This document shows positions 1 through 63,416 of a DNA stretch of 63,416 nt, piece by piece. The stretch comes from Minisyncoccota bacterium (GTDB lineage Bacteria > Patescibacteriota > Microgenomatia > UBA1400 > PJMF01). Under the pieces are notes generated by a model. It saw only the letters and a program-made list of their open reading frames with translations, was not told the DNA's origin and made no database searches. Location: NCBI GenBank assembly GCA_018646985.1, contig JABGTR010000002.1, forward strand, positions 1 to 63,416. The letters run 5' to 3'. Made by a program: the position numbers and the translations under genes. The number at the start of each line of letters is the position of its first letter. Position 1 is the first letter of the stretch.

Positions 1-447
1 CAGACTGGAATGAGAATTAGTGAGTTAGCTAATCTAAAATTAGAAGATGTTGATCTTGAGAGAAATATTCTTGACATTCAGGCTCAAAAGACCAGAGGTG
101 CTCGTAAGTTGCCTCTTAATGCAGCTGCTAAAGAATCTTTGTTAAGTTATCTTGAGGTTCGTCCTCGAGCTCGAGAAAAGACTGTCTTTTTGACTAAAAC
201 TTGCAGACCTTTCTTGGTCCGTAATATTAGAACTGCGATTGATCGCTACTTCCGCTTAGCAGGTATCAAGAACTCTAAGGTTAATGATCTCAGACATACT
301 TTTATTGCTGAGCAGCTTAAAGCTGGCACTCCTTTAGTTTATGTATCTCAACTAGTTGGTCATAAAAGAATTACTACTACTGAAAAATACCTCAAGTTAA
401 TTGATGAAACTGGGGTCAATCCCAACGTCAAAATTGAAGAGTTATAA
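1..447 (+). CDS. Tyrosine recombinase (XerC/XerD-like), C-terminal part; gene begins upstream of the window
   Basis: Frame is open from base 1 (QTGMRISE, the TGxRxSE catalytic Arg motif); later NDLRHTF and GHKRITTTEKY carry the Arg, His and Tyr catalytic positions. Confidence 0.85.
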   Translation, partial: QTGMRISELANLKLEDVDLERNILDIQAQKTRGARKLPLNAAAKESLLSYLEVRPRAREKTVFLTKTCRPFLVRNIRTAIDRYFRLAGIKNSKVNDLRHTFIAEQLKAGTPLVYVSQLVGHKRITTTEKYLKLIDETGVNPNVKIEEL

Positions 448-449
448 AG

Positions 450-479
450 TTGACAAGTTAAAACTAAAAGAACTACAAT
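450..479 (+). promoter_or_regulatory. Sigma70-type promoter of the trp leader
   Basis: TTGACA at 450-455, 18-nt spacer, TACAAT at 474-479, directly upstream of the leader ATG at 490. Confidence 0.7.
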
Positions 480-489
480 ACACCAACTT

Positions 490-555
490 ATGACAAGTTC
501 ATACACTCACACCAGCTTTTGGTGGACCGGCCGCTATCTATGGCAGTGCGGTTAG
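490..555 (+). CDS. trpL: Trp attenuator leader peptide (21 aa, MTSSYTHTSFWWTGRYLWQCG)
   Basis: Not in the ORF track; translated by hand. Tandem TGG TGG at 520-525 plus a third TGG at 541-543, between the promoter and a terminator upstream of trpB. Confidence 0.8.
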   Translation: MTSSYTHTSFWWTGRYLWQCG

Positions 556-579
556 TTTGTAGTGTATTAAAAATTTGAC

Positions 580-605
580 AACCCGCATCGCTAGCGGGTT
601 TTTTT
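580..605 (+). terminator. Attenuator (intrinsic terminator) of the trp leader
   Basis: AACCCGC(580-586)-7 nt loop-GCGGGTT(594-600) followed by T5. GCGGTT(548-553) can pair alternatively with the 5' arm, and CCGC(531-534) with GCGG(548-551). Confidence 0.8.
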
Positions 606-665
606 ATGGACCAAAGGTCCGTGAAACACCCAATCAATTAAATTAATTAAAGAAAGAAAAATATT

Positions 666-1865
666 ATGAAAAATTACAATTATCCAGATAAAAATGGCCA
701 ATTTGGTCAGTATGGCGGGCGTGTAGTGCCTCCAGCACTTGAGGAAGTTTTAAAAGAAGTGGAGGCAGCTTACCTAGGGTTACGAGATGATCCTCAGTTT
801 ATTGAGGAGTTAAATCATCTTCACCAGACTTATACCGGGCGACCAAACCAGCTTTATCTAGCTGATTCACTAACCAAGAAAGCTGGTGGGGCCAAGATCT
901 ATCTGAAGCGAGAAGATCTCAATCATACTGGGGCTCACAAGATAAATAACACTCTAGGACAAGCTCTAGTAGCTAAAAAACTAGGTAAGACCAAGCTAAT
1001 TGCTGAAACTGGTGCTGGCCAACATGGGGTGGCAGTCGCCACTGTGGCTGCTAAGTTTGGGATGGAGTGTGATATTTATATGGGGCAACGAGATGTGACC
1101 AATCAAAGCATGAATGTTTACCGGATGAAACTTCTGGGAGCTAATGTAATCTCGGTTACCACAGGGCAGAAAACACTCAAGGATGCAATTGATGTAGCTC
1201 TAGGAGCATTTATTGCTGAGCCAGATACTTACTACATGCTGGGTTCGGCGGTTGGCCCCCATCCTTACCCGATGATGGTGCGAGACTTCCAATCCGTGAT
1301 TGGTAAAGAAGCTAGAGAGCAAATCCTCAAAGCTGAAGGAAAACTACCAGACTATGCAGTAGCTTGTGTGGGAGGCGGGTCAAATGCTCTAGGATTATTT
1401 ACAGACTTCATTCCCGATGAAGGAGTCAAATTAATAGCTGTAGAACCTGCTGGTAAGGGAGCAAATACCAACCAACATGGATTAGCTTTAGGTAAAGGTA
1501 AACCAGGGGTAATTCATGGCTTTGAATGTTTAGTGCTTCAAGATGATCAGGGAGAAATAGTTGAGTCTTATTCAGCTGCTTCTGGTCTAGATTATCCAGG
1601 TGTAGGGCCAGAGTTTTGTTTGCTCAAAGACCTGGGTCGAGTCGAAATAGTAGGGGTGACGGATGATGAAGCGGTCAAAGCTTTCCAGCTCCTTTCTAAG
1701 ACTGAGGGGACTATTCCCGCTTTAGAGTCGGCTCACGCAATTGCCTATGCAGTCGAGCTAGCTAGCAAACTCAAGAAGGATCAGACGATTATAGTTAATC
1801 TCTCTGGTCGGGGTGATAAAGACGTCAAGAATGTCTATCAAAATCTAATTAAAAAGGATCAATAA
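666..1865 (+). CDS. trpB: Tryptophan synthase beta subunit (TrpB1 type)
   Basis: REDLNHTGAHKINN (PLP lysine), AETGAGQHG, VGGGSNA, LDYPGVGP and NLSGRGDKD motifs; 399 aa with a TrpB1-like N-terminus (GQFGQYGG). Confidence 0.95.
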   Translation: MKNYNYPDKNGQFGQYGGRVVPPALEEVLKEVEAAYLGLRDDPQFIEELNHLHQTYTGRPNQLYLADSLTKKAGGAKIYLKREDLNHTGAHKINNTLGQALVAKKLGKTKLIAETGAGQHGVAVATVAAKFGMECDIYMGQRDVTNQSMNVYRMKLLGANVISVTTGQKTLKDAIDVALGAFIAEPDTYYMLGSAVGPHPYPMMVRDFQSVIGKEAREQILKAEGKLPDYAVACVGGGSNALGLFTDFIPDEGVKLIAVEPAGKGANTNQHGLALGKGKPGVIHGFECLVLQDDQGEIVESYSAASGLDYPGVGPEFCLLKDLGRVEIVGVTDDEAVKAFQLLSKTEGTIPALESAHAIAYAVELASKLKKDQTIIVNLSGRGDKDVKNVYQNLIKKDQ

Positions 1866-1878
1866 TCACCCAAAATTT

Positions 1879-1909
1879 TGGTGGTGACAACTTACCCCTG
1901 TCACCACCA
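1879..1909. other. Perfect 11-bp inverted repeat between trpB and trpS (mRNA hairpin or weak terminator)
   Basis: TGGTGGTGACA(1879-1889)-9 nt-TGTCACCACCA(1899-1909); no clear U-tract; a TATAAT follows at 1920-1925. Confidence 0.6.
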
Positions 1910-1952
1910 GATATTTAGTTATAATAAATAAGGATTTAAAAGGAAAAATTTT

Positions 1953-2942
1953 ATGAAAAAGAAATTAATATTTTCTGGTATCAGAGCTACAGGCAGGTTG
2001 CACCTAGGTAATTATCTGGGTATGGTCAAGGGAATGCTGCAGCTTCAGGAGGATGAGAAATATCAGCTGTTGTTTTCAGTGGTTGATATTCATGCTGTAA
2101 CTACACCTTACGACAAAGACAAACTCAGCCAGCGTACTTATGATGTAGTCTTGGATTATTTGGCATCTGGACTTGATCCTGAAAAAAGCCTTTTACTGGT
2201 TCAGTCTAAAGTGGGTGACCTGCATGCTGAGTTGGCTTTCTATTTTTCGACTGTCATGACAGTAGCTAGGATGCAGCACTTACCAACTTATAAAGAGAAG
2301 GCTCAACAACACCCAGACAATGTGACGATGGCGTTATTGAATTATCCAGTTCTAATGGCGGCTGATATTTTGGCTTATCATTCAGAATTAGTACCAGTAG
2401 GGATTGATCAAGAACCACATTTGGAAGTAACCAGGGAAGTAGCTCGCAAGATGAATAGTTTATATGGAATGAATTTTCCTGAACCAAAACGATTTGCAAC
2501 TGAAGGTGGTAAAGTGCCGTCTCTGGCCGGTGAAGGTAAGATGAGTAAGTCTATAGAGGGAAGTTATATTAACCTGACTGATGATTTGGAGACAATTAAA
2601 AAGAGGTTGGCTGGTGCGCCCACAGATTCTGGAAAGGGCGAAAGCGTTCCCACCAGTGGTGGAGTGGCTAACTTACTTCAATTTGTAGAACTTTTTATGG
2701 GTGAAGATAAAAGAAAAGGATATGAAGCGATGTACGTCGGTGAAGGCATCCGTTACGGAGATCTTAAAAATGAGTTGGCTGAAGCGATTTATGCTGAGCT
2801 AAAGCCAATTCAAAAAAGACGAGCAGAGCTGGAGAAAAATCCTGAGTATGTAGAGCAAGTTATTGAAGAAGGGGCTAAAAAAGCACGCCAAATCGCCAGC
2901 GCTACCTTAGCAGAAGTTAAAGAAAAAATGGGGCTAAAATAA
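1953..2942 (+). CDS. trpS: Tryptophanyl-tRNA synthetase
   Basis: SGIRATGRLHLGNY (HIGH-like), LMAADIL, VPVGIDQEPHLE and KMSKS motifs. Confidence 0.95.
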   Translation: MKKKLIFSGIRATGRLHLGNYLGMVKGMLQLQEDEKYQLLFSVVDIHAVTTPYDKDKLSQRTYDVVLDYLASGLDPEKSLLLVQSKVGDLHAELAFYFSTVMTVARMQHLPTYKEKAQQHPDNVTMALLNYPVLMAADILAYHSELVPVGIDQEPHLEVTREVARKMNSLYGMNFPEPKRFATEGGKVPSLAGEGKMSKSIEGSYINLTDDLETIKKRLAGAPTDSGKGESVPTSGGVANLLQFVELFMGEDKRKGYEAMYVGEGIRYGDLKNELAEAIYAELKPIQKRRAELEKNPEYVEQVIEEGAKKARQIASATLAEVKEKMGLK

Positions 2943-2943
2943 T

Positions 2944-3267
2944 ATGATTAATATTGATGATTTTGCCAAGGTAGAAATTAAAGTGGGTTTAGTAACTCAA
3001 GCTGAAGATGTAGAAAAAAGTAATAAGCTGATTCGCCTGCAAGTAGATTTTGGCAAAGAAGAACTTCGGACTATTTTTACTGGCGTGAGAACCTTTGGTT
3101 ACGCCCCTGAAGATTTCACAGACAAACAATTTCTATTTGTAACTAATCTTGAACCTCGCAAAATGATGGGTGAAGAATCTCAAGGCATGATTTTGGCTGT
3201 AGATGGGCAAGACAAGCCATTTTTTGTGACTGCAGCGGGTTTACCACTCGGAGCAAAAGTTAGTTAA
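2944..3267 (+). CDS. OB-fold tRNA-binding protein (MetRS C-terminal / Trbp111 / CsaA family)
   Basis: INIDDFAKVEIKVG, KLIRLQVDFG and NLEPRKMMGEESQGMILA signatures. Confidence 0.85.
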   Translation: MINIDDFAKVEIKVGLVTQAEDVEKSNKLIRLQVDFGKEELRTIFTGVRTFGYAPEDFTDKQFLFVTNLEPRKMMGEESQGMILAVDGQDKPFFVTAAGLPLGAKVS

Positions 3268-3291
3268 TGATCATGTTACAATGAGTCTTCA

Positions 3292-5208
3292 ATGACAGAT
3301 AAAAAGAAACCTACTAAAAAAACTCCAGCCCCCAAAAAGGGTAAAAAAAACCAAGTTCCTATTAAAAAAGTAGAGCTAAAAGTTGATTTAAATAAATTTT
3401 TTAGTAAAGGGTTTATTTATCTCATTCTTGGTCTGCTCTTCGTCCCATTTTTGTTCCAGTTATTTTCTGGTGGTTCTAGTGAGCAGATCTCCATTAGTCA
3501 GTTAGTACGTGACATCCGTGAAGAAAAAGTAGAAAAACTAGATGTAGCCGGTCAGCAATTACGAGCTCATTATATTGAAGATGATCAAGTCAGAGTCGCT
3601 CGCAAAGAAGAGGGTCAGCAAGCTTTACAAGTTTTGACTGCCTCTGGGATTGATTTGGCAGAAGTAAATTTGGAGATCGAGAATCTTTCTTTTGGTGACA
3701 TGTTATGGGAATTAGTATTGAATTTATTACCAATTTTATTAATGGTAGTTTTCTTCTTATTTATTTTCCGTCAGGCACGAGGAGCTCAGAATGGTTTGAT
3801 GAATTTTGGTAACAGCAAGGCTAAAGTTTTTGTTAAAGGTAAGCAGAATACAAGCTTCAAAAGCGTAGGTGGAATGGATGAAGCCAAAGCTGAACTCGAA
3901 GAAATTGTTGACTTTTTGAAGAATCCTAAAAAATATCAAAAAGTAGGAGCTCGTACTCCTAAGGGAGTATTGTTGATTGGTCCAGCCGGGACTGGAAAAA
4001 CATTATTGGCACGAGCCGTAGCTGGTGAGGCTAAAGTTCAGTTCTTATCTATTGCTGGGAGTGAGTTTATGGAGATGTTAGTCGGCGTTGGTGCTTCCCG
4101 GGCCAGAGACCTCTTTAAGACTGCCAAAAAACTATCTCCATCAATCATTTTTATTGATGAAATTGACGCCATTGGTAGGCAAAGAAGTCGCGGTGGTGTG
4201 GGAGGAAATGATGAGCGAGAGCAAACTTTAAATCAAATTTTGGTAGAAATGGATGGTTTTACTGCTAATGATAATGTGATTGTAATGGCCGCGACTAATA
4301 GGGGTGATTTATTAGACCCTGCTTTAGTTCGTCCTGGTCGCTTTGATCGTCGAGTTACAGTTCGTCTCCCAGATCTAGAAGAAAGAGCACACATCATCAA
4401 GATCCATGCTAAGAATAAGCCTTTCACTAAAGACTTAAACTGGGATAGAGTCGCTAAACGTACTGTTGGTTTTTCTGGTGCAGACCTAGAAAACATGCTC
4501 AATGAAGCGGCCATTGCGGTGGCTCGTGACATTCGCAAGGAAATTAAATTTACTGACATCGAAGAGGCTTCACTAAAGGTTAAGTTAGGCCGAAGTAAAA
4601 AACGACTTCATGATGAATATGAGCGAAAGCTGACTGCTTATCACGAGGCTGGACATGCAGTGATTGCTCATGTCTCTGCGCATGCAGATCCAGTTCACCG
4701 AGTTTCGATCGTTTCCAGAGGCATGGCTCTGGGATACACTTTAACTCCCCCAGAAAAAGACAAGGTCCAGGTGACTCGCTCTGAGTTGCTTCAAGATATG
4801 ACGGTTATGTTTGGTGGTCGAGCTGCTGAAGAATTAATTTTCAATGAGCTTACTGCTGGAGCTAGTAGTGATATTAAGCGGGCTACTCAGATTGCTAGAT
4901 CAATGGTGGTTGAATATGGGATGAGTGATTTAGGGCCAATGAACTTTAGTCCCCAATACGATGCCGATAGCTATGGTGGTATCTACGGAAAGCCATCTGA
5001 AGTCTCTGATAGTGTTCAAGCTAAGGTTGATGGAGAAATTTCTAAGTTAATTAAAAATGCAGAAACTGAGTCAGTTAAGTTATTAAATAAATATCGAAAA
5101 CAGTTAGATATTATCGCTCTGAAACTCTTAGAAATAGAGACTTTAGATGCTGATGAATTTACCCAATTAATGGGGATGAAAAAAGCTAAGCCTGCTATAC
5201 TTAAGTAA
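3292..5208 (+). CDS. ftsH: ATP-dependent zinc metalloprotease FtsH
   Basis: Two N-terminal TM segments, GPAGTGKT Walker A, IIFIDEID Walker B, ATNR/RPGRFDR second region of homology, HEAGH. Confidence 0.97.
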
Positions 5209-5642
5209 TGCAGCTGCCCAAAATTCGCCGACATCTCCTTAAGCAACGTAAATTTCGTCAGCTACTCCTTTCTCTAGCTGTAGTGGCTATTTTTTTGGGT
5301 TTATTAGTAGTTTCTGTAGAAAAAGATAGAGGAAATATTAGAACTTTTCCTGAAGGCTTATGGTGGGCAGCAACCACAATTACAGCCGTTGGTTATGGTG
5401 ACTATGTTCCAGTCACGGGTCCGGGGCGAGTCATTGGGGTAGCTTTGGAAGTGGTGGGTGTAGTTATGTTTGGTTTGTTGATTGCAATCATTAATACTTC
5501 CATGAATAGGGGTCAGGAGGAGTATTATTGGAAAAAACTATTCAAGAGACTGGATAGTGTTGAGTCTGAGCTAGACACTTTAAAAAAACATACCGATTTT
5601 GTAGTCAAAAAAGAGAGCGATGCTGATACACTAAGCAAATGA
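5208..5642 (+). CDS. Two-TM potassium channel pore protein (KcsA-like)
   Basis: TM - WWAATTITAVGYGDYVP pore - TM architecture; the filter reads TAVGYG rather than TTVGYG. Confidence 0.85.
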   Translation: MQLPKIRRHLLKQRKFRQLLLSLAVVAIFLGLLVVSVEKDRGNIRTFPEGLWWAATTITAVGYGDYVPVTGPGRVIGVALEVVGVVMFGLLIAIINTSMNRGQEEYYWKKLFKRLDSVESELDTLKKHTDFVVKKESDADTLSK

Positions 5643-6571
5643 GCTCATTTTTTCATAATGATCATGACACCCTGATGCTAGTCGATGCACATGCGATTAT
5701 TTATCGGGCTTATTATTCTTTTCCACCCACATTGACCACCCCAGAAGGAATGCTGGTCAACGCTGCTTTTGGCTTTGCCCGGATCTTGTTAGTGGCTCTG
5801 CGTGATATGAGTCCTACTCACTTAGCTGTTTCTTTTGACCATCCTAAACCAACTTTTCGTCATCAAGAGTTTAAAGAGTACAAAGCTCATCGAGAGAAAA
5901 TGCCGGATGATTTGATTCCTCAGATTGGTTTGACTAAGGAAATTGTAGAGAAACTAAATATCCCTAAGTTTGAGATGGCTGGCTATGAAGCCGATGACTT
6001 AATTGGAACCTTAAGCAACCAATCACCAATAAAAACCGTCATCGTGACTGGTGATCAAGATATGTTCCAGCTAGTGAATGATAAGATTCACGTGTGGTTA
6101 CCTCCACGTGGGAAACATCCTGCAGATGAGTATGATCAGGAAAAAGTTTCTCAGAAAATTAAAGTTCGTCCAGATCAAGTGATTGATATGAAGGCGCTGA
6201 TGGGTGATAGTTCAGATAATATTCCTGGTATTAGAGGGATCGGTCCTAAGAGTGCCGTCAATTTATTAGATAGGTTTGAAACTTTGGATGGAGTGTATGA
6301 GGCAGTGGCAGAATATGAGCAGCACTCAGATATTCTTAAGGGAGCATTGCTAAAGAAACTCCAGGAAGGCAAAGAGAGTGCCTACTTGAGTCAAAAATTA
6401 GCTGCGATTGATCAAAATGTGCCGATTAGTCTTGATTTAGACTCATGCAAAGTGACTGGCTATGACAAAGAAGAAGCAGTCAAACTCTTCCAAGATCTAG
6501 AATTTCGGTCATTAATACATTTACTACCTAGTGATGAGTTTGAGACCAGTATTCAGGATAGTTTGTTTTAA
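5639..6571 (+). CDS. Stand-alone 5'-3' exonuclease (PolA N-terminal domain type)
   Basis: LVDAHAIIYRAYY, FRHQEFKEYKAHR, YEADDLIG, TGDQD and GDSSDNIPGIRGIG motifs; ends with no polymerase domain. Confidence 0.9.
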   Translation: MSSFFHNDHDTLMLVDAHAIIYRAYYSFPPTLTTPEGMLVNAAFGFARILLVALRDMSPTHLAVSFDHPKPTFRHQEFKEYKAHREKMPDDLIPQIGLTKEIVEKLNIPKFEMAGYEADDLIGTLSNQSPIKTVIVTGDQDMFQLVNDKIHVWLPPRGKHPADEYDQEKVSQKIKVRPDQVIDMKALMGDSSDNIPGIRGIGPKSAVNLLDRFETLDGVYEAVAEYEQHSDILKGALLKKLQEGKESAYLSQKLAAIDQNVPISLDLDSCKVTGYDKEEAVKLFQDLEFRSLIHLLPSDEFETSIQDSLF

Positions 6572-6589
6572 TGATCTATAATAAGCACT

Positions 6590-7714
6590 ATGTCTAAAAA
6601 ACTTAAAGTAGCTCTTATCCACGATTATCTGCGCGAGTATGGTGGTGCAGAGCGGGTACTAGAAGCTCTCCATGATATGTACCCTGATGCACCAGTTTAT
6701 GTTTCTTTTGTTGATGAAAAGGCAATGGGGATGCACTGGCAGCGGTTTGCCGGTTGGGACATTCGTCAGACTTGGTTTGCAAAGATCCCATTGATAAAGA
6801 AAATATATTCACCACTACGAGTTCTGGTAGACAAAGCCTTCATGTCACTAGATTTAGCTGAATATGATTTAGTCATCTCATCCTCCAATGCTTTTGAGGC
6901 TAAGGCAGTTCAGGTGCCAAACGGAACTCATATTTGTTATTGCCACACTCCACCTAGAGCTTTATATGGTTATTCCACCATGACTGATTGGAAAAAAAAT
7001 CCGATCATAAAATTTGCCGGAGCAATCATTAACCACTACATGAGAATTATTGACTTTAAGCATGCTCAAAAAGTTGATCATTTCATTGCCAATTCAGCGG
7101 AGACAGCTCGGCGGATAAAAAAGTTTTATCGTCGTGAAAGTAAAATCATTAATCCACCCATTGATGTCCCTACTGCAGTGCAACTCAAAAAATATCAACA
7201 GCAGGCTGATAAAAAATACCATACTAATTATTACCTTTATCTAAATCGGCTTTCTTTTTCTAAGCATCCGGACTTGGCTGTCCAAGCTGCTAATCAGTTA
7301 GGGATAAACCTAAAAGTCGTTGGCAGTGGCAAGATGGAGCCTAAGCTTAAAGAAATGGCGGGAGATAATATTGATTTCATGGGCGTGGTGAGTGATGAGG
7401 AGCTTCATGTTTTATTAGCTGGAGCTAAAGGCCTAATCTACCCAGTAGAGAATGAGGATTTTGGAATGGTACCGGTAGAGGCCATGGCTCATGGGGTGCC
7501 AGTGATCTCTCATCAGTCTGGGGGGCCGTTAGAAACAGTCACCGATGGAGAAACTGGGATCTTTTTTAAAGAACTAACTATAGATGGTTTAGTAAAAGCT
7601 ATTAATAGATTTAAAAAGACAAAATTCAACTCTCAGAAAATATTCAAACACGCTCAGCAGTTTTCAAAGAATAATTTTGAGAAAAGTATAAAAAGTTTTA
7701 TTGCCCAGCTCTAA
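6590..7714 (+). CDS. Glycosyltransferase family 4
   Basis: KVALIHDYL..YGGAERV N-terminus, CYCHTPPR, and EDFGMVPVEAMAHG (EX7E). Confidence 0.9.
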   Translation: MSKKLKVALIHDYLREYGGAERVLEALHDMYPDAPVYVSFVDEKAMGMHWQRFAGWDIRQTWFAKIPLIKKIYSPLRVLVDKAFMSLDLAEYDLVISSSNAFEAKAVQVPNGTHICYCHTPPRALYGYSTMTDWKKNPIIKFAGAIINHYMRIIDFKHAQKVDHFIANSAETARRIKKFYRRESKIINPPIDVPTAVQLKKYQQQADKKYHTNYYLYLNRLSFSKHPDLAVQAANQLGINLKVVGSGKMEPKLKEMAGDNIDFMGVVSDEELHVLLAGAKGLIYPVENEDFGMVPVEAMAHGVPVISHQSGGPLETVTDGETGIFFKELTIDGLVKAINRFKKTKFNSQKIFKHAQQFSKNNFEKSIKSFIAQL

Positions 7715-9122
7715 TTAGTTCTAAAAAGACCATGTTATTAGCTGCCATGGGGATTTCTGTTCGAATAATTGCCGAATCAGTCGCAATTTGTTGCTGACTG
7801 CGTCTGCCATTGAGATTTTGAATGTTAACCGTGTATTTTCCAGGAACTATATTTTGGAAAGTGACTGGGACTTGTTCGCTATGTCTGCCACGTGGGTCAT
7901 AATTGACCATAATAACTTCTGTATTATTGCTTTCATTTTTGGCAGCTAAAGCTTTAACCCATGAGCCTTTACCAGTGATCTGTAGGCGCTGATCAGCAAT
8001 TCTATCTAACATTTTCAAACCCCAGTAGCGAGGTTTGGGATTAGCTCCGAAGTCATTGTGACCAAATAGGCCCCATCTACCCCATAAAGCTTGCCCAGCC
8101 GGGTCTTTACCATCTTGAATTTCAAAGACGAAAGCTTTTTGGATTTTAGGCACCATTTCAATGGCTCCAGCGACAGTATGAGCAGCTGAGTATCCATTGT
8201 CGTACCCAATATTATTTTCACTGTCATGGCCCCACTCACTAATGTGAAATTCTAATGTTGGCTCTAGTTGTGGATAGTCTTGGATCCATAGCTGAACTTC
8301 ATCCATATCCTTATTAAATTGCTCAATGTCAGTCGTATAGCGGTGCCAAGAAAAGAAATCATAGCGGAGGTTGTTATCAATGGCATGTTTGGCTAAGGCG
8401 TCAAACCAATTTTGATACAAAGCCGTAATAGCTGGACCACCTAGTTTAAAACGCTGCACGCCCCGAGCATTATCAGCGCCTCTAGCAGCATAGGTGTAGA
8501 GATTTAAGTAGTTTCTTTCTCCGTAATATTTCCAACCTCCAAATAGATCTGGCTCGTTCCAAACTTCATAATAAACATCAACAATTCTTCTGGTGCCACT
8601 GACATGCTCAATTGTCTTTTGGATAGTCAGCTGCCAGTCATACCAATTAACTGGTGGACTAGTGATGTCACCTGAAGAAATAGCTGGGGGCATGTAGGAG
8701 AGGGCAATATATGGTTTAGCGCCTGCAGCTAAGATGTCATTTAAAATCAAATCAAATTTAGAGAAATCAAAAGTAATGTTACCAGGAGTACCCTGAACAA
8801 TGTCATAGAAATCATAAATGTGATCTAGGCGGATATATTCAGGATTAAGGGCAGCGACCTGTGGAGTTACCCCCCCTAGTCGCCAGGCATGATCTTCGCC
8901 GCCTTGAGCTAGATATCGCCAAGGTCGTGGCATTGGTCCTAGCACTGCTTGAGTATCTACAACTAAGTTTGCTTCTTGGCCACTAGCTTGTGAAAAGAAC
9001 TGACGGATCTTATCTAGTTGGCTGACACCAATCATGACTATAAAAGTAAGGGTGATTAGAGTCACCCCTCCGATCATATATTTACGGTGCTTTTTTCTTT
9101 TTGAATTAAGTTTTCTATTCAC
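7698..9122 (-). CDS. Membrane-anchored glycoside hydrolase, GH39-like (clan GH-A)
   Basis: Basic N-terminus plus TM helix; YYEVWNEPD (acid/base), FFSWHRY and ISEWG (nucleophile). Confidence 0.75.
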   Translation of the reverse strand: MNRKLNSKRKKHRKYMIGGVTLITLTFIVMIGVSQLDKIRQFFSQASGQEANLVVDTQAVLGPMPRPWRYLAQGGEDHAWRLGGVTPQVAALNPEYIRLDHIYDFYDIVQGTPGNITFDFSKFDLILNDILAAGAKPYIALSYMPPAISSGDITSPPVNWYDWQLTIQKTIEHVSGTRRIVDVYYEVWNEPDLFGGWKYYGERNYLNLYTYAARGADNARGVQRFKLGGPAITALYQNWFDALAKHAIDNNLRYDFFSWHRYTTDIEQFNKDMDEVQLWIQDYPQLEPTLEFHISEWGHDSENNIGYDNGYSAAHTVAGAIEMVPKIQKAFVFEIQDGKDPAGQALWGRWGLFGHNDFGANPKPRYWGLKMLDRIADQRLQITGKGSWVKALAAKNESNNTEVIMVNYDPRGRHSEQVPVTFQNIVPGKYTVNIQNLNGRRSQQQIATDSAIIRTEIPMAANNMVFLELIRAGQ

Positions 9123-9239
9123 TATTGCTAGTCTAGCAAATGTTTTAAATCTAAGTCAGTGTTTATTTATAGTTTTATTGAAAAGGATGTCTTATAATCG
9201 ATTGGAAAGTAGTTAATAATTTGTAGAAAGATAAATAAA

Positions 9240-9413
9240 ATGCTAGAAAATATGCCAGAAGGTTTGGGCGATGAAGAGCAAGAGCTATGGAGAGCAGCAC
9301 ATGCGGGTCAATTACCAGAACAAGATCCAGATGCAACACCAGTAATGCCAGAAGGTTTGGGCGATGAAGAGCAAGAGCTATGGAAATTGGCTCATGAGGG
9401 TGAAGCTAATTAG
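9240..9413 (+). CDS. Small acidic hypothetical protein (57 aa) with an internal duplication
   Basis: Hand translation MLENMPEGLGDEEQELWRAAHAGQLPEQDPDATPVMPEGLGDEEQELWKLAHEGEAN; alternative start at 9252; the duplication keeps the reading frame. Confidence 0.55.
   Translation: MLENMPEGLGDEEQELWRAAHAGQLPEQDPDATPVMPEGLGDEEQELWKLAHEGEAN
9252..9384 (+). repeat. Two identical 40-bp direct repeats, 93 bp apart
   Basis: ATGCCAGAAGGTTTGGGCGATGAAGAGCAAGAGCTATGGA at 9252-9291 and 9345-9384. Confidence 0.95.
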
Positions 9414-9429
9414 CACTCTCATCTTCCGC

Positions 9430-9465
9430 TTGACAACTTTAGCAGTCATGTCTTATGATTGCTAA
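9430..9465 (+). promoter_or_regulatory. hrcA operon promoter overlapped by a CIRCE operator
   Basis: TTGACA 9430-9435 and TATGAT 9454-9459; TTAGCAGTC-N9-GATTGCTAA at 9439-9465, one mismatch per arm from TTAGCACTC-N9-GAGTGCTAA. An extra perfect left half-site starts at 9410. Confidence 0.85.
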
Positions 9466-9540
9466 CATGAAAAGAAACAACTCATCTTGCGTACCAGCTA
9501 TTTTTTCTTCATTATTATTTGAAAAAACAGGGTCCGTAAT

Positions 9541-10266
9541 ATGATAGATTTAACCGCACGTCAGGTCCAGATCCTCAGGGCCATTATTGAGGAGTTTATC
9601 GAAACAGCTGAGTCTGTAGGCTCAGATACGATTGATAAAAAATTCAACATTGGTGTTTCGCCGGCTACTATTCGTAACGAGATGGTTTATCTTCAAGATC
9701 AAAATTACTTAAAAAAGTCTCACGCTAGTGCTGGTAGGATCCCCACCTCAAAAGCAATGAAGTTGTATGTAAATGAGTTGATGAAAGAGAAGGAGTTGTC
9801 GGTGGCAGATGAAGTTTCAGCTAAAGAGAAAATATGGAAAAGTCGCGATGTTTTAGGTGACTTACTTTATGAAACAACTCGAGTGTTAGCAGATAAGTCT
9901 CGAGCTTTAAGTGTAGCCATTACTGATGGCGGGAAACTTTATCATTCTGGCTCTGCAAATTTACTCAGTATGCCTGAGTTCTATGATATTGATGCGATGA
10001 GACACGTTTTGCAAGCGATTGAAGAAGTCTCTGTCTTAGATGAAATCTTCGACTTTGGAGCTAACGAGAACCCTATTCAAATTACTTTTGGGTCAGAGCT
10101 AGGTAATCGCAATCTAGAATCAATTGGGGCCATTTATATGAAAATTAATGCTGGCTCACACTCTTGTAAGCTGGGGGTAATTGGTTCTTCTCGATTTGAT
10201 TACCCATATGTAATTCCAATGATGAAGTATTTTAAAGGATTAATAGAAGACTTAACTATAGGATAA
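9541..10266 (+). CDS. hrcA: Heat-inducible transcription repressor HrcA (short form)
   Basis: RQVQILRAIIEEFI, VSPATIRNEM and SAGRIPT motifs; upstream CIRCE; followed by grpE-dnaK. Confidence 0.92.
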   Translation: MIDLTARQVQILRAIIEEFIETAESVGSDTIDKKFNIGVSPATIRNEMVYLQDQNYLKKSHASAGRIPTSKAMKLYVNELMKEKELSVADEVSAKEKIWKSRDVLGDLLYETTRVLADKSRALSVAITDGGKLYHSGSANLLSMPEFYDIDAMRHVLQAIEEVSVLDEIFDFGANENPIQITFGSELGNRNLESIGAIYMKINAGSHSCKLGVIGSSRFDYPYVIPMMKYFKGLIEDLTIG

Positions 10267-10268
10267 AT

Positions 10269-10712
10269 ATGACAAAAAAAACCCCTAAAATTCAAACCAA
10301 ACATGAAGAAATTGCTGAATTACAGCATTTATTGACTGAGTCAATCGAGCGAGAAAAAAGAGTTCTGGCAGATTATCAAAACTTAGTGAAAAGAAACCAA
10401 GAAGAGCGAGTTAAGTTTTTACAGTTGGCAAATAAGAGCTTAGTTGAAACTTTACTTTCACCACTAGAGCATCTGAGCATGGCTGCTGAACAGCTCGATG
10501 ATCAAGGTTTAAATATGGTCATTCGAGACTTCTGGCAAGTTTTAGAAGAAGCTGGTTTGGAAGAGATTTATCCTAAGGGTAAAAACTTTGATTTAGAAAC
10601 GATGGAAGTAGTTGATAAAGAAGGTGAAGGAGAAGAAGTGACGAAGGTAGTTAAACGTGGTTACCAGCTTAATGGGCAAGTAATTCAGCACGCTAAAGTA
10701 GTGGTTAAGTAA
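10269..10712 (+). CDS. grpE: Nucleotide exchange factor GrpE
   Basis: LADYQNLVKR, FDLETMEVV and GYQLNGQVIQHAKVVV; lies between hrcA and dnaK. Confidence 0.92.
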   Translation: MTKKTPKIQTKHEEIAELQHLLTESIEREKRVLADYQNLVKRNQEERVKFLQLANKSLVETLLSPLEHLSMAAEQLDDQGLNMVIRDFWQVLEEAGLEEIYPKGKNFDLETMEVVDKEGEGEEVTKVVKRGYQLNGQVIQHAKVVVK

Positions 10713-10764
10713 AGATTATTAAGTAGTTTATTTAAAAAATAACAGACAAATATTAGAAAGAAAG

Positions 10765-12717
10765 GTGACAGATATGTCAGACAAAAAATCAACAAAAACA
10801 GGCAAGATTATTGGTATCGATCTTGGTACTACAAATTCTGCTGTCGCAGTTATGGAGGGTGGGACTCCTAAAATTATTCCTACTGCTGAAGGTGGGAACA
10901 CTTTTCCATCTATAGTCGCTTTTAAAAACGACGAGGTGGTAGTTGGTGACCCTGCCAAACGACAGATGGTGCTCAATAGCAGCACTACTGTAAATTCAAT
11001 TAAGCGCTTTATGGGGCGTAAATTTAATGATAAAGCAGTTCAAGATGCTACTAAGCATATCTCCTATGAGCTAGCTGAGGGAAAAGATGGCATGGCCACC
11101 GCTAAGATTAGTGGTAAAAACTATACCCCACAAGAAGTTTCTGCCAAAATCTTACAAAAAGCTAAGGCTGATGCAGAAAGCTATCTGGGTAGTAAAGTCG
11201 AGCGAGCAGTCATTACTGTGCCGGCTTATTTCAATGATGCTCAACGACAGGCTACTAAACAAGCTGGTCAAATTGCTGGGTTAGAAGTCGAAAGAATCGT
11301 TAATGAGCCCACCGCAGCTGCTTTGGCTTATGGTTTAGACAAAAAAGGCAATCAAACCATTGCTGTTTATGATCTGGGTGGCGGTACTTTTGATATCTCA
11401 GTTTTAGAGATTGGCGAAGGTGTTTTCGAAGTCAAATCTACTAATGGGGATACCTTCCTAGGTGGTGATGATTTTGATAATAAGATTATCGATTGGATTA
11501 TTGCTGAGTTTAAGAAAGAATCCGGTAAAGATTTGGCTAAAGATCCTCAAGCACTCCAACGAGTTAAGGATGCAGCTGAAAAAGCTAAAATTGAGCTCTC
11601 TTCTTCACAGAAGACAGAGATCAATCAACCCTTTATTACTCAAGGCGATGAGGGTCAACCTTTGCACTTAACTATGACTTTGACTAGAGCTCAGCTAGAA
11701 GAGCTGACCGATGATTTAGTTAAGAGATCTTTTGGGCCAGTTGAAAAAGCCATGAAAGACGCTAAAGTCAAAACCTCTGAGATTGATGAAGTCATCTTGG
11801 TGGGTGGTATGACTAGAATGCCTAAGATCCAAAAAGAAGTTGAAAAATTCTTTGGCAAAGAACCTCATAAAGGGGTTAACCCAGATGAAGTAGTCGCCAT
11901 TGGCGCTGCTATTCAAGCTGGGGTTATTGGTGGAGATGTCTCAGATGTGGTGTTGCTAGATGTAACTCCACTTACTTTAGGTTTAGAGACTCTGGGTGGA
12001 GTGCGGACACCTCTCATTGAGAGAAATACCACTATTCCAACTAGTAAATCTCAAATTTTCTCAACTGCGGCCGACAATCAAACTCAAGTGGAGATCAATG
12101 TTCTCCAGGGTGAGCGTGAGATGGCAGTCGACAACAAGACTCTAGGGCGATTTGTCCTAGATGGTATTCCACCAGCTATGCGCGGTACTCCTCAGGTTGA
12201 GGTTACTTTTGACATTGATTCAAATGGAATTCTGAATGTTTCTGCAAAAGAAAAAAACACTGGTAAGGAACAGAAGATCACTATTCAAAACAGCACTAAT
12301 CTTTCTGATGATGAAGTCGAAAAGATGAAAGCTGACGCGGAAAAGTACGCTGATGAAGATAAGGCTAAAAAGGAACTCATTGAAGCTAAAAACAAGGCTA
12401 ATGGGGTCGCTTTTGAGCTAGAGAAACAGCTGAAAGAATACGGTGATAAGGTGGATGAAGAGGTCAAAACTGAGATTGAAGAGAACGTCAAAAAGCTCAA
12501 GGAAATGTCTGAAAAAGATGACGTGACCAAAGAAGAGCTCGACAAAGCCACTGAAGAAACCTTTAAAGTAGCTCAAAAAATGGGTGAAGCCATGCAGAAA
12601 GCTCAAGCAGCTGAAGCAGCCAAGGGCGCCGAAGAAGGTGAAAAAGGCGAAGATAAAAAAGAAGAAAAAGGTGAGGAAAAAGAAGGCGCTGAAGAAGGCC
12701 AAGTGGTTGAAGAGTAA
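10765..12717 (+). CDS. dnaK: Chaperone DnaK (Hsp70)
   Basis: [32 protein letters not shown] and DVTPLTLG motifs. Confidence 0.98.
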
Positions 12718-12735
12718 GGATTAGAATTGAAAAAG

Positions 12736-12767
12736 AAAAGCGGGGATCGCGAGGTCTCCGCTTTTTT
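12736..12767 (+). terminator. Intrinsic terminator after dnaK
   Basis: AAAAGCGGGGATC-GCGA-GGTCTCCGCTTTT stem with a GNRA loop and T-tract. Confidence 0.8.
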
Positions 12768-12781
12768 GGTGGCTAAAACAT

Positions 12782-12813
12782 TTGACAAGTATATAGACTA
12801 ATGTTACATTAGT
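12782..12813 (+). promoter_or_regulatory. TA operon promoter with a palindromic operator
   Basis: TTGACA 12782-12787, 17 nt, TACATT 12805-12810; ACTAATGT-T-ACATTAGT (12797-12813) covers the -10. Confidence 0.7.
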
Positions 12814-12816
12814 ATT

Positions 12817-13086
12817 ATGTTAATACCTACAGTAAATAATATTAATACAGTCACAGATCTGAGGGTGAATACCATTGCTCTCTTGGATGAAGTTGATAAA
12901 AGTGGCTCTAAATATATTTTTCAGCGCTCTCAACCTCGAGCAGTCATACTTAGCATTGCTGAATATGAAAAGTTAGCTCAAAGATTTGAGGATTTAACAG
13001 ATGAGCTTAGAGCCAATCAGCTTATCAAGCTCCCTAAAGGTAAAGGTAAAACTTTAAGCGAAGTGCAAAGAGAGTACGGTGTCTAA
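12817..13086 (+). CDS. Type II antitoxin, Phd/YefM family
   Basis: VTDLRVNT..LLDEV...YIFQRSQPRAVILSIAEYE pattern; overlaps the downstream toxin gene. Confidence 0.8.
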   Translation: MLIPTVNNINTVTDLRVNTIALLDEVDKSGSKYIFQRSQPRAVILSIAEYEKLAQRFEDLTDELRANQLIKLPKGKGKTLSEVQREYGV

Positions 13087-13336
13087 ATATACCGTTAAGT
13101 TTACGGATCATGGTTATAAATCTCTTAGTAAAATTGCTGTTTCAGATTCAAGAAGAGTGTTAAAGAAGCTTAAAATTCTAGAAAGTTTTTCCCAATCTAC
13201 TAAAAATATCAAAAAGATGAAGGGTACCTCTAGTCAATTATATCGCCTTAGAACTGGTGATATTCGTGTCCTTTTTGAAAAAGACAAGGGAAATATTTGG
13301 ATTTTAGAAGTTGGCTATCGAGGATCAATTTACTAA
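13079..13336 (+). CDS. Type II toxin, RelE/ParE family
   Basis: 85 aa, basic; YTVKFT, KKMKG..LYRLRTGDIRVLF and GYRGSIY. Confidence 0.85.
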   Translation: MSKYTVKFTDHGYKSLSKIAVSDSRRVLKKLKILESFSQSTKNIKKMKGTSSQLYRLRTGDIRVLFEKDKGNIWILEVGYRGSIY

Positions 13337-13357
13337 AGTAATTAAGTCAGCTTAAAT

Positions 13358-13924
13358 ATGAAATCAGCTCTTATTCTCCACGGTACAAGTGACAATCCAA
13401 ACAAGAATTGGTTGCCATGGCTTAAAACTGAACTAGAGCAAAGAGATTATAAAACTTGGGTGCCACAGTTACCTGGAGCTGATAAACCTAATATTGAGCG
13501 TTATAATGATTTTATTTTTAGTTCAGATTGGAAGCTTGATGAGCAGTCAGTATTAATTGGTCATTCCTCAGGAGCAGTAGCTATTTTGGGCCTGTTGCAG
13601 GCACTTCCCACAGAAACAAAAGTTGATACCTGTATTTTGGTAGGTGTTTTTAAGGATACTTTAGGTTGGGATAGTCTTGATGGCTTGTTTGAGACTCCAT
13701 TTGATTGGGATTACATTAAAACTAAAGCTAAGCGTTTAATTTTCATCCATTCAGATGATGATTCTTATTGTCCTTTAGAACACGCGCAATATATCTCTGG
13801 CAAATTAGACGGTGAGTTAATTATTAGGTCAGGGCAGAAGCATTTTAGTATTGGTACTGCTGGAGAAAAATATCGTCAGTTTCTATTTCTATTAGAATTA
13901 TTATCAGACCAAACTCAAACATAA
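13358..13924 (+). CDS. Alpha/beta serine hydrolase, RBBP9/YdeN family
   Basis: ILHG, NWLPWLK, IGHSSGA nucleophile elbow, HSDDDSYCP and GQKHF. Confidence 0.85.
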   Translation: MKSALILHGTSDNPNKNWLPWLKTELEQRDYKTWVPQLPGADKPNIERYNDFIFSSDWKLDEQSVLIGHSSGAVAILGLLQALPTETKVDTCILVGVFKDTLGWDSLDGLFETPFDWDYIKTKAKRLIFIHSDDDSYCPLEHAQYISGKLDGELIIRSGQKHFSIGTAGEKYRQFLFLLELLSDQTQT

Positions 13925-13925
13925 T

Positions 13926-14264
13926 ATGCAACAAAAAGTATTTTTTTATAATTCAAATGGTGGGAAACTAGTTGGGATTTTAGAAAATCCTACTGACAAT
14001 ATCAACGTTCCCATGATGTTATTAGTTCATGGATTCGCTTCCGATAAAAGTAGTCAAAAGTTTGCTCAAGTTTTATCAAATGGGAAGCTACACACAATTA
14101 AGGGTGGTTTGCATCACCTGAGAAGAAACCCCCAGCATTCTTTAGAAGTAAATAAGGTTATTAGTGAGTTTATTTCTGCTAGAATGACTCCAGCATGTAT
14201 CTTTCTGTTATTGTTCCAGTTTACAATGAAGCTCCAACTGTTAAAAAAGTTTTGGCTAGTTTAG
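13926..14264 (+). pseudogene. Alpha/beta hydrolase remnant with an internal in-frame deletion
   Basis: A hydrolase N-terminus (KLVGILENP..LLVHGFASDKS) joins directly to a hydrolase C-terminus (KLHTIKGGLHH..VNKVISEFI); no GxSxG; the frame runs on into the next gene. Confidence 0.55.
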
Positions 14265-14887
14265 TCAAAGTTAAAGAAGTTAAAGAAGTAATTGTGGTTA
14301 ACGATGGCTCGACAGACAGCTCAGAAAAAGAAATCAAAAAAGTTGTTAGTAAAAAAATCCAGTATTTCAAAAAGAAAAACGCTGGCAAGGGCAGTGCAAT
14401 TAAATTAGGCTTGTCAAAAGTGACAGGTGAATACACCCTCATTCAAGATGCAGACCTCGAATATGATCCTCGAGAAATTCCTCTATTGATAGAGCCCTTA
14501 GACAGAGAAGGTGTAGAAATAGTTTATGGTTCCAGGTTTATTGGTGCTCACTCCAACCTTTTGTTTTGGCACCGGGTGGGAAATGCTTTGTTAAATCTAA
14601 TTGTAAACATTTTTTATAACACCACTCTGTCTGATATGGAGACTTGCTATAAGCTTTTACCCACAACGGTATTTAAGAAATTAAATATCTCCGCCAATGG
14701 TTTTGATTTAGAGCCAGAGATAACTTGTAAGCTACTGCGAAAAGGATATAAGATTTTTGAAGTTCCAATTACTTATGTGGGACGTGACTTTTCACAGGGT
14801 AAGAAAATTACTTGGCGAGATGGATTCGATGCGCTGCGAGTAATTATTGGAATCAGATTTCTACCGCCGTCATTGTTTAAAAACTAA
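14195..14887 (+). CDS. Glycosyltransferase family 2 (polyprenol-phosphate sugar synthase / DPM1-like)
   Basis: LSVIVPVYNE, VVNDGSTD, GKGSA, IQDADLEYDP, VYGSRF and DMETCYK motifs. Confidence 0.9.
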   Translation: MYLSVIVPVYNEAPTVKKVLASLVKVKEVKEVIVVNDGSTDSSEKEIKKVVSKKIQYFKKKNAGKGSAIKLGLSKVTGEYTLIQDADLEYDPREIPLLIEPLDREGVEIVYGSRFIGAHSNLLFWHRVGNALLNLIVNIFYNTTLSDMETCYKLLPTTVFKKLNISANGFDLEPEITCKLLRKGYKIFEVPITYVGRDFSQGKKITWRDGFDALRVIIGIRFLPPSLFKN

Positions 14888-14889
14888 TT

Positions 14890-15711
14890 ATGATTAAAAA
14901 AAATAGTTCAATTGCGTTGTTTAACGAAAAACAGATTCGTCGTCATTGGGATGATGAAAAAGAACTTTGGTATTTTTCAATTATTGATGTTCTTGGAATT
15001 TTGACAAAAAGTAAAAACCCACAGGTTTACTGGAGAGTTTTAAAGAAAAGACTTCTTGATGAGGGTTCAAATGAAACCGTTACAAAATGTAACGGTTTGA
15101 AAATGAAATCTAAGGACGGGAGAATGAGATTAACCGATGTTGCTGATACAGAGACACTTTTGAGATTAATCCAGTCAGTTCCATCTCCAAAAGTAGAGCC
15201 ATTAAAGCTTTGGCTTGCCAAAGTTGGTTATGAGAGGATTGAAGAGATAGAAGATCCAGAGCTGGCTTTTGATCGGGCAATGAAAACTTACTTGCAGAAG
15301 GGTTATTCCGAAAATTGGATTAATCAGAGACTGAAGACAATTGAAGTTCGCAAAGAACTTACTGATGAATGGAAGCAAAGAGGTGTCAAAGAAGGTTTGG
15401 AATTTGCAATTTTGACAAATGAAATTACCAAAACTTGGTCAGGGAAATCAGTAAAGTCATACAAAAAACTTAAAGGTCTCAAGAAAGAAAACCTAAGAGA
15501 TAATATGAATAACCTTGAGTTAGTTTTGAATATGCTAGCTGAAGTCTCAACAACAGAAATCTCTAAAGAAAAACAGCCACAGACTTTTTTTGAAAGTAAA
15601 GATATTGCTATAAAAGGTGGTGATACAGCCAAGAAAGCTAGAGAAGATATTGAGAAAAAAACAGGTAAAAGCGCTATCTCTTCTAAAAACATGAAGCAGC
15701 TTAAGTCATGA
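14890..15711 (+). CDS. Bro-N domain (phage antirepressor-like) DNA-binding protein
   Basis: IRRHWD..WYFSIIDV, YWRVLKKRL, ETVTKCNGLKM..DGRMRLTDVA and RLIQSVPSPKVEPLKLWLAKVGYER. Confidence 0.75.
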   Translation: MIKKNSSIALFNEKQIRRHWDDEKELWYFSIIDVLGILTKSKNPQVYWRVLKKRLLDEGSNETVTKCNGLKMKSKDGRMRLTDVADTETLLRLIQSVPSPKVEPLKLWLAKVGYERIEEIEDPELAFDRAMKTYLQKGYSENWINQRLKTIEVRKELTDEWKQRGVKEGLEFAILTNEITKTWSGKSVKSYKKLKGLKKENLRDNMNNLELVLNMLAEVSTTEISKEKQPQTFFESKDIAIKGGDTAKKAREDIEKKTGKSAISSKNMKQLKS

Positions 15712-17990
15712 TTAGTTTTAGAAAATTACTTAAAACCAAACAGTTTCAGTTTTGGGTGTTTTTTATTTTATTTATTTCCATTAGATTTCTTCCTTTTTTT
15801 CTGGGTAAGACTTTAGTTTTTGGAGATAATTACTCCCTGATGATTCCAGGTAAAATTTTTACAGCTCAATGGTTAAAGCAAGGAGTTTTTCCACTATGGA
15901 ATCCCCATATTTTCTCAGGGATGCCATGGATAGCTGATATCAATCAATCAGTCCTTTATCCCAGCACATTGCTATTCGTGATTTTTTCACCAGTAGTGGC
16001 TTTTAATCTTTTATTAATCTCACACGCTTTCATTGCTTACTCAGGGATGTATTTGCTGGCTCAAAAATGGGCCAAAGATCATTGGTGGGCATTGTTGGCT
16101 GGAGCGCTATGGATGTTTTCAACTCAAATCAGCGGCAGTATGAATAATTTTTCTACCCTCCAGTCTTTAGTGTGGTTGCCGTGGCTAGCTTATTTCGGCT
16201 TGCAGTTGGTAAAAAATAATTCAGCCAAAGTTTGGTTCTCAATTGTAGTTGTCTTGCAGTTTCTAGGTGGTTATCCGCAGCATGTTTTGTATGGGATTGG
16301 CTTAGCAGTCCTGCTATCGCTTTTTAAGCGGTCAATCTCTTTCACTAAATGGCTGAAGTCTTGGCTGCTAACTGCGATATTAACATTAGCTATATCTGCA
16401 GTCGCTTGGGTGCCATTTGTAGATATGTTGCTGCACTCCACCCGGATGGAGCAGACTCTAGCACAATCTCAAGGAGGCTCTTTAAAGCCTGTAATGTTGA
16501 TTAAGTTTGTGCTGCCATATTTCTTTGATAATCCCGCAGCGGGGATGAAGTGGGGCCCGGCTTGGAGTGGGCATCCCAATGTAGGTATCTATGCAACCTG
16601 GTTAGGTTGGTTAGCGGTTGGGGCTAGTCTATTGACAAAAAAGCTCAAAAAATTAAGTAAAGAGGTGGTGCTTTTTGCAGTCATTACGGTGGTGACACTT
16701 CTCTTTTCTCTTGGACAATATTTACCAGGCTTTAATCTTATTCAGCTACTATTCCCCTTATTTAAAATTGCCCGTATGCCAAGTATGTTAATGATTGTGA
16801 CAAATGTAGTGGTGATTTTATGGTCTATTGTGGCACTAAAAAAATGGCGAATTTCTCAGCTTAGTTACAAGTTATTGCTATGGTTAGGAATAACTATTTT
16901 AGGAGCTGGTTTAATGGGTTTAGGAGTGTGGAGATACGGTTTTGATGAAGTCTGGCAGATGGCAGATTCTTTTTTTTCACTTTCTAGTAGTCCCTTCCAT
17001 ACTTTAGGCAGAGATAAAGTTATTTTATTCCAGATATTACGAAATATTGTTTTAAATAGTTTCTTTTTTATTACATCACTTTACTTTTTTTACCGAAAAA
17101 AAATATCACTAGTGGTGGCAATTTTAGCTTTAGAAATTTTAATAAATACACAGGGACTGTTCTACTTTGCTCCTGGAGAAATATATGACACCTCTACACA
17201 AAATTCTCAGCAGATAACATCTCAGGTTGGCTCAGATAGAGTGCTGACTAGAAACTCCAATGTGCCTTATACCAACTACGATTCTTACTGGGAAGCGATG
17301 GTGGTGCGAAATCCTTTTTCAGATTCATTTGTTGATGAGCGAGAGTTATTGGAGTTTGATCACGTGAAAAATCTGCGTGATGGGATGACACCTAATTGGA
17401 ACATGGTATTTGGACTGTCCACAGTTCATGGCTATACTACTTTATTGCCTCAAGATTATGCTCATTTGTGGCAGACTTCAGAAAATCCACGGATTAACTT
17501 TATTGATCGTGTTGAGCCAGATAATGAGCTACTTAAGCAATGGGCGGTTAAGTATTACTTAGTGGACACCTGGTTTAATGTTGAAGAAGATTTATCAAAA
17601 TATGAATTGGCCGCAGACTTTGATAGATGGCAACTTTACGAGCTAGATACATTGGCTAGATTTAGATTTGAAGATGATGTGCCAGTAGAGATAGAAAATT
17701 TTAATGAAAATCCCAATACTATCGAGTTAGTTTTTGACAATGAAAGTAATCGACAATATTTGGTCATGGCAGATCGCTATGATGAAGATTGGCAGGTTGA
17801 GGTCAATGGCGAGCTAGTATTAGTAGAAAACTATCAAGGGATGAGAAGAATTGAGATCCAGTCAGGTGTAAATGAAATCACTTTTAATTATGTCCCACGG
17901 TGGTTTTACTTAGGCTTAATTATTTCAAGCTTGACCATGATTGGCACTAGTTTGATATATTCTATTAAAACCAATATAATCAATTTTTAG
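15708..17990 (+). CDS. YfhO-like multi-pass membrane glycosyltransferase (GT-C fold)
   Basis: PLWNPHIFSGMPWIAD loop, many TM helices, and a C-terminal LVMADRYDEDWQVEVNG..F.YVP..F..G motif typical of YfhO. Confidence 0.75.
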   Translation: MISFRKLLKTKQFQFWVFFILFISIRFLPFFLGKTLVFGDNYSLMIPGKIFTAQWLKQGVFPLWNPHIFSGMPWIADINQSVLYPSTLLFVIFSPVVAFNLLLISHAFIAYSGMYLLAQKWAKDHWWALLAGALWMFSTQISGSMNNFSTLQSLVWLPWLAYFGLQLVKNNSAKVWFSIVVVLQFLGGYPQHVLYGIGLAVLLSLFKRSISFTKWLKSWLLTAILTLAISAVAWVPFVDMLLHSTRMEQTLAQSQGGSLKPVMLIKFVLPYFFDNPAAGMKWGPAWSGHPNVGIYATWLGWLAVGASLLTKKLKKLSKEVVLFAVITVVTLLFSLGQYLPGFNLIQLLFPLFKIARMPSMLMIVTNVVVILWSIVALKKWRISQLSYKLLLWLGITILGAGLMGLGVWRYGFDEVWQMADSFFSLSSSPFHTLGRDKVILFQILRNIVLNSFFFITSLYFFYRKKISLVVAILALEILINTQGLFYFAPGEIYDTSTQNSQQITSQVGSDRVLTRNSNVPYTNYDSYWEAMVVRNPFSDSFVDERELLEFDHVKNLRDGMTPNWNMVFGLSTVHGYTTLLPQDYAHLWQTSENPRINFIDRVEPDNELLKQWAVKYYLVDTWFNVEEDLSKYELAADFDRWQLYELDTLARFRFEDDVPVEIENFNENPNTIELVFDNESNRQYLVMADRYDEDWQVEVNGELVLVENYQGMRRIEIQSGVNEITFNYVPRWFYLGLIISSLTMIGTSLIYSIKTNIINF

Positions 17991-18013
17991 TTAATATATT
18001 TAGAAAGGTAATC

Positions 18014-18301
18014 ATGGGATTCAATGATGGAGAATCTGGAATTGGAGTTGTCAGTAGAGCTGATGTTGGAATAGCTATGGCAGCAATTAGATAGGTAGAA
18101 GGAGTTGATTTAGATGAACTAGCACGAGCTTCAGCTATGTGCTTGTATGAGATTTATGTTGCAGCTTTACCAGAATTTGATGAGAAGCAATTAGCAGGAG
18201 CTATTCAAGATCTCACTGAAGTCTCTAGCGCTTATGTGCTAACGTCAAGGCAACCCATTATTGATTTAGAATTCGAGGATGAGCAGGCGCTTATAGATTA
18301 G
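18014..18301 (+). pseudogene. Small acidic hypothetical ORF interrupted by one in-frame TAG
   Basis: AAGG upstream of ATG 18014; 26 codons, TAG at 18092-18094, then 68 more sense codons in the same frame to TAG 18299-18301. Confidence 0.45.
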
Positions 18302-18350
18302 CACTCGCTTCATTTGTCTGCTTAACAAGAGCTAGGTTTACTGTTAAAAT
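18298..18350 (+). promoter_or_regulatory. CIRCE-like operator and extended -10 upstream of dnaJ
   Basis: TTAGCACTC (perfect)-N9-GTCTGCTTA (6/9) at 18298-18324; TGtTAAAAT at 18342-18350. Confidence 0.55.
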
Positions 18351-18358
18351 CCTTTCAC

Positions 18359-58372: not shown

Positions 58373-59533
58373 TTAATTATTATGATCTTCTTTCAATATC
58401 TCTGGCAAGTTAAGCAATGCTTTTTTTATCGGTATAACCTTAATACCATCGATGTTTAATTCTTTGTCACCACCATAAAAAACAAATAACTCACTCATCG
58501 GATAGTCTGATTTAAATGCTCGTAGTCCGCGTAAATCTTTACTTGTAATATTAGTCTTTCTTTTTACCTCTATTGCCAATAGCCTACTTTTACCATATAA
58601 AATAAAGTCAACTTCTGTTCCTTTTGGGGTGCGCCAATAGTTTATATCGTACTGCAGGTTTAAATTTGAATTAGTTGCTAAAAGCTCTTGTAGGACCAAA
58701 CTTTCAAGTAAAGTTCCCTCCTCACTTTGTTTCTTATCAAGCAAGCCCTTTGGTTTTATTGTTGAGTATACTCCGATGTCAAAAAAATAAAACTTATTTT
58801 GCGAAACAAGTGATCTTTTTGCATGTTTTTTAAAAACTGGTAGTTCATAAGCTATCAGTAAGTCATAAAGAATTTGAAAGTAAGACTCAGCAACTTTACG
58901 ACTAACTGCACTGTCTCGAGCTACAGCAGATACATTAAGCTGTTGGGCTTGAGAAAAGCTTGCAACTTCTAAAAATCTAGCAAAATTTGATAAATTACGA
59001 GTTAAACCTTCTTGTAAAATTTCCTCCTCAAGGTAAATCTGAATATAACTCTCTAGATATTTCTGAGCATCAATGTTTTTATTACGGTCATGTATCGTTG
59101 GTAGTAATCCAAATTTAAGAACTTTCTGTAAATCCACATTACTCCCAATTTCTCCAAACGTAAGAGGATGCAAATTATACTTAAAAGCTCTCCCAGCCAA
59201 GAGGTTTGCCTGAGTTGTTCTTAGTTTTCTTGCATTTGAGCCTGTTAAAATAAATTTAAAGCCTTGATTTTCAATCAAATGATGAACTTCATTAAGCAGA
59301 TCTGGTATTCTTTGTACTTCATCAATAACAACTGGTATGTCTGAGCTTTTTGTTAAAAACTCAGATAATTTGTGTGGTTGTGCTAATAGCTTCGTATAGT
59401 TACTTGAGTTAAGCAAATCGATGTAAGTTGAGTCTGGATAGTTTCTTTTGATCAAAGATGACTTTCCAGTCCCCCTAGGACCAAAAAGAAAAAAGCTAGT
59501 GTTTTTAGGGAACTCTATATTTCTTTTAAACAT
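58373..59533 (-). CDS. AAA+ ATPase with C-terminal nuclease-like domain (AAA_14 + DUF4143 type)
   Basis: FGPRGTGKS, VVIDEVQRIP, LTGSNARKL, KFYFFDIG and YWRTPKGTEVDFI..LAIEVK. Confidence 0.88.
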   Translation of the reverse strand: MFKRNIEFPKNTSFFLFGPRGTGKSSLIKRNYPDSTYIDLLNSSNYTKLLAQPHKLSEFLTKSSDIPVVIDEVQRIPDLLNEVHHLIENQGFKFILTGSNARKLRTTQANLLAGRAFKYNLHPLTFGEIGSNVDLQKVLKFGLLPTIHDRNKNIDAQKYLESYIQIYLEEEILQEGLTRNLSNFARFLEVASFSQAQQLNVSAVARDSAVSRKVAESYFQILYDLLIAYELPVFKKHAKRSLVSQNKFYFFDIGVYSTIKPKGLLDKKQSEEGTLLESLVLQELLATNSNLNLQYDINYWRTPKGTEVDFILYGKSRLLAIEVKRKTNITSKDLRGLRAFKSDYPMSELFVFYGGDKELNIDGIKVIPIKKALLNLPEILKEDHNN

Positions 59534-59539
59534 AGCTGT

Positions 59540-59621
59540 ATTTTACTAAAATACTTCACTTTTGTCCACTTTTGGAGTTGTAAACTCCACTTTCGGACTT
59601 AATTTGGAGTTTTTAACTCCA
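59540..59621 (-). promoter_or_regulatory. Promoter region of the AAA gene with two perfect palindromes
   Basis: TAAAAT -10 (complement 59540-59545); TGGAGTT-N3-AACTCCA at 59573-59589 and 59605-59621. Confidence 0.6.
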
Positions 59622-59641
59622 GATACAGCTCTTTTTTTTAA

Positions 59642-60187
59642 TTAAGCAACTGCTGTTGGAGAAGGCTTATTAGTGGTCACCACTTCTTCCCTCTTAAACT
59701 CATAATACCCACCGATTTCAAACAGTAAGTAGAATCCAACAATGGTCATGAGGATGGTTAATGATATTTGTTGCCAGCCAAAGATATCTCCATTAACTAT
59801 ACTAATAGTAGTATTAACTAACCCTAATATATTGGCCCAAAATAAGTAGATCCAGCCCACGGCATCATTATTTCGCAATGGCTTAAAGGCTTTGACTAAA
59901 AAGAGAGTGTTTAAAAGCACCAGTAATAAAGACCCCGCCATAGTCATGATCAAAGCAAAATCTAAGGCTATTAATGACAAAACAGTCAGTAAGAAAGATA
60001 ATACTACAGTGACCCCACCGATAATTCCCCCTACTAAAGCCAACCATGGCATTACTTTATTGATAAATGACAGTAATTTTTTAGGCAGATGAGGGAGTTT
60101 AATAAAAAGCTGATCCATCTTCATGATGACAGCAGCCACCTTTTGGTTAGCAAATATCTGTTTGAATTTTTTTCCATTTCTATTCAT
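59642..60187 (-). CDS. Hypothetical integral membrane protein (about 4 TM helices)
   Basis: Hydrophobic segments and a GWIYLFW motif; AAGGA SD and TGcTATACT upstream on the minus strand. Confidence 0.75.
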   Translation of the reverse strand: MNRNGKKFKQIFANQKVAAVIMKMDQLFIKLPHLPKKLLSFINKVMPWLALVGGIIGGVTVVLSFLLTVLSLIALDFALIMTMAGSLLLVLLNTLFLVKAFKPLRNNDAVGWIYLFWANILGLVNTTISIVNGDIFGWQQISLTILMTIVGFYLLFEIGGYYEFKREEVVTTNKPSPTAVA

Positions 60188-60284
60188 TTTTTCCTTAAAT
60201 TTAGAACTACTTTTCTAGTATAGCAACTTTTCCCTCTTTTTCTCAAGCCACGCATCTTGTAGACTAATAAATGAAGGAGAGAGT

Positions 60285-61046
60285 ATGAATCAAGAAATCA
60301 CACCTCAAGTAGCTAATATCCAGGATAATTTTATGCAAACTCTAACTAATTTTTTCAATCAATACAAAAAAATTATTTTAACCACCCTAGTAGTAATCGG
60401 ATCCTTATTTTTAGTAAAAGCCATTTTCTTCAAACCCGCAGTTATCTCTGTAGTGGGGACTGGTAGTCTCACAGCCAAGCCAGATCAGGTAGAGATGTTA
60501 GTTACTAAGGTTGATTCTAATCCAGATCCAGTTCTAGCGATCATGGCTGGAGAAGAAAGTATCGTTGGCATTGTGGCTAAGGCTAAAGAACTAGCCGGAA
60601 ACGATGTTGAGATTCAAAAATCATTTTATCAAGTTACTCCCTCGGTAGTTACGGGCGATGTTTTATACCAGGTAATAAATGTATTTAAGATTACCGCTCA
60701 AGATCCTAGTAAAGCCACAGATTTAATTAAAGGTTTTTATGCCAGCGGAGCCACCACTGTCTCAGGGGTGAACTTTATTCCAGAGAATAGAGAAGAGATT
60801 ACTCAAGATGCTCGTAAGGCAGCTGTCAAAGATGCTAAAAAACAGGCTCGAGATATTGCTAAGGCTTCTGGAAAAAGAGTCGGTCGAATCATTAGTGTTG
60901 GAGACGATTTGAGTAAGGGAAATAGTACTGTCTCCACCAATGGTGTTGCTCAAGCTGAAGCTGAAGCTCAAGCTAGCTACACCGGTGGCTCTCCAGTAGA
61001 GATAGATGTTTCTAAGTCAATGACTGTTACTTACGAGATCTGGTAG
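60285..61046 (+). CDS. SIMPL (DUF541) domain protein with an N-terminal anchor
   Basis: ISVVGTGSLTAKPDQVEM and ARKAAVKDAKKQARDIAKASGKRVGRIISV pattern; AAGGAGA SD. Confidence 0.8.
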   Translation: MNQEITPQVANIQDNFMQTLTNFFNQYKKIILTTLVVIGSLFLVKAIFFKPAVISVVGTGSLTAKPDQVEMLVTKVDSNPDPVLAIMAGEESIVGIVAKAKELAGNDVEIQKSFYQVTPSVVTGDVLYQVINVFKITAQDPSKATDLIKGFYASGATTVSGVNFIPENREEITQDARKAAVKDAKKQARDIAKASGKRVGRIISVGDDLSKGNSTVSTNGVAQAEAEAQASYTGGSPVEIDVSKSMTVTYEIW

Positions 61047-61055
61047 AATCAGCCT

Positions 61056-62318
61056 ATGCTTGGTTCACAAATGATTAAATCTCAGTTTCCGATTCTATCG
61101 CGTCGGGTTAATGATAAGCCTTTGGTTTATCTAGATAATGCAGCCACTTCTCAAAAACCTCAAGTAGTTATTGATGCCATTTCTAATTATTACACTCAGC
61201 ATAATTCCAATGTTCATCGCGGAGTACATCGTCTTTCTGATGAAAGCACTCGTGTTTTTGAAGAAAGTCGTAACTCAATTGCCAGTTTTTTTGGAGCTGA
61301 GTCAGAAGAGCTGATTGTTACTCGTAATGCCACTGAAGCAATCAATGGCGTTGCTTATGGATGGGCAGCTCAAAATTTACAAGCAGGTGATGTAATTGTA
61401 ACTAGTTTGATGGAACACCATGCTAATTTTGTAGTCTGGCAGGAAGTGGCTAAAAGAACTGGAGCTAAGTTGGAGTTTGTGGGAGTTGATGATCAAGGTC
61501 GGCTGAAGTTGGATGAGCTGAGACAAAAACTGGAGACTTCACCCGTAAAGTTAGTGGCTTTAGTACATGTTTCCAATACTACTGGAACTGTTAATCCGAT
61601 TAAAAAAATCAAGAAAATAATTGCTAATAATCAAAAAGAAACACCAATTCGTCTGTTGTTAGATGGAGCTCAGTCAGCTCCTCATATGCCAATTAACTTC
61701 AAACAATTAGATGTCGATTTCTATGTTTTCAGTGGTCATAAAATGTTAGCCCCGATGGGCGTCGGTGGATTATTAGTTAAAAAAGAACTTCTTGAATCTG
61801 GGGAGATGAAGCCCTGGCTTTTTGGAGGGGGAATGATTTTTTCAGTTTTACCAGAGGCAACAGAGTACAATCCAGATTTAGTAGAGCGTTTTACGGCAGG
61901 TACTCCAGATGTGGCTTCAATAGTGGGGTTGGCTGCAGCTTGTGAGTATCTAAAGACTTTGGAGATGAGAAAAGTCGAGCAGCATGATCGAGAGTTAGTT
62001 CTTTATGCAATTGAAAAATTAAGCCGAATTCCAGAAGTTAAAATTATTGGTCCAGTTACACCCGCTCAAGCCGGTCAGTCACTCGATCGCTTAGGCTCAG
62101 TCGCTTTTATTCATCAGACAGCTCATGCGCATGATGTTTCTCAGATCTTGGACAGTGAGGGGGTAGCAGTTCGTTCTGGCCATCACTGCACCATGCCACT
62201 TCACACTCACTTCGGTTGGCAGGCTACTACTAGAGCTAGCTTTTCTGTTTATTCTTCCAAAACTGATGTTGATGCTCTTGTTAAAGGATTAGAAAAAATT
62301 AGTCAGGTTTTTAAATAA
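61056..62318 (+). CDS. sufS: Cysteine desulfurase SufS
   Basis: YLDNAATSQKP, HNSNVHRGVH, FSGHKM (PLP lysine) and VRSGHHC. Confidence 0.95.
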   Translation: MLGSQMIKSQFPILSRRVNDKPLVYLDNAATSQKPQVVIDAISNYYTQHNSNVHRGVHRLSDESTRVFEESRNSIASFFGAESEELIVTRNATEAINGVAYGWAAQNLQAGDVIVTSLMEHHANFVVWQEVAKRTGAKLEFVGVDDQGRLKLDELRQKLETSPVKLVALVHVSNTTGTVNPIKKIKKIIANNQKETPIRLLLDGAQSAPHMPINFKQLDVDFYVFSGHKMLAPMGVGGLLVKKELLESGEMKPWLFGGGMIFSVLPEATEYNPDLVERFTAGTPDVASIVGLAAACEYLKTLEMRKVEQHDRELVLYAIEKLSRIPEVKIIGPVTPAQAGQSLDRLGSVAFIHQTAHAHDVSQILDSEGVAVRSGHHCTMPLHTHFGWQATTRASFSVYSSKTDVDALVKGLEKISQVFK

Positions 62319-62707
62319 TGTCCGACGATCTTTACCGCGAAACTATTGTCACTGAAGCTAGACACCCCCAAAACTATGGTCCCCTAGAGGGAGCTGACAT
62401 TAATCAAAGTTATGTTAATCCATCATGTGGCGACAGCATTAATGTTTACGTGAAGCTAGATTCAGCAAAAAAGAAAATTATTGATTTGGGTTGGGAAGGC
62501 AATGGCTGTGTAGTTAGTATGGCCAGCATGAGTTTTTTGTCGGCCAAGGTTAAGGGAATGAGTTTAGAAGAAGTAAACCAGCTGACCTCTGATGATCTGC
62601 AAAGAATATTGGGTGTCGAAGAGATTACTCCATCTCGAGAGAAATGCATGATGATGGGCTTAATGGCTATCCAGAAGGCGGTCTCTGTTGATAGTAGTGT
62701 TAAGTAG
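62318..62707 (+). CDS. sufU: SufU/IscU-type scaffold or sulfur-transfer protein
   Basis: NPSCGD, GCVVSMAS and REKC (three conserved Cys). Confidence 0.9.
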   Translation: MSDDLYRETIVTEARHPQNYGPLEGADINQSYVNPSCGDSINVYVKLDSAKKKIIDLGWEGNGCVVSMASMSFLSAKVKGMSLEEVNQLTSDDLQRILGVEEITPSREKCMMMGLMAIQKAVSVDSSVK

Positions 62708-62897
62708 TAGTAGGTTAATTTCAAATTAATATCAATGGTTCTAGGAGGGGGTGTCAAAAAGAGGTCATAAGTATGGTAAAAAGTGCCCAAAAGTTACCCA
62801 AAAAGAGGGCAAAATGACTACGGGGGTCTAGAATAAGGTTCCAAGTTCGTGCTGGAATCAGCACACCTCGTTTTGTTTTTCCTGTACAATTTAATCT

Positions 62898-63416
62898 ATG
62901 CAAATTTACGTTGGCTCCACCAATCCCGTCAAAATCAACTCAGTCATTAATGCTGCCTCTGAGACCTGGCCAGAGGTGCAAGTCCAAGGTTTTAAGACAG
63001 CCAGTGGCATCCCAGAACAACCAATTGGTGATCTAGTTACCAAGCAAGGTGCAGAAAATAGAGCTCGGGCAGTTTTAAAAATTGCGCAGCAAAAAAACAT
63101 TGACAAAGACTTCTTAGGAGTTGGTTTAGAAGGGGGTGTTTTTACTGATGGCGAAGGGGTGATGTGGACTACCGTTTGGGTGGCGGTCATTGATCTCAAA
63201 GGAGACCTCTATTTCACCAATGGAGCCCGTTTTCCTGTCCCCAGTATCGTAGCAGATCGTATTCGCAATAAGGAAGAAATGGGGCCGATTATTGCTCAAG
63301 TAGTAGGCGAAGAAGACATTCGGAGCAAACAAGGGATGATCGGGATCATTACTGAAGGATTTGTAGACAGGACAGAAGAATATGCCGGCATAGCTAAAAT
63401 GGCGCTTGGATTATGG
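62898..63416 (+). CDS. yjjX: Non-canonical inosine/xanthosine triphosphatase (YjjX/DUF84 family), runs off the window end
   Basis: Absent from the ORF track because it has no stop. Hand translation MQIYVGSTNPVKI..SGIPEQP..GAENRA..VGLEGG..KQGMIGIIT..R. Confidence 0.85.
   Translation, partial: MQIYVGSTNPVKINSVINAASETWPEVQVQGFKTASGIPEQPIGDLVTKQGAENRARAVLKIAQQKNIDKDFLGVGLEGGVFTDGEGVMWTTVWVAVIDLKGDLYFTNGARFPVPSIVADRIRNKEEMGPIIAQVVGEEDIRSKQGMIGIITEGFVDRTEEYAGIAKMALGLW

Follow-up and report, generated by a model that had tools for sequence, protein, structure and literature searches.

How does a bacterium that appears to carry a single gene for the synthesis of tryptophan adjust the expression of that gene to its supply of tryptophan? 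The question is raised by a stretch of 63,416 nucleotides (hereafter, the window) from a marine bacterium of the CPR (Patescibacteria), with a lone tryptophan-synthase gene, trpB. CPR bacteria are considered to have a minimal metabolism, to depend on hosts, and to possess few known regulators. To our knowledge, almost nothing is known about gene regulation in this group, and full-text literature searches found no papers that connect CPR with attenuators or leader peptides. An initial annotation described the region before trpB as a complete ribosome-mediated tryptophan (Trp) attenuator, and the promoter, leader open reading frame (ORF) and terminator that it listed are all present directly before trpB, inside a spacer of 215 nt. 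Taking into consideration the sequence, its relatives and its predicted folds, this element is most likely a ribosome-mediated transcription attenuator, which senses charged tRNA-Trp and controls the stand-alone trpB.

Gene context and parts of the leader

The regulated gene encodes the beta chain of tryptophan synthase (399 amino acids), as identified by PF00291 and by its named relatives. The closest of these named relatives all belong to the Patescibacteria, Microgenomates, Pacebacteria or CPR3, in agreement with the earlier attribution of the DNA to a CPR genome. A search of the window with tblastn found no trpA, and TrpB presumably carries out the last step of Trp synthesis, starting from salvaged indole. 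The next gene is trpS, the gene for tryptophanyl-tRNA synthetase, which may be co-transcribed with trpB; the operon layouts of relatives suggest that read-through continues into trpS. Co-regulation of trpS is uncertain, because it has its own conserved −10 sequence (TATAAT, 1920–1925) and a conserved hairpin lies before it. A second Trp attenuator before trpS (reading FWW*, 1877–1888) was considered and rejected: the frame lacks a start codon, relatives do not keep the reading, and its UGGUGG is part of the conserved hairpin arm. The same gene order is found in P0007, the TrpB of which is 92% identical. None of the three metatranscriptomes from the same study as the DNA has contigs on the locus.

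The features of the locus, all on the + strand, are:

450–455, +: −35 hexamer TTGACA; 11 of 12 promoter consensus positions are matched (together with the −10 hexamer)
474–479, +: −10 hexamer TACAAT, with an 18-nt spacer from the −35 hexamer
490–555, +: leader ORF MTSSYTHTSFWWTGRYLWQCG*, 21 codons plus stop, without a Shine–Dalgarno sequence
504–510, +: 5′ arm of helix A, AUACACU, pairing with 562–568 (RNAalifold consensus)
520–525, +: tandem Trp codons TGG TGG, the regulatory codons of the leader, invariant in nine lineages
529–534, +: region 1, GGCCGC, anti-antiterminator arm, pairing with 548–553 (MFE and RNAalifold)
541–543, +: third Trp codon TGG, invariant; 5′ end of the predicted extended antiterminator
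546–553, +: core of region 2, GUGCGGUU, the last codons and first stop base, pairing with region 1 or region 3
562–568, +: 3′ arm of helix A, AGUGUAU (RNAalifold consensus)
580–586, +: region 3, AACCCGC, 5′ arm of the terminator
587–593, +: terminator loop AUCGCUA, 7 nt, 3′ end of the extended antiterminator (masked folding)
594–605, +: region 4, 3′ arm of the terminator GCGGGTT (594–600), and T-run (seven T, 599–605)
606–620, +: second hairpin, ATGGACC-AAA-GGTCCGT, directly 3′ of the terminator
666–1865, +: trpB
1953–2942, +: trpS (PF00579)

The promoter (450–479) is the top-scoring promoter site in the first 6 kb. The ATG of the leader lies 10 nt 3′ of the −10 hexamer and no purine-rich Shine–Dalgarno sequence precedes it, so that a 5′ untranslated region of about 3–5 nt is expected. 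A second promoter at the TTGACA of 575–580 was rejected: no −10 hexamer lies at a suitable distance from it, and relatives do not share this TTGACA. The whole module, i.e., promoter, near-leaderless ORF and terminator, occupies about 160 nt.

Conservation and predicted switching

The module was compared in nine independent lineages (L081, L083, L086, L087, L089, L193, L092, L215 and the window itself); a lack of the Trp codons or of the terminator in relatives had been named as an observation that would speak against an attenuator. The module is kept in all nine, with TrpBs 72–89% identical: the frame of the ORF, its near-constant length (21 codons in the seven closest lineages, 23 in L092, 22 in L215), the WW pair, the third W and the terminator persist, while changes accumulate in the N-terminal codons, the terminator loop and the flanks. 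The hexamer TTGACA with its 18-nt spacer is conserved in the window, L081, L083, L086, L087, L089, L092 and L215, and the −10 hexamer of the relatives, in the same place, is TAGAAT, TAAAAT or TACAAT. The distance from −10 to ATG is exactly 10 nt (..CAACTT) in eight lineages and 20 nt in L092, which upholds the earlier proposal of an almost leaderless reading frame. In the terminator, the outermost pair differs in L092 (TCCCGC/GCGGGA, U-A instead of A-U). The second hairpin is absent in L086; other relatives have a different sequence in the same place with compensatory changes (L089 compared with L090; the window compared with L193). In L083 and L086 an extra ORF has been inserted after the upstream integrase gene and the module remains attached to trpB.

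The pattern of substitutions in the leader is that of a coding region. In codons 2–10, the variable sites number 7, 8 and 6 at the first, second and third positions, without any stops or frameshifts; in codons 11–21, they number 4, 0 and 5. In the stretch R-Y-L-W-Q every change is synonymous and, therefore, the ORF appears to be translated, for which the coding-type substitutions and the preserved frame and length argue together.

The folding energy of the single sequence is unremarkable (z-score −1.6), and the module owes its support to comparison with relatives rather than to energy values alone. The RNAalifold consensus contains the 1:2 helix, the terminator and the long-range helix A, which consists of seven pairs (one of them changed on both sides) and encloses the 1:2 hairpin in the untranslated leader. 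The pause stem that had been drawn at 531–534/548–551 does exist, but it is in fact a helix of 6 bp (529–534 with 548–553) within a larger hairpin of −8.2 kcal/mol. Similarly, the pairing of 548–553 with 580–586 that had been proposed as the antiterminator is indeed mutually exclusive with the terminator, but it needs a bulged C582, and the 2:3 hairpin alone amounts to only about −5 kcal/mol. The predicted antiterminator is larger than drawn: 541–551 pair with 583–593 (546–551/583–588 and 541–544/590–593, with 555–557/577–579 in addition), thereby taking in the third Trp codon, which pairs with bases 591–593, and invading the terminator loop. Its energy is −12.8 kcal/mol, compared with −10.6 kcal/mol for the terminator hairpin (580–600).

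Switching was modelled by folding the nascent RNA ending before region 4, with the segment covered by the ribosome masked; for a ribosome with its A site on 520–525, the mRNA is masked to about 532–535. The probability that region 2 pairs with region 3 is 0.03 without a ribosome, 0.80 with the ribosome on W1/W2, and 0.00 with the ribosome on W3 or the stop codon, i.e., a predicted switch with three states, of the trpL type that had been suggested. L086, L193 and L092 show the same predicted switch, which is weaker in L083 (0.47 to 0.80); the RNAs of L081, L089 and, to a lesser extent, L087 are predicted to form the antiterminator with no ribosome present. In the full-length RNA at equilibrium the terminator is still favoured when region 1 is masked (P about 0.75); therefore, the switch in this model must be kinetic, as in E. 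coli. A ribosome stalled at the conserved third W would favour termination in the same model, which the simple scheme leaves unexplained. The bases of the 2:3 core never vary in the family (GCGGTTA of region 2 is invariant among the lineages), so 2:3 offers no covariation. The terminator loops differ between lineages, yet each complements UGGCAGUG. Loop lengths and registers also differ, which makes covariation on a fixed alignment unfeasible, and the extension of the antiterminator into the loop was examined by loop randomisation (p about 0.05–0.1 per lineage); the result is suggestive of such an extension.

From the sequence elements, their conservation, the coding-type substitutions and the predicted alternative folds, all of which are seen here, we infer the transcription start, ribosome stalling, kinetics and Trp response of the attenuator, which would operate as follows. 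A promoter of the sigma-70 type would start an RNA with its AUG about 3–5 nt from the 5′ end, and the 21-codon leader is assumed to be translated without a Shine–Dalgarno sequence. When Trp-tRNA is plentiful, the ribosome would reach the stop codon (553–555) and cover region 2 (541–553), leaving region 3 (580–586) to pair with region 4 (594–600), and RNA polymerase would terminate at the T-run, at about 605. When Trp-tRNA is scarce, the ribosome would stall on UGG UGG (520–525) and cover region 1 (529–534); region 2 would then be free to pair with region 3 and the loop (541–551 with 583–593), the terminator would be blocked, and trpB would be transcribed, with read-through that may extend to trpS. 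In the case of no translation, the 1:2 pair would form, closed by 504–510/562–568, and the terminator would form as well (superattenuation).

Other leaders before trpB in CPR

Both a stand-alone trpB beside trpS and Trp leaders before such a trpB are widespread in CPR; the initial view of an attenuator as unexpected in this group is thereby softened. Loci were sampled with a degenerate DNA pattern for FGx[YF]GG[RS]xVPP, which also caught GGS-type, non-CPR TrpBs that were used merely as a rough contrast group. Within 250 nt 5′ of trpB, a short ORF with WW is present at 15 of 38 “GGR-type” loci, compared with 0.29 expected from shuffling, and at none on the reverse strand. This enrichment, together with the conservation in nine lineages, makes the module more than a product of chance. 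Most of the WW ORFs before trpB are followed by a terminator, and the predicted folds of 18 loci give a pairing of the terminator 5′ arm of 0.5–1.0 with the ribosome stalled at W and of 0.01–0.45 with the ribosome at the stop codon. The expected behaviour is thus predicted for 16 of the 18, the exceptions being L190 (no difference) and L209 (does not fit). The WW leaders of other lineages are unrelated in sequence, having in common only WW; in one unrelated family, the leader codons hold a literal copy (UCGGGAGA) of the terminator 3′ arm. Some WW leaders also appear, from their sequence, to control a tRNA-Trp gene.

Several alternatives are found at the same position: a leader with or without a terminator, a T-box-like sequence, a TrpR-like gene, or a tRNA-Trp gene in the operon. 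T-box-like sequences (GGTGGTACCGCC with a terminator) precede trpB in the sister lineages L091, L096, L183 and L217 (the Rfam T-box match of L183 is sub-threshold, 31.8 bits). A gene of the Trp_repressor family lies directly 5′ of trpB in L216 (PF01371), L145, L162, L188 and L209, with the layout trpR-like gene, spacer, trpB in L188, L209 and L216. Leaders without a terminator that contain WW..[RH][YF].W occur in L132 (the second uORF, MHITWWTSRYQWRESL..., which overlaps the trpB start), L091 (..NWWQGHFLWR..) and L093 (..DWSCSRYLWRDFN*).

The recurrence of this motif in distant leaders without a terminator raises the question of whether the peptide, rather than its codons, matters. One possibility, to which we give limited credence, is that leaders with WW-x3-[YF]-x-W form a family that is old in CPR, in which the nascent chain or the product itself regulates, and the outputs of which differ by lineage. 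If so, the output would be a terminator here and, in L132, L091 and L093, a trpB start occluded at the level of translation; together with analogous leaders, such peptides would control a “Trp supply” operon (tRNA-Trp, trpB, trpS) in other CPR; and ribosome-based sensing would be a central regulatory device of minimal CPR genomes.

A related reading, which we consider unlikely, is that the leader of the window works mainly via its peptide, WWxG[RH]YxWQCG being an arrest or Trp-sensing nascent peptide or a small functional protein, with Trp codons that are no simple “hungry codon” sensors and a terminator that is one of several output platforms. The synonymous changes in R-Y-L-W-Q agree with this, as Y and L sit in a hairpin loop without pairing constraint, and the rhizobial leader peptide peTrpL is reported to have a function of its own (bioRxiv 10.1101/606483). 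However, L092 and L215 differ in the residues that separate the aromatic ones (C, H, R, P); Q-C-G-stop overlaps region 2, such that the conservation is partly accounted for by constraints on the RNA; the nucleotide sequence is highly conserved too (L132 compared with the window), making selection on RNA and on peptide inseparable in so few lineages; and the unrelated leaders share nothing but WW, as codon sensing predicts.

Relation to known systems

Of the features by which ribosome-mediated attenuators are recognised, clustered cognate codons, a terminator and predicted mutually exclusive folds are found before trpB. A search of the whole window against Rfam gave no match at the gathering threshold. 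The best match, and the sole sub-threshold one with E below 0.01, was RF00513 Trp_leader (29.2 bits, cut-off 41, E=0.002), and it rests on the terminator and UGGUGG. Thus, the element is analogous to RF00513 and is not a member of that family. The Rfam searches also led to the rejection of a known sRNA.

As in enterobacterial trpL, there is a short leader ORF with tandem UGG and a stop codon that adjoins region 2; there are four regions (1:2 anti-antiterminator, 2:3 antiterminator, 3:4 intrinsic terminator with a U-run); and the terminator is favoured thermodynamically, so that the switch would be kinetic. Unlike trpL, the CPR leader starts 10 nt after the −10 hexamer without a Shine–Dalgarno sequence, is conserved at a third Trp codon and in the C-terminal part of its peptide, and has a predicted antiterminator that reaches into the terminator loop; and whereas trpL precedes trpEDCBA, the CPR element would control a lone trpB, possibly with trpS. 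The Trp T-boxes of Firmicutes, located before trpS or trp genes, likewise read out the charging of tRNA-Trp with a terminator/antiterminator output; in a T-box, however, the RNA itself binds uncharged tRNA, whereas the sensor here would be the translating ribosome, and T-box features are absent. The pheST attenuator of E. coli (pheM leader) is a leader-peptide attenuator before an aminoacyl-tRNA synthetase operon, to which the present element would be similar, for a different amino acid, if read-through continues into trpS.

The trpRBA operon of Chlamydia trachomatis is similar in that a reduced, host-dependent genome retains the last step or steps of Trp synthesis and ties their expression to consecutive Trp codons, and its layout resembles that of the CPR with a trpR-like gene before trpB. 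C. trachomatis is without cis attenuation of the TrpL type (the TrpL in its annotation is atypical and awaits validation); there, attenuation acts in trans through the WWW motif in YtgCR (PMC7755916). In contrast, the CPR element would be a compact, canonical cis attenuator. In mycobacteria, ribosomes stalled on leaderless polycysteine short ORFs (the Cys “ribulon”) prevent a structure from hiding the next ribosome-binding site (bioRxiv 10.1101/834739). The two systems share a leaderless or near-leaderless sensory first cistron, where a ribosome held up at repeats of a single codon would set the expression of the genes that follow. In mycobacteria the step affected is translation, whereas the element of the window, with its terminator, most likely acts on transcription. 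The mycobacterial mechanism would be the better model for the leaders without a terminator (the second uORF of L132, L091 and L093).

Could the 120-nt unit from promoter to terminator be independent of trpB, as a gene for a small RNA or small protein, with trpB transcribed from elsewhere and the Trp codons incidental? The unit comes with a strong promoter and a terminator of its own, the hairpin 3′ of the terminator is structurally conserved, and attenuator RNAs can double as sRNAs acting in trans, as described for rnTrpL (10.1101/606483). However, nothing resembling a promoter was found on the + strand of 606–665, and this stretch is not conserved except for the ribosome-binding region; the unit is always directly 5′ of trpB, whatever stands further upstream; unrelated WW leaders recur specifically before trpB; and the alternative pairings overlap the terminator. 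These observations make an independent gene improbable.

Even less can be said for a terminator run by T-box-type tRNA sensing, a TRAP-like protein or a TrpR-type repressor, which we regard as very improbable. The T-box-like leaders and the Trp_repressor-family genes of other CPR lineages would speak for it, and UGGUGGACCGG of the window faintly resembles the T-box core. However, positions 300–2100 gave no match to the T-box family (RF00230) at E up to 10, the core has 4 of 12 mismatches in its best ungapped alignment, and the approximately 34 nt 5′ of the WW codons are too short for Stem I. A TRAP-controlled leader needs 9–11 (G/U)AG repeats, 2–3 nt apart, that overlap the antiterminator; three isolated KAG triplets are present in 480–665, without a run of at least three, and the leader ORF has a coding substitution pattern. 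No trpR-like gene adjoins trpB in the window or in syntenic relatives. Finally, it is hardly credible that the hairpin simply serves to end transcription of the integrase (xer-like) gene located upstream and that the short ORF goes unexpressed: the terminator does lie 133 nt after the integrase stop codon (at 447) and promoter-like matches in the region are not enriched (9 compared with 12 expected), but the comparative sequences already contradict this reading, in that nine lineages preserve the ORF, the WW pair and the promoter at its fixed spacing, the module remains beside trpB despite ORFs inserted after the integrase gene, and WW ORFs are enriched before trpB.

A ribosome-mediated attenuator is, therefore, the preferred reading, and a conserved, canonical element of this kind would imply that transcription and translation are coupled in CPR cells. 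It would further imply that the charging of tRNA-Trp is monitored and that the sole step of Trp synthesis retained (trpB, probably for the salvage of indole from a host or community) is regulated. The module is compact enough for direct tests in E. coli or cell-free systems, and could supply the emerging genetics of Patescibacteria with a native regulatory part; the natural series of alternatives at one position would be useful for understanding the evolution of attenuators. Most likely, to judge from the sequences compared here, minimal CPR bacteria tune the salvage of tryptophan with a classic ribosome-sensing attenuator.

Locus and leader module

The window opens with a xer-type integrase gene, truncated by the window start, which is followed by trpB, trpS, a gene with a tRNA-binding domain and ftsH (assigned from the Pfam labels of syntenic genes). 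The 218-nt spacer between the integrase gene and trpB holds a promoter, a short leader ORF and an intrinsic terminator, and every element that the initial annotation had named there was recovered in its place. The features on the forward strand are:

up to 447: xer-type integrase gene
450-455 and 474-479: promoter, TTGACA, 18 nt, TACAAT (11/12 positions match)
490-555: leader ORF, 21 codons, MTSSYTHTSFWWTGRYLWQCG*
520-525: tandem Trp codons UGG UGG of the leader ORF
529-534: region 1
541-543: third Trp codon, UGG, of the leader ORF
546-553: region 2
580-605: intrinsic terminator, AACCCGC-AUCGCUA-GCGGGUU then UUUUU (region 3, 580-586; region 4, 594-600 with the T-run)
666-1865: trpB
1953-2942: trpS
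2944-3267: tRNA-binding-domain gene
3292-5208: ftsH

The promoter is the top-scoring match within the first 6 kb of the window. The leader ATG lies just 10 nt past the -10, and there is no purine-rich Shine-Dalgarno sequence ahead of it.

The window trpB is a stand-alone last-step gene adjoining trpS: trpA is not detectable anywhere in the 63-kb window. Across 1-63416, Rfam at curated thresholds gave no family at all, tRNA and rRNA included. The closest named TrpB (86% identity) comes from a 'Patescibacteria group bacterium', and all closest named relatives are Patescibacteria/CPR, which supports the attribution to an apparent CPR genome. TrpBs of Pacebacteria, Microgenomates, CPR3, Shapirobacteria and Woesebacteria are 65-71% identical to that of the window, and those of ordinary bacteria, among the matches listed, at most 61%. 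The window DNA was found in marine metagenomes. The FtsH of the window has 638 aa and no intein, unlike that of two related loci (L093, from ~5350, and L094), which has 1072 aa with intein and LAGLIDADG domains (PF14890, PF14528).

Immediately 3' of the attenuator T-run is a second hairpin (606-620, ATGGACC-AAA-GGTCCGT). Hairpins of other sequence occupy this position in relatives, with compensatory changes between L089 and L090 and between the window and L193; L086 has none. The 9-mer TGACAAGTT is present twice, at 451-459 (over the -35 hexamer) and at 491-499 (leader codons 1-3, aTGACAAGTT), probably by chance, as it is not conserved in relatives. The trpB-trpS spacer (1866-1952) contains a conserved 10-13-bp hairpin at ~1880-1908, possibly an RNA element or a palindromic operator. 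Its arms are GGTGGTGACA / TGTCACCACC, its loop ACTTACCCC is also conserved, and relatives show compensatory changes. In one frame, an arm of this hairpin spells F-W-W-stop, but a second attenuator before trpS was rejected: a start codon is missing from that frame, and relatives do not keep the reading. Downstream of the hairpin is a conserved TTAGATATAAT, with TATAAT at 1920-1925, and trpS therefore probably has its own promoter.

Conservation and probable translation of the leader

When the loci with the most similar TrpBs were compared, the same module was found directly before trpB in eight more independent lineages: six with TrpB 85-89% identical (L081/82, L083/84/85, L086, L087/88, L089/90, L193) and two further off (L215, 74%; L092, 72%). 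Each has TTGACA, 18 nt and TAnAAT, a leader ORF whose 21-23 codons end in ..WW[TSN][GS][RCH]Y[LRP]WQ[CR]G*, and a terminator of the form (A)AACCCGC-loop-GCGGGTT(T) with a T-run, so that none of the eight has lost the Trp codons or the terminator. The distance from the -10 to the leader ATG is exactly 10 nt (20 nt in L092), and the terminator stem of L092 is TCCCGC/GCGGGA, with U-A rather than A-U as its outermost pair. Lineages diverge in the pre-promoter sequence, the N-terminal leader codons, the loop of the terminator and the sequence beyond the terminator. In L083 and L086, the module still adjoins trpB despite extra ORFs inserted behind the integrase gene.

Across seven lineages, leader codons 2-10 have 7, 8 and 6 variable sites at codon positions 1, 2 and 3, with 17 amino-acid replacements and no stops or frameshifts. 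Codons 11-21 have 4, 0 and 5, and the changes in R-Y-L-W-Q are all synonymous (CGC/CGT, TAT/TAC, CTA/CTG/TTG, CAG/CAA). RNA pairing fails to account for the latter pattern, because Y and L sit in a hairpin loop. At the level of sequence, this substitution pattern is a coding signature.

Alternative folds and proposed mechanism

RNAalifold on eight aligned leaders (alignment A3) recovered four helices: a long-range helix (504-510 with 562-568), a small helix including the WW codons, the 1:2 helix (529-534 with 548-553) and the terminator helix. Nascent RNA ending one base before region 4 was then folded with the ribosome-covered stretch masked, and the expected switch was reproduced in the window.

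Predicted state of the window leader and probability that region 3 pairs with region 2
No ribosome: region 1 locks region 2; 0.03
A site on W1 or W2 (mask to ~532-535): antiterminator; 0.80
Ribosome at third W or stop codon: region 2 covered, region 3 free; 0.00

The same three-state behaviour is predicted for L086, L193 and L092. The switch is weaker in L083 (0.47 without ribosome, 0.80 stalled); without a ribosome, L087 is intermediate (0.19), and L081 and L089 are predicted to form the antiterminator by default (~0.8). In these last three, a ribosome at the stop codon still abolishes the antiterminator.

The antiterminator had been drawn as 548-553/580-586. Its predicted mutual exclusion with the terminator stands, but that extent is too small: the pairing requires a bulged C582, and the 2:3 hairpin by itself has only ~-5 kcal/mol. 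The predicted structure (546-551/583-588, 541-544/590-593 and 555-557/577-579; -12.8 kcal/mol, with -10.6 kcal/mol predicted for the terminator hairpin) is therefore larger. Every lineage's terminator loop (AUCGCUA, AAGCU, UCUGCA, AUCGCC, AAGCC, CACUGC) is complementary to part of UGGCAGUG, CACUGC (L092, L215) perfectly to GCAGUG; with p ~0.05-0.1 in 5/6 distinct loops on loop randomisation, a part for this complementarity in the antiterminator is suggestive only. Masking region 1 does not stop the terminator from being favoured in the full-length equilibrium fold, so the switch has to be kinetic, like that of the E. coli trp leader.

From the sequence elements and how they are conserved, from the coding signature and from the folding predictions, we infer a start site, ribosome stalling, kinetics and a Trp response as follows. 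Transcription would start at ~485-488, and leader translation would begin at an AUG 3-5 nt from the RNA 5' end. When Trp-tRNA is ample, the ribosome at the stop codon would cover region 2, the terminator would form and the RNA would end near 605. When Trp-tRNA is scarce, a ribosome stalled on UGG UGG would cover region 1, so that region 2 would be left to pair with region 3 plus the loop and RNA polymerase would enter trpB. Without translation, the long-range helix would close a 1:2 hairpin, and the terminator would form as well. Ribosome-mediated Trp attenuation of trpB is most likely the mechanism, and the trpL logic first proposed for this element is supported by conservation, coding signature and predicted folds, with the antiterminator corrected. 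Left over by this simple model are the conserved aromatic pattern WW-x3-Y-x-W and the invariant third Trp codon, at which a stalled ribosome would favour termination.

Trp leaders across CPR and known systems

Metagenome contigs were scanned with a degenerate DNA pattern for the TrpB N-terminal motif, and loci were analysed by script. A WW-containing short ORF lies at most 250 nt upstream in 15 of the 38 'GGR-type' trpB loci, where shuffling gives an expectation of 0.29; the reverse strand of the 38 has none. The peptides are mutually unrelated (e.g. MKTQSRTIIVWWNSLI, MKIINNNNWWTTFLW, MSLIKLSLWWRSIEAQSGDVLRA, MINLLFNNWWWRSSFLIQVEQ), and most of the ORFs have an intrinsic terminator 3'. With the ribosome stalled at W, the terminator 5' arm of these diverse leaders is predicted to pair upstream (0.5-1.0); with the ribosome at the stop, it is much less paired (0.01-0.45) in 16/18 loci folded, the exceptions being L190 (no difference) and L209 (does not fit). 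In a Woesebacteria/Shapirobacteria-type family, the codons that encode S-G-D in the leader (UCGGGAGA) literally copy the terminator 3' arm. Such convergence of different sequences on one architecture is what comparison classically shows for leader-peptide attenuation. Loci with TrpB at least 65% identical to that of the window are nearly all trpS-linked.

A peptide-specific role of the leader is a residual, less probable alternative. The window peptide motif also turns up in uORFs without a terminator at more distant loci (L091, L093 and the second uORF of L132). In the 300 nt before trpB, L132 has two tandem Trp uORFs, of which the first, MKTQSRTIIVWWNSLI*, comes with a terminator. The second, MHITWWTSRYQWRESL..., has none; it carries the window peptide motif in near-identical nucleotides and runs over the trpB start codon, which suggests translational occlusion. 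By analogy, a translational mechanism is plausible at all three uORFs, for which mycobacterial leaderless Cys uORFs (10.1101/834739) offer a model. As a rival to attenuation, a free-standing sRNA or small-protein gene running from promoter to terminator is unlikely, since the unit adjoins trpB in every case and no promoter was found between terminator and trpB. A chance ORF beside an integrase terminator is contradicted by conservation across lineages and by the WW-leader enrichment, and T-box or TRAP control was excluded by direct tests.

Other arrangements occur before trpB. In L097, L143, L166, L210, L122 and L212 (300 nt before trpB, trpB on +), a promoter, a Trp leader peptide and a terminator precede tRNA-Trp(CCA), trpB and trpS, in that order (tRNAs confirmed by Rfam, anticodon read by eye), and the tRNA gene therefore lies behind an attenuator sensing its own charged form. 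T-box-like leaders (..AAGGTGGTACCGCC.. and a terminator) take the place of the leader peptide in sister CPR lineages (L091, 2100-2500; L096; L183; L217), only L183 giving a T-box match, sub-threshold at 31.8 bits vs 93. In L091 the T-box-like element and its terminator are followed by tRNA-Trp (2315-2388), a WW uORF and trpB. A Trp_repressor-family gene (PF01371, TrpR/YerC-like) is directly 5' of trpB in L216 (1115-1372), L145, L162, L188 and L209, a layout resembling trpR-IGR-trpBA of Chlamydia; in L188, L209 and L216, a Trp leader and terminator lie between the two genes. Between trpS and trpB of L170 and L108, whose gene order is inverted, lies a different short conserved ORF, M..[LF]LYSKYCWR..*, which has one Trp codon only.

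The window element shares the functional logic of enterobacterial trpL and is its analogue in a new lineage. It falls outside Rfam Trp_leader: its score is 29.2 bits against a cut-off of 41, in a match resting on the terminator and UGGUGG. It differs in its near-leaderless ORF, third conserved Trp codon, conserved C-terminal peptide, predicted use of the terminator loop in the antiterminator, and putative regulation of a lone trpB, possibly with trpS. Biologically, the closest parallel is trpBA of Chlamydia trachomatis, which serves indole salvage; according to PMC7755916, this organism has no TrpL-type cis attenuation, and a WWW motif in YtgCR works in trans.

No full-text paper was found tying attenuators, leader peptides or trpL to CPR/Patescibacteria, and a review of Patescibacteria biology mentions none of them. 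Judged from sequence and modelled folds, and with a mechanism held with considerable confidence, this would be the first well-supported cis-regulatory switch of its type among CPR in the literature searched. The mechanism itself is textbook; in CPR it is widespread, and it can be tested directly.

Follow-up and report, generated by a model that had tools for sequence, protein, structure and literature searches.

A lone TrpB1 beside trpS in a CPR bacterium: a probable partner-free enzyme of indole salvage behind a putative tryptophan-sensing leader

Why an ultra-small CPR bacterium should keep a tryptophan synthase beta chain (TrpB) beside trpS, with no gene for TrpA in sight, is the question raised by this locus. 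An earlier note on the window (the whole 63,416-nt stretch of DNA that was analyzed) had described a lone, intact trpB followed by trpS and had proposed that the pair allows tryptophan to be made from indole and serine; the distinct type of the TrpB and the link between trpB and trpS through a leader were overlooked there. From the sequence comparisons presented here, the TrpB encoded at 666-1865 is probably a partner-free enzyme for the salvage of scavenged indole, operating with trpS under a Trp-sensing leader. The genes and intergenic elements of the locus were as follows.

1..447, + strand: Xer-type tyrosine recombinase, 3' part, truncated by the contig start (PF00589 E 1.8e-25; XerA/C/D-like NCBIfam matches)
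666..1865, + strand: trpB, 399 aa, tryptophan synthase beta chain of TrpB1 type, member of the TrpA-unlinked clade A
1877..1911, + strand: 13-bp hairpin between trpB and trpS (-21.4 kcal/mol, z -3.4), no U run
1898..1925, + strand: promoter-like site for trpS, CTGTCA-16-TATAAT (consensus scan)
1953..2942, + strand: trpS, tryptophan--tRNA ligase, 329 aa (TIGR00233, 292 bits; cut-off 177)
2944..3267, + strand: free-standing tRNA-binding domain protein, Trbp111/CsaA/MetG-C-like (PF01588 E 1.8e-22)

In profile searches the trpB ORF scored 571.4 bits against TIGR00263 (trpB; cut-off 392.45), and it was assigned to the TrpB1 type because it reached only 188.7 bits against TIGR01415, the TrpB2-type model (cut-off 518.85). 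The best solved relative was LBCA TrpB (PDB 5ey5; 545 bits, E 9e-163). Residues H86, K87, E109, T110, Q114, H115, N145, K167, G233-N236, D305, E350, S377, G378 and R379 (E. coli numbering) were all present, the PLP lysine K87 being K92 of the window protein (codon 939-941). With the catalytic residues in place and the cut-offs of both TIGR00263 and TIGR00233 passed, the description of a lone intact trpB beside trpS stands. The separate expression signals that had been noted for trpS were also located, namely the TATAAT box at 1920-1925, which is kept in all four genus members, and an AAGGA-type Shine-Dalgarno sequence ~8 nt upstream of the ATG. The intergenic hairpin at 1877-1911 is maintained within the genus by compensatory changes, is missing from genera with a trpB-trpS gap of 11-38 nt, and is possibly a weak terminator or an mRNA-stabilizing element. 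Downstream, the tRNA-binding domain gene begins 2 nt past the trpS stop, and this adjacency is kept in most loci of the family.

The absence of other trp genes, previously reported for the window, was found to extend to the whole 881-kb source genome (97.6% complete), in which profile searches returned no trpA (PF00290), IGPS (PF00218), PRAI (PF00697), trpD (TIGR01245) or chorismate-binding trpE (PF00425), i.e. none of trpA/C/F/D/E; each trp-gene search matched 14/14 control genomes. Judged by gene content, the source bacterium is predicted to be incapable of de novo tryptophan synthesis. It carries a single trpB and an SHMT gene, and no tryptophanase-type lyase was found in the genome. All three congeners searched had trpB and lacked trpA. 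Across the family trpB is patchy (24/101 genomes), and the presence of trpA follows the type of TrpB: none of the 18 genomes with only a clade A or clade B TrpB has trpA, and the five genomes with a canonical-type TrpB all have an intact trpA, catalytic residues included, and lack IGPS.

The suggested TrpB phylogeny against CPR sequences placed the window TrpB in a CPR clade, clade A, with full support (100/100; UFBoot/SH-aLRT here and below). Clade B is its sister (100/99; A+B 100/97), and both are joined by four non-CPR rows in a TrpB1 super-clade (100/98). At the 32 super-clade loci no further trp gene, trpA included, lay within 3.5 kb, as against trpA adjacency at 57/80 named loci. In four non-CPR genomes a canonical trpB adjoins trpA and the super-clade copy is located elsewhere, while the CPR genome G081 combines a full trp operon with a clade-A trpB adjoining trpS; this coexistence marks the super-clade copy as a paralogue and not a remnant. 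The flanks of five non-CPR super-clade copies (ketopantoate reductase, sulfotransferase, acyl-AMP ligase, GntR regulator, protease) had no common theme and gave no functional hint. An origin of clade A from the family's own trpBA by simple recent loss of trpA was rejected (AU p 1.4e-7); a deep common origin with CPR canonical TrpBs was compatible with the data (AU p 0.18). The nearest database clusters to the window TrpB, at least 120 in number, all carried the clade A residue signature, and the named ones, Microgenomates, CPR3 and Shapirobacteria among them, were all CPR. Named canonical TrpBs with 54-61% identity to the window TrpB, among the matches listed in a contig scan with the single protein, served as outgroups. 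The best matches in 50%-clustered representatives were fusion proteins (56% identical) and were uninformative on origin. Literature searches for a lone TrpB in CPR gave nothing relevant within the reachable literature. Taken from the tree and gene content, the window TrpB would represent a distinct TrpA-independent type and not the ordinary TrpB of a former trp operon.

Upstream of trpB, three elements were recognized that together resemble an attenuator.

450..479, + strand: putative sigma-70-like promoter, TTGACA-18-TACAAT, 11/12 matches (consensus scan)
490..555, + strand: leader ORF of 21 codons; adjacent Trp codons at 520-525, a further one at 541-543
580..605, + strand: intrinsic terminator of the putative attenuator, with a 7-bp GC-rich stem and a 7-nt loop (hairpin 580-600) followed by a U run

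Leader ORFs with tandem Trp codons (WW leaders) were found upstream of trpB at 19/21 CPR loci, compared to 0.25 on average and 2 at most in shuffles and 0 in the reverse complement, and an equivalent hairpin and T-run are present in most relatives. The earlier proposal that trpB is expressed only upon starvation gains support from this pairing of leader and terminator, from which such regulation may be inferred. Minimum free energy folds contained the terminator and, immediately downstream of the WW codons, a hairpin; an explicit antiterminator was not among the structures. An Rfam scan of 16 loci brought only tRNA to the gathering score, with neither a T-box nor Trp_leader (RF00513) detected. 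Across the family, trpS is syntenic with trpB or with a WW leader. Since the same leader stands directly before trpS in some relatives without trpB, leader, optional trpB and trpS are best viewed as one Trp-starvation unit, in which trpB and trpS would be linked through the shared leader. Control of trpS by a Trp-codon leader, with trpB inserted between them in some genomes only, would be an unusual use of classic attenuation.

That trpB is a relic, the only gene remaining from a trp operon that decayed and now without a function, is very improbable. Such a fate would fit the reduced genomes of CPR and the patchiness of trpB, as well as one relative (G057) with an in-frame TAA at codon 13 and two others (G005 and G099) that have seemingly lost trpB and kept the leader. 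Against it, trpB is under strong purifying selection, with dN/dS of 0.048 and 0.054 (~0.05) relative to two congeners; the clade is conserved over many genera with one signature throughout its database clusters, is distinct from operon-type TrpBs, and has a dedicated regulatory leader that is itself conserved.

The upstream tyrosine recombinase, whose gene lies 219 nt from trpB, had been taken as a possible sign of recent acquisition. Import of trpB, with or without trpS, as a recent island was largely refuted and we consider it highly unlikely. The recombinase is of the Xer type, is 75-97% identical across genera and adjoins trpS in relatives with or without trpB; it is a conserved neighbor that lies outside the trpB-trpS module. 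The GC content of trpB (0.443) falls at the 98.6th percentile, but its GC3 (0.347) is like that of its neighbors and its 4-mer distance ranks at the 74th percentile, so the composition is ordinary. The arrangement is common to four genus members, among which trpB identity (86-89%) lies within the range of the neighboring genes (72-98%). What does speak for mobility is that TrpB of type A, of type B and of the canonical type with TrpA share one slot in different family members, which implies exchanges at that slot in the course of evolution.

Positions bK87, bE109, the GGGSN phosphate loop, bS377 and the TrpB1-type bD305 are invariant across clades A and B. In contrast, bR141 is arginine in 91/92 canonical rows, asparagine in 13/13 clade A rows and lysine in 15/15 clade B rows, and helix H6 is changed at bN171 (to D), bR175 (to G or other residues) and bW177 (to F or Y). 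The window TrpB reads N/D/G/F at bR141/bN171/bR175/bW177, where the canonical residues are 86-99% conserved in the 92 rows. Clade A has switched residues in 12 of 159 columns that are otherwise conserved; its H6 has a new motif, conserved within the clade, of the form D-V/S-A-L/F-x-A-F/Y, and F is invariant at position 282. Helix H6 bears alpha-beta contacts and the R141-D305 interaction stabilizes the closed active state, which is destabilized by mutation of bR141 in Salmonella (PMC9512447); N141 in clade A would therefore need compensation. Two hallmarks of the alpha2-beta2 complex with TrpA are missing, in that trpA is lacking from the genome and the canonical H6 and latch residues are replaced. 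Super-clade TrpBs would appear to have kept the chemistry and rewritten the apparatus for talking to TrpA, i.e. the R141-D305 latch and the TrpA-facing H6. The column scan indicated a common deletion at E. coli P366; this was judged to be an alignment artifact, because lone and TrpA-paired family sequences are equally long there.

The same changes could be read as neofunctionalization, the R141N substitution and the changed H6 adapting the enzyme to another nucleophile, to serine deamination or to a tryptophan analogue instead of tryptophan synthesis. Salmonella bR141 or bD305 mutants do shift substrate and reaction specificity (PMC9512447), the switched columns number 12/159, and free-living bacteria hold the super-clade copy on top of a canonical trpBA. 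This reading is nevertheless unlikely: the residues of PLP chemistry and of the indole step (E109, K87, D305) are invariant, the gene follows a leader with specificity for Trp codons and is tied to trpS, and in other members of the family its slot is taken by canonical trpBA pairs, which suggests functional equivalence.

Less probable again is that an activating partner is still required, in the form of an unrecognized protein, not homologous to TrpA, of the cell's own or of its host. Dependence on TrpA is usual among extant TrpB1 enzymes (PMC8576815), and the conserved motif in H6 and the invariant F282 are not what random change would leave behind. However, no extra gene is conserved near trpB: the CPR neighbors are Xer, trpS, the tRNA-binding protein and ftsH, and they are unchanged where trpB is absent, while the non-CPR neighbors are unrelated.

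Under the preferred reading of partner-free indole salvage, TrpB would join indole to L-serine to give tryptophan with no need for TrpA, as the earlier note had supposed for a TrpB acting alone. The indole would be supplied by the host or the surrounding community, a conjectural source, and would diffuse freely across the membrane; L-serine could be obtained from glycine by the cell's own SHMT. A shortage of charged tRNA-Trp would cause ribosomes to stall on the two Trp codons (520-525), which would relieve termination at 580-600 and allow transcription of trpB. The same transcript would include trpS and the tRNA-binding protein gene in many relatives, and in the source genus the separate trpS promoter would add basal expression.

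A wider proposal, which we advance tentatively and at somewhat short of an even chance, is that clades A and B and their few non-CPR relatives constitute a natural and ancient TrpA-independent lineage of TrpB1, in which independence was reached by a route not yet described (replacement of the R141 latch by N or K, a rewritten H6, and F282). In free-living bacteria an enzyme of this kind would be a second synthase that scavenges indole; many CPR would have no other route to tryptophan and would place this one under a Trp-codon leader that also serves trpS. If true, the locus is a concrete and regulated exception to the view that CPR import every amino acid, and indole is a metabolite traded between CPR episymbionts and their hosts; for CPR the reading predicts indole as the specific cross-fed compound. 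TrpB is also a workhorse for the production of non-canonical amino acids, and directed evolution as well as ancestral reconstruction have been used, with much effort, to free it from TrpA (PMC8576815, PMC11917138). Nature seems to supply hundreds of TrpB1 sequences from genomes without TrpA, all sharing a compact group of conserved changes in the allosteric latch and at the alpha interface, and the same bacterial family holds a control group in which TrpA is kept whenever TrpB is of the canonical type. The residues that free TrpB from TrpA are therefore open to direct test with natural sequences.

Among known systems, genital strains of Chlamydia trachomatis are likewise host-dependent, have no upstream Trp pathway and convert indole to tryptophan under starvation (PMC8376405, PMC4042155). 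Chlamydia retains a catalytically impaired TrpA as an allosteric activator of TrpB, whereas the window genome has no trpA and the TrpA-facing residues of its TrpB are altered. The five CPR relatives with trpBA only have a Chlamydia-like solution, but with the catalytic residues of TrpA intact. Without TrpA, catalysis is poor in most of the extant TrpB1 enzymes that have been characterized (PMC8576815). Pelodictyon luteolum TrpB (plTrpB) and LBCA TrpB are also TrpB1 enzymes for which activity without TrpA is the point of interest (PMC11917138, PMC8576815); both still have a TrpA partner, whereas the window TrpB comes from a genome without one. Their stand-alone activity has been attributed to six residues, Res6 (E36, E42, T53, S187, A279 and M280 in LBCA numbering; PMC11917138). 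Upon alignment to LBCA TrpB, the window TrpB has Q, N, N, S, F and E at these positions, a match at 1/6 (the S187 equivalent); conversely, R141 and helix H6 are canonical in LBCA TrpB and changed in the window TrpB.

TrpB2 enzymes are stand-alone, high-affinity, indole-scavenging homologues of TrpB (Hettwer & Sterner 2002 via PMC11917138; PMC1854888). They resemble the proposed window enzyme in lacking a tight TrpA complex, in a proposed role in indole rescue and in their frequent occurrence as a second copy beside TrpB1. The window TrpB belongs to a different family, with 189 bits on TIGR01415 and a TrpB1-type bD305. In Bifidobacterium, exogenous indole is converted to tryptophan by TrpB in a community setting; that account deals with gut bifidobacteria, not with reduced CPR genomes (PMC11085991).

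On the side of regulation, the enterobacterial trpL (RF00513) and the window leader are alike in having a short ORF with tandem Trp codons and an intrinsic terminator before a trp gene, but trpL controls trpEDCBA and the CPR leader precedes a lone trpB and trpS and matches no Rfam family at the gathering score. In Firmicutes, trpS is under T-box control. The CPR trpS would similarly be under a signal that reports the charging of tRNA-Trp.

Seven genes, every one on the + strand, occupy the opening 6.6 kb of the window, with a leader region ahead of trpB:

1-447, +, Xer-type tyrosine recombinase gene, 3' part only, truncated by the contig start
450-479, near-consensus promoter upstream of trpB
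490-555, 21-codon leader ORF whose codons 11-12 read WW, plus one further W
580-600, terminator followed by a U run, before trpB
666-1865, +, trpB
1953-2942, +, trpS
2944-3267, +, free-standing tRNA-binding domain protein
within the first 6.6 kb, +, ftsH, then a small K+ channel gene, then a 5'-3' exonuclease gene

The trpB product is TrpB1-type: it reached 571 bits on TIGR00263, whose cut-off is 392, but just 189 bits on the TrpB2-type model. Its nearest solved structure was the reconstructed ancestral LBCA TrpB (5ey5, 545 bits). With E. coli TrpB as the ruler for residue positions, K87 and the remaining catalytic residues were present, in agreement with the intact PLP lysine and motifs reported in the earlier note, and the TATAAT box (1920-1925) and ribosome-binding site that it assigned to trpS were confirmed. 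The Trbp111/CsaA/MetG-C-like protein at 2944-3267 starts 2 nt past the trpS stop, adjoins trpS family-wide, and may be a trans-acting tRNA-binding cofactor for TrpRS. The K+ channel gene begins at 5208, the final base of the ftsH stop (junction at window 5205-5211), and the channel and exonuclease genes share 4 nt (window 5639-5642); this tightly packed string is probably co-translated.

An 881-kb assembly in 45 contigs (97.6% complete, 1.3% contamination) contains the window as its contig 30. Whole-assembly searches, with controls positive in 14/14 genomes each time, returned a single trpB and no TrpA, IGPS, PRAI, TrpD or chorismate-binding TrpE, so that the lack of other trp genes near trpB, seen earlier, extends to the assembly as a whole. 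An SHMT gene was found, and serine is thus obtainable by the cell; a search of the same genome for a tryptophanase-type lyase found none.

Occurrence was counted in samples of related genomes (G-numbers denote relatives' genomes, L-numbers loci of the comparison set). Among 101 family genomes, the window's own included, TrpB exceeded the cut-off in 24 and TrpA was found in 6, each time adjoining trpB. G081 alone has IGPS and what looks like a full trpE-G-D-CF-B-A operon; it also holds, beside trpS, a trpB of the window's own type (clade A, below). That operon (L018, G081:C50:9045-20193), with more ORFs downstream, lies in a 1.0-Mb CPR genome; its apparent completeness would be an unusual biosynthetic capacity for the group, and contamination is possible. 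The remaining five carriers (L019-L023, in G077, G055, G069, G082 and G015) have trpBA with no other pathway gene, IGPS being absent from all five genomes, and their TrpAs retain the catalytic residues aE49 and aD60 as well as aD56, aP57 and aG181 (prefix a, TrpA). In a further sample of 400 phylum genomes TrpB was found in 25 and TrpA in 22, with only three clear cases of TrpB without TrpA.

A maximum-likelihood tree of 76 TrpBs was built in IQ-TREE (LG+G4, 1000 ultrafast bootstraps; supports as UFBoot/SH-aLRT). The window protein and 12 CPR rows formed clade A (100/100), sister to clade B (100/99), which holds CPR lone TrpBs together with Fermentibacteria, Gracilibacteria and three Proteobacteria. 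A+B was supported at 100/97, and a super-clade adding four rows (two Halanaerobiales, an Oligoflexia and Alicyclobacillus) at 100/98. All CPR TrpBs having a TrpA fell on the canonical TrpB1 side, and quicker trees concurred. Neither trpA nor any other trp gene lay within 3.5 kb at any of the super-clade loci (0/32); trpA was adjacent at 57/80 named loci. Four non-CPR genomes have a canonical trpB adjoining trpA and a super-clade copy elsewhere. In an Oligoflexia MAG (L083; Bdellovibrionota, 4.9 Mb) only the super-clade TrpB was found, and no TrpA; this may be another lone-TrpB indole salvager, with a large genome. The closest 120 clusters in a 5.8-billion-protein collection were 65-100% identical, and the named ones were all CPR (Patescibacteria, Pacebacteria, Microgenomates, CPR3, Shapirobacteria, Woesebacteria).

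Clade A could have arisen by recent loss of trpA from the family's own trpBA. Forcing it together with the family's TrpA-paired TrpBs cost 160 log-likelihood units (AU p 1.4e-7), which rules this out; forcing it with all CPR canonical TrpBs cost 27.5 units and was not rejected (p 0.18). The trpB genes of two relatives carry irregularities. At L025 (G057:C31) there is an in-frame TAA at codon 13 of an otherwise intact clade-A trpB (dN/dS 0.038 against the G081 copy); this is either an error of sequencing or a gene knocked out very recently. The trpB of L040 (G035:C16) has a 37-residue repeat-like insert, including a run of N, immediately before the PALESAHA motif, probably an assembly artefact.

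The catalytic residues H86, K87, E109, T110, Q114, H115, N145, K167, G233-N236, D305, E350, S377, G378 and R379 were invariant in every clade. Clade A is switched at 12 of the 159 columns whose conservation across 92 canonical rows reaches 85% or more. R141, present in 91/92 canonical rows, is N in 13/13 clade A and K in 15/15 clade B proteins. Three of the 12 switches (N171D, R175G or another residue, W177F/Y) fall in helix H6 (165-181), which contributes 9 of the 159 columns (Fisher p 0.02). The others are E19P, A257P, A269L, Q293E, S301A, A302S, H313L/F and one ambiguous loop column. The 120 database relatives share this signature. H6 of the COMM domain (b102-189, prefix b for TrpB) contacts TrpA loops 2 and 6, and a salt bridge joining R141 to D305 stabilises the active, closed state; with R141A or D305A the enzyme moves toward the inactive one (PMC9512447). 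Only 1/6 of the Res6 positions, the six residues reported to give LBCA TrpB and plTrpB stand-alone activity (PMC11917138), matched in the window TrpB, so Res6 is not the route to any stand-alone activity here; where LBCA has A279 at the interface, every clade A protein has F.

At ~15 family loci in many genera the genes run Xer - trpB - trpS - tRNA-binding protein - ftsH - (K+ channel) - exonuclease, with Xer 75-97% identical across them, and trpB-trpA occupies the same slot in G077 and G015. Where family genomes lack trpB, Xer comes immediately before trpS, at a gap of ~33 nt to a few hundred nt; the recombinase is thus a fixed neighbour, and the earlier proposal that it marks a recent acquisition does not hold. 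Overall GC of trpB is high (0.443), but its GC3 (0.347) is in line with the adjacent genes and its 4-mer distance ranks at the 74th percentile. For trpB, comparison with two congeners gave dN/dS values of 0.048 and 0.054; two further close pairs gave 0.04-0.07.

TrpRS was matched in 99/101 family genomes, twice each in G006, G015 and G081; G047, flagged as unpublished, counts toward this 99/101 tally and toward no other result. The slot after trpB or Xer holds two very different TrpRS types (L019, L026, L031, L037 and L040 versus the other family loci), one 60-89% identical to the window TrpRS (1953-2942) and the other only 34-45%, which looks like in-place displacement of an essential aminoacyl-tRNA synthetase. 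In G039, G028, G076, G054, G095 and others, the query aligned to TrpRS as two segments (residues 1-231 and 234-328) inside a single open frame of about 355-390 aa, which suggests a ~25-residue insertion in a subgroup of family TrpRS.

ORFs with WW (6-45 codons, within 400 nt) were found upstream of trpB at 19/21 CPR loci, the set including clade A, clade B and two same-slot trpBA pairs; shuffles gave a mean of 0.25 (maximum 2) and the reverse complement 0. Most such leaders are followed by a GC hairpin and T run, which points to a putative attenuation switch, though MFE folds contained no antiterminator. In the window's genus the trpB-trpS gap contains a 13-bp hairpin with no U run (z -3.4), retained via compensatory changes, and the trpS -10 box is conserved; in other genera the gap is only 11-38 nt, which implies a single transcript. 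A WW leader also lies immediately 5' of trpS without trpB in G005 and G099, congeners of which have trpB, and in three members of one trpB-less genus. Leader and trpS therefore form a unit in which trpB is an optional insert, be it of clade A, of clade B or a canonical copy accompanied by trpA, and this accounts for a lone trpB beside trpS.

Within the family, canonical TrpB always occurs with TrpA, including in genomes that offer TrpA no substrate, and clade A and B TrpBs never do; the genomes are related and the counts are not independent events, but no other indirect evidence argues as strongly as this contrast that clade A and B enzymes can do without TrpA. On sequence evidence, the window TrpB most likely makes Trp from scavenged indole and serine independently of TrpA, with trpB and TrpRS predicted to be switched on together as tRNA-Trp charging falls.

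A search of the accessible literature library found no description of TrpA-less TrpB1 lineages in CPR or of the R141/H6 signature. The classic stand-alone indole scavengers are TrpB2 enzymes (PMC1854888, PMC11917138). The "naturally occurring standalone TrpB" of 2025, found among 6,373 KEGG sequences, retains its TrpA partner (PMC11917138), whereas the window TrpB comes from a genome without trpA. Chlamydia, which retains TrpA as an activator, is an established case of indole salvage through tryptophan synthase (PMC8376405), and bifidobacteria are another (PMC11085991). The trpBA-only family genomes resemble Chlamydia in arrangement, but their TrpA is not degenerate.
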